The notes below the pieces were generated by a model, which ran no database searches, was not told the origin of the DNA, and saw nothing but the letters and a program-made list of their open reading frames with translations. Of a DNA stretch of 64,000 nucleotides, positions 1 through 64,000 are shown one piece after another; the stretch's first letter is position 1, and each line of letters begins with the position of its first letter. The stretch covers positions 20,150,001 through 20,214,000 of the forward strand of contig OZ365110.1 of NCBI GenBank assembly GCA_977030845.1. Reading direction: 5' to 3'. The translations under genes and the position numbers were made by a program. The stretch is from Fimbriosthenelais zetlandica. Its lineage: Eukaryota.

Positions 1-619
1 TCTCTTCTCTCACACGTACATGACATTTAACTGTCTTATACACTCATATTTCACCATATCCTCATAGGAGGTCGGACGAAGTTTAAACTCGCTACAGAGT
101 GTTTGTGACTGTTGATTTTATGATGCGTGAACAGACCCCAGAGACATGTTACATCCTAGAAACCAACACCTCCCCATTTAAAACGAGGAGAACTTGCTCA
201 AATGTAAAGGAGTGCAGAACAGATAGAAAATGTGTAAAACATTTTGTTTAATTAGCCTTTCTCGCATCTGAAAGCATAGTTTTACACCATACTGGTGTTT
301 TCTGTTCGGTCACAAGTTATGCATATTTACCCCACACACTTAAAAGTGGACATCTGAAACAACTTTCATCTTTCAAAGCAGAAACCTGTGTCTATAAGTT
401 TTTGGTCGTTTCTCCACATCAGATATCTTCAATGCTTTAGTGGAGCTCGTAGTCCTATTGATTTATAAAGTGGGGAATCTCCAGAGGAAATAATTCTATA
501 TCCAGAGATGAGTGCAATTATCAACTAATAGAGGAGTTCACTATAGGCATTGTTACGGGACTTTATACATGATTAAGTAATTGTGACATAATTTTGTACA
601 ATATATCCGAGCATTACTG

Positions 620-840
620 TGGGATTTTACACCTTTCTCATTGGCCCCCTTCCCATGCACAATGCACTGTTTAAACGGAAATGCAATTGCACCGCCTACT
701 CACCCGGAGGAAGCTCTACGTGTCTCAAAATCCCCTCTCTGTACTGTAACATACTTCAGTTTTTTTCATTTGCTAAAACTATGCACTCGTATTCATCGCC
801 GAAGATAACTTTGTCCTCAGAGGGTACATTTTGTCTTCCT
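620..840 (-). mobile_element. Degenerate non-LTR retrotransposon APE endonuclease fragment (RTE-like)
   Basis: Minus-strand translation gives NVPSEDKVIFGDEYEC, resembling the RTE APE motif IPxxDKxIxxGDFNA. Downstream, in another frame, is HGKGANEKG, resembling GxGxxNENG. Confidence 0.5.
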
Positions 841-950
841 TCCCTCTCTTCGTGTTGTGTAGTCAGCCGCACATAGACATTGTCATAATATGATATAAAA
901 AGCCTCCTCAAGGGGAAATTTTGGTGGCTGAAGATATGAAGAAAGATTGA

Positions 951-1078
951 TAGACAGAGATGAGTGAGGGAGATGAGAAAGAGAGAGATGGGAAAGAGAA
1001 AGAGAGATGAGAAAGAGAGAGATAGGAAAGAGAAAGAGAGATTGGAAAGAAAGAGAGAGATGAGAAAGAGAAAGAGAT
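951..1078. repeat. GA-rich compound microsatellite / purine tract
   Basis: Directly visible (GAGA/GAAA/GAGAT)n run. Confidence 0.9.
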
Positions 1079-3559
1079 ATATATAGTCGGATGTTTATAA
1101 CCTATTTTGTCCTTACAATTATAGCACATCCTTATGGACAATGCTCTTTGCTACTCCTTCAGAGTATTTGGCGATAAACATGAACCTATAATTATCATGA
1201 TAACATGGAAATAGTGCCACTGCCTATTATCCTATTAATGCTCAGTAATGGAGCATTTCCATGGCTTTGTTTTAGGGCATGCAAAATAATTAAGTACCGA
1301 ATAAAATGCGCCTGGTTCAAAACACAAAGTGCATTTGAATAAAAAATTCAGTTTGCTTAAGTATAAGTGAATCGAAATTGCCTTTAAATTATTTATAAAC
1401 ATTCATTCCTTTTTCAACTAAAGGTTTTTGAAGTCACTTAAAAAGAATATGCTGCAGAGTTAAGACGTGATTTCAGTGTATTTCCCAGTCTCCAAATCAA
1501 ATAATTTCTAGAAGAACCTGTAGGAAATAATTAACAAATTGCATGAAAAAGGATCCATAGAGGATTATGTGGCTTCCTCAGTCAATATATAAATTATAAT
1601 TTAATTTTATGTAGTGTATATTCTCTCACTATAGCATCCTGGAATCTCAGATCGAACTGAGTGAAAAATAAAAGCTTGCAGGATGAACGGCAGTCGGGGA
1701 CAGGTGCATCCACCACTCCTTCCCTGACTTCAACAACAGCTGGCCCTGTTCTTAGAGATTTAAGACAGCTGACCTCTATATATCCCCAGTCCGCATGATT
1801 CTTCTTTCTACTCATTCTATACATGAATCATTGGCAAGTGACATGAAGAAGGAGAGGGAGAGCAAAGGGAAGGAAAGAGGCCAGAGCGGACATAAATTTA
1901 TGTTGATGATTCATGTATCTATGCCAATCGCATATTTTCACTCAGAAAGAAGAATTGCATTGTGCTGGATAGTCGATGTTTCAATTCCCAGAAATTGCCC
2001 TTTCTCTTAGCGCTTTACCATACATCACATTGATTAATTTTACTAAAGTTGGTATAATCATTGATGGGTTTGTAGGCTGTAATCAGTGCATTATATTACA
2101 TAATGGGCATTCGATCCCTCATGGGAAATTGACTTAATTCATAGGTTACAGACAGAATTATATCAGTCAAAGTAATTATTGAGAAAGTCAGGCATGTTTG
2201 GTAGTATTGATTGCCCCACTACCTTCTTCAAAAAAGGATAGAAATTCAACTTGATGCACAGATCGGAAAATTCTATTTCGTCAACATTATTTCCTACGTT
2301 ATCTGAAATTGCTGGGTGCAATTTTAAGTCTTAACATGCACCAGTTGGTTTCATTCCATGGTGCCTTAAGACCATTATGACGACTCACTTAGTGGCCTGG
2401 GTAATGGATCTGTGTGAGGCCTGGGTTCTGAGGTATTGGAGATGCTTGTCCGGAATCTGGGTGACTGGGCACGTCTTGTGTAATGGAAGGCGTCGTCAAT
2501 AATTACATCTATCCTGTCGTGCGAGGTGTGGACTCCTCTTACAAACCCTTGTGGTTGAATTCCCAGGAAGAAAAAGAGGCATGAGTGACATGGTTCCCAA
2601 AGCCAACCATAATAACAGTTTATAAACGCCCGACGTTATAAATTTGCTTGGATTATCATTATGTTAATATTCAGGGCGAGCTCACGCTTTGTGGAACAAT
2701 CTTTAAAATTGAATATCCGAGAGACGCCTAGCTTTCTGTCATTTGAAATGAGAATGTCTGGTATGGTCGCGTTTTATTTAAAAAAGACCCTTTAATTGAT
2801 TTAGTATGGGATCATCGATATGTCAGACAATCTGGTCCTGTAGGCATCCCTATTCTATTACCTCTTGACCAATAGCTCAATCGATCACTGAATGATTCAT
2901 GAACCTTTCCTTGGGCAAAGGCGAGGAAACGGTTGGGAAAAAATCTAACCGTGACTGATGGGTCGCTTCAAGAACCTGGCCACCCAAGACTGACCCTCCA
3001 TATTCAATTACATGTCGGTGAACGATGTTTAATAGAACATGAATCATCAATAAAATTAATGTATTGATCAATATCATCAGAAATGACTGATGGTTAATTA
3101 TGGTGGAAGTCTCTAATATCCAATTTAATAGCCTTTTTTGGAAATATAATTTTCCGTACTGCTATGGCAATCAGGAGGGGTCTGTATAATATTATCCTCT
3201 GTTATTAACCAGACAAAGCCTTTATAGTCAGTTCCGCCATCACCACGATGTCTTCTCCTGAAAAGATCAAAGAGAGGAGCTAGAGATAGAGAGGAAGACC
3301 TGTAGGTAGAGGGATGGGTTAATAATCAATACTTTGTTTACAACCATGGTTGGTGGGGTTAGGGGGTGTACTCGGAGGATCCCTCCTCCATCATACCTGT
3401 CATATTTTGCTTCTATTAAAAAATAACATGTCCACTGTTTTATGCTCGTTATTCATCTTCCATCCGAGTTTGCTGCATTGACAGAGACACTAAAGCAATA
3501 GACCTACATTGCTTTCTTTTACCCATCTCTGTATTGAGTTCGTCCCTGGTGCTCAACAG

Positions 3560-3597
3560 GAGCACGGGCTGTTTTTTCTTTGGATACATTTTTGTGG
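3560..3597 (+). other. Candidate micro-exon (38 nt; 59 nt if the AG at 3537-3538 is used)
   Basis: CAACAG acceptor at 3554-3559 with a pyrimidine tract ~25-50 nt upstream, and a consensus donor TGG|GTGAGT at 3598. No recognisable peptide. Confidence 0.2.
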
Positions 3598-4689
3598 GTG
3601 AGTTCCACAAGAGAAAGTCCCAAAAATCTAAGTGTAAAGCCAGGGGCGAATCCAGCGCTGGGGCGGGTGGGGGAGGGGTGTCTCGAAGGTCAGGATCCCT
3701 CCTTTTGGAGATGATTTTTTGTCATTCAAATATATGAGATATGCACTGCTCAACAGTCAAAAGTGATAACTTTGTGTATGTAAATTTAGATAGAATTCAT
3801 GCTTTATTCTTCCCCTACCATTCACAGTGACTAGTTTTGATAGCATTTCATTCAAGATGAAATTCCGAGGGGCAGGAGATAAGGATCAATTATGCAACAG
3901 TCTAGACACGTTGTAGCGTTCAACCTTGCCTCGATTCACCTTTGCTTTAGTCAGGATCAAGCACCCATCTCCTTCGAGAAGCCAAGAAAAAAGTTCATTC
4001 GCTGTCCATTACATTTAGTACTTAGATTTATCTGCGCCAGAGTAGAGTCACTTCCATCTCAGAGATGTTTCCTATCGTCTCGTTTCATTTCCGTGGCATT
4101 CACATGGTTTGGCATCGCCTGATTCCCATCGATCCAACCTGCTAAACCTGACATGTGTTCCTTGAACTAACATTAAACATACCAGAGAGAACGTACAAAT
4201 ATGTATTGGTCCCTTTGTCAAAATAATATCTACATTTGCTGAGCATTGATCACCCGTGTTTTATGCTATGTTGATGGCCACGTGTATACATTACTGAGTT
4301 GAAAAGTGAACTTTATGAGTTCGAATATATTAAGTTTTCAATGCAGGTCATTATTCCTTAATTTAAAGTATATTTAAATAATCAAAATTATATACATGTA
4401 TATAGGAAAGCGGTGGCCTCCTATTTTGAAAATTCTGAAGTAGGCCTTAATGTCGCGCTACTACAGGGTTTTGGTGAGAATTCAATCTGCCACATAAATA
4501 TACTTTTAGGTGTGCATCTAAGTTTATTATGAAGAAATGCCTTTCTTTGATTGACAGACTACAATCAATAGATCTGTAGGGAATCCTTATCTAGGCAGTC
4601 TGCATAGAAAGCTTTATGTCGTGAAAACCAGGTTGAGAGCATCTATCTCCAATGAAATGACACAGCTATGGGGGCATTTTATATGGGAA

Positions 4690-6090
4690 AGGATCAATAT
4701 CGATAAGCAGTCGGGCCCCAAATACCACCGCTTGACCCCAAGACCAGCCTTTGTCCAAGCCTCCTGGTGTCATTCCAGGCAGCAAGCATTGGCGAAACCC
4801 AGTCAGAATGCCCTCCTGCCTCTACATACCTTGAGGGCTTGCTAGACGGACTCCATGGCTTTGCTGGTCTGGAGGAGGAGGAAAGGAGGAGGACAGCAGG
4901 AGGAGGAAGAGGCTGTGCCCCTCTGGAGTCCCTCCTGAGAAGAGCTGAGGGATAGAGAGTGGTGGAGTTGGAGGCTGTGGCCCCACCTCCTTGGCACTGC
5001 CAGACTGCCTCAGCAGCAGAAGCCCCAGCTGCTGCGGAGCTTCTGCTCCGCCTGTTCATGCTATTGAAGCACCCACGTTGCGATCACTACGAGCAACTCC
5101 CAACCACCACCGCCCCCATCCTCCCCGCCCAGAGAGGCAGCAGTGGATTCCATGCCGCTGTCGCTTTGGCATGAGTGTACCCATAGCACCAACAACCAAA
5201 TAGGTAGCCATTCCATCAACGCGTAGGTTACCACTTCAAAGTACCACACATCTACCTATTCGCACCTAATTGTTGGATACTTTCACAAGACAATGGTCAT
5301 TTCCTTGGTTTCAGGGATGTGGATGGTTATTTTTCCTTCTGTAAACCATTGATTGAGTGGTTTGGAACATATTAGAGGAACCAGGCATAAACAGGAGCGA
5401 CTATTTTGGTATCACCGCTCCTCCTGTCCTGCACCGCCTCCTTGTGTGGTGAGCCCAATGTTCACCACATGAACATAGCACTTGGACTAACCATCCACTT
5501 GGACTCCCTGGTTAAAAATCATGGGAATATTGCCACCTTTCTTCAAGAACACATTCTTTTCTTTCTTGTAAGTTCCCTTCGCGGCTTTTCTCCGATTGGG
5601 AAGAATTATCAGGTAAGGTTCCCCTATCTTGGTTTCAAAGTTCGGTATCGATAGGTAATATAGTTATCGATAAAACATAATAAGTTCTAAATCTTACCTG
5701 ATTTACTAATCAACCTTGGGGCTTGGCTTGACTTGTGACCTTCGTAATCTTGTGATACTTTCTCAGCTGGTAATACATTGGTTGGAATCTCATATAGACT
5801 TAATTCCAATCTCGAACGTTACTGTCCCAGGATTGTTTCATTGTCAAAAGACAGTGTATCAATATTGCGCGATTAATTATTGGTCTAGTTAAATGGAAAA
5901 CTAGTCCATAGTTGGATAAAGGGAGTTGAAGGTTCATCAATGTTTTGACGTTGAAAGGCAAGGCGATGATAGTTCAATTATTAGTAGTTGGATTACTGGG
6001 CAATTTTTCTGAACCATTTGTCCTGCCCGGTATTGACTTTGTGGGTTCATGGACCAGTTTCATAACATAACCTGAGCAAATGGTAGACCT
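4690..6090 (-). mobile_element. Degenerate retrotransposon ORF1/gag-like remnant (zinc-knuckle-like motif plus low-complexity tail)
   Basis: Minus-strand reading VLCSCGEHWAHHTRRRC (~5430-5480) resembles a CCHC knuckle. Upstream is LSLYEIPTNVLPAEKVSQDYEG, RRM-like as in L1/Tx1 ORF1. Downstream is a GC-rich low-complexity stretch. Many stops. Confidence 0.35.
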
Positions 6091-6579
6091 TTGGCATAGA
6101 CCGTCTTCAAACAATTTACCCATTTACAGAAGATTGTATGTTTACAATAGGCCGTGTCAGGCACACATATATTTTTTATCAATACAATGCCACAGGATCC
6201 TATTGAGTGCGCATATTAAGTACCATATGATTATGTTTTTCTCATTTTATTTATCCCTATTGATATTTCTGCATAATATATACCTACTATACATTATACT
6301 CATCTAATATGATTTTTCTCTTCGAGTAGATTTAAACGCCTTTAGAAATCATGCTTTTAACAGAAATGTGTACTCATTTACCTAGGATGAGAAAATAGAA
6401 ACATAGTGATTAATATTTTCAACATGGCACATCATTATGTTCCTCTTTTGAATGACATAACGTAACAATTCACTTCCAAGCTCTTAGCAAAACTATATGA
6501 TCCGCTAACCTCACCGTTCTGTCTTCTTTTTAAAACGGATGCACAAACATGAAGCGTCAATTCACATAATTATTTTACT

Positions 6580-7000
6580 CAAAGATGGCAGTGTAAGGCC
6601 TATAATTATGTTCTACACATGCCTATAGATCGACCCCTGAATATACTTTCAGGCCTATTTCTGGGATATTTTCTGCACCTGCATTGCTACTCGTTCCCAC
6701 GGTGCGCTGGAAAAATGAATAATTCACCAAACGCCACTTCCGGTTCTTTCTGGGCGATCAATTACTTGGCCTTATCATTTTTTTTTCTATTGCTCACATG
6801 ACCAATGAGCGGCAAGAGGGCTCAATGAATCTTAGCGGTTACTTCCTGTCTGGCCGTTTATTAATAAACACCATACAGATTCTGGATAACGTTTGAAGAT
6901 TCATTATAGCCCATACTTTGAACAGGCCAGGCCTCGATGGTACTATATAATTACTGGGGTCGATTTCCCCTGGGTGGTAGATTGGATCTGCGCGGGGGCC
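6580..7000. promoter_or_regulatory. Cluster of promoter-type motifs (YY1-like, ETS-like x2, CCAAT)
   Basis: AAGATGGC 6582-6589, CACTTCCGG 6735-6743, CCAAT 6802-6806 and ACTTCCTGT 6841-6849, in a locally CpG-retaining stretch. Could equally be a transposon end. Confidence 0.2.
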
Positions 7001-7607
7001 AACATGCAAAAGGCATGGATAGGCACGCCGTTCATTTTTCTTGCCTGGGATCAATAAACTACACATTTTAACCTGCCGAAAGCCAGACCAGAGGGAAAAT
7101 GATCGAAAACCGATGTGTAGTGATTGATTTAAATGAATGCACTTCCTTGAGGGGTCGAAATTGAATTGCCATGAGGGGCAGTAGCATATGGCAATGGGAG
7201 TATGAGGCCATTCTAAGCTAGGGGAGAAATATAGTCTGAATGGGCTTTTCTCAAGGACTATTTAATCGGAGGTAGAAAATCGACATATATTTAATATTCA
7301 TTCTGAAGTGGCGGTGAAAAAATAAGGTTTGGATGCCACACTGGACTTGGTTGTTGCTAGTATCGGTCTATATGTGTACTGGGTATGTACTCAAATATAT
7401 GAGTGTACATGTATAATATACAGTGTCTTTTCTGAACATTCTACATTGTCGCTTATCCTGTTTAAACCTATTGAAGCGATTTACGATTTTCGCCAGAGCA
7501 CTTTGCTGGCAAGAACAGTATAAAAGTCTTGTTTAAAGATTCAAACATTTTGGTTAGAAGTGGTGAGACATATCACACAGAACAGCATGTAGGATTTGAG
7601 GCATAGT

Positions 7608-7908
7608 TGTAGACCAGACTTTTATGATAAGGACCCAGGTGTTGGCCCACCTAACGAGTACTATCAGGGAGAGAATCCCTCAATCAAGGAGGCTGAGTTT
7701 GTAGGGCCGTGGGTATAGGTTGTCAGGTGATTGGTCAGGATAAACCAGCCTGCCACCTCTCCAGCCTCTTACTCTATCTGATATTCCAGGGAGGCTTGCT
7801 CAGATAATGAATGGTAACTACTGCCCAATAAACCTACATCAGCTGCGAGTTTCATGGCCTCACCCCACCTAGGTTTGTTGCCTTGTAATAACCTCTTGTG
7901 ATTTTACA
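7608..7908 (+). mobile_element. Possible solo LTR remnant
   Basis: ~300 bp bounded by TGTAG...TTTTACA, with AATAAA at 7827-7832. No target-site duplication found. Confidence 0.25.
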
Positions 7909-10799
7909 TCAACATTAATTTGGAAACCTCTTCCCCTTCAATCAAATATTTTATTTTGTGTGGATATAAAATTATGCACGTGTTCCCTGGTTGGGATAAT
8001 GAGAATCTCTGGGAATATTTATGTAGGTGTTGGATTGTACCGCCCTAGTAAATCTGAGCAGTACGCTAGAGCTAATTTAACCAGGCCAATAGCCGCTTAT
8101 TCAGTAGCCAGCTCTTTTTCTGCCGCGAACAATTTTGCTTGCTGTTATGACAAGCTGATTATTGTTTACTGATTGCTCTTCTCCTATTTCACATCAAGTG
8201 GGACTTTATTGAATCTAGATCGCCCAGTATACGTGCTGCATAGAATTCTTATGATGTCCCATATCTCGGTACCATGCGCAATAAAACGGCAGCATGGCTA
8301 TTTATAAGTTTACATGATTCAGAGGTGCTGTTTTATTGTATGAGAAGAGGCCCCTTTCAAAAGGTGAAACAAAACAAGCTTCATACATCAGTGGCATGGC
8401 CTTATTTTCTCTACAAAAATTCCAGTTGAAAAGTGAACTGATGGATGGGCCCTTTTTTAGGCTTGCCTCGAAGTTGTCTCTTAAAACTGCAAGCCCTCCG
8501 GCTCTTTTGTCATCAGGAATTATGAGACTAATCACTTTGTTAAGGTTCTTCCATCCCTCAGGAGTTCAGCTACCAATATCCAGTGATTTATAATTGTGAA
8601 GAGAAAGACATCTTTGGTATTGCCAAATCTTCTGTGGACGTATTTGTTATTAATTTGTTGAGAATTTAGATTTAGAGAGTTTAATTGTTGGATTATCATA
8701 TTATTTCAAAGGTTCCCTGCAGATTCATGTCCTGTACTAGTCGTGTTATGAACATCAGACCATTGACGTATCATTGCCTAATGTCATACCTAGATATCAC
8801 ATTATCAACTCTGTTTTCTCTAGCAATACCTCGATGCGGCTGCATGGTTCCACTTCCAGTCTCATGAATCTCTACGATTCATGAAGAAAAGACCCGGATT
8901 CTATTCCAATAGCCAGCTTCACCCTCTCATTTCCCATTCCCAATTAACCAAATCCCAGCAAGATTGAACGAAGGAAAAACCAAATGTGTCCCTGCCAAAG
9001 GTGCATTGCCAATCACTCACTGATTCTCACTTCATAGTATGAGCCCTTTTCTCAGCGCCTCTCTTTCCTTCTAGAGTATTAACTAAGAGCTTAAGAAGCG
9101 CCATGTTTCCTTAATATCCCACGGGCCTGGGTAAATTGTGGCGCTGATCATTATTGATTGCTAGGGCCTATACCCTGTACAACGAGCCTCCCATTCAAGA
9201 CACATTTCTTATCCATATAATATTTCCTTGCAACGTGTTTTGCACATCAATGCCCTTGCACCGGTGAATTATACATTACATATTACACAATTATAATATT
9301 GCTTTCAAAGGTGCTTTTATGTGTGCACAACTAGTATTGGGGCTATTATAAGTTATCAGTTAATGTACAATACAGACCTGTATCATTATATAACTTAAAG
9401 TTCATAAGAGTTCTTTGAAGTGATCCATAATCAATAATGTACCTTGGAAATATTCTGAGACCTGCAGTGTATTTTCCGAAATTTACCAAACATTATAGCG
9501 CGACACAGTATTTTTTTTTAAGAATCAGAACTATTATTTGCCATATTATGTCAAATAAGTAAACTTAACCTTAATATGCTGTTCATGATTAATATTTCCG
9601 TCCTATGAATTATATAGGAGGGAGGGGCAATATGTGAGTACAGTATACTACGTGAGCATTTCTCTTGGTGAGCTTCTCTAGAAAGTGCCTAAATTATATA
9701 TTATTAAACCATGGAATAAACAGTAGGGACATCAGACGTAGAGCCAAATTATTCTCATTTTTGTGTGTTTTGAAGGCTTGGATGATGATACATGCCTCGG
9801 AGGGACTTCTCTAAACGAGCTGTCGGAAAACAGGCTGGAGGATCCAGGAAATGTAATGAGCTTTCTAGATGCCCATCCAGTCCCCCTTGACTCGGAAAAC
9901 AAGCAGATTATGCTCTATTTTGATGACCACAAAAATGCCAAACCCAAAGCTGCCTGTGACAGAGAGAGAAATGAGAATATTCCACTGAATATTATGTTTT
10001 GGATCCATATTGAGCAGTATTCGAAGTTGAATGGACTGATAATTTCCGTAGGAATGGCTGATGGGGGAACTCTATAGAGAAAACCATTTCAGTATCGTTT
10101 TCCTGTCCTGCATAATATTCAATTTGGTGCTAAAGTATATTGGCCCTGGGAAACATGATCCCATATAATATTCAGCAGACATAGGCCAAGTATCCGATGG
10201 ATAAAATGAAATCTACCTCACCCAATGTATCCGACTTTTATTACCTGGATGCTGACACAAGCGTTCTTTTAGCAAAGCCGTCCAAAAATATATCAAAAGC
10301 CTATTATTTTTTCAATTTATTTCAGGTGCCTGTGGGGAGTATTGTCTTGCTCACTGTGCAGCTAATGTGAAATTGGCTTTAGACTGACGTTCTATGGAGG
10401 TCTTTTAAGCAATGCTCTCTTGAAATACATTCTTACCTGACAGAACTAATGCCTGAGGCCGTACTTAACTACAAAAGAACTTCCATGTGAACGCTCTAAC
10501 TCTGATCATATAGAGGAGAACAAATTAGACCCGGCATTCCAGAAAATTCTATCTGATTGGATTTAGTAGGTCTCTGCTAATGATAGCAATTTTTAGACAT
10601 AATATTTAATCGATACAATTGAAGTCAGTCTGCTCAATGTGTTTGGTGTTGACAAGCCTATTTAGCATAATATTTATCATCCGGATGAAGTTTTTATTTT
10701 CTGAATGTTTAAAATAATAATTAAATTGACTGCCAATGGCAATCCACTTAGATTGTCCTATTGACCCTTGGCGCCCCTCGCCTTGATTATAGCTTCTTG

Positions 10800-11120
10800 G
10801 CAGGAGGTTCTGATCAACTTAGAAAATCTTGTAAAATATGCATAACCTTACCACAGCCATTGGTCGATGCCTAAGCTATAAGAGGCAGCCCCCATGCCCA
10901 CCCCCTTTGCCCTATAACACTGCCATATCTCACCCTTGCATGTACTCTGTACATGACTTGGAATGGGATTACCAACTCTTGTATTACAAGTATTGACTAA
11001 TTCCATCGACATGGTTTGTTCTATTATGGAACAGTTGCCAAACCGGAAGGCGTCAGTGCAAAGTGAATCCACGTGAAAGTTTGTTCTGAGGAGGCATATC
11101 TGTCTTGTATATTCTCTTGT
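10800..11120 (-). mobile_element. Penelope-like reverse transcriptase remnant
   Basis: One minus frame reads NFHVDSLCT ... ~50 aa ... KGEIWQCYRAKGVGMG. This matches the order and spacing of the Penelope RT motifs SFDVxSLFT and GxxYxQxxGxAMG. Confidence 0.35.
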
Positions 11121-13559
11121 CAGAGCCTTCTGTAGTCCGTGAGGATAGCTTGTAGTTGATTCATGTCTGTTGTCTTTGACTGTGAGCGGGTTGGATTAAA
11201 CATGTATCGCTTGTATATATATGTGGTCTCAAAGTAGAGTTTGTCGGCAATGTTGTCTCTCCTTCTCGTACTTTACTACTGCCACCTATTTGTACCATTC
11301 TTTGCAATTATGGTGATATTGTGCATGGCTTTTTGGGCTATTAAGTAAAACCATTGAGTGTTTGGCTATTATAGGTCAAACTATTACGATTAATCCTATC
11401 TAATCCTTACCCAGATGAACTATGTCCTTTATATTAAAACGTATTAGGCTAAATAATTAGTACATGCTCTTTTAACCTACTTTAGGCCTGCTTCACTGGG
11501 AATGGCTATAATTCTTTTCCCGAAGAAACCTCTTCCTTTCTGTGAACTTAATTACAAAGCAAATTGGAAGGCCCCTCATTTTGCCCTGTTTACTTTTAGA
11601 CAAATTGCTTCTTTGCCAACAAAAGCATAATTGCTCTGAGGATTTCTGTGAGAAATTAGCTGTTTTTTTATACTCGGAAAATTCCCACAAACTGAGGGCG
11701 ACATAACTCATTAGCTGTGGGTTTTAAGTGATTTTTGTCTCATGATCTGTGATCGGGATTGGAAGGGATTATTAATGAGTTAGTAAATACAAAAGGCAAT
11801 CTGGAAAAACAAGAACAGCCAAAACATAAATGTGGAAAAAGAACATTATACACAAAGGATTCTTTATTTAAGCCAAAGTATCCATATATTGATTGAATGA
11901 TTAATGATTGAAAAAATAATGAAATGGCGTTTGACGCCATATTGAATAGTTAAACCCACGTTTTATTGTGTTGTCCCTTATGTACAATTATTGATTGGTG
12001 CTGACAACAATTTGCCTATAATATACATGCACAAAAAACCCCGAGAACCTAAAATTCCAATAAAATTCCACCCTCTGTTTGGGCATTGATCAAACTCTCA
12101 AGTATTGGACCATAGTGTTCGGGCTTAATTTAGTTGTCTTGATTGAGGGCGCCCTTGCCTTTTATTGTTCCTCTCCGAAACACGCACTGGCTTCTGAGTG
12201 TTCCTGAGAGGCGGGTCAAGGGTTGCACACATGGAATTCCACTCAATGCCGAGAGGAAAAGCACAATCCTTACAGGATGACGGGGGCAACAAGCCTCCAA
12301 ATACAAGCTCAACTTCCCTACTCCATGGAGTTTGACCAGTTTTAAATGGAGGAATATATTTGTCAAGGTGATGCGGTCTTTGTGTTAAACAAAACGGAGT
12401 ATTTACCTGAGGAAGAGTAGTCTGAGGCACAAAGACTGAGGTTTTTAATTAGGACATTTTTGAATTTGTCTCGGGGGATTTTAATATAATTCTGTGAAGT
12501 AATCATAATAATTATACAATGGACCCATTTTGATGCCTGACTGACATACAGGCTATATACAATAAATATACAAGAGGAGTAGAAAAGGACTGATTGGACA
12601 CAACAAGTTCAACTGAGTGAAATGTCGCTGTAATAAACAGACAGTCTGACCTCTCTGAATGATTGGACGACGTGATGCTTTCACAGTTGATGTGCAAAGG
12701 TCATTATCGCCAATGATTAATTTATTTCTGGGAACTCTGCTGACAAGGCAAGGCTTGTTCTACTTGCAACAAAACCTGACCAGAGGAGCATCTTTATCAT
12801 CAGGCCAGCAATTAATAATGTGAGCTCACTGGACCATTAGATTGCCTGTTTTTATCATTGTTCCCCCGTGTGGGCAATTACTATAGTCCCCATAGTACAG
12901 GACGAGTTCTGTGAAATGTGAACCAAATAATGATATTCTCGAATTCCTACACGGTCATACTGTAATGCCCTTTCAGTATATTTACCTATTATAGCCAAGT
13001 GTCTCTTTATAAGAGCATTTCGCAAGTCGAGGTTTTTAGACTGGCTTTCTTTCTGTGAGGAATACAAGTATCTAGATGGGTCTCCAAGGATTTCAATGAG
13101 AAAACCCATCTATGTAGAAAAAATATATCATTGTTTATGCTTCACATGTTCAGTTAATTAAACATGCATTAATAACCCATCGCTATAATGCAATTCACTA
13201 TAATATATGAGATTGGCATAATTATTCAAATAGGACAAGCTAGACGTTGGTACCCGGTCCTCCTATACATGTTTGCCTTCATTCATTATGCTTCAGGGCT
13301 GGCAGCAAATACATCATGATAATCCTATCTACCTCCTACTTGAAGAGAATCACCACCCTGTAATGAAAGACCTATCATGTTGATGGTTTATTTAACGACC
13401 CAAACAGGCATAAATATGTAGCACTCTCACCACCAGAGGCTATTTCCAGGATTGGAGAAGTACACATTAGATAGCTATTTGCGGGCAATTGGTGTTTGTA
13501 TCTAACGTTACACCCATAGAATGAGTCAATCAAGAGCACCAACCCACTGTTAAGGGGGA

Positions 13560-14400
13560 AGCTAGATACTACTTCCTTCTGCTTATAGGGTAGCACAGCC
13601 AATATTGATTGCTCCCCACTGCTTTCTCCCCCTCCCCCTCCTCTCCTCTTCCTCCTATCCCTTCTCCCAGGAGCAGCCAAATTATGGAGCTTCCAGCCTT
13701 CCCATTCACGTGTGATAAATTCCTCATAGTTCTTACCCATCCAGCTAATACTTCACGCTTCAAAGAAGCCTGAATTATGCCAGCAGACGCGGAAAAAGAG
13801 GAAGAACCAGCTAACAGCAGTGAAAGGCATAGCAGAATAATTTCATTCGATCAAATTCCCCATGAAGACCTTTTTTAAGGGAAAAAGAAGGGCCTTAATA
13901 AAGCACCAACTGGCTCTGGGCTCTGGGACCGGAAGTATCCTGGGTGCATCCGCCAATATCTGGGTCATTAATTCTGGTGCTGACGGATAGACGTCAGGGG
14001 CAAGTGAAGGATGATCAGTTTGGCTGCCCCTTGTCTGACCTAGATAGATTCCAGAGATCGATTATATCGATTGGTTCATAAAGCGTGATTGGGCTTCCTT
14101 TGCAATATTTAATGATAGATGGAAGTTATCTGACACTTCTGAATCAATTAGTCATTTGCATGTTTGGGGTCGCATGCCAATTAACTCCTACCTGGCAAGC
14201 ACTAGAGAGATGGGCGACATTCCACTATGATTTTTTTTGGATGAGTTCTTCAGTCAATTGCCACTATGTGGCCATCTCTTCTCTATATAGAACGATGAAG
14301 CAGACTGACTGCATGCCGGTTGCTAGTTCCTCGTAGGAACTGAATCATGAAGTCATTGACAAGTCCAAAGTTAAAAATAGAGGCACGTGCCACAGGCGTT
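13560..14400 (-). mobile_element. DIRS-like tyrosine-recombinase region remnant
   Basis: Minus-strand motifs in the expected order: NDFMIQFLRGTSNRH (cf. HPLVxRFLKG), PEPVGALL (cf. CPVxAL), KREVLAGWVR (cf. xxLxRWIK). Frameshifted. Confidence 0.3.
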
Positions 14401-17400
14401 GGAATTACATCTTAATCAGGCTCAAATATGGAGGATGTGGATAATTGCAGCATGCAACATCATCCTTGATTTCAGTAATTATGAATGGGAAGTGTTTCAA
14501 TGGCGGAGGACAAAAGGCTCTTAATAAGGAACCTTATGCCCCTTAAATCAGGTTCATGCAGAGCATCAAGATTGTATCACGTTCATGCTGCTCCTTTATC
14601 ATAATCGCCGTCTCCTCTGTGGTCGGCCAATGTGCCTATAATGCCAATAACGTCTTCATAAGTATATTCATGAAATCCAACACTTTAATGGCTTCAATGT
14701 GCCCCGAGGAGCAAAGGGACAGGTTTACACGCGCCAGGAGTTGACTTTGTGATCTTGACATCCATTCCTGGTACCAGGTGTTGTTATGGTGGATAATAAT
14801 CTTTGCAGCTTACAAAGTGACGCCTGTGGCTGACACCCATTTCCATGTACTACTGATCATCGTCTCATGCCTTTCTTCTGAGCACCCAAGGGAAGTTGCT
14901 TCGTCTCAAAAACAGGTCTTTCTGAAAAGACAGATTGGCAGGCAATGAAATGGCCTATATAATTGAATACACCAGTTTCTTTTTTAAATGACTGAATATT
15001 TTCATTACGTTTGCTACGTTCAAAATTAGAATAGAATAATTATATGAAAACCCTAAAAACTTCCCAAAATATGACTTTCCAATTGAGTAAGTAACGCGAA
15101 TTCTGTGTATGCATATTAAAAGATTTTTGAGAGGGAAAAATGAAATGCTGGAGGAATAAGAACAAAGGTTTATGTGAGACAAAATATCTGATCATGACAA
15201 GTGGAGGAGGAAAGCGGGGAAGTATGATTAAGTTGAACACAAAGAAGAGCTAAGAAATTGGCAATAAAAGGCAAAAACGATATTTAAGTGTGACAAAAAT
15301 AGCCAGGCCGAAAGGTAATACACAATAGTAGTTGAATATTATTGACAGAGGAAAGCATTGAGGAATAAACCGAGACAAAACATTATAACTTTGAATTAAT
15401 ATCGATGCACTAAAGAGGGATATTTGTCCCATACACCCATTAATCAGGCACTTTTCATATTTGGTGTTTCTTTGAAATGACATTTATTATGGCGGTTCCA
15501 GTTTGGGCGGTCAAAATGTCAGTGTTGAAAATGTTTGGCATTAGGCTTTGAAGTGTTGACCACCATGGAGGCACAACTAAAGGACAGGGTCGAATGTGAA
15601 AGATATGAAAGGAGAAACTTAGTTGTACGATGATCACATTCGTTTAATTTAGGCCCTGATGCTAGAGAGGCATTTTATAATTATGTAAATTCATCATGAC
15701 AGAATTATTATTTTAAGACATGAGAGGTGGATTGTCTTATTTATATGTGACATAGTGGAGACAGGGCTTACGATCATCAACAACTACATCTTGAGACTAA
15801 TAGGTAGCCACACCATTAAGGCAAAACAAAAAAACTGAGTTGGATTTATTTTTATGTTATCACCAACTGGCTGGCCACCCATTGTGTTCTGAATCATTAT
15901 ACTAAGAAACATTTTAGAGGTCCACGTGTGTCAGATAAAAGGATCAAAATGATATGCCATTAGCGATATACTGAAGGCACTAAAACATACCGAATTATAA
16001 ACAGTCCTTTATTCCATATTTTTTCTTCAATGTGACAAAGAACAGAGATTCTGACGAAACCTTCTGTTTTAAAAATCCATTCTGAAACGGTATTTACCAA
16101 AGGAAACTTTTTAAACACTGTTTCAAAGGAGTCATTCTGACTATGATTATCATTAAAATTCTGAAAATAGTTTAACGATTCTAGGTTTTATGCCGACAAT
16201 GATGAGGGGGATTTGTGGGTCTTGGAATATGAGTAGGATTTCCACATTCTCGATCCTGTGTATTGATCATGGGTTGATAATACTAGATACCAATAATATA
16301 AGCATTTGCAGAAGACGAAACAATGCTGAATGAGTTTCGTTTGATATTTTACCCAGTCACCTTCTCTGACCCAAAATCCATTGAAATACAACAATAGTTG
16401 CTGCTGTGTAATTATGCCTTTAGGACCTCTATTGAACTATTATGTAAGATTTGGTTAATATATGCCAACTGCTTTAAATTTACCATCGACAGATGAGCAG
16501 CTTCTGCTCTACATTATTTGCCAACCTTCAGCAAAATCTAATCCTGTGTCCAGTTGGGATGTTATTCATGTATACTAGGAACAAACTACCAAGGGAAATC
16601 ACACAATCTCGAGGCGAATGATCACAGTGGCATTGCATCCTGAATGGGGATGTGAACGTGTCATGCCTGCAATAAGACAATGAGCAAATGAATTGCTCAT
16701 CTATTGAGAGGAGTGCTATCATTTTGTTATTTTATGTAGCAGATGAGTTAAGTACTGTGTGGGCACCCAAATCAATGGCGGCATCACTAGCTTTAAATGC
16801 ATCCCCATGCATTGTGCCATACATAAAAGGATATTAAAAGCATTTCATCGTCCAATGGTTTTTTACTTCACAGATAATTCCTCGTCGATCACTTGAAAAT
16901 AATGTTTTGTGCAATCATTTAGATCCTATGGGTGATTAATGCATACGACAGTAATAAAAGCAGCTTCCGTCGTGGTCCCCAGTGTAAAATATCCTGCAAA
17001 ATCAGCCTTGCGAGAAGGTGAGCCATACATCACCTTCAAGCCTTTCAATAAAAACCAGTATAAATAATTCAGCTCAGATGATGTATTCAATTTGCTCTTC
17101 GTCAGTTACAGTTAGGGACCTTTCAGTTTGAGCAATTGAAGCGGTACACTGAGGTGTTGAAAACCCATGGTGTACAGTTTGACAGTTCGGGTTGGGTTCC
17201 AGATGGGGGCATTGCTCTTATTATGGCTGTCGTTCACATGCTTTCGTCTAAGCTTGTTTAGAGGATATTGTCCACTGCTTTAAAGACCTGTGTTTTTGTC
17301 ATCAGGTATTAACCTCAGGTGAACCAGGCCCGGGTCAAATGCATGGAGAGGGTCCAATTCATGTCCACAGTCCGCCTTGGCTTGTCATTGGTTCAGTCTG

Positions 17401-19334
17401 GGTAGAGGTCAAGCACCTGCCACTCAGACTCAAACCCAGCTGACCTGTATGGTGTCAAGGGAACCCTTCCATACTGACCACATGATATATATTCACCTCC
17501 AGCAGGAAATTTCCATTGGGTCCAGGCAAGATGAATGTCAGCAAACTTGGGGAAAAGAAAGACAAAATGGCAGGTACATTTCCAAGACATGCCTTGCGGA
17601 TCCACGCAGAAACTTTAGTACCAGAAAGAAACTAATAGAAATGACAGGTAAATCAGCTATTATAATTGGACCATCTGATGTCCTGTCAGAATAGGAACAA
17701 TATTCTACAAAGATTAGGGAAACTGAACTGGACATAATGAAAAGTTCAATGCTTTTAAAAAATCTGAACTCCCGTACAAATCCATGTTGATTCCATGAAT
17801 TGCAAGAGCAACGAAATTGCATGTCCGGTCCAGCCATTAACCCCTAATTACTGTAATTGATGTTAAATTGGTGGCTGTTTGGTCATTTTCATTCCTTGGA
17901 GCAATAGGACCTTATGATATTTATAATTGAAACAAACTATGTTTACGAGTCAAATAAAACGGACAAGAATGATATGAACAAGCAGTTTGGGATTAATTAT
18001 AGTTATGAAAAGCAAATTATAGAACCAAACTTGGAGGTTACGCTAAACAGGTATTGCTTTATTGGTCTATAGCAATTATTTTAAATCCCTCAATGCTCTT
18101 TCCCGGTATCCGTTCTGATGGTGTTCTAAGGAGCATTAAAGCTAAGGGAAATTGCTGTCTCATACATAGAGAAAGCAATGCAAATCAGGCGCTAGCGTGA
18201 CTAGCTGACACTGTCATTAGGCACTCCTAACTAAATGTGCCACAAGCAATCAGTGGTGGGCAAATTCAAAGACTGAGACTGGCTGGGAGAATATCCTTGG
18301 CATAATCTGATTGAACACATTCCAGGACGGCTTTGCCTTCCCTGGGTGTGATGTCACACACTTCATATCACACTTGTCTTTAAAATGGTACCACTTCTGG
18401 AATCGATTGTTACAAACACCGGATTTATACTGAAAACTGTCAAGAAGAATTTGGGAACCTTGGGGACATTTTACCTTGATTTTCTACTTTTAATAGAGGT
18501 TGATAATGTAAACTGTACATCTGAAATATTTTCATTCGGAGACCGACCACTCACCACTTGTAGGAAATGAATATCTGATAACTATTTATGTATGACTGAT
18601 TGAGGTTAATGAAACCAATTACTTTTTATTTAAGTCCCCATGTATTCAGATGTGCATACAACCATCTCTTTTATATACTTCATACATTTCCATTTTTCCC
18701 TCATAATATCAATGGAAGTCAAAGCAAAGATCATATATCAATATTATGTCTCCTTTCGCCCCACACCGCTCATTTCTCATGCCTCTGCCACTATTCCATA
18801 GTCTAACTCTCCTTAGTCTATCAACTATGACAGCAGTCAGATTCCCCAGGCATCCCTTTCCTCAACATGGCATATCTTGTTATAAATGTCTTGCTGTATT
18901 TCAATGGTGGCGCCCTATGGTCGGGATGTTCTATGACAAGCCTCGCGTGCTATCATCCTGCCATGCAAATCTTTGGCTTCTTTTTCAAAGACCTCAAGAA
19001 ATCTTCTGCATTACGCTGGAAATATATTTATCAATGCAAACTCTCCTTTTTTCTAGCCTATACAAAAGACGCAAAAAAAACTTGTTTTGGCACGCGGGAC
19101 TATTTTCTAAAGGTTCTTTATACTTTGCATGCTGGTCTGTTTGTGGTTAATTCGCATGTCTGCGTGAAACTGGTTACCTGTTCTCATAGTTTGAGATTTT
19201 GTTTTTGTTTCTGCGTTGAGAGAAACTGGAAACATGCAAAGCATCTTTTGTAAATAAAAAAATTCACTTTTTTAGAATGCAATTGTAGTCCCTTTCAGGC
19301 TCTGGATAAGTGGAGAATGGTATTTGAGTTTGGG

Positions 19335-19870
19335 CTAGCATATTAAAGTCAATAATTTGAAATAAAATCTATCTCTTTGCACCCATGATACCTCAGGGGA
19401 ATAGCAGTTTAATAAAATAAAATTTTTGAATAGCGCAGTGGGTGAAACCAGAGACAATTCTAATGGCCTCTGGTGACCAACTATCATCACTGGACATTGG
19501 GCTATCATTATGCTGTCTCTAAGGGCCTGTTTAGCCACCTTTTGTTGCCTTTCACACGGTGCCCTTCCCCACTCCTCCACAGCTTCTTCATTCCTACCCG
19601 TCTACCACTATCTCCAGGGGTTGTCTTGGGGAGCTGTTGGATTCTCGGGGATGTTGATTGACCACACTCTCGTGTAAACCTGACGTGCCCAATTCTCCAA
19701 AATGCCCAATTCTCCGTGCCAAAACAGTGTATGTAGTCCACATACTCTCTCCTGTCACATTAGTATGCCAAGAAGCCAGGCACTGCCTCTCCCGGCAAGC
19801 CACGACTTCTGCCGCAGATGGTGAGGATCGGGGTCTCCCAAAAGGATGCATCCTGGGTGCTATTATTGCC
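19335..19870 (-). mobile_element. LINE APE endonuclease remnant
   Basis: Minus-strand HPGCILLGDPDPHH (~19818-19859) resembles the APE motif ILLGDFNAHH. Confidence 0.35.
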
Positions 19871-22800
19871 TAGAATAGATACTTGGAATGAGGCTATTGG
19901 AATGAAATGCATCTTTCATTCACAAAGTAGGTATATAGGATCAACTTTAGATATCTATTGTGGATGTATATAATACATGTATATAATAACTGCATTATTT
20001 AGTGTCCGTTAATGCATTGGGAGTGAGACTTGCACTTTCATTATTATGCATGGAATGGTATCTATTATTCAATGACGAGTCGAACTATGACTAAATATAA
20101 TTTAAGCTGCTTTTAGCATACCTGATATCTATAAATCTTTGACAATACATTCATCACAATTCTGTATCTAGTAACTGACTCTGATCTGTCGTGCCTCATT
20201 ATCTTCGCAGTCCCAAGTCAATTGATAAACTTGTGTGTAGAGCTGGTAACAATAGCATAATGAATGAAAAGGTGCTGTCAGACAGTGGCTATTATAAAAC
20301 TGTGGAACACACTATAATATATTAGGCATATGATAGCTTCCCCAGGGATAATACGAATCATTATAGCTGCCTTGATCCAGAAATCGCGTGTTGATATCTA
20401 TTTAACATTGACCTGTCTAGACCAAGCCATAATGAGAAAAACCTCGGATCTATCATTGCTAGAGCTATTCTCCCCCCACCATGAAGAATACCAAAGCCTT
20501 GGTGTCTTCCAGGTGTACAATACCAGCTTGGCAGTGCACCATAGGGATGGATGCTTCACACTCTTCAAAGGCCCAGGTCTTTTTATTCACCGGGAGAAGT
20601 GCATTTAAAATATAAAATTGGCTTTAATGTCTCAAAATTTATGGTAAAGGAGAATGGTATAAGAACATGAATTGATGAGAAGTAACAGAAGGCAACCAAA
20701 TTTAGTGGTTGACAACACATCCTAGTGTATCCTTGGCTTTATAGGCACTATTCTCTGAGTCATTGAACTGAATGAGCTGTTAGCACAATACCCGCGAAGG
20801 CTGCACTTGGGAAGGCAATCCTAATTTAGCTGGCCAAGATTGCCTCGCAAGATGTTCATCGATGCATTCAGATTTGACATTCAAATTCTCAGCTCTTCTC
20901 GTCAAATAGGAGGAGTGGCTCTAAATCAGCTTATCCCAGCCTAGGTGCCATTAAATTTTCGTTAGTTGGCTATTTAGGGAATAAGGCCTGAGCACAATTT
21001 TCCTCCCAGCTAGGTGTGGTAGATTGCAATTTGAGGGGGCGGTGCATCCCCGGAGGCTTCTCTAAGGCCACACACTACATCTGCTTTGTTAGGCAAAGCT
21101 ATACTGTACTCAACACATTACACAATCAAAGCCTTCTGAGGATTCATAATGAGAAGGTCTAACTTAGAAGGTGTCTAATTTGGGGACTAGTGTGATAGTC
21201 GAGCGGAGAATGACAGGTCTTAAATAAATGATAGCATTTTATTGAATTGTATATACTTTACAGACAGTGTTACAAACTGGGCTGCATACTACATGTATAT
21301 ATACAGATGTCATAATTATATTATACTAGATTATAATATACCAGATGACATTTATACCCAAAGCGCCAACCCTTGAGAGAGAATGTCAGATTTGGTCAGA
21401 TATTATCTATCTGACGCTCTTATTTTGACCACGAGTTCCCGGGTAAAATTATCTGGCACTACCAATTGGCGGACTTAAATATCTGGTGCCATTATTGGGC
21501 CACACTCACTACCTGACAATGGTATTTGGCCGTAGAGAATAACTGGCCTGCCCACTGCCAAACCCTGGGAGAAAAAGCCTAATTATATAGGTCTGCATAC
21601 CATAAATATACCAGACAGTATAATATGGCATACAGTGATACACTTTATACTAGACTGTATGTGAATCTCACTATCATTCCAGATTCTTATAGTAACATGC
21701 TGGACAGAAGAGCCCAGGCTAGCCCTCTTGATCTCAGCACCCGTTACAATGCATTATGCATTTCGTCCACAGTTTCTTCTAGGTATAGGTCATGTCTGCA
21801 AGTCAGTCCTGAAGACCTTGCCAGAGGCACTCTCAACTACTCCTTTTCTTCGTCCAGCCATTCCACCAATCATTCTGTTAGATTGCCAGTCCTGGTTTTT
21901 TCCTAGTAAGAATATAATATTTGAGGATGAAGACTGAACGCTCCTAGTCCAACGTGGACATTATTCATCAAACGTTCATGCAGGACTTAGTATCATTCCA
22001 ATCTATCTTATTACCTGCATGCGTTATGATTAATTAAGAGATTGGAATACAAAAAAAACAGTTTACATGGCACTTAAATTTCTGACAAATAATGATGCTG
22101 TCATCCCTAAGCGACTGAGAAGAAAATGAGAGGCCACCGAGCCAGGCAGTTTGACATTAGGGATACATTGGAATTAGTGTCATTGCAACACGTGCCTTTT
22201 TATTTTGGCCTCCGTAAAGCCTGTGTGTTAGGAGACAGCTTTAAATACCGGCCTGTTGCTGATACTTTGACATTCTCACTGTCTTCTCCACTCTCCAGAC
22301 GCCCAATACATGTGCTTGCAAGCAATCAGATACTGTCAATCCCTTCCATCTGGGGAACTGTTCTTTCTTTGAAATTTGAATGGGTTGATGTTTCAGGCCT
22401 CTTTTTGTCTGGTCAGGTCTTATTTTCCTTGGGAGGGGTGGGGGTTGAGGATTGCCATTCGTCATTGAAATGAGGGGATGAGTGAAAAAGTAGAAAATGT
22501 CCAATTTAACTTGTAGGCGAAAGTGAAGGAAATATCCCAGGGTGACAACCATTTTTTTCATCTTGCGTCTTGTGCCTCAAGGTATAATGGTACTGTTATA
22601 GAAGGGAATAAGGAATCACTCCTTGGTTGCCTTTATGGAGAGGTATCAAAAATATCATAGGCAAGATGACATGTGTGTCAATTGTGGATAGGTCAGACAT
22701 GGGAAAGGTCAGTTACACCATGGGAATAGCAAGTTTTCTGCCAGACACGCAAGGAAATAATCTAGATGACTTGACTTTTCCTTTATAGTGAGAGGAGCAC

Positions 22801-23400
22801 AGTGTATGGTTTCTATGCGTACTGTTTTATAAGGTGGAAATATAAGTGTGTCTTCCCATTAGTGACCTATACTATATTTAAGAGAGTCTGCAATCTATAG
22901 GCCTATAGTAAACTTATTATACAGTATGTTTTGATACATATAGTGCCATTAGGCGAAACAAAATAAATGTGTTTAGCGTCACCAAATTTGTCATCAAAGT
23001 TAGGTCGATGGAAATAACAAAAGTGACTTGTATATCCATATGGGTGTTCATTTCTTTGCATTTTTAATTATAATTGTGTAACCAAAGGATTCACGGTTAG
23101 GCCTACTTGAAAGTGTGTGGACTGTGGAGGACATGTATGCACTGAGAGCCCCCGTTCAACATGACCCGACCTACCTGCAGTGACTCCCTCTCGCGTCAAT
23201 TACTGGCAATTCATTAGAACAATGTCAAGTAGGCCTACATTATCATAGAAGGTTTTATATATTTTTTTGGGAAAAAATAATTATTTATCAAGTTATTTCA
23301 AGTAAACCATTGGACCCATCAAGTCAGAGCATGCTCGCCATGTGTGACGTAAGCACACCCCGGGCACACCCTCCCTTGTCCCACCCTCCCACCCAAACAA

Positions 23401-23698
23401 TGTGGCGGAATATCAGGCACTACAAGGCTATTACAAACAAAAGAGAATAATTTACTCGGAGAGCGAAAGTGGGGAAAATAATGTTGTTTCTACAACTTGT
23501 TATATAAATCATTGCCATTGGGCGTCTGTCATATCTGGCGGGAAAGATTGTCTATGTTTTAAACGCTCGATCTCTGTCTATGAGGCCCCTTATGTTGTGA
23601 ATAATAGTAATAAATTAAAGATGGCTACTCTGAGGCTCAAACACATGTGTCTGGCTCAGTCAACTCTGAGGTTTACCATGTTTCTCACAATTATTACA
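23401..23698 (+). mobile_element. Solo LTR (Gypsy-type), 298 bp
   Basis: Begins TGTGGCG and ends TTATTACA (TG...CA). AATAAA at 23609-23614. Flanked by the 4-bp direct repeat ACAA (23397-23400 and 23699-23702). Confidence 0.6.
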
Positions 23699-26600
23699 AC
23701 AAGTTGGACAACAGAAACGGACAGGATTAAGTCTATATTAAACAGAGGGCTCCAGTGGCAGTGTGACAAAACAGTAGGTCCATTGTTTTCTTTCTCTCCC
23801 TATGCTCTGTATCTTGGGGTTTGGGATGGCCTCACACAGCCAGGCAAGATGGTTGAATGGTGATGATTTGTATAGCTTTTGACAATTTGAAAATGGGTTT
23901 CTCTTCTCACAAAGACTCTAATGGGACCGTTTTAATTGAGAATGCGATTTTGTTGGTAGTTCACAGTTCACTCTACACGATACTAGTCATTATTTGCCCT
24001 TAAAAATACACTTTCGTTTGAGACGGTAAACACAACAATCATTTTGTGGGGCTTATGCATGGAGTGTCTAAATCTTTGTTTATCAAAGCTCTCAAGAATT
24101 CAGCGATCAGCAAATTTTATCCTGTATAGGAATGCAGAAATACAGGATCATAAGATTTTGATCTAGAGCTAAGTTTTGCTTTTCTATTGGGAGAAATGAT
24201 AAGACTTATACTTTGTCTACGGATAATCGCTTTAAGAAGAACTGCTCCGCGTACTTCAAAGGCTTACTGATACCTGCGTTCACATGTCCGTGTCAGATAA
24301 ATCCTCTGCTTTACAAATCAGCAGGAAATTTGGTTCAATATCTGGAAGAAATGAATCTAGCTGGTCGACTGCAGTTGGCGTTCAATATGGTGGAGGCTTG
24401 ATGAGTCAATATAATGGTTTCCTTGAGGTCCATAGACTTCCTCTTCACTATCTGAATCGAAGTCCCCATAATGAAATGTTTGTACCTATAACTATAGTGA
24501 AGGGACCTGTAATCAGAACGTTCCGTAATGATTATCCATGGATATTTGTTAATGATAATCTAGTTAGTTCTGTTAGTTTTATTAGGAGATTTAATCGATC
24601 ATTTAATGCTTACGATGTCTGGATGTCTGGACATGGAAGGTAATCATATCACCCCCCAAAAATATCCATACCAAAAATTACAGAAACTAGAGAAAGTGTT
24701 ATATTTACTGAGCTGCGTGAATGAGATAGAGTCGTTCATCTCCTGGAGCCAGGAGAATTGATCCATGTGGATCATTTCATTGAATGCATACGCAATCTCT
24801 GTACCGTGTACCTTTCGTGGGAAATTTATTCTAAACCCCCCTGAGCCCGTAGCATGACAGATCCATGTGATCAGAACCGGAAATGTTGTCCGTGCATGCG
24901 CATCCAAAAAGGATGCCAGGGGCCTGTTTCAATGCAAAAATATCCCATAGACTTAGCGTTGCTAATGGTTGTTTTAAAAGTCCCCAGATCCGGTCATGCT
25001 TAGAAAATGAATGGCTACAGCTATATTTCATATGCAATCTATAATCAAGGCCATTAATGGTGACCCTTGGGAATAATCATCGCTCAGATCCAATGAAAAT
25101 TTGTAATTTAATCCCAAGAAAAGCATCTTTACAAGTTGTTTATTTCAAAAATATAAGAACGGAGCAAACGGAAGGCGTCCATAAACATTACCTGGTAATA
25201 ACACTTGCAGTGTTGTAGGCTAATGTTCTTCACAAGTTCAGTGCCCCGAGGAAATTTCCTTCCAAAAAAAGCATTTCAGTTGGAAATGTGCAAATCGTTC
25301 CAGCTTTGCAATGATTCCTAATCATTTTGAAGAAGTTGATTAAATAACCCTTACCTAAAAATGAAAAGTTATCTATGGATATATCATCGTATTATATAAT
25401 TTCAGCTTCGGTTTAAAATTAATTCACATGTCTCTGACTTTTGAATATCACTACGCCTCTCCTCAACAAGCTCTCCCCGAGTGACATTGGCTTCTCAGAT
25501 TGGCTCATCACTGAATCATTTTCTATCAAATATTTGCTTCCAAATATTTGCCACCCAAAAGTGCTGGGAGATGATTTGTGTGGCACGGCTTCTGAGAAAT
25601 AAAGCCTTCTCGGATAAAAATTATTTACTTAGAAAATATTGATGTTGTTGATGATTTTTACACATTCATCGTACTGATGCCTTATTGCAAAATGTGATCT
25701 CAACATATAATGCTTGCCAATCAGATATCTAATGAAACTTCTCCCTAGTTAATTAAGAGACAGCTTCTAATTATTATAGCCTTTAACATTGGTCCTTATT
25801 TCATATATATGCATCATGGTTGTTAATGTTCAATTCAGTCGTCTATTAGTTAATATTTTATATATTAAATTTTATTACATTTCATTATACCCTGTTACTG
25901 GAACACAAACTTCGTGTTACATTGAATTATTGGAGCAGAGGAGATGCAATGTCATGTTTAATTTAATATTGTGTCTATTCCCCTTATTCAATCATCAAAG
26001 GAAACAAAAAAGCCTGTTTTCCTCGCGAATTGGCTATTAAAAAATGAATCCCAATGGGCTTTGTTTGACATAAAACCTCCAGAGGCCCTAGCTTAGTTTT
26101 CACTCCATTTTAAAATGATAAAGGCACTTCCGGACAATCCAAGAGAGAGTTATGTTCTAAAAGCAACCAGAAAGCGTCTCTAATGATTGGACGGGGCCGG
26201 GCAGAAACTTCAGTATGGGAATTTGACTTCCAAAGATTGAATCCCCCAATGAGGAAACGACATCAATCATCAGTTGGGGCCAGGTTATGGGACATTCAGC
26301 CTCAATAGTGAATGACAAGAATGTCTAATGCAAGTCCCTGATTGTATTTTATAGGGGAGATAATCTTGGGCTGTCGTTTGCCCCTGAAAGCTCTGATGAC
26401 ATCCAATTCATCTCACGCTGACATTTGCGCCTGCCTGATCGACCATGAAAATTATAGGCATTCCTGATGATCCGTCTTCATTTTTTCAGTTTTGAACATA
26501 ATTAGAATTCACTGCTGCCAGGTGATGTGGTGTGTTTGCAGAGATCTCCACTTTGAAATATGGATCAATTATAATTTCTTTCTGAAGGACATGGGCGTTA

Positions 26601-28699
26601 GATTACATCTTTGCCTCTTTAGGGATGGTTTATGGTCGTGACCTTATTTTGATTTTTGTCCTTTCACATCGCGGATTTAAAATGCCTTTGATGTCTGCTA
26701 TTATGTGATGATTTTTTTTTATTTAATGCCTGATGCACTGTCGGAAATCAATGCAACACCATCGATGGTCCTTCAGCTATGAAATACTTCAAAGACATTT
26801 GTCAAAATTCAAGTTCATCGTGAAAATAATTGGCGTCTAATGCAAAATTATTGAATTTTCGTTAGTCCAGTTTGCTATTTATCAGAAAATATTATTAGAT
26901 AAGATCATACCTGACGTGAGGAATTTAATTATTGAAAATTGACGCCTTTAAAATGTTATATGAGGGAAGCTCGGTCTGGGAAGCCACATTTGTACACTAC
27001 ACAGATCAGATTAAGATTTGTCCACAAGGTTATCTAGGAACCATTGCTGAAGCTGAATTGTTAACACTCGCTATCAATATCCATTTGCCTTGTGGGACAC
27101 CACCACTTAGCTATATACCTTTACCTGTAATAATATTTCTGCGCATCTGCAGAAAATGTACATTTGGTAACAAATAGTGTATATTAATATGGCAATGGAT
27201 ATGAAAGCTCTGCCTCGAAAACCGTTTGACGTTTTCAGGCAGGCACGACCATACCCTGACCAAAAGTAAATTAACGTTGTGCAGTATATGCTGAATTACT
27301 TCTGAGAGTGATGAATAATGTAGGCCCCTCGACTCGGTGGGAAAGAAAAATGCATTTGAACATTAGAATTGGATTTAGCCTGTCACTTGACTTACATATA
27401 GCCACTCACTTTCTAATCCAACCATCTCCTCCCGCCTACTCACCCACCTCTTCGAACAGCAATCAAGACAGCGAAATGTTTTTTTCTTCAGACAACACAT
27501 TGAAAACAAGATAAAGGCACCAGAATAATTACAGGGGTTTTTTTCTTGTTGGGAAAGGCAAAGGCTGGGGTGCTACTTCAATAGAATGTAGGTAGGGTAA
27601 GCTGATAATAGGGGACCTTATTGCTTCTGGCCATAATCCCCAAGATGCTTGCATTGCCTGCAACTTAATTTAGTAGCGGCATCGTGAGAATTGCTACAGT
27701 CTAATTTGCATAATGAACTTTATCCAGCCAGGCAACATATGAAATCCTTACTGCAAGTAAAAAGGATGTATGAGGGGATTTAGGTAAAGACCCCATGTCT
27801 CTGACACTATTTGGGACGAGGTGGCCGGATAGAATGGGGTCCAACTTGCTGTGATCACATAGATAAAAGGCTGTACTGTGAAAATCTCATAAAAACATGA
27901 GATGGGCGAAATGTAAGGATTATGCATGGATTGCGTTTCTCACAGCCTGCAGTGGTTAACTGTATCATTTGAGACGTTACATGAGAGATGTCATTGACTT
28001 TGACTTCATATACAGTCATATCAAAGTATGATGTATGCCATAGCCTGCAGTTATGGCATGTTTACAGGATGAGATTCTCTGCCCCCCATTCTTATTTTTA
28101 TCTCATTATTAGAAAATCGAAATGCAGGGAACTGAAAACTACTTTTTGAATTTATCAAGGACCAAATTTAACCATGCTGGTAATACTATATTTTAAGGGG
28201 AGTGAGAGAGTACTCATTCAAGTATGATGGGCATGCAAGTAACTAATGCTTTCTGGAGTGAAAACCCACCGTTTTCTAAGCACTATAAACGGCAATCACA
28301 GAACAAATGGCTCAACATTTGGCATTTTATTGTAATGTGCCGTTAAAATCAATATTTATTCTAAACCTCCTAAGGATACTGCCACATGGTGCCATAACAT
28401 CATTTAGAAAGAATTTACGATCATGGGAAATGGCATCCAAATCACCCAGTGGCGGGCTGTTTGTGTTTTCAATTTTTTTTTCGCCCAACTTTGCGAGCTG
28501 ATAAGTGGCCTGATTGTTCAGAGAGAAAGAGAGGGAGAGAAGGAGAGGAAAACCATTCAGTGCACGATCCAACAGCAAACAATGCAATAACGTCTCTTCA
28601 GGTTGCTTTAATGCATTCCTGAAGCGATTGTGTTTCATATATTGTAAACAAAATGCACAATGACTCAGCGGTTATCTACCTATTGTAATCACACCTGGT

Positions 28700-29040
28700 T
28701 CCCATAGGGTTAATAACAAAACTGTTGTTGCTAGATTAGTCTGCCTTGGGCTATTTTCAAGCCCCCCACCCAACACCCTGCCTGTACACAGGCGTTTGCC
28801 TATCTTATCACGCCCACCATTGCTGTGAACGCCCGGGCTATCTGTGGCCATAATTGCATTTTGTTTCTTATCAGTGCCACCGCCATTCCAATCATCATTC
28901 ACTTTACACAAGCACTGCTGCATTCTTTCCTCAGCCAGACACGGCAATCGGATGCCAGCTATGTATGTGGTATTAATGACCACCCAGTACATAGCCCAGG
29001 AATGGTTGTAGTTTCTCTGCCCATCTCCATGTAGATGTAA
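28700..29040 (-). mobile_element. Possible DIRS RT/RNase H remnant
   Basis: Minus-strand LQPFLGYVL, then ATDSPG (cf. FLG..ID and TDAS). Weak. Confidence 0.2.
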
Positions 29041-29609
29041 TTGCCAGTGTATTAGGATTCAAATCAGTGTATTCCGGACCAATCGTAGATGGCTTGAATC
29101 CAGACTGATACAAATATACTTAGACAAGATTGAAACTAATACGTCTGATGCTACAACAACTCTGATTTATGCCGCACTAATTGGGAATCGTTAATACTGC
29201 CAGATGCAGTTAGAACAGGCTGTGTTTAACCAATGTTTTTTCGACTGCAATTTTGATTTGTGAATTATGAATAATTTCCCAGAGATTCTTCACTCTCTTG
29301 GTTCAGTGTGTTTGCCATCCGTGCCTCAGGATAGACCTTGCCCAATTAATTTTCTCAGATTTTAGAATTAAGTCTCATCAGGGTTGTTTGGGAAGAGTGA
29401 AAGGGAGAAGGGAACGCAGCAGCTGCCAATTGCTACCTGATTGCACATGTAGGAGAAACACCTCTAAATGGAATCTGCATCAGGTTTTAAAGATGCATCT
29501 TAACCATTTTTGACTGAGATGAGACTGGTTCAGATATAAACCATATTAATGTACTGTCGTCAATAATTATTCTATCAGCGATTTTCGTGAGCATCTGATC
29601 GATTGTAGT

Positions 29610-29950
29610 CCATCAGTATCCATTTAAATGGCCCAGACGATATGTGCTAAATCCCAACATTGCATTTTGTGCAGCTAAAATTGCTTTGCCAGATTGCTTC
29701 CTGAGGATATATGAGATATATTTCTTTCTGGGGGATATCTGTTCTGTGTCAAAGTGAACTGGGTCGCCCAAAGTGTCCAATTCTACGTCATGCCAGGCCG
29801 CAATCAGCAAATATAAATGAAGGCCGGGTAAGAAGGATAGGGAATCTTGGTTGGATTAGGTTACCTTGGAAACCCCAACTCACAGGAGGAAATTACAGAG
29901 GTATCGATCACTACTGCAAGATACCCAGATTTCCGTTGGAATTACACACA
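29610..29950 (-). mobile_element. CR1/L2-type LINE RT/thumb remnant
   Basis: Minus-strand SFIFADC (cf. LFADD), followed in another frame by KKYISY...KAILAAQNAMLGFSTYR (cf. KYLG...KAxxMLGFIxR). Confidence 0.45.
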
Positions 29951-30184
29951 ATAATTTAAATGCGGAATTGTTATCACTGCGGTTAAATTTCTGGCTTTAT
30001 CCACAAAAATCTATTTTCATAGTTTCTATGTTATCTTTATCTCCGTATTAATTTAAATTTCTAATGTCTTCTAGAAGCAGGCTGAAAAGTGAACTCTGAT
30101 GGGTTTTTTTGTATAAAATTTATAATTGTGCTATAGAAGTTGACTCTGTTCTATGGATCCACCATAGGTCGTAATAATCTCCTT

Positions 30185-30300
30185 GTTTTCCAATTTCTCC
30201 TCTTTTCAACCCCTTAACCCCATGCTTTCAACTGCTCCTCTTCCACTTCCTCTTCCTCTCCCATCCTCTTTCTCTCCATCCCTCTCCCTCTTCTAATAAA
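30185..30300. repeat. CT-rich low-complexity tract
   Basis: Visible polypyrimidine run. Confidence 0.7.
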
Positions 30301-31619
30301 CCTACCACTCCATCACCGCCAGCTACAATCCTCATTTTAACTAGTACAGAACTATTGATTGTAATGAGTGTATGGCGTGTATGGGGTGGGATCAGGCGGC
30401 TAAGTCTCAGTCCAACAAGGACAGGTCTATGACGACCTTTCGTGGTCTGTCTACATTACATCCATGGACACCATGTCAGATTGTGAAGAAGATTAAAGCT
30501 TTCTCCTCAAATCTAACCTTGACAGGGGTCTCTCTAACTCTATTTCTGGCACATGGGGCGTTGCCTCGGGAAAAGTACCTCTAAATAAAGAGACAGGTGC
30601 ATGTCCTGCTTTCTCTTCTTACCTAAATACTTATACTTACATAATGTGTTTTCAGGGTTGGCGTTTCCTTAATTTTTTCCTCACATTCGTCATGCAAAGT
30701 ACCTTTAGGGCCTACATTTTAATTCGCTAAATAAAGGTATTCAAATGACTATTTCACACGTTTGGGTAGAAGTGTGCCTTGTATGACTGATTTTAAGACT
30801 CAAATTTTCATTATTAGTTTAAAATTCAATTAGCATAAGTTTTCTGCATAGATGATTAGAAACGTATAGGCATTCCTATTAGGCAGAGAATTGGTTTACA
30901 AGGGAAATTCTGTAGAGATCGTAGTGTTACAAGGGAGATCGTAGCACACTTCCAATGGCGTTCCAATACTTTCCCCATTATACCTCCTCTCCTGAGGTAT
31001 AGGCATTTTCCTGTGTACAGCTCTGCCCCGACGAAGCAGGCCATAAAATGACCCACACGCTAGTAGTATAGGCAAAGTAGCTAAACAAGCAGGTTCCATG
31101 GAGCCTCGGCTATGGCTACGGCGCCCCAGGGAAGCTGGTGGCGAGAGGTAGACGGAATATTAATGGCCACTACTTCATTAGGCAGGCTTCAGGTGTCGAT
31201 CATCGATCCAATCGAATACTAGGCACTTGTCCCTATTTTCTGAATTAGGGGAGTGCGAAGATGGAGAGGTGGCAGGCTTATTAAACTCATACACTATCTC
31301 ACACCGTCATGACCTCGTTTTTCTATAGGATAGACACTCAATATGCACTCAATCTTTAAGCCTAGCCAACACTAGGCCTATCCTAGAACGCGTAGAAATA
31401 TGTGGGCATCATTTGAAAGCTTCTTCATCCTTATTCAAGCGTCTATCATGAGCCGTTTACCCCTCCAAGCTCTGGAGTTGTCCTTCTTTGGTATATATTA
31501 TTTCCTTTTGGCCATCAAGACTCTTATGAACAATTGATCTAAAATGTATACATGTCTGACAGCAGACAGAAAATAAAATGAAGGGACGTAGAATGAGGCT
31601 TTTAACGTAGACGGTGGGT

Positions 31620-31850
31620 TGTAGAACCTGCCAGCCCAGGAGAGCGTGATTTACTGACGTGAGGGTCAGTCTATGGGTTCATTTCCTAATATTCTACTAA
31701 GGATATTGGATGCAGTGAGGGAGGGAGGGCTTGGTAAAGCCGGATAGTCCACTAACTCGTCCATCATTGATACACTAAAAATAAACCCATTTCTTCTTCT
31801 TGACCGAGTCAAATATGAACTGAAGTGAAGCTGCTGCATACATGGCAATT
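31620..31850 (-). mobile_element. CR1/L2 3' coding remnant
   Basis: Minus-strand RLYQAL...LVEY (cf. LYxALVRPxLEY) and LLGWQVLQ (cf. LxWxxL). Confidence 0.25.
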
Positions 31851-32200
31851 TGTAATAATCCGCGCTACATAGGCCTATATACGTTCCTTTTCTTGCTGCT
31901 ATAGTGGATCTAGTCTAGGTATCTGGTCCTATGTCGATGGTTTCTTACCAATTAATGCTATATTTACATAGGTTCATCTTCAGGGATGCCCTAATTCCAT
32001 GTCTTTTCCCTGAGAACTGTAATTTCCCCTGACCAAATATAACTAAAATATCTGTCTGCCTAGCTTAAATTAAACCACCTCTGACCACTACTATAGGCTA
32101 TAGCCTACTTGCCTCCCATTTTATCAGGCAGAGTACTCGTCAAAACCTCCATAAAATGTTACGAATATCATTTCAAACTTTACTTCATCTTATCTTTCAG

Positions 32201-32256
32201 GTTCGTCGCCTTGATTCACACCGTTTGAACATTCTGAAGCGTAGAGCAGCTGCTGG
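32201..32256 (+). other. Isolated 56-nt exon of an unidentified plus-strand transcript
   Basis: Long pyrimidine tract ending TTATCTTTCAG at 32200, and a perfect donor GG|GTAAGT at 32257. Only frame 0 is open: VRRLDSHRLNILKRRAAAG, protein not recognised. Confidence 0.6.
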
Positions 32257-32929
32257 GTAAGTCCCAATTCTTCCATAAAACTGTCCTCTTGCGACCTTAA
32301 AATTCTAATTTAAGGACCTTTAAGAGCTCTTTAAGCTAACAAAGGCAGGCAACTAGGTGCGGTATTCGCTAGATTTCGCTTTAAAACTATCTTTTTCGCA
32401 AAGAACAAATGTGGCTTATACTTATAATACTGGCATTATTCCATCCAGGAAGGTGTTGAAAAATTAGTAAAAAGTCTGAATGTGTTGGCCTGAGGCCCAC
32501 TTAGACCTCTAATAATATGGTCTGAACTTACATGATTGTATTTTCACTAAAATCCATTCAACAGACTGGTCTTATTTACATTGCAAAACTGAGAAACTAA
32601 TCTGTATGCCAATATACATTTGGGATTCTTTTGTTTTTCTTCTCGGAAAAGGATGCTTTATTATAAAATAATCTAACTGTTCCCTCTATGAATAATAACG
32701 GTCACTTCAAGAATATAGTTTGATTTCTTTATCACAAACAACTCATTCTTATGGGAACAAAGGGATGTTTTTGCAATCCCTTATTTTCTTTCGTCCCCCA
32801 TGCAGCTTTCGATGATATTATCCTCGCTTTTCTCCTTTTCGTTTTTGTTCAGTCTATTGCCTGATTAGTTCCTCTGTTACATACCGGCATTTTCCTTTGG
32901 TGCTCCTGCAGCAGCCTGGCCTCCATCCC

Positions 32930-33280
32930 CTTGTCTGGCCTTATTAGATGTAAAGCCCTCCTTTCAGATGTAATGCTAATGATAGGTAGTCTTCTTCTTT
33001 ACTAGCTAGGCCGAAGGTAACATGAATTAGCTCCCTGTCCATGATGTGGCAAGGAAAGGCATTAATTGCTATGGCTAAAGCTAATAACTTCAGCCTTTTA
33101 CTATTGGCCTGGATATCAATTTGAGAAGGCCACTGCTTTGATTGGGGCAGCAAATGAGGAGGGTTCTTGTTGGCTTTTCCAGATTCTTGGAAAACAGAAC
33201 ATGAAAGAGATTCAGTAACTGTAAGTTTTATGCCATTGCTGACAAAGACGGCCACCCACAGGGGACAGGCTTTCACGGCG
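32930..33280 (-). mobile_element. DIRS-like RT N-terminal remnant
   Basis: Minus-strand SLSPVGGRLCQQW (~33232-33271) matches the PVGGRL...W motif at the start of DIRS1-type RT. Downstream LHLKGGL may correspond to KKxGG. Confidence 0.4.
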
Positions 33281-33384
33281 ATATTAATAAATGTAAAAGC
33301 TTAAATAAAAAATAACCAGGATATTTTTTGTCATTGATCTAAGTGCTTGGAAACCTAGCCACATGAATGAATGAACTTTCTTTG

Positions 33385-33490
33385 CTTCTCCTTCTGTGCG
33401 CCTTCCTTGGCTTGTCCTCTTCTTCTTTGTCTCTGCCTCTCTCTATCACAAGCTCTGCTGTGCCCTCTCCTCTCTCGTTTTTTTCTCGCC
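33385..33490. repeat. CT-rich low-complexity tract
   Basis: Visible polypyrimidine run. Confidence 0.6.
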
Positions 33491-35199
33491 CACGAAATGT
33501 TGAGAACAATTAAACACAATACACCCAATTAGAATATTGCTTTGTCGCAGGACAATAACCAAATATCCTTTCAATCTTCACTTCAGTGTTTTAATTAATA
33601 TTGATTCCATACATTTATGTACTTCATTTAGTATTTCAGTTAACTTGGATATTATTAGGTGGAAATGGAAAATTATCATCACTGGGTGTAAAATCCAAGA
33701 ATCCCTAACATAATAATGATAAATAACCTAATACACACTTCATATTGACTTTTAGAGCTGGCAAAAATAGGTTTGGTCCAACTTAATTCTAGATAGTGGC
33801 TAATCAGGTCCCGTTTGATTCTACCACTAGATATATGAATGGAGATGAATGCTAATTACAAGCACAATAATGAAGTTGTTATCCTCATTGTCTTCCTCCT
33901 GTAATAGATATATGGAAAGGAGGAAACTTGGCGGGGCTCTGCATGGCATATCTACCCAATATCTCGTCTATGTTTGGCTACATCATCCCTCTAGTCTATT
34001 CATACCAACTACTTTGATTGATTACCACTAGTTGTGCTGCTCTTTTTGCAGTAAACCCATTATTTTATTCATATCCTTATTATGATTCACCACTATAGAG
34101 TGGGATAAACAACACCAGGGGATGATTATCAGTGGAGCCACTCTATTGACAGTCATTAGAATGTGCCAATTAACGTCCTTTACATCATAACTCGTTGTTT
34201 ATCTGCATATAGATGAGCCTTCCCCCAGAGCGCATGCATAATCCGGGTTTGCTAGTACAATAATCGCTTAGATAATCCTCTGATGGATCAAGGAAGTACC
34301 CCACTGTGCATTTCCATTGACTTGATCATACTTTCTCAATTTAAAACGGAGAATCTCTGTCATGCTATTTGGTAATTAGCCAAATTATTAAGAATCAAGC
34401 TTTGAATGATGTATTTAAATCGGTTTGAATGGGTCGCCTAGACTTGTATAAGAAAAGAACAATCCGAATGGCTTCGCTATAGGATTACCCGAAGGGAAAT
34501 TGAGATTTGATAACATGAAAAGGGTGACCGAAAAATGAAAGGATCTTTTTCACTTGATACAGGACCAAAGGGTAGTAATTGATAAAGGTAGGATATCATA
34601 CCCAGTCTCAGCCAGGGAAAAGTCTGTTTGGTGTGCCCCAGGCTGTAATCTAGACATTGGCCTGATTTAGATCAAATCAATGTCTCTGTGTAGACGGGTT
34701 GGAATCTATCCCACACCTTTTAGAGATGCTAGGGCTCTGTAATTTCCTCCCTGTACTGCCTTGTGCAAAGCAGAAAAATCGCATGTCAGTTAAATGAGGC
34801 CTCATCATGGTACGGGTTAAAAAGGTCTGATGAAAGCTCATCCGAATAAGGGTAATGCAAAAAATACTGATCAATGTTTTCCAATGTAGATTTTTTATTA
34901 CTGTACTATTTTCTGTACGATGTATGTATACATACATTGTTAAATTTTATGTAAGCTTTTAGTATTTTATATCAAACTAGCTCTATAGTTTACGTGGCTT
35001 TCACCAAAATGTGTATATCTCAGATTGTCTTTCTGCCCTAGGGACGGGTCTGTGGAGATGGGCCTTACCAAGGCTTCGTGGATGTGTTCTTGGTTCTAGT
35101 GATAAAGAGTAAATGCCATCATTCACTTGGGGTCCACATATCTATTTCACACTGAATACCTTCTACACCCATCCTTCCCTTCCTCCTGGTTAGCCACCA

Positions 35200-35430
35200 A
35201 CCACAACAATGAAGGATGCCAGGACAGACAAGAAGCCAGAAGAGCTCAGTCTGGCAGGTCTCTTACAAGCCTCGCCACGTGACCAGCCCACGATCGAAGA
35301 GCAAAAATATATCCTTGGCGGCATTTGATATATGTGGGAAGCTCAATATCGTCAGGGGTATTGTCATTAATATCCCTAGTGGCCAGACATTGTTTACATC
35401 GCTGGTGGAATCGATCAGCCGAAGTGTAGA
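35200..35430 (-). mobile_element. RTE-clade LINE 3' (post-RT) remnant
   Basis: A single minus frame reads DRFHQRCKQCLA...LPTYIKCRQ...LRSWAGHVARL, matching the RTE C-terminal motifs FHQRCLRxIL and RLRWAGHVARM. Confidence 0.65.
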
Positions 35431-36759
35431 GGAGAAGCTGTAGTCAAGGCAAGGCTGGAATGTCCGGTCTGGAGTGTCTGCCGCAACTGACAATACCCAA
35501 TCCAGGTGCACATGGCTGCTCGTCCGTGCTGACACGCGAGCAATGGCTATCTTTAGAGAGACATAGAAGATTTACTGACAGAGAGCAACAGCTAGGGGAA
35601 AGACTTGAGCTTACTTTGCCTAAAAATCTTCAGTCAAGCAATCGTGATTTGCATCCTTTACGTGGTGACATATTTGCACATTGCCTGCTGCTGAGGCAAT
35701 GGGCGTAGGCCTAGTAGTGTGTGAGGTGAATATGGGTATATTTGTGAACATCACATGCTGCTGTCTGTCATGCAGCTGTTTTATCCCAGTCTACACAGGG
35801 TCACTAGTAAGATGTAAATTTGAGCTTTGGCTCATATGTCGTGCCCAATACTCGCTGATTGAAATGCTTGCGATGCAATTGGTTGACCTGCTGACCAATA
35901 ACCACTTGTTTCCGGCAACAAAATAGCATCAGTCAACTTTTATTTCTCTAAGCAATCTTGAGATTATTGCAAGATCATACATCTTATGACATCCCTTTTT
36001 GACATTTTGACCTAAATTACTAAAATGATAGTTTAGAAATGTCTCAGTCCTCTGGATGAATAAGGACAATAATGTAGGTTTTACCCGGGGGCAATGCCTG
36101 CTGCTGGACCAGCATCCAGGCCTCGGGAATTTTAGTGAGAATATTGAAGCTTGGTTTCTTTACTTTAATTCAATAATTGCATGCGCCAAATCATAACGTA
36201 ATTTTAAGAAGTGCCGTTATAGGACAGGCTTAGAGAAACCCTGAAAGAAATTTGGGAAATTTAGAGGCCTACGTAATAAGACACGAGGGTCATCCTTGTT
36301 TCTATGAACTTTGCTAGAGTTGCAAGTCATGAAAATGAAAAGTTGCAAGAATTAGAAGGCAAAAGTCAGCCATCGAGATTTCACTCTCAGAATGTGGACC
36401 CCACGTAGCCCACCAGTCCATGTAGGGGACTTGCATCAGATTTTGTAACCACTGCCCCTCCCTGCTGTACGGGGAGACAATGGGTATGATAATTGGGAAC
36501 TGCAAGAACTGCAGTTTATGAAAATCTAGTTTATCTTACTAATAATCTGATATTCACATCAAGGACCCATCAGGGATCATTGCCTTACGATTCTTGCAAG
36601 TTGAGAACCATCCACAGAAATGTGCAATGTGCTCTTCTCTTCACTTTCCAGATGTTGCCAGTCAATTTTGCCCTATCTTGTCGTGTTTGAAGGCATTTGC
36701 AGTTTTTGGCAGCAAATTCTGAAAGTTCAAAATCCTAGGGCAATGTGTTTGTTGTGCTG

Positions 36760-36960
36760 TTCAAATGGCATGTGATGTCCTCCAGATACCTGAGTTCCCT
36801 TGCCTGATTGCCTTGTTTCTAGTTCCACTAGAAAGAAGCGCTAAAATTCAATTATACCAAATGGATGCTGAGATAGAGTTTCGCGTGAGATTCCTGTCCT
36901 TGCAACAGCCACGTGCCTCCGCTCCAAACACTCCTTTTCTCTGTAAAGGGCCGGCCCTTA
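36760..36960 (-). mobile_element. Possible CR1/L2 3' coding remnant
   Basis: Minus-strand ECLERRHVAVAR (cf. LExVQRRAAR). Weak. Confidence 0.2.
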
Positions 36961-39900
36961 TTTGCATTTACATCTATCTAACCAGATTAAAAATCATTTA
37001 TATGGAAATTAAGCTCCGATAATTCCTTCACCAAGTGTGATTGAAGAATTTATCGCTGCGTTAGATTTGTTCTGTGTCTATATACTTTAGAAATGTTTTC
37101 TAGGGCTTTGTTCACAGTATTGCAGGCTTAATAAGTCCTGATGGAGAGTTCCCGAAACTATAGACAACAGAAAAATGGGATATTTGATTCATCTCTTAAT
37201 TGAATATTTGAGTGAGTGAGCATTTATTTTAATGCCCACTCAGCATTTTCTCATGCCGAACTTTCCTGATACGGTTCTATAAATCTCTGAAAGTCGACCG
37301 ATTCTGCACAGAAAGTGAGTTTCATGAATTCACATTATTCAATACATAATTGAAAGAAATTTCAAGAATTACAAGTACATTTTTATATAAATACCTGTGA
37401 TGGTATCATTTCCTCATTATTAACAGAACTAATGTCTTTCAGATAAGAATTCCTTCAGAAAACTGTAATGTCTCTGAAGACCTCAATTTGGGTTATTGGA
37501 AATTTGGGTTATAAGAAAGAAAGTTTGAACAACAAAACAACTTTGAGTAGAACAATGCCCCGGGCACAAATATTTCCAGGAACAATTCTTTAATAAATAA
37601 TTTAAATGTTTTCAACAGTTTCGGACTAAAAATTTATGAGTAGTCGGTCCCAGCCTATCTAAAACATCTCATAAATATTAAAACTGCATTAAAAGTGCCC
37701 ATGAACTATATTATGGACAGGTTTATCTGTACCATTATTGTTTCAAGCATCGTATGTTACTATAGACCTATACTATAGTAATTATTACACTTGAGGCATG
37801 CAGACCTCTCAATTATTTCCTATGCAAGGTAATCGCTTCTATTTTCGCTCCCCATAGAGATCACAATTTCCATTGAAAAGCAGGCTAAAACCATGATCAA
37901 TCAGAAGAAGATAAACCATGCACTATGATAATTGGAAAAAGTGATAATATCATTTCTGCCCTGGGGCTGGGCGCAGCAAGTCTAATGGAGCCAGGTAGTT
38001 CAGCGATGATTCTGAAGGAAGATTTTCCTTCGCGCGAACACGTGCTGAGAGGAAACCTTGCAATCCTATTAGCTGTCTCCATCCAAGCTGCTAATGGCAG
38101 GATAAGCTCACCCACCTCTGGGTCACTGCTTGCTTACCTTGGAGCTGCTCAGGCTTAGACAATATATGACTCCCGCAGAATACAGTCAGAGTTGGCTCGT
38201 CTCAGTAGAGTATCATTAATAACAGTATACGATCCTACTGTATTCTACCATTGTCCAATAATTACATTGGTCTTTATTTAGGTCACATTAGCTTTAATTC
38301 TCATATGATAAACCGGATGAGAGTAATCTAGGTTAGCGAGGATTCCACAGGGAAAACTTGTAATAAACAAGGTGATTATTTTGTACTTTATTATAATGAT
38401 AGTGTAAGGTAAATGGGAATATAACGATGAGCAAGCTGTTACGCACTAGTAGTATATGGAAATGGAAATATTACTGTGGCTGGAATTATTATTATTAGCT
38501 CATGGAACATTAGAAATAGAATTTTTGATGCTTTGATTCCATGTGATTAACATTTATAATGAAAAACATGCCCAGTGTTATAAATGCATGAAGCCTGGCA
38601 GAATAAGTTGTCTTGGTTTCATTATTGCTTGTCGATTTCCAGCGCTAACTTCAATTCCTCTGAGTACAAGTTAGCAATTCGAAAGTGTCTATAACTATCC
38701 ATATGTTGCTTCTCTTATTTCAAACGATCATTCCCAGCCACCGCTAAGCATGATAATGTGACCACTGCAAGGCAAAGCTTGCTGACTGTCGTCTTCATTT
38801 TTTCCTGATCACATTTCAAAGCTTTCCTCCACCAGTTATACTTATGAGCTCAGATTTCCACTGCCTGTCGAGTTTGGCAGCCCGCCTGCTAGAATATCAA
38901 AGTTCTTCATACATAATTCAATACACACTCTCCGGATGTCATGAACTTCCCAGAGTATTTGCTCCGCTAGAAAGTTTCTCTGCCATTCTAACTCTTACAT
39001 ATTGAGAGATAATGCTCTTATACAGAAGCCATTATGATAAATATCACGTTTTATCAAAATGAATAAAGTTGTGAAGGGGAATATTTTAGAATAAAATATA
39101 AGAATTTAGCTGAGTTTGGTCCTCATAATGCCCATGACATTTATGGGTGAACTAGTTTATCAGCATTCCTGATGGTGCTAGACAGACACCACATTAAAGT
39201 GTCAACTGTGTCTTCCAGCTTCAGCTTCAAAATGTCCAATAGATCTTGCATCAATAATATATATATAAATTGATTATGACAATGATTGAACTATGATTGA
39301 CAACATTCTATGGTATAAATAATGGTATGCTTGTATTGTTTCAAATAATCTTTTTATTTTATCGAGCTTTAAGTAAAATATGTTAATATGTCTTTTATTT
39401 TTTTTCATGTCAGCTTAAATGTTTAATAAGAATATTAATGGGTGTTTCCACTGTGCACTGATGCTGGCCAACCATATAACTGTCATGTTGCCTGGCAATA
39501 AAATATGTGATGTATGTTGCCAGGGTTAGGGGGCGCCTGATGTTCACACAGTCTTAGCCTGACCATAACCTGGTAATTAGATCACATGCTTAAAACCTGG
39601 CACGGTAAGAGCTGTTCGTGTGTGTCACCCAGAGGCTTGGACCTGACAGAACAGCGTAAAAGAAATATTCGACCACAAGAGCCTGCAGGCCATGTTATCC
39701 ATCAAGCTGATGTGGAGCAGCTACCGCCTCCTATATTCCATCTCCTACTCCATCTCTGACTCAAGCCTCCTCTTTTGGCTTCTCTCCTTGCTCTATTTTC
39801 TTCACTTATACCCCTGAACATTCTCCCTGTCCCTCACTCTTCTGCTCCTGATATTCCCTTCTTTCTTTGTTTTCAAGTCTTCCTCCTTTGTTCATTCCTT

Positions 39901-39981
39901 GTCCTCCTGCTTGCAGGTTAAGGGTCATCCACATGACCCCCAACCTCCTCCTTTATCAATTTCATTCTTCTTCCTCTCCAG

Positions 39982-40153
39982 GTATAGCAGCTGATTGGTT
40001 AACAGTCAAAATGAGATCTCAATGTCCTTGGCAAAACTTCAATGTCTGAAGTGTTTGAGACTATTGCTTAATTGGTTTTGTATTGAGAGAGGACTCAACC
40101 TTGATGAATGGTCTTGCTGTTCACAGTTTCTAGTATGTTTCATATAACCTGCG
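39982..40153 (+). other. Candidate non-coding exon (172 nt)
   Basis: TTCTTCTTCCTCTCCAG acceptor after a long CT tract, and donor GCG|GTAAGC at 40154. All three frames contain stops. Confidence 0.25.
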
Positions 40154-41849
40154 GTAAGCAACTTCTCCCTTGATGTCCAATGCACCTATTTCGGCAGACT
40201 TTTGCTTTAAAATGTTGTTAGAATAGTCTGATAAGTTCTGATAAGCCGGCCTTTGCTTCCCTTAACACGTGCAGACTACCCTCTGTAAAGCACCATCTCA
40301 CACTTCCATAATCCCAAATCCCACACATGTGCCAACAGAGACCTTGAAGTCCTTGCATCAAACCAAAAAACAGTAGCTAGCCTTGAAAATCAAAGCATTT
40401 CAAGTCTTTAGAAATGTACTTAGAGGGCGCTGTAGAGAGCGTCTGGTGTTTTGAGCTATTGGTGCTAAAAGACAGTCAGTATCAGCCCACACCAAAGTCT
40501 ATTGAGTATGTTCTATGGCTTTAATCAGGGCTTTTTATGTAGCCTGTACTTAGTGTCCCTACCCACTGTGCTGTCAGAAACATATGGCTAATCAGGCCAT
40601 TTTAAAGCAGTCCTTGGATTGTTTTTGTCAGTAGGGGTCGTTTTATCTCCCATCTTCTGTTTACCACAAGGATGTACTCGCCTGTGAACAGATTGCAAGG
40701 CCATCAATCAATGCCTTTTATTATAGATGGAAGCTAGACCAAGTCAATACGGACCAAGTGGTCTTTGATTTGATTGATGGCTGCATTTCGAGTTTACTGT
40801 CAGTAATATATTCAAATGGCCAAAAGGTCAAACTGGTCTCCCTCCAACGTTGGGGCAGAAGAGTCGTCAATCTCATGAGGATGGTGGGGAGTCTAATCGA
40901 TGGCCATGAAATCGTATGTGTGGCTAATGATCCTTTTTTATGACGGTGGATCTATTCATAGATCGATTCATACAAACATACTTGACAGAATTTACATAGT
41001 CATGCATGATATTTATAACGAACAAGTCCAATCCCATTGACCCTATTCTCTCTCATGCATGTACCTTTCGTTAGGATTTTCCCATGGGTTATGTCGTCGG
41101 GTATGTCGTCCCAAGTCATTGCAAAAAACCATCTCAGATTCGAGCCCATCTAGAGCTCCAAATATTCTGTTCGTGAAATTGTCAGCAGTAATTCTAATAC
41201 TCGCATTACATTATGCACAGTTACAAGTATTTGGCTGAAGTATTTGAAGGTTTCGATTGCTAAAATTGTTGGTTTTGAACATTAGTACAGAGGGAAGGTT
41301 TAATACAACCCATCCCTCCCCGAGTGTTAGCAGAGACCTACCGGTGTGTATTGGGAGTAATATTAAAGGGTAAACGTCATGCTGTCCTTGAGCAGCGGAC
41401 GTCAAGTGTCATTTATGACATTTTACAGCCTGCCTATAAGAAGCACGTGTGAGGAGGGAGACAAGGCCTTGTGACGGCACCAGAATACGCTACATTTCTC
41501 TCTCTACATTCATGAATATTTAATAGCAACCAACTCATGGAGAACCTCAATGGCATATTCATGATAGATTATAGTTATTTTGGTCAGGCAGTTCTCACAA
41601 TGAAATATTAATATATTCATTATTCCTATGTCAGATCTTTTGTGTGGAAATTTCAATAGGCTATTTCGAAATTCACGCTTTAGGGATTCAGGACAGGCAG
41701 AGTAGAGGTGTCCTCATTGCCAATATCTGACCCTGAGCAACGTCGCCTGTCCCCGTTTATCTTGCCAATATAAAGCCCATAGTGCAAAGCAGCGATGGAA
41801 AAAGCTAAGATGGCGCTTACTCATTATGACAGTAAGCCTCCCAAGCTTC

Positions 41850-42120
41850 TATGGCATGACAACATGCAACCCCAGCCCGTCCCTGTACAAGTGCCCAGTG
41901 CCAATCACTAAGTGCCCGTGTAAATCGGACAGAGTGTCTTCACCTTCTAATAGGCTATGGACGTACAACGACAAATCTCCCTATTCAATCGCTCTAACGT
42001 CCCGTTCCTGTTTCCGAAGAATGAGTATTTGCTGCGTTATTTCCACCAGAGCCAGAGGACAAGGGACAGGGCATGTAGAATCTAGGCACAGAATGAATAT
42101 GATTTTCTCCGAGTTACAGA
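41850..42120 (-). mobile_element. LTR-retrotransposon (Gypsy-like) integrase core remnant
   Basis: Minus-strand GNRNGTLERLNREI (~41973-42015) matches the integrase motif NGxxERxNRxI. Confidence 0.3.
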
Positions 42121-42149
42121 TAGAAAAAGATTAATTTATCTCTGAGGTA

Positions 42150-42750
42150 CAGATAGAAAAATAGTTTCCAAGGTGTGTGAAGGCAGTCTTATCAAAGATA
42201 TACATCCCCATGCATGATGATCCTCCGTCATTGAATGTTATTGCATATCAGAGAAAATGCACAGGTCTGCATCACTTTAGTAATAACATCCGAGAAGCTT
42301 CGATAAATATTTGACAGGCGTCATTTGGACTAGAACTCACAGATCTCCAGACAATGTTGGTTCAGGTGTTGCTGATTAATATTGGAAATTGGCCAGCTTC
42401 TAGTTTTAGTTTTCTTCTCTGCATCAAGAGACAAAATGGTGAACAAGAGGATTGGGTCCTGTTGCAATCATCCATGCTTGTCACCACATCTGTGCCTACC
42501 CTCTGTACTGTGATTTAAGCCACCCCAACATTTCGAAGGCAAAAAGGGCATACTAGACCTGTCATTCCTTTACAATTATTTCCCTCTGCCATATACATTA
42601 TTCAATCAGAAGGGAGAACCAGGCCATTCCTTCTGTCCAAATCAATTAATTATATGTATAACCAACACTGGTCACTAACATCGAATGAATAAATTGCACT
42701 GACTTTTGTTTTCCCGACAATATAATTTCTGCTTAGAACTCTGCATGAGA
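42150..42750 (-). mobile_element. LINE RT remnant
   Basis: Minus-strand LIDLD, WLKSQYRG and SLLFTI, in RT subdomain order. Heavily decayed. Confidence 0.25.
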
Positions 42751-43439
42751 AGTACCACCTATATCTATATACAAAATTGTCAATCTCATGAACTGATTGA
42801 ACATGCAGAAATTCTCGAAAACAAACGATAGTATTTACGACAAATACGAAGACTGAACACCTTCGGACCGTCTTCCCATTTTTGATCGAAAAATTTCAAT
42901 TTCTGGGCAAGAATGACTCCGGCTAGAAGCGTTGCTCGGGGATTTACCAAGCTTTATAAAACATTGCCCTCTTCAGAAGAGAATTTTGTCTGTTCTTTTT
43001 TTCCTGTAGCATTCGGTGAAGGCACCCTTTGGTGAACAAATAGAGTGTATAATAGGCTATACAACCAGAAGCTGTATCGATTGTTCCTGAACCCAATCCT
43101 TTGATCCCCTGTCTATATTCCCCCTGCCTGTAGAGAAAATTCGAAGAATACACTTGTACGCATGGTCTGGAATCAAACAGAGTATAGGGATACTTGATAG
43201 TTCCGATGATTGGACAGTGCTCGCATAATAGACTATTTGTAGGGTTTCAGCTAGGGTAAAGTTGGGAAATGTCAATTCAGTATGGGTTCATAGATTGAAA
43301 TATAAGTGCCTTCACCATATGGCTTTGTGAAGACTTTCTTTCATCTTGTCTTTTGATCAGCGGCATAATACCATCTCAAATGCCTATACCTTATCAAATT
43401 CATCCTGGCACAAGTTATGATTGGGTGGATGGGTGAATA

Positions 43440-43700
43440 CAACAGTATAATGTTCTATAATGTTCTGCAGTACGGTACTAGAACATTTACCAAGAGAGTA
43501 TCATTGGCAAATGCACTTCATGTACCTTATGAGACTTAGATGAACTCTAGGTGCTTGAGAGTAACTCGCGTGTGCTGGAGCTATTTGTCTATGAAACTGC
43601 AATAGCTGTGGTGAAAGCTTCGGCAAGCCAAGTGGCTGCTCTTCCATATTAGCTGTCTCACTCCTAGGCACATCCAAATAGCCTAGCATTTCAACCTGTG
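43440..43700 (-). mobile_element. Non-LTR RT catalytic-core remnant
   Basis: CLGVRQ (43653-43670) and SAFANDTLL (43491-43517) lie in the same minus frame ~48 codons apart, corresponding to the GVRQG and FADD motifs. Confidence 0.55.
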
Positions 43701-44199
43701 GTTTTCTTTTTATTACCATCCATCCAGTTGGATAGCACTTTGTAAAGTGCTTTGAAAAGCTTGGAATCTATTGTGAAGCGAGATGAATTCAACCCCCTGG
43801 GGGGGGGCAGCCAGGTGGGCACTGCTCATTTTGAAAAGGTGATAGAAGGTTGATTGGTTTGGGAGAACAATATTTCATCAGAGATTGGAGCATGTAATTA
43901 GTGACAGTCTTGGTTGGCGACTTATTAATTGCCTCCAGTCTGAGGCACTGCCATAGATCTTGATCAATAACTTGAGATTGTTCATACTAGACACACCAAT
44001 ATGTGGTCCGAATAATATCCCTCGAATACTAAACTCAGGTTTTCTTGCCCTCTGTGATGTAATCACATGACAAATTGTCTCATGCATCATAAGGGTGGCT
44101 CAATAAATCGGCCAATCGATTAGGTCCTACTTAAACTAACCAGACACCCTGCTGGCTACTGCCTGCTAGACCATAAAAAGGTCAACCTGCCCAGATTAG

Positions 44200-44400
44200 C
44201 ATCCCCTCCTGCATCATGCCTCCTAGGTGCTGAAATTGATTAACTGGTTTTTATCTTGACTTGTTTTGGCCACCACCAGTGGCCATGACCATAGCCTATA
44301 GAACTGGTCTGAAAGATAGATTCAAAGAACATTCTCTTAGCATGTTTCTGTTGATGGTATGAAGAACATTCCCTACACGCTCGGGATCTATAGGATGTTG
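44200..44400 (-). mobile_element. LINE RT thumb remnant
   Basis: Minus-strand KPVNQFQHLG (cf. VxxFxYLG). Confidence 0.35.
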
Positions 44401-45049
44401 TATGTATACAGATTATATTGAGTTGTCGGTCATCCATCAAGAAGTGGATATTATAAAATGCTCAATAGACCTATTATCATTATAAGCCTATTGGGCATAA
44501 TATGATGAGTATACTAGATGTCTGTCTAGACACTCCTTCGACTAGCTGTTAATTCAGAGCCTTCGGGTCTGAGGAAGCAATACAACAACCTTGTATAGAT
44601 ATGTCCATTTCCTGTCACATATATACTCGTGTCTGAAAAGATCCTGTTGTTCGCAAATGTTGTGGACACAAATAATACCAATTGACATGAGTTCAGGCCA
44701 CTGGGCAAGCATTGCCTATACCCCATTCCAGGACAGATTTGTCTCTGTCTATAGGGCCAGGGACCTATAATTGGTCGGACCATTTCAGAGATCCCATCCC
44801 TGCATCATCATATATACTGGCCAGGTTCTTCGCTTCTACCGTTTACAAGATCAAAAGGAGTATTGATTCTTGGAGAAACGTTACAGGCATAGCTGGGGAT
44901 AAAACATATTTGTCATTCTATATACACTTTGTGCCTTGAAAGCAGTCAGGTTGCAGGAAAAGGGATAAAATTCCTTTCGCTGAACATCAATTTGGGTGTA
45001 AATGATCAGTGATGATGAAAGACCTTCTTGCAAATGTGATTTAGTCATG

Positions 45050-45500
45050 CCTCTGACAGACAAGTGGGGCGACATTGACACACATGTGAATCCAAGCCAG
45101 AGGGTCTTTCTGATGGATCTCCTAAGAGATCATTAAGAGAAGCGCCCAAGGCTGAGGTTTACCTCCTGCCAGAAAGCTTTTATTGTCTTTGTGGGTTTGA
45201 TGACTTGCCCAGGCAGCCTGTTTATGGGACCCATGCCTTTCGGCCTATACACTCTTATTGTTTGTCCACATATATCGACACTGTCCAAGTAGCTTGCCTA
45301 GATGTTATAAAAGACATACCATGGATAAATCAAACAAATACAAGGTAGGATGTTGGAAAGCCTCCTACCACAGTTTGTTCTCCGACATCAAGTATGCCCT
45401 TGGCTGCATTGATTTCTTCCAGCGTGACTGAAACCATTTGCCAACACCCTCTATATGTAAGGTTTGGAAAACGAGCGATCGATGCCATCTTTGGTCAGAA
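45050..45500 (-). mobile_element. LINE RT N-terminal remnant
   Basis: Minus-strand SRWKKS, RVYRP and PLAWIH, in the expected order (cf. WKxA, YRPI, LxxxWxDL). Confidence 0.3.
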
Positions 45501-46193
45501 GTGGCGCCTGAAGAGGGCTCTGGAGGCCTCCTTTAGGCTTGTCCTGACTCCCCTCTCTGCCTCACTCTGATGAGGCATCATGGCCACCGTATGCTCCCAG
45601 TGTTTACCCATTCCAGGCCAATTCCCCAGCAAAGGTGATGGGAATTTATTGAACTGCTGCAAGTCCCTGAACTGTAACGAATACAAAGTGCTGTTTGTGT
45701 TAAGCCGAATGAAGCATGGAAGGAATTCAGGACTGAAAAAAATCTAAATCGATTTGATGTTTGCTGAATGAATTATCAGGAGATCAAAGAGTTGGTGTCT
45801 ATAATTAAATCTGGGTCATTGACTCAGTACTATTTCATTTATTATTCGTTCTCAGGAAGTAGACCATTATAGATCTGACTGTTATTTATATCTCGATTGG
45901 CGGAACTGGTAATGGGAATGCCTGTCCTACCAGAAATCTTGCCTACCAATTTCAAATGTCAGTTCTGCAAATATTGGTGTCGTAAATATGGCTGGTCATG
46001 TTAGTATGAATTCCATAATATTCTATATCGCATTGAAACTTTCATAACATCCCAAATTCCTTAGAAAAGAACAGGGTTGTGCTTGTTTAAAATAAGTATT
46101 TGCTTTTCAGTCAAAATCTTTAACGGTTTTTCTCTCATAATTATCTGAACGGCCTTACAAGTAGTGTGATAAACCTTGTTGAGTACACTAGTG

Positions 46194-46560
46194 TCATGGC
46201 AGTAAAGTACCAATGGCCTTCATTCCAGTAGCTAAGTTTACACGGCTGTTGTTGGTCTTGTGGGACTTTATTATGATGATGTTTTGGTGCTTTACACTTG
46301 ATGAGAGCTGTGACAAAATCACTGCAAAAGCACAGTGTATGTCCATTGTAAGGTTATGTACAATGCCTTGATTTATGTCCAAGTACTGCACATGCTGATT
46401 TTGCAAATGTCTTGCAAGAACTTTCCAGAAGACCAAACAGCCGATCGATCATGGGAAACAGCAGTTCTGAGTGGAGCCCCTCGGTAAAATTTCGCTGACT
46501 CACATGGCCCAACGAGAAGGGAACCTGCTATCCTTTTCACACAGGGAAGGTGTTTCTCGC
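46194..46560 (-). mobile_element. CR1/L2-type LINE RT remnant
   Basis: Minus-strand DSRFPSRWAM (cf. FPxxWK), then FWKVLARHLQNQHVQYLD (cf. SKVLERIVxNQLxxYL) and MKAIGTL (cf. KAFDTV). Confidence 0.55.
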
Positions 46561-47749
46561 GCCTTGAATCATGCAATGACAGTGTCAATGGGTTGAAAGT
46601 CTCTGGAATGGCTCCCAAGACAATATTAGTCGCCGGACTAATTCCTCGCTATCAAAAGGTTTGCCATTAATCCGGGAGAAAACCTCTAGAAACTGACAAA
46701 CTCTTAGATGTCAGGGATTAACCCTGAAAGGAGATTTAGTATGCATTCAGGAGTATAAGAACTTTCGAAAGGAGTTCTTCCCACTTTATGAGATTTATGT
46801 GGTTCTCTCAGATATTGCCACACCTCGCAGGTACTAAGTGCAAAGTGGTGTAACGCCTGGATGAGGCAATGTGTCGTCGCCAAGGTCAATGGCTATGCCT
46901 CCTGTAAAGCACAGGAAGGCAGTGAAATGCGCTTCATATTATGCCACAATGCCACTTTCTGAAATCTGTCAATCGATGGCAGCAGCAAAGGAGACAGGGA
47001 AGCAAGGGCCCCACATCCCCATGGGAAGGGACTTTGTGAGGATCATTGAAAAAGGCAGTTCTCTAGAGAGCTGGAGGTGGGAAAGGCATTACTTTAGGGA
47101 AGGTGTATATATAGCCTCTAGACACGCAATCACAGTGAAGATTTAATCAATCATATATTTTAAGAGGAACTGAGAGGCATGCATTGGAAATCTACTTCTA
47201 AAGCGTAGAATCCATAGTCTACAGGGCGTCAAGGCCCCCGACAATTGCTTGCAACATGCAATGCACTGTTATATTACATTTGTTTTAAACTGTTTTGAGG
47301 CGGTATACTAATATTTCATATCGGTGACAGAAAAAGTAGAGAGAGTGACATCAGAAAAAATAGAGGGCTTTTTCTTCGGTTAAACGTCAAACACTGCCGG
47401 TAGCCATGTTCTATAGCCATGTTCTATGGTATATAGGCAGTTCATGTCATATTAAAGTATATCGAGAATGTATTATAGAGTTTCTTTCGCTTTGAATACT
47501 TGAATACTGCATGAATGAGTTTACCGAAAATCTGAATGAAATCTGATACCTATATATATACATGTCTTTTTACTTATATGTAATTGGTCTACGCTGGAGA
47601 GTTCTTTACTTTCAATTCTTTCTAATTAGAGAATGCATTGTGGTTTTCAGCGCCACCCGTTAAAACTTAATCTGCAAAACTTTCGGTTTGTTGCCTCCGA
47701 TATTATTTGCTTCAATGTATCAGCAGATGCTGTCAGTAAAAGATAAACC

Positions 47750-48570
47750 ATGTTGAGGACCCTCTGGCCTCGCGGACCCCTTTTCCGCCTGACCTTATCG
47801 GATCACAATTTGAAACGGTGGAGGCCGAGGGTCATCGGATATAAGCATCCCAGACAGGCACAGTGAACATCGTTTACATTCAGATCATTTATTTCCTCTG
47901 CGCTGGGTCAGGCCTCAAGCTACCAATGTGTCTTAGTAAATACATCTTGTAGAAAAGGAGATGAGATAATCAGGGACATATACAGCTGGGCCGAGTCGGG
48001 TTACATCCCGACTGGAGATTCAGCAATCTGATAGGGGTTGAAGGAAAAAAATTCTGAAGCTTGGATAACCTATACATGTAGGATTTAGATTCATCCCAAG
48101 AATTCATGATATTTCTATATCAGTCAAAATCATGTATGAACAGTGCTATGATCATGATATCTGCAGCCAATCTGATTTCCCCTGATTGAACCTTTCGAAT
48201 TAAAAGGCTTGTATACCGCACTGCTTTGACAGGACCTGGGGAACGATCTTTTCAACAGAACCTTTCCCAATGTCGGCAAGGTCTAGACAAGTTCCGTTGT
48301 GGCAAATGTTATTTGGTTGGATATAACGTGGTAAACATGTCGAAACCAAAGCTTGCCATTGTCTGACAACTTTGAACAACGGAACAGCAACCAGAGCCTG
48401 GTGAGGAGGAAAGACAGGACAAAAAGTTGTTCCATTGGGCTGCCTCAAACATTGTTTATACAGGCTTTTGAAGATAAAAGCTATCATTAAATAGCAGCGA
48501 GATAAAAAAAAAAAGGATGGACGCTGAGTATGGATAATTATTCCAGGACTGCTAGCACAGTGCATGGGAG
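47750..48570 (-). mobile_element. LINE RT remnant
   Basis: The ORF-track frame 48200-48565 ends CLDLADIGKGSVEKIVPQVLSKQCGI (cf. LDLSKAFDxVxHxxLLxKLxxxGI). Confidence 0.3.
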
Positions 48571-49299
48571 GCAGGTTAATTAAAGATAATTGATTACCGC
48601 TGTGTGGGCAGAGACGGCTATATTAGGCCTAATAGGACCCGCCATCCCTTTCACACGTAACTTTGACTTATTTATTTCAGTGTTGTCGGCTATTTGTTTT
48701 TGTTTTACTTTTTGTCATGTAATTTGTTAATGGAATTATTCCCATGTTGGCTCATGCTTTAATGTGAACAAGACGTGAAATGTTCAATGACGCTGTTGTG
48801 GATTCATATCACGATGGCAGTTGCTGATCTTCCTTCTAGTTTGGGCTCCTCTTTTGTATATTTCACTGATCGTTTTTCTTCCTCAACCTCTTCTATATAT
48901 CCATAATTGAACGGAGCTATGTGGCTTCCCACTCCATGCTTAATTGCTACCATGTGATGACGCAACAAAGTGTTGCCTCCGTCACTGGGCAACCTCTTCT
49001 ATATATCCCATTTCTTTTAAGTTTTGTAATTTTTGGAAAAATCTTTCGCATGAACTTGCTCTGACAACCTCCTTTATGACCATCCCAAGATTTGCAGTTC
49101 TTCAGAACAATCTCCCACCAATCCCTGCCCGGCAGTTAAGGCGGTTAACATTAATGTGTGGAATAGCAGATTATCTCGTCTAAGTCAGGATGATGGCAGG
49201 TATTAATCGGATCCGCAGATTCAGACGTTCCAAAATAGCTGCATTCGGGGACTGGGGGATCTGGCAATGTTAGACACTGGTCTTTAATCTTGGGCTCCT

Positions 49300-49700
49300 C
49301 AATGTGGCTCAGCTAAAGAGCTCTGGAGAACTTTCCTCCTGTGGATTGAGATACATTGAAGAAGGAGATGGGGATTGGATTCACCAAGATCTCATCCAAT
49401 TTATGTAATCCCAATGAGAGTAGGGAAAAACCTTGCATTGGGTGGAATGCAGGCCCCTCTTGTCACCTTGTATCCCTACATCAGCACCCTCTTACTGGAC
49501 CTTGTCCGTGTTAAATTGGGAAAGGCATGTGGCCAAAGCAATTCCCATGTCCAACGCAGCTTGTAGCAGCTGTTGGCCGTCCAATTTGCACCAGGCTTGC
49601 TCCCTGCCTTACTACCTTGTTGAACCTCAAATTGTACGTGGTCTGCGAACGAAGAGAGCGAAACTAAGCTTATTGGGGGGCCCGGGAAATCTTGTTGCTA
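49300..49700 (-). mobile_element. Non-LTR RT core remnant
   Basis: Minus-strand RFNKVVRQGASL (cf. GVRQGCPL), with downstream GLHSTQCKV (cf. GLxxNxxKC). Confidence 0.45.
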
Positions 49701-49935
49701 ATGTTAGCAGGGCCTTGGTGCTACTTGAGACTTACCAAACAAGATTTTCCCTCAGCAGTCGCCAGCCTTTCAGAGGAAATGAAAGTGCTGAAATGAAGGC
49801 ACCTCACATTTATATGTGTAATTTGCACTGCTGGTTCTTACTAGAATTAATGTATTAAACTTACAGGTTTGGGTCTGGTTCCAAAAGGGAGCTCAAGAGC
49901 TTAGCGCAGGAGTTAATAGGTAGACCCACCTTATT

Positions 49936-50301
49936 TCATAGAATATAATTTGGCCTATATATATGTATGGGACTAAATTGACCGGGGTACTGCGGTGGTT
50001 TTCTTTTAAAATCCCCATTTAAGCAACTTTCCCAGATTATATGCATACCCTTAAGGAGAAAGGAAATTAACTGCTTGGAATGAATATAGTTTGCTAAATC
50101 TATGGGTGTTTGGAGGCATGAAACTCGCCAAATAGTACTCCCTCCAGCACGTTTCATCAAAGCACCAGCTGCTCCAGTATTCATACTCCATTTATCTGCC
50201 CCCTGCCTCCAGGCCGTAAACATAACACTGTACAAGTAGATACCTTTGCCAAATTCCAACTTCAAAGCACCCGCGGCCATCTTTTCTCCCTTTTGAAACA
50301 C
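49936..50301 (-). mobile_element. LINE APE endonuclease remnant
   Basis: The ORF-track frame contains KRAGGSTIW (cf. RGGGVAI) and CLNGDFK (cf. GDFN). Confidence 0.3.
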
Positions 50302-52666
50302 TGACTATTAAAGTGAATGGAAGGCATCTGACGCAGTGACGGATGCCCCGACCATCTATAGCATTATAATGTCACAGGACCACCTGCACCAGCGGTCTCT
50401 TCACACTGATTCCTACTGACGAGCTGGTCACCTCATGGAGGCTGGCTTAATTTCCGGTCCTTTCAAATGAGCCCGGGTGAAGGCGTCCGCGACTGGGCGG
50501 TCATGATTTGGCACCGAAGAGACAAACTGATTCACAGCAAGAGAGTTGGATTTAAAGCAAACTGGCCTAATGCCTGAATCCAGAGGTGGGCTAATCGAAA
50601 TGTCACCTTAAAGTAATGTCATGTCACTCAACGATAGCCTGGCCGGTATGTTCCATGCCTGGACCAACTTCCTTTGCTCAGACTCCATGCAATATGGCAA
50701 TCATTTTTTAATTGCAGAAGTGTTTATTTGCAGAAGGAGAAATTACCTAATAAGGAAAAGGAGAAGGCACCTAAAACAGATGTGATAGCATTGTGAAATA
50801 TGATTCTGGTGGCCGTCTACCTGTGATTGCAAGTACTTGGGCCTGAAAGTTTGTTTTCCGCTTATATTAATCTGCTCACTATTGCGGTGGATCACATGTC
50901 ATGTCACTTAATGCCATGGTTTACCTGTACAGGTATTGGGTTACTTATGTAATCTCACCCTTTATGAGGGAGATGGTTATGATTTGGTTCAGCCTTGAAC
51001 ATTTCCATGTCAATTTGTGTGCCTGAAACTACACTGTTAGAAGGGATTACAACAGAAAGTAACAGAATTATTATTCATATTTGGAGACGTCTTCCAAACG
51101 TTTTCCTATTATAGGAAAATTGTTATTCATAGCATTTTGAGGGATCGAAGATAAGGGCCTGCAATTTTACTGTTAATATTACATATATATATATTACATA
51201 ATATTATAGGCCTTAAAACCTTACTATAAAATCTTTGTTAAAAGGCTTTGGATCATTGTTAAGGTTAAAAGAACCTTCCTTGAGTATATTATTATTTTGA
51301 AATCCATTGTGAAGTATATATAATAGAACAGCCTCAAGAATCGGAAAAAAGAAGCAGCAGATTCCAGTTCATTGAGTGTGAAAGAATGAAATCAGGCTTG
51401 CCAATTCCTCCAGCCTTACACCCTAGGTGAGGTGTGGCATACACTCAGGCCATTAGGAGGTCTGAGGACCATTGGTATGGCTGGTCCTACGTCTTCTCAA
51501 TGATCCCCAATTTCGCCCACGCTCGTGCATTCAGTAGGAAATGCAAAGTCGGGCCCATCGTTATCGGTTCGCCTGTTCGGACGTCTACACTGGGAAGACT
51601 TAGCCTTAGGAAGCCACTGAGCCTTTATTATATACCGGGTGCCATAATTGACTAGAATGCTGGTCTTCTTTGACCAGGGATTTTCACTGGATCTTATGTT
51701 AAAAAGTAGTTTACAATTAAAAAATATGAGTGGTTGATGCTTTAGTTCATAAACATTATTTTTATGTGGTTCACCGACCAGGTTTGAATGAAATAAAATA
51801 ACCTGTTCACTGCTCTGGGAATGTAATATGGGAAGGTGTAAAAAAAGCCTGGGGAGTCTGCTTGCCCGCTGAATAATTCATGGCTCGTCACGAGAAGCGC
51901 AAAACGGGGGTCAGAGATTTAGCCAAATGTGATCAGAATGAGCATCAGATGACAAGACAAGCATCAGCTATATAATATATATGTGTGGCCAGGATTAGTC
52001 TGTCCCATTCTGATGTATATCCATTGCAAAATCAGAATATAAATGAGCTATATCTCCTTTATCATGCGATTAGGTAAAGCTTCTGAATTGATGGTCAAAA
52101 GCATTGTAATAAGCAAAATGAATTTGAATATTCCTGGCTTATCACCTAATCAATTATATTGGATATAAGGACAACAAGATAACTAGACATACGCATGACA
52201 CTAGATGTTTGATAAAAATGCGATAAAAAGATAACTATATATAAAATGAGCATGAACAAAACTGTCACGAAATATCTCATAGTACAGAGAAAGAGGAGCC
52301 CGAACAGAAATTGAACAATGCCTTGTCAGTGAAAGTTATTTTGGTTGGAATATCCTTGTTTGACAAGTCATTAGAGAAGGAGAATTAGGCTTGTTTGCAG
52401 ACTTTGTGTCTGGATGGTCGCAGTGAAACCAGTGAGCAGTATTCCCCATTAGACACAATGTGACATGGTGGAACGCCCAGGATGACTATGGAAAGGCTGG
52501 CCCACACTTTCCAGATTGCATTTAAAGGTCAGCAGTATTGAACTCGTGAAGGATAACATCCTTCAGTGTGAAAAACTATCTTCTTGCATGTATTTACTTC
52601 TGTACACGGTGCTCCGTGGGTAATAGTCTTCTCGCACAAAAACTAGGCAACAGGTGTAGTCAAAGA

Positions 52667-53409
52667 CACTGTGGAACACCGGAGGGGGGTAACGCGCGTA
52701 ACCTTCCTCAAAATGGCGGCCAAAACACCGCTCGCTTCGGTAAGTTTTCCTCACTTTTCTCCCATTTAGAGTTATCAGAATGACATCAAAAGTAGTGAGA
52801 CTGTTAGGAAAAGTGTGCTTGATCTTCTCGATCTGTTTACTCGGTCTAGTTCACGGCAAAAGCCGCTAAAATAGCCCTCAAAGTGCGAGTCGGTGAGGAA
52901 GGTAACTGTCCTGAGGGAGGAAGGTAATTCCACCATATGAACAGAGATGAGGAGGGTAACTATCGTTAGTTTTGCTGAATGTACCAACCATTTACAGCCA
53001 CTTTATCAAAATATTGACATAGGAAACTTATGAACAGAAGAAGGTTGCACTGTTGCATCCTATTTAACCGTATTTTGTATGAAATACATGTGGAAACATA
53101 ACATATTATTTAGTCAGTTACCTTCCTCAATCACAGAGTTACCCTCCTCAGGTGTCAAAACCGATGACAGTTACCTTCCTCACCGACTCGTACTTTGAGG
53201 GCTATTTTAGCGGCTTTTGCCGTGAACTAGACCGAGTAAACAGATCGAGAAGGTCAAGCACACTTTTCCTAACAGTCTCACTACTTTTGATGTCATTCTG
53301 ATAACTCTAAATGGGAGAAAAGTGAGGAAAACTTACCGAAGCGAGCGGTGTTTTGGCCGCCATTTTGAGGAAGGTTACGCGCGTTACCCCCCTCCGGTGT
53401 TCCACAGTG
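52667..53409. mobile_element. Young non-autonomous DNA transposon (MITE/foldback), Transib/RAG-like (CMC) ends, 743 bp
   Basis: TIRs 52667-52910 and 53166-53409 (244 bp, 2 mismatches seen). Termini CACTGTG...CACAGTG. 5-bp TSD AAAGA at 52662-52666 and 53410-53414. No coding capacity. The family assignment is less certain than the element itself. Confidence 0.9.
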
Positions 53410-54259
53410 AAAGACCTCCCTTTCTGGAAGTACATAACCTTTGCCGGTGAAACGCTGCTTTTACTATTATCTTCATAATAAGTGTGCCTATATGCAGTAT
53501 CAATCATTTTAAAACAAATACATACATGTATAGTTCTACAGAAGGAATGTTTGATATTGATTCAAATTATGCATCAAAGTTTATATTACTCGAGCTAATC
53601 TGAGTAATGCGTGTGATTCCATCAAAACAATTGATCCAGTATTGCGAGTCTTACAACTGATACCCTTTGTCACACCCAGCCCTCAATTCATGGTGACTTT
53701 GATCTACAACATGCAGGCAGAGGGTCCATGTTTGCAAGTCGCTGCTCGTATGTCACATCAAAGCTGCAAGTGTTTGAATTCTTGCCAATAAATCAAACAT
53801 GTCCCAAGTTCTTATACTTGCCAGACTCACAGAAAGGCCGGAAATCTGGCCTTTCCTTCAAACCATGTAGTATAGATCCATCTGGCCATTGTCCTAGCCT
53901 CGGTTCAATCTGGTTGATTCCATCCACCCTTTCGTTTTTTGTAAGAGTATAAAATGGCTTTGCTAAAATATTACATGAAAAGAGAAATATTCAAGTATGG
54001 GAGAATGATACATGCTTCATTAGATCAAAACAAATACCTCGCAACAACTTATAAATATTATTTTGCCTTTTGTAGCGGAACAGGATAGCACATGACTACA
54101 TGTATAGGTTTCCTTATCGTACCTGTATAAGCCGCCATGTTGTTTTGGATCGTCTAACATGATGCATGCTATAACTGTAGCATGTTATCATGAGTCTGTC
54201 CGTCCCTCTCCCTTTCTCCTTTTGAACATATACTTTTGTAGACTATAGAAGCCGTCGGC

Positions 54260-54540
54260 CTTTCATGATGGCTCCAGGTCCCAGACTTTCAGGCGCTTGT
54301 CTCTACATTTGAGAAAGGAGGTGACTTATCCTGGCAAATTACAGGTATTGAGGCCCAGCCTCGCCCCTTCATCTGGCGAGACAGTTCCTGTGGCACTTTG
54401 TAATTAGTCCAGATAGGCCGCGGACACCGGGCAGAAATCAGGCTTTGGTTGGGCAGGCCATAAAAAATTCATGGCACTGATGGCAATGGGTCAGAGCACA
54501 CCAGGAGGAAGGTCTGTTTTTCCTTGATACCGGTGCTTTA
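54260..54540 (-). mobile_element. Tyrosine-recombinase (DIRS/Ngaro-like) remnant
   Basis: YQGKTDLPPG and DFCPVSAAYL lie in the same minus frame 30 codons apart (cf. SKTDQxG and CPVxAxxxYL). Confidence 0.35.
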
Positions 54541-55899
54541 TCTTTGAACTACTGTAATCAGACACTAATGATGCCATGAGTTTGGTTTTTATATTCAACA
54601 GAACCATGTAAACGTAAGGTAGGGCAAGGTATAGGAGATTCTGCCCTCCAAAAAGCCTCAACTTTAATTATCGGGGTTCTATTGATATTGTTCAGGGATA
54701 TCTCATGTGAATCATGTGATTTTGTTTATTTCATTATCTTATGGAATCAAAGGACATGTTCCTTGCTCAGATTCAACTATTGAGTCCAGCTGTCTATTAT
54801 GAAATAGGCCTCTGTACCAAGTTTGCATATACAAATACACAAGTTGTGCATATAAATATGTACCAGGGACCGGTCCATACCCAAAAATGAATAATGACAT
54901 CATTATAAAAAGTTTTGGAACATTTGTTTGGCTCATTGGAGATAAGAAGTAAGCAGTTTCCGAAATCAGTCAACCCTTGTGGATATCCGGATCCTGCCTT
55001 TCTTTGATGTTGAAACATGGCTTCAGGTCTTTGGGTGAATGGCAGGATGGGCCAGCCATGGACCAGCGATTATCCCTTAATTAGGGAGCCTCTGATGAAG
55101 CCATCCTTGATATATACACCATTAGTGACTACAAGTTACCTTTGATTAATGACCACAACCCTGCTGTGGCCAACACGGCTCCTCTGCCTTCTTCCTCTAG
55201 CCCTTTCCTTTCCTCATCTTTTAGGGAAATGAGAGAGATCCAAGATGGCGACCCATGGAGATGAAGGGAATGTGATCTAAGCTTATTTACAACACTTACT
55301 GACTCATCACTTTCAGCACATTTCCTCTCATTTACCCATATTCTTTTCCACCTATACTTTTTTGTATAATTATGGAAACGTTATGAATTCTATTGTCGTC
55401 CTGTCGCATTAACTCTGTGCTTCAGTTTGGACAATCTCTATTAGTTAATTGCCCCAAGTATTTTGAATGACTAATAATGATAATTTCTAATGTAGTTTCA
55501 TTCAAACACATTCAAGCTAAAAAGTATCCACTGTGGTCTATACTTCAAACGTAATTTCTATTTGTTGTTTTAAAACATTCAAATATCTTAACTATTGCTG
55601 TCCTTAGAATTTCCTTTTTAGCAAAGGCTCGATATTCTTATTCTTCCCACCAAACCCTCAAGGCAATGAAGGAAGAGATACCAGACATTCTAGAAATAAA
55701 ATCCACTATCAAGACCCCTCATCAATTAGGGGCAAATAATAAACCATTAAATGGCTTTCTCCAGTCCAATCTCCTCAAAAACTTCATATCCCATCAGGTT
55801 CTTAAATGTTTCAGACTGGTGATGGATTTCCTACCTTCCTTCGCACTCGTCTTTAATAGCCAAGACCACACAATCAGCCACAATATAAATAACAAATAT

Positions 55900-56180
55900 A
55901 AACAAAACCTTCACGATCGCACAAAAATCTTTAATGGATCTTTGCAAAATACGTTAAAATCGACACATCGATTTCAATTTTCCACTGTAAGGAAGGAAAT
56001 GAAAATTGATCCGAAAGTGCTGCCATATTTTAGGCTGGACCGGGATGAATTAGATCAGGACAAAATTACGTTCCGGCTTACCAGAGATTAATGGCAGTTT
56101 TTACTGCTTTGACTTTGAAGATGGATTCGAAGATCCTCTCACTCCACTCGTGAGGTTTCCGATCGAAACGTGTGAAGAAA
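55900..56180 (-). promoter_or_regulatory. CpG-retaining patch with a minus-strand splice donor; possible first exon/TSS
   Basis: About 15 CpGs in ~280 bp by manual count, visibly above the flanks. Minus-strand donor CTG|GTAAGC with the intron starting at 56081. Confidence 0.25.
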
Positions 56181-57656
56181 TTAATTAATCAGCAATCAGG
56201 TAGCCCTCACATTCTCCAGCACAGATCCAGTGTTGTTTACATGTTCCAGTAGGCAAGGTGTTCACCTAGTCAAGTGTCTGAAGTGGTCTATCAGCAAAGT
56301 CCACTTAATGAGTGCATCCCGCAAGTACGTACCTCAAGATACCTAAATGTACTTGACTTACTGGAGTGTATTGTTTGCATTTGGTCATTAGGCTCTATGG
56401 CTGTGTAATCTGGAAGCCTTTCAGAACAAACAGCACGCTATCTTCCTCTCTCCCTCACTTACTCTCTCTGGTCATTAATAATTTATAAAGACCGGTGTTA
56501 TTGCTTTAATATATTGTTCACTTGGTAAAGAGGGGTAACATTGAGAAATTCTATATCTAGAGAATTTTTCTCTACCTTTTACTTTATTGAGTAATGGATA
56601 GAAACTCTTCTGGTCACATAAGTTTATTAGGATCATTAATTACTTCACAATGCTGAGAATCATTAAGGTGATTCAAGACTTCAACCTACGTCCCCAGGGG
56701 ACGTGTATATTTAATGATATTCCCATTTCTCCCATCCTCCTCCACATTGTTCCTTAATTGCCATGACTCCCACTGGGTGGTAACTGTATCTTACTTTTGT
56801 TCATCATCCCAGACATATCCTATCAACAGCCTAGTGGCCAATCAAATGAGATAGATCCTAGTCAGAAATAACTCACCACTGTTGTGGGTCTATACACTCT
56901 TAGCACATTTCTTATGGGGATAAGTCTGATAGACTTCAATATGATCGCCTTACTGACAGGAATTACACCACATATAGTCCAATTACTGGATCAGGCAGAC
57001 ACCGTAATGAATTATTCATTATCCTGTCATTTTATTATAATGTGGATGCAATTTTTTCTTATTTGTCTGAAACTTTCCCATTGGAGGTCTTGGTTAATTT
57101 TAAAAAACAGACATGAAGGAGCTCTGGTCATTAGGGCCAAACGTAAGGCTGACTTATTTTCAGCTGAAATATTATGCTAGCTTAATGTTTGCTTTCATCT
57201 TCCCCCTCTCATTATTCTTAATTACCTCTGTTAGTTGAGATCTTGGTTAAAATTAAGAAAACTTCTGTACCAGTGCATGCATGGCCATTGGTAAGTCAGT
57301 CTGGGTTTTTTTGTATAGAACATCCCCCTGTCCAGGGATTGATTACCACTCAAGGATTCCTGGCGTGTAATCAAGCATTACATGACTGTGGAATGATCAG
57401 TAGGAAATTAACATCACGAGAAGCCCTCTTAAAGCTGCATCATCTAGAGGCAATTCAATTTGCTCTTAAGGTCGAGTCCTGTTCACTAAAGGGTTGAATG
57501 CTGGGCAGTCATGCCACTACCTGCGATAGCATCTTAATGCTTGCAGTTGCTGACAATTAACTTGGCCACTTTACAGCAAAGTTATTGTAAGTTATGTCGC
57601 CCGAAGGTCATGTTCTAAACATTCTGTTGGTCAACACTAACACTTTCATATTTTAA

Positions 57657-57951
57657 TTATTTAATCAGGGCAACATGCACTTCCATGAAGTTCACTATTT
57701 AATCAAGGTAATAGGAACCATCAAGGTGTGTATTCATTTAATCAAGGTAATAGCCGAGAAACCTTCATGGAGTTTATACATTTAATCAGGGTAATTGAAA
57801 CCTTCATGAAGTTTGCTCATTTACTCAGGGTAATAGAAACCTTCATGAAGTTTGCTCATTTACTCATGGTAATAGAAACCTTCATGGAGTTTATACATTT
57901 AATCAGGGTAATAGAAACCTTCATGAAGTTTGCTCATTTAACCAGGGCAAT
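57657..57951. repeat. 39-bp minisatellite, ~7.5 copies
   Basis: Unit ATTTAATCAGGGTAATAGAAACCTTCATGAAGTTTGCTC starts at 57780, 57819, 57858, 57897 and 57936 (exact 39-bp period), with degenerate copies from ~57657. Confidence 0.95.
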
Positions 57952-58746
57952 ATACACCCTTATAAATTTGTATCAGAAATCAAAACTTCTCCTTTCAATT
58001 TCTCATGCATCAGAGTGACGTGTTGCCAAGCCATTGACAGCCTGTGAAAGACCTATACAAACTCTAGACTTGACCCAACCAATACATAATAAAATATGTA
58101 TTGTTCTTTGTAACAGACCTGTCTTCTTGTCTCCTGTGGGCTATGTGAGGTCTTTTCTTATTGGTGACCACCCTTCATCCAGCCAGTTGATGTCCATGCC
58201 TCTAGCGGACAGTATAGAGGTCAGAGTTCTGACAAGCACCATCAGTCATTGCATTGCTTTTGATCGGCTGATCACTTTGTTGGTCTAAAACGAGGGAAAA
58301 GTAGGATCAATCATAGTCTTTGTGCCTCTGTTATGCTTCCCTCAAAAGACAGGGGTTGCAGCCCCCTCAGGTCATTGGTGGTTGAACGACTCAGATGTTT
58401 AAGAAGGACTTTTAACTATGGAACATTGACTCACTAAGGAAATGGATTGAGCAAAGGAGATGCACCATACTATATGTTTGGCTATAAATCATTTTAATGA
58501 ATCTCTCTAAGCTAAAAGAGATTGACCTAGCCATGTTGGAATTTTTTAGTATCTCAGCCATCGTGACGTAATGATTATTGATTTAGCTATGATAATACAA
58601 ATACCTTTATGTAGATATGTAGGCTTTATTGTATGTGTAAATCCTAAGTTTTTGATATTACACAGTCATAATAAAAACTTTAATCAAATCATTGAAATTA
58701 TATTGGTGGAGAACCTCTCCAAAGGAATGTATGCTAATTATGAACT

Positions 58747-59031
58747 GTGAAAGAACAGCAACTATGGCCTGCCATCAATTGCCATGATTTGCTGCCAGCA
58801 CGCTGCTCTTTTGTGGTATGGGAATTTGATTGCATTGCCAAGAATACATACAAGATTACCAGTCTTCCGTGCTTAATTCATTTTACATTCATTCAGCTCT
58901 GCTTGCCAGGAGGAAACTTCCTTGTTTTGTCCAGCTTCGCCACTTGTAATATAACGGATGACAATGTTCCTCGCCCTCTCTTCCATCATTGCCTTTCACT
59001 TAGGCGTCCGCATTTTAAAAGGACGATGTAA
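58747..59031 (-). mobile_element. LINE APE endonuclease remnant
   Basis: Minus-strand WKRGRG, GRLVIL and GNLVCILGN (cf. RGxG, GRxI, CILGDFN). Confidence 0.3.
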
Positions 59032-60773
59032 ACCCTAAGGAGACTGTTGGTAAAGTCAATGGGATTTATACACCAGACAGTCTGTCCTGTTTTTGTGTGT
59101 CTTTCACAAGAGGCTGTGATTTATTTCCTGTTTTCCCAGCAACTACCAATAAATCACCTTATTTTTTAGCATATTGGAAGTTGATGTATGGTTTCCACAC
59201 CTTCCTTTCGAGGCTGCATTCAATGAATTATCCCATGAGCTTTCAAATAATGTGCTAAAGGCACTATTGTTTCCCAAGCATCGGAAATAGTGAGTCAACC
59301 TTTTCTTCCTTTATGGTTTATAAACTATTTATAAATAGAGACCATTGGTAATGTCAAAGATACAGTCTTGGGGGATTATAGTGTAAATGGAGAAGGATGC
59401 AACCCACTTGATCCCACCAGTTATTATGCCCTGATGAGTAGAGTTTCTGCCATCAAACATGCCATGTTTACTGCCTCCAATATTTCACCATCACTTCATG
59501 AAATCTCATCCCCTCCTCCGCCCAGACATTGGCTTCATTTCTGCTTCAATATGTCACCCCAGCACAGTACTAATTAGATGATATCAATCATGATTAATGG
59601 CTAATCACAGGGTTATAGATAGCAATAAACCCTTGCCTTGCCTTGATAAAAAGCCTGAACCTTACACAGTGCTGGTAGTATATTTGGAACCACCGCCCAT
59701 GCTGCCTGACGTGCACCAGTCGATAATTACACAGCATAGCCTCCATTCATTAGGGACATGAGACGGTAAAGATAGACTTGCACAGGCTCTAATTTGATGC
59801 ATTATCTGTCTGGGCTGGGTTATGAATATGTTTGTATGAGCAATATGACTGGCTAGGTTCTAAATCAGACCTCGAGAATACATGTATGATTACAATTCAG
59901 CCAAGAAACGTTAAAGGGGGCAGTGTTAATAGATATGTTGCCTTGCTTTGATCAATCATACTACTAACGTTACCTGAGGGAAATTGCTAGAGATGAGTTT
60001 TAAACATACTCAATGCAAATGATAATATTACATGACTAGATCTCTTTCTGGCCCAAGTTCAACTGGAATTACCAATAGGAATATCATTGATACTAATAAT
60101 ACGAATATCATTGGAAGATATCTCCTATCGTTCATTAATAATTACGTAGGCATGTGAATCAATTTTCATTGACTGTAGGGTAAATGCTCAATATAGGACA
60201 GGAAGCCTCTCTATTAAAATTGTGATTGATCGGTTCATTTCGTAGCTATCTCTATTAAAAGAGAGATAGGGATGTTTTGTGCGTGCCTTCTATTGCATAT
60301 TTGTGTAACGAGCAAATCAACTTCCTCTATCAAAAAGTCTGCAATCATACTTTTGTAAGGCTTGAAGTATTTATTTTCCTATACCCGGTATACTGAATGA
60401 ATGCAAACAGACAAACAACATAAGAAACATAAAATAGACCTTTAAAGTACTTGCCATACTCCCCTGCACCATCATTATAGCTACTATATGGATCCCTTGG
60501 CAGGAATGGAAATCCTACTCAAATGATATTTGGGTTTTCTAGGTTGGTGACCTTTACTTTCCGAAGACATTTTTGCCAGGTTATTTCATGGGGGTACAGG
60601 CAATAACATGTTCCACCTTTCGGTCTTCGAGTACCTAATTCACATTTTGGAAATGTTAACTCTATGGCCCAACCTGAAAAGGTAATATTAAAGTTCATAA
60701 TTGGAAATGAACACATTTTACTGAGAGAGATAGAAGTCTGAATTGTGAAATGAATGAAGAATATAAAAGAAAA

Positions 60774-60865
60774 CTGGCTGGCTGGATGGATGGCTCGGTG
60801 GCTGGCTGGATGGATGGCTCGCAGCTTGGCTTGGAGCTAGGCCGGTCGGCTGGCTGGCTGTTCGG
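60774..60865. repeat. (GGCT/GGAT)n microsatellite with a 24-bp duplicated block
   Basis: TGGCTGGCTGGATGGATGGCTCG at 60775-60797 and 60799-60821. Confidence 0.85.
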
Positions 60866-61199
60866 ATTGATGGCCCTGCCGGTTGAGAGATTATGGGCAT
60901 GTTTGAGGCATTTATTCCAAGACTTTGTTGGTAACTAAACTTATGGATACAATTGATTGATAGGTGGATAGAGATAATATGAATGAATCTTCTATAAATT
61001 GTTATTTACAGATGGACCTTTTTACTCTATCCTCATTTTCTGACTGATGAATTATGGTTCCATATGAATCACAATAAATTGCCGCTTGCTATTTCAGACC
61101 ACTATTCTCCTGTGTTCTAATCGCTTCTGTTTAACAAGAATAGGCTGTTGGATTATTTTGACAGGCCTCCCATGTTATTTTAGTTTAGCACTCAGCACT

Positions 61200-61480
61200 T
61201 GTACGGCTCAGCCAACGTGAACGATACTGCATTATTAATAATGTCCATTATAGCATGGAGAGGTGTAATAGATCATGTCTGGATCAATAGCTTCTATGAG
61301 TTTCAGTGCTGTTCTCTTCACCTTTCCATTTTGGAGCCCGGTATGAACTCTCTGAAAATAGTACGAGTAAACCTTACCTTGGACAGACCAGGGGCCTATT
61401 TCAAAAGAAAAATTAGCAATGCTAAGTCCATGGCTACTTTTGAAATGGGCTCCAGAGCATTTTTGCAATCGCGCTCATGA
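61200..61480 (-). mobile_element. LINE RT N-terminal remnant
   Basis: Minus-strand LK*APGLS...IMDIINNAV (cf. KAPGxDG...LxxIxN). Confidence 0.25.
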
Positions 61481-63359
61481 CAGAGATGACTTTTTATAGT
61501 TCTTTTGACTATAACCTAGTGAAACAAGTTGGGCGATCTACAGAGTGTAGGTTCAGATCCCCGCAGTATTACTGGAGATATTCGCAGGCATGTCTGTCCC
61601 AGGCATAAGGTCTAGAACATGGACATGATTAACCTGTTGTATCTGATCTCATATTTGTCATTTTGGACAGGACAATTACAAATTAAAATAAAACAACTCA
61701 TAAGAAATTAGTGCTTGAGTCTGCATTTTAATATATTCCCAACTGGGACTTATTGCTTCAGATAAAAGATACAATCTAGTCGAGTATGAACAGCCCTGTC
61801 ATATTTGACACAATCGGATAGACGTCACTCTTTTCATGACTATGTTTCCATGGTAAATTACCAAGGGAATCATATCTCAGAATCAGCAGAGAATGGGCAA
61901 GTGGTCATGCAACAGTGCATTTTAGAAAGCTATTGATTTGTGCCAATGGCATCAAGGATTCTAGATTGATACCTCAAGGCTGGCTATGGGCTGAGGAAGG
62001 GCTTTATTTGATGGCTTTGTGTGTGGTGTTTTGTCTTGTGGCCAACTTAATTATCTGCCTTCTTTGTTCTTAGTCACTTGTCGATATGTATCTCATACAT
62101 TACCTGTTCCTAAGATCCATAATATTATGTGAACATAATATATACCTAAACTGATAAGCTAACGTCTATATTCTATTCTGCTATAATTATAACTAGTGTA
62201 CACTGTAAGTAAATCGTTTATTTTTTAATGTGTAGGCTTGATGTATTGATGATTTAATGCATGCCTAGTAATATATATCAATGGAAGTGGGATCAATATA
62301 TTATATTCCTTCCTTGAATCTCTGTTTTAGTTATGGTAAAAATCTCTTATGAAAAAGTGTTTCTTTCTGCATTTTATTTTTGCCTGTGGAGTAAGATAAA
62401 TACAAATATTAATGGGTATCAGTAATGTCTATAACCTTTTGCTATGTTAAATTTGTAATATCAAAGCCACCAAACATTAGGAAAAACTGATGTTTAATGT
62501 CGTTAAAATGTTTAAAGTGTGTTCTAAAGCAATCCTTTTTTCTTTTATTTTTGCCTTTATTTTGGACTTCCATTTCTCTCTAGTTCGATGACGGTTTGAT
62601 CTAAATGTAACTCAGAAAACTTAGTGCATTAGAATTAAAGTTAGGATGGCCATTTCAAGAGATTGTTAATAGTTCATAGGAATGTATTAAGTGCAGGTTT
62701 CCGTTCAGGTCGTGCATATATAATGAAAGAGAGTGAAGTACTTAAAGTCACAGATCCTCCAAGTGGAGAAAAGGCCTCTTTTGTGTTTTTAGAAGAGAGT
62801 GAATTTCACGTTCAAGAGAAAAATCGCCTTTAGATTCATCCATCCGTGATATTCTGCAGAGATTTTCTTAGATCTTTTCACCTTGATGGTTGGGGGAAAA
62901 TGGATGGTTCTCTCATTTTGTTATAACTAACAGAAATTTTTAACGTGAGATGCATACAGGTGTATAGGCTGTATTGCCATCAAACTTCCTCCTTTGATTG
63001 GTTAAAAAGCCAACCTGTGCACACTTCTACTTTGTTCTCGTCATCCAAACCGTGGAACATTTCAAGCAGCTTTAAATCCGACCAAAGAGCTTTCATCTAA
63101 AGACTTGCCGCTTCCATACAGTGCAGCCTTTTCGCTGGAATCTAATTGAGAGAAGCAAGACTTTTGACAGACTATCAGACGTTCCTCAGACGTTCCTTTC
63201 ATCATCCTGAGAAGTCTTGTGTTAATTACACAACACAGTCATTCGTGCAATCTTCATAAAATATTTCTAGGATATTAAGAATTGAAAGTTGTACAATAGT
63301 TAAAGTTAATTAATTGCGTTTGATGAGGGACAACATAATCTTTTTCTTGCTTCTATAAC

Positions 63360-63480
63360 TGAGCACTGGGAAGGAGGGAAGGATAGAGGATGGATGTGGG
63401 TAAGGAAAGGGAAGTGGAAGAGGAGACATAGAGGAAATAGAAGAAATGGTGAGGAGCAGAAAGAACAAGAAAGGAATACT
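63360..63480. repeat. GA-rich low-complexity tract
   Basis: Visible polypurine run. Confidence 0.7.
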
Positions 63481-64000
63481 ATTTTATTTTGACTCTTCCA
63501 AAAAGACCACACCTTTCATACACCTGTCAGCTCAAACATAAAGTGTGTCCATTTTTAATTCTGCTCTCTGAGGTTATCAAAATAGACAGGTGCACAGAGT
63601 GCAGCTACTTATTCTTTGCTACTAAGATTAATGTCTCAGCAGTAGCCGGGCTCATATTATAACGAGGAGGAAACAAACTGACAGCTAAACCACCTGCTAT
63701 TCTTTAGTGGCAGCAATGGCTCATTTACTGCCTCTCACCATGGACAATGTGAGACATGGCTGCCTTTATAACCCAGTTGTCAGCGCTAGGGCCACAAGCA
63801 CATGGTATATTTTCGACGCTGCTGTCAGAGTCAAAATACATATCATGGTTCCGAATGAAAACTGCGCACTAACTTTTAGAAAATACATCAGGTAGAATAC
63901 ACAACTCCTAACTACAATGTTCCCTTGTTACACAATTGCAAAAGTGCCATCTCATCAATATTTCTATTTTAGTAGAGCACTGCGTGAGCTTGTGCTCCCC

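What the first reader, a model, noticed from the sequence alone, without database searches (positions are those of the whole stretch)
52662..53414. Recently inserted Transib/RAG-like non-autonomous transposon with RSS-heptamer-like ends and 5-bp TSD
Seen: 244-bp TIRs with only 2 mismatches, ends reading CACTGTG inward, and an exact AAAGA duplication on both flanks. It is far younger than the surrounding decayed repeats. Established: CAC-initiated termini plus a 5-bp TSD characterise Transib and RAG-like (ProtoRAG) transposons. The V(D)J RSS heptamer is CACAGTG and the ProtoRAG heptamer is CACTATG; CACTGTG is one base from each. Inference: an active Transib or RAG-like transposase may exist elsewhere in this genome. 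Caveats: no ACAAAAACC nonamer at 12 or 23 bp spacing, the TIRs are unusually long, and the TSD is AT-rich. A CACTG-type EnSpm/CMC element with a coincidental 5-bp match remains possible.
Basis: partly seen in the sequence, partly recalled or inferred. Interest (0 to 1): 0.75.

Follow-up and report, generated by a model that had tools for sequence, protein, structure and literature searches.

The report
Non-coding Transib-type jumping gene family
This is a real 743-base cut-and-paste transposon with no gene of its own, one of several dozen near-identical copies that each duplicate exactly five bases on insertion, as Transib/RAG-type elements do; no transposase of that type and no RAG-like gene could be found in the genome, so it is an ordinary small mobile element, not evidence of an active RAG-like system.

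Summary
Window 52667-53409 is a 743-bp element with 244-bp terminal inverted repeats (2 mismatches), CACTGTG...CACAGTG ends and an exact AAAGA duplication.

It belongs to a family with 71 recognisable ends in this 447-Mb genome.
- All 18 intact copies examined have a perfect 5-bp target duplication, each of different sequence.
- One sibling copy has a paralogous empty site.
- Two identical copies sit at different sites.
- Thirteen full-length copies differ from their consensus by 0.5-2.6%; the window copy differs by 1.4%.

Five-base duplications rule out CACTA/EnSpm and Chapaev and fit only the Transib/RAG-like group.

No parent element was found. Longer copies are nested retrotransposon insertions, and lone ends are truncated solo repeats. 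Six-frame Pfam searches of the whole genome for RAG1 (the model Repbase Transib transposases map to) and RAG2 found nothing, while two control families were detected down to 23-28 bits. Positions 8-10 of the ends vary among related families, unlike RAG-like TIRs.

TIR identity is not an age clock here, because the two arms show mirrored substitutions.

The scan had already reported another copy of this family (s1-193440).

The parts
52662..52666 (.). left copy of the 5-bp target-site duplication (AAAGA)
52667..52910 (+). left terminal inverted repeat, 244 bp, starting with the heptamer CACTGTG. Blocks conserved with a 72%-identical sister family: positions 1-7, 11-14 (CACC), 21-25 (GGGTA), 43-60 (A-rich block), 89-114 and 136-153
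52911..53165 (+). non-palindromic internal part (255 bp), with no ORF and no Rfam match. Longer family members carry about 960 bp more at element position about 418
53166..53409 (-). right terminal inverted repeat, 244 bp, ending CACAGTG
53410..53414 (.). right copy of the 5-bp target-site duplication (AAAGA)
52696..52710 (+). outermost copy of a repeated 13-15-nt motif (GTWACCYTCCTCA type). Further copies lie at 52894-52908, 52912-52927 and 52948-52961 (inverted) and at 53115-53129, 53136-53150, 53168-53182 and 53365-53378, four per half in mirror arrangement. Candidate transposase-binding sites (inference)
   Evidence: D1, I3-I6. The GGTAAC core is kept in the sister family

Best explanation
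The element is one copy of a young, non-autonomous, foldback-like (MITE-type) cut-and-paste DNA transposon family of the Transib kind in the broad sense. It encodes nothing. A DDE transposase supplied in trans would recognise the CACTGTG-led ends, and probably also the repeated GGTAAC-containing motifs. It would excise the element and reinsert it with a 5-bp staggered cut, which gives the 5-bp duplication.

Shown: element structure, family membership, the 5-bp duplication rule, one paralogous empty site, identical copies at different sites, internal-deletion derivatives, and nested insertions in older copies.

Inferred: the chemistry (nick and hairpin as in Transib/RAG) and the identity of the transposase, which was not found in this assembly.
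For: - Structure and duplication.
- Copy number: at least 40 scored matches at 85-99% identity, and 71 ends within 2 mismatches of the first 21 nt against 0 for the reversed control.
- Duplication rule: 18 of 18 intact copies have perfect 5-bp TSDs of different sequence, and two older copies interrupted by nested insertions have 1-2 TSD mismatches.
- Empty site: a paralogous empty site for the L021 copy carries a single GAGCT where the filled site has GAGGT twice.
- Recent movement: L004 and L005 are identical in sequence but have different flanks and TSDs, 157 kb apart on one chromosome. Kimura 2-parameter (K2P) distance to the consensus is 0.5-2.6%, mean 1.1%.
- Literature: Transib is described as the only eukaryotic DNA-transposon superfamily with 5-bp TSDs, with CAC-led heptamer ends (PMC1131882). 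Chapaev has 3-4-bp TSDs (PMC4079192).
Against: - No autonomous partner was found. Copies of 3.6, 4.0, 5.4 and 14.6 kb are MITEs with nested Pao/BEL, gypsy-like or other insertions. Lone ends are solo TIRs.
- Pfam RAG1 (PF12940) is the model to which Repbase Transib transposases map (PMC5751038). It gave no candidate in a six-frame search of the genome.
- There is no A-rich nonamer at 12 or 23 bp.
- Targets are AT-rich (TSD GC 29%), whereas insect Transibs and RAG prefer GC-rich sites.
- The 244-bp TIRs are much longer than the 38-bp consensus termini described for Transib families.
Confidence: 0.72

Rival explanations
1. The family is mobilised by a transposase too divergent for the Pfam RAG1 model: either a deep Transib/RAG-like branch or an undescribed superfamily that also makes 5-bp duplications. 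It may be encoded by one of the longer related elements that could not be fetched.
For: Pfam RAG1 gave no candidate, although the same search type reports hits down to 23-28 bits for other families. Identical copies at two sites imply recent transposase activity. Related ends occur as inverted pairs 3.8, 6.8, 6.8 and 10.05 kb apart. There is no nonamer, and targets are AT-rich.
Against: The sensitivity of the first-look filter for a 653-position, intron-split, divergent transposase was not measured with a positive RAG1/Transib control. Autonomous Transibs are typically present in only one or a few copies (PMC4411706), so one could be missing from this assembly or individual. Every long pair that was inspected turned out to be a nested insertion.
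Confidence: 0.17
2. It is a non-autonomous derivative of a RAG-like (RAG1L-RAG2L, ProtoRAG-type) transposon.
For: A 5-bp TSD and a CAC-led heptamer are shared with RAGL transposons, and non-autonomous RAGL elements are known (PMC7204232). Positions 9-11 (AAC) match the protostome RAGL TIR consensus.
Against: Six-frame searches found no RAG1 (PF12940) and no RAG2 (PF03089) candidate anywhere in the genome. RAGL TIRs keep an A-rich block at positions 8-10 next to the heptamer. In this group positions 8-10 are the most variable (GAA, AAA, TTT, TGT, TGA, AAT, TTA, TAA). Positions 5-8 do not fit the protostome consensus.
Confidence: 0.05
3. It is a CACTA/EnSpm or Chapaev (CMC) element, and the 5-bp match at this copy is a coincidence.
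For: The ends start CACTG, and there are repeated subterminal motifs, as in CACTA elements.
Against: 18 of 18 copies have exact 5-bp duplications of unrelated sequence, and a paralogous empty site confirms 5 bp. CMC elements make 2-4-bp duplications. Pfam Transposase_21 gave only four sub-threshold hits, none near family members.
Confidence: 0.02

Closest known systems
Non-autonomous Transib elements (Transib-N families of insects; Kapitonov and Jurka 2005, PMC1131882)
   Same: 5-bp target-site duplication; ends beginning CAC and ending GTG, with a heptamer one base from the Transib consensus CACAATG; no coding capacity; many copies while the parent is rare or undetected.
   Different: No A-rich nonamer-like block 23 or 12 bp from the heptamer. 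The 244-bp identical arms are far longer than the 38-bp consensus termini described for Transib families. Targets are AT-rich with a weak C|A...T|G pattern rather than GC-rich. No Transib transposase was detected in the genome.
RAG-like (RAGL-B/ProtoRAG) transposons and their non-autonomous derivatives (PMC7204232, PMC10462144)
   Same: 5-bp TSD, CAC-led heptamer, no nonamer, nearly symmetric ends.
   Different: The A-rich TR2 block at positions 8-10 is not conserved here. No RAG1L or RAG2L sequence was detected.
CACTA/EnSpm and Chapaev (CMC) elements
   Same: CAC...GTG termini and repeated subterminal motifs.
   Different: Their duplications are 2-4 bp. Here the length is 5 bp in every copy.
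Foldback-type MITEs in general
   Same: Very long, near-perfect inverted arms around a short loop; deletion derivatives; solo arms; arm-to-arm homogenisation.
   Different: This is a structural class, not a transposase family, so it says nothing about the enzyme.

Membership tests
Transib superfamily | 5-bp target-site duplication | tested here: met
   18 of 18 intact copies are perfect and 2 older copies have 1-2 mismatches. A paralogous empty site confirms 5 bp.
Transib superfamily | termini 5'-CAC...GTG-3' with an RSS-like heptamer | tested here: met
   CACTGTG/CACAGTG. The heptamer is invariant in 78 ends of this and related families.
Transib superfamily | A-rich nonamer-like block about 23 (or 12) bp from the heptamer | tested here: not met
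   The positions at 12-bp and 23-bp spacing read GGGGTAACG and CGTAACCTT. The nearest conserved A-rich block is at positions 43-60.
Transib superfamily | autonomous partner encoding a Transib (RAG1-core-like) DDE transposase | tested here: inconclusive
   No copy with these ends encodes one. PF12940 gave no candidate in the genome, while control families were found. No positive RAG1/Transib control was available, and five candidate long relatives were not fetched.
RAG-like (RAGL/ProtoRAG) transposons | convergent RAG1L-RAG2L gene pair in the autonomous element | tested here: not met
   PF12940 and PF03089 gave no candidates in the six-frame genome search. The sensitivity caveat is the same as for the Transib transposase search.
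RAG-like (RAGL/ProtoRAG) transposons | conserved A-rich TR2 block directly after the heptamer (positions 8-10) | tested here: not met
   GAA in this family. Positions 8-10 vary freely among related families, while positions 1-7, 11-14 and 21-25 were fixed by the search pattern. The consensus is taken from PMC7204232.
CACTA/EnSpm | 2-3-bp target-site duplication | tested here: not met
   The length is always 5 bp.
Chapaev | 3-4-bp target-site duplication (TWA for Chapaev3) | tested here: not met
   5-bp duplications of varied sequence. The definition is from PMC4079192.

The most novel reading that the evidence does not exclude
This family and its sister families may be driven by a transposase lineage that the RAG1 model cannot see: a very deep Transib/RAG-like branch or a new superfamily that also makes 5-bp duplications. 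It would have been recently active in this animal. The 10.05-kb element with identical ends at G000:C27:8844431-8854483, or the 3.8-kb pair at C21:4639205-4642971, is the candidate parent.
Probability: 0.12. Interest if true: 0.6.

Novelty: new member of a known kind. Interest (0 to 1): 0.25.

Why it matters
Taken alone it matters little: it is one more small non-coding DNA transposon family. Its value is as a clean example. The copies give an unambiguous 5-bp duplication rule, so the element can be classified without a transposase.

It also leaves a small open problem. The family moved recently, yet no RAG1/Transib-like gene is detectable in the assembly. If the parent turns out to be an unusual transposase, it would bear on how widely the RAG/Transib way of cutting DNA is spread among invertebrates.

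The mirrored substitutions are a caution for genome scans: near-perfect long TIRs do not date an insertion.

Tried and rejected
1. Longer copies as parents. L031 (3.6 kb), L036 (4.0 kb), L037 (5.4 kb) and L035+L038 (14.6 kb) are MITEs carrying nested elements: Pao/BEL gag and integrase, a gypsy-like integrase and zinc knuckle, and another roughly 800-bp repeat. A 1705-bp form (L034) is simply the longer non-coding progenitor of the 743-bp form.
2. Lone ends as ends of a larger element. Ten lone ends share only the first 83-243 bp (mostly 209-243 bp) and then run into unrelated DNA.
3. Pfam scan of 62 ORFs of at least 140 aa from all fetched DNA. It found only retroelement, tyrosine-recombinase/DUF3504, Tc5 and host domains, and no RAG1.
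4. Six-frame genome searches. RAG1 and RAG2 gave nothing. Transposase_21 gave only sub-threshold hits elsewhere.
5. Empty-site allele. No public sequencing run was listed, so insertion polymorphism could not be tested. The left flank is single-copy, so this copy has no paralogous empty site.
6. Metagenome scan for the terminal 27-mer: no match.
7. Rfam: no match.
8. Candidate long relatives. I did not try to obtain those letters another way.
9. No Transib or RAG1L protein sequence could be obtained by reference, so no direct protein-versus-genome search was run.
10. The organism was not identified. Pao/BEL elements and a Spaetzle/NGF-domain ORF in the fetched loci point to a metazoan.

Full report
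**Observation.** Window 52667-53409 is a 743-bp element. Its outer 244 nt on each side are inverted repeats that are 99% complementary, around a 255-nt core. The ends read CACTGTG and CACAGTG, and AAAGA lies immediately outside both ends. As single-stranded DNA it folds into one long hairpin, z = -66.8 against shuffles. It has no Rfam match and no ORF of note. The finding's coordinates, 52662-53414, include the two duplicated pentamers.

**Family.** The window is G000:C10:20150001-20214000 of a 447-Mb assembly.
- A DNA search with the element returned 116 matches from 40 scored candidates. Thirteen are full-length copies at 96-99% identity.
- The first 21 nt occur 71 times within 2 mismatches, against 0 for the reversed control.
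- I cut out every copy with both ends present. Seventeen, plus a 3.6-kb copy, carry a perfect 5-bp direct repeat outside the ends, each of different sequence.
- Two older copies interrupted by large insertions have 1 and 2 mismatches in the pentamer.
- For the copy in L021, a paralogous copy of the flanking repeat in L039 runs straight through the insertion point. It has a single GAGCT where the filled site has GAGGT on both sides.
- The 5-bp duplication is therefore a property of the insertion mechanism.
- Targets are AT-rich: the duplication averages 29% GC and the 35-bp site 40%.
- Counting both strands, 21 of 36 duplications begin with A and 16 of 36 are preceded by C, a weak palindromic C|A...T|G preference from a small sample.

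**Age and activity.**
- Thirteen full-length copies differ from their consensus by K2P (Kimura 2-parameter distance) 0.5-2.6%, mean 1.1%.
- The window copy is at 1.4%. It groups with L002 and L003, which are 0.8% away.
- L004 and L005 are identical in sequence but have different flanks and duplications, 157 kb apart on the same chromosome. The family therefore moved very recently.
- Shorter forms of 309-788 bp and a longer non-coding form of 1705 bp are internal-deletion relatives.

**The TIRs are not a clock.**
- Substitutions in the arms come in mirror pairs far more often than chance allows. The pairs are 18/726 and 88/656 in the window copy, 29/715 in L008, and 234/510 in five copies.
- That gives 8 pair-observations against 0.26 expected, reached in 0 of 20,000 simulations. 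These are about 4 independent events.
- The arms are therefore homogenised against each other, most simply by repair within a hairpin or by template switching (inference).
- The two mismatches between the arms of this copy are private single-arm changes.
- In any case, a DNA transposon inherits its arms from its parent copy.

**Search for a parent.**
- Inverted pairs of ends 3.6, 4.0, 5.4 and 14.6 kb apart are ordinary copies interrupted by other elements. These include a Pao/BEL element with DUF1759, Peptidase_A17 and integrase domains, a gypsy-like integrase with a zinc knuckle, and a roughly 800-bp repeat present in many copies.
- Ten lone ends share only the first 83-243 bp (mostly 209-243 bp) and then continue into unrelated sequence. 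They are solo arms.
- A Pfam scan of 62 ORFs from all fetched DNA found no RAG1 domain.
- Six-frame searches of the whole genome with Pfam RAG1 (PF12940) and RAG2 (PF03089) found no candidate at all.
- The tool warned that nothing rang in its control genomes, so I ran controls. DUF1759 recovered the known site in L037 and hits down to 28 bits. Transposase_21 returned hits of 23-27 bits. The first-look filter is therefore permissive.
- Muszewska et al. assign Repbase Transib transposases to PF12940 (PMC5751038).
- The negative result is real evidence against a recognisable Transib or RAG1L gene in this assembly. It is not proof, because no positive RAG1/Transib control was possible and no Transib protein could be brought in by reference.

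**Relatives.**
- Next to the copy in L030 lies the left end of a sister family, 72% identical over 300 nt. It has the same heptamer and conserved blocks at positions 11-14, 21-25, 43-60, 89-114 and 136-153, plus the repeated GGTAAC motifs.
- A framework pattern keeping only the heptamer, CACC and GGGTA finds 78 ends against 0 controls. About 20 of them belong to sister families.
- Positions 8-10 are the most variable part of these ends. RAG-like TIRs conserve an A-rich block exactly there (PMC7204232; PMC10462144).
- Sister-family ends form inverted pairs at C31:85804-87863 (2.06 kb), C21:4639205-4642971 (about 3.8 kb), C21:4570160-4576919 (6.8 kb), C21:4237799-4244632 (6.8 kb) and C27:8844431-8854483 (10.05 kb, with identical 25-nt ends).
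- These are the obvious places to look for a parent. No RAG1 or RAG2 hit falls in them, since there were no hits anywhere.

**Classification.**
- Kapitonov and Jurka describe Transib as the only eukaryotic DNA-transposon superfamily with 5-bp duplications. Its ends are a CAC-led heptamer plus an A-rich nonamer 23 bp away, and it prefers GC-rich targets (PMC1131882).
- RAG-like transposons share the 5-bp duplication and the heptamer.
- Chapaev elements have CAC...GTG ends but 3-4-bp duplications (PMC4079192).
- This family meets the two diagnostic features, the 5-bp duplication and the CAC heptamer. It fails the nonamer and the target composition, and its transposase is unknown.
- I therefore file it as a Transib-type element in the broad sense (confidence 0.72). 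A divergent or undescribed transposase lineage is the main alternative (0.17). A RAG-like parent is unlikely (0.05). CMC is excluded (0.02).
- Members of the Transib superfamily have been reported from an annelid, Helobdella (figure legend in PMC4411706). Such elements in a worm, if that is what this genome is, would not be new.

**Relation to earlier notes.** The scan already reported another copy of this same family (s1-193440). It corresponds to L005 at C10:30085938-30086680, which I analysed. That agent had one copy and called the Transib assignment a best guess. The family-wide duplication table, the empty site and the genome-wide negative searches are new here. Other notes describe further CAC-ended, 5-bp-duplication families in this genome, which I did not examine.

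**Verdict.** The feature is real and well defined but ordinary, and there is no support for an active RAG-like system. The one loose end worth a follow-up is the missing transposase.

Noticed in passing
window 52667-53409; loci L001-L013: Substitutions in the two 244-bp arms occur as mirror-image complementary pairs (18/726 and 88/656 here, 29/715 in L008, 234/510 in five copies): 8 observed against 0.26 expected. The arms of these foldback elements are homogenised against each other.
   Followed up: partly
L043, L045-L053 (e.g. G000:C1:31261506, C21:3318734, C19:8381257, C1:30430697): Ten solo arms. Nine break between element positions 209 and 243, near the inner edge of the TIR, and one breaks at position 83. 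Each joins unrelated DNA. This looks like palindrome-driven deletion.
   Followed up: partly
G000:C27:8844431-8854483; C21:4639205-4642971; C21:4570160-4576919; C21:4237799-4244632; C31:85804-87863: Inverted pairs of ends from sister families, 2-10 kb apart. These are candidate longer or autonomous relatives and were not fetched.
   Followed up: no
L004 and L005 (G000:C10:29928480-29929222 and C10:30085938-30086680): Two copies identical over 743 bp with different flanks and duplications, 157 kb apart. This suggests local hopping. Family copies are concentrated in a few chromosome regions (C1 20-33 Mb, C11 24-37 Mb, C10 8-14 and 29-30 Mb).
   Followed up: partly
L037:1627-4950 (G000:C11:31712626-31715949): A Pao/BEL-type retrotransposon fragment inserted into a family copy. 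It has long open frames of 516, 380 and 251 aa (DUF1759, Peptidase_A17, integrase zinc finger).
   Followed up: partly
L042:5-952 (G000:C1:28677004-28677951): An open frame with DUF3504 plus a phage-integrase (tyrosine recombinase) domain, as in Crypton-type or DIRS-related elements. It lies directly beside a family copy.
   Followed up: no
L031:3411-4214 (G000:C25:22371910-22372713): A roughly 800-bp repeat with about 35-bp inverted ends nested in the 3.6-kb copy. More than 30 copies at 76-96% identity lie elsewhere in the genome, indicating another abundant non-autonomous family.
   Followed up: no
window 52710-52745 (element positions 44-79): Inside each arm there is a Kozak-like AAAATGG start, nine codons, then GTAAGT. 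This could be a relic of a transposase first exon and splice donor. The ATG block is conserved in the sister family but the GTAAGT is not.
   Followed up: partly
L045:4191-5698 (G000:C1:31265196-31266703): Overlapping long open frames with the same peptide start recur every 286 bp, which points to a tandem repeat (satellite-like array).
   Followed up: no
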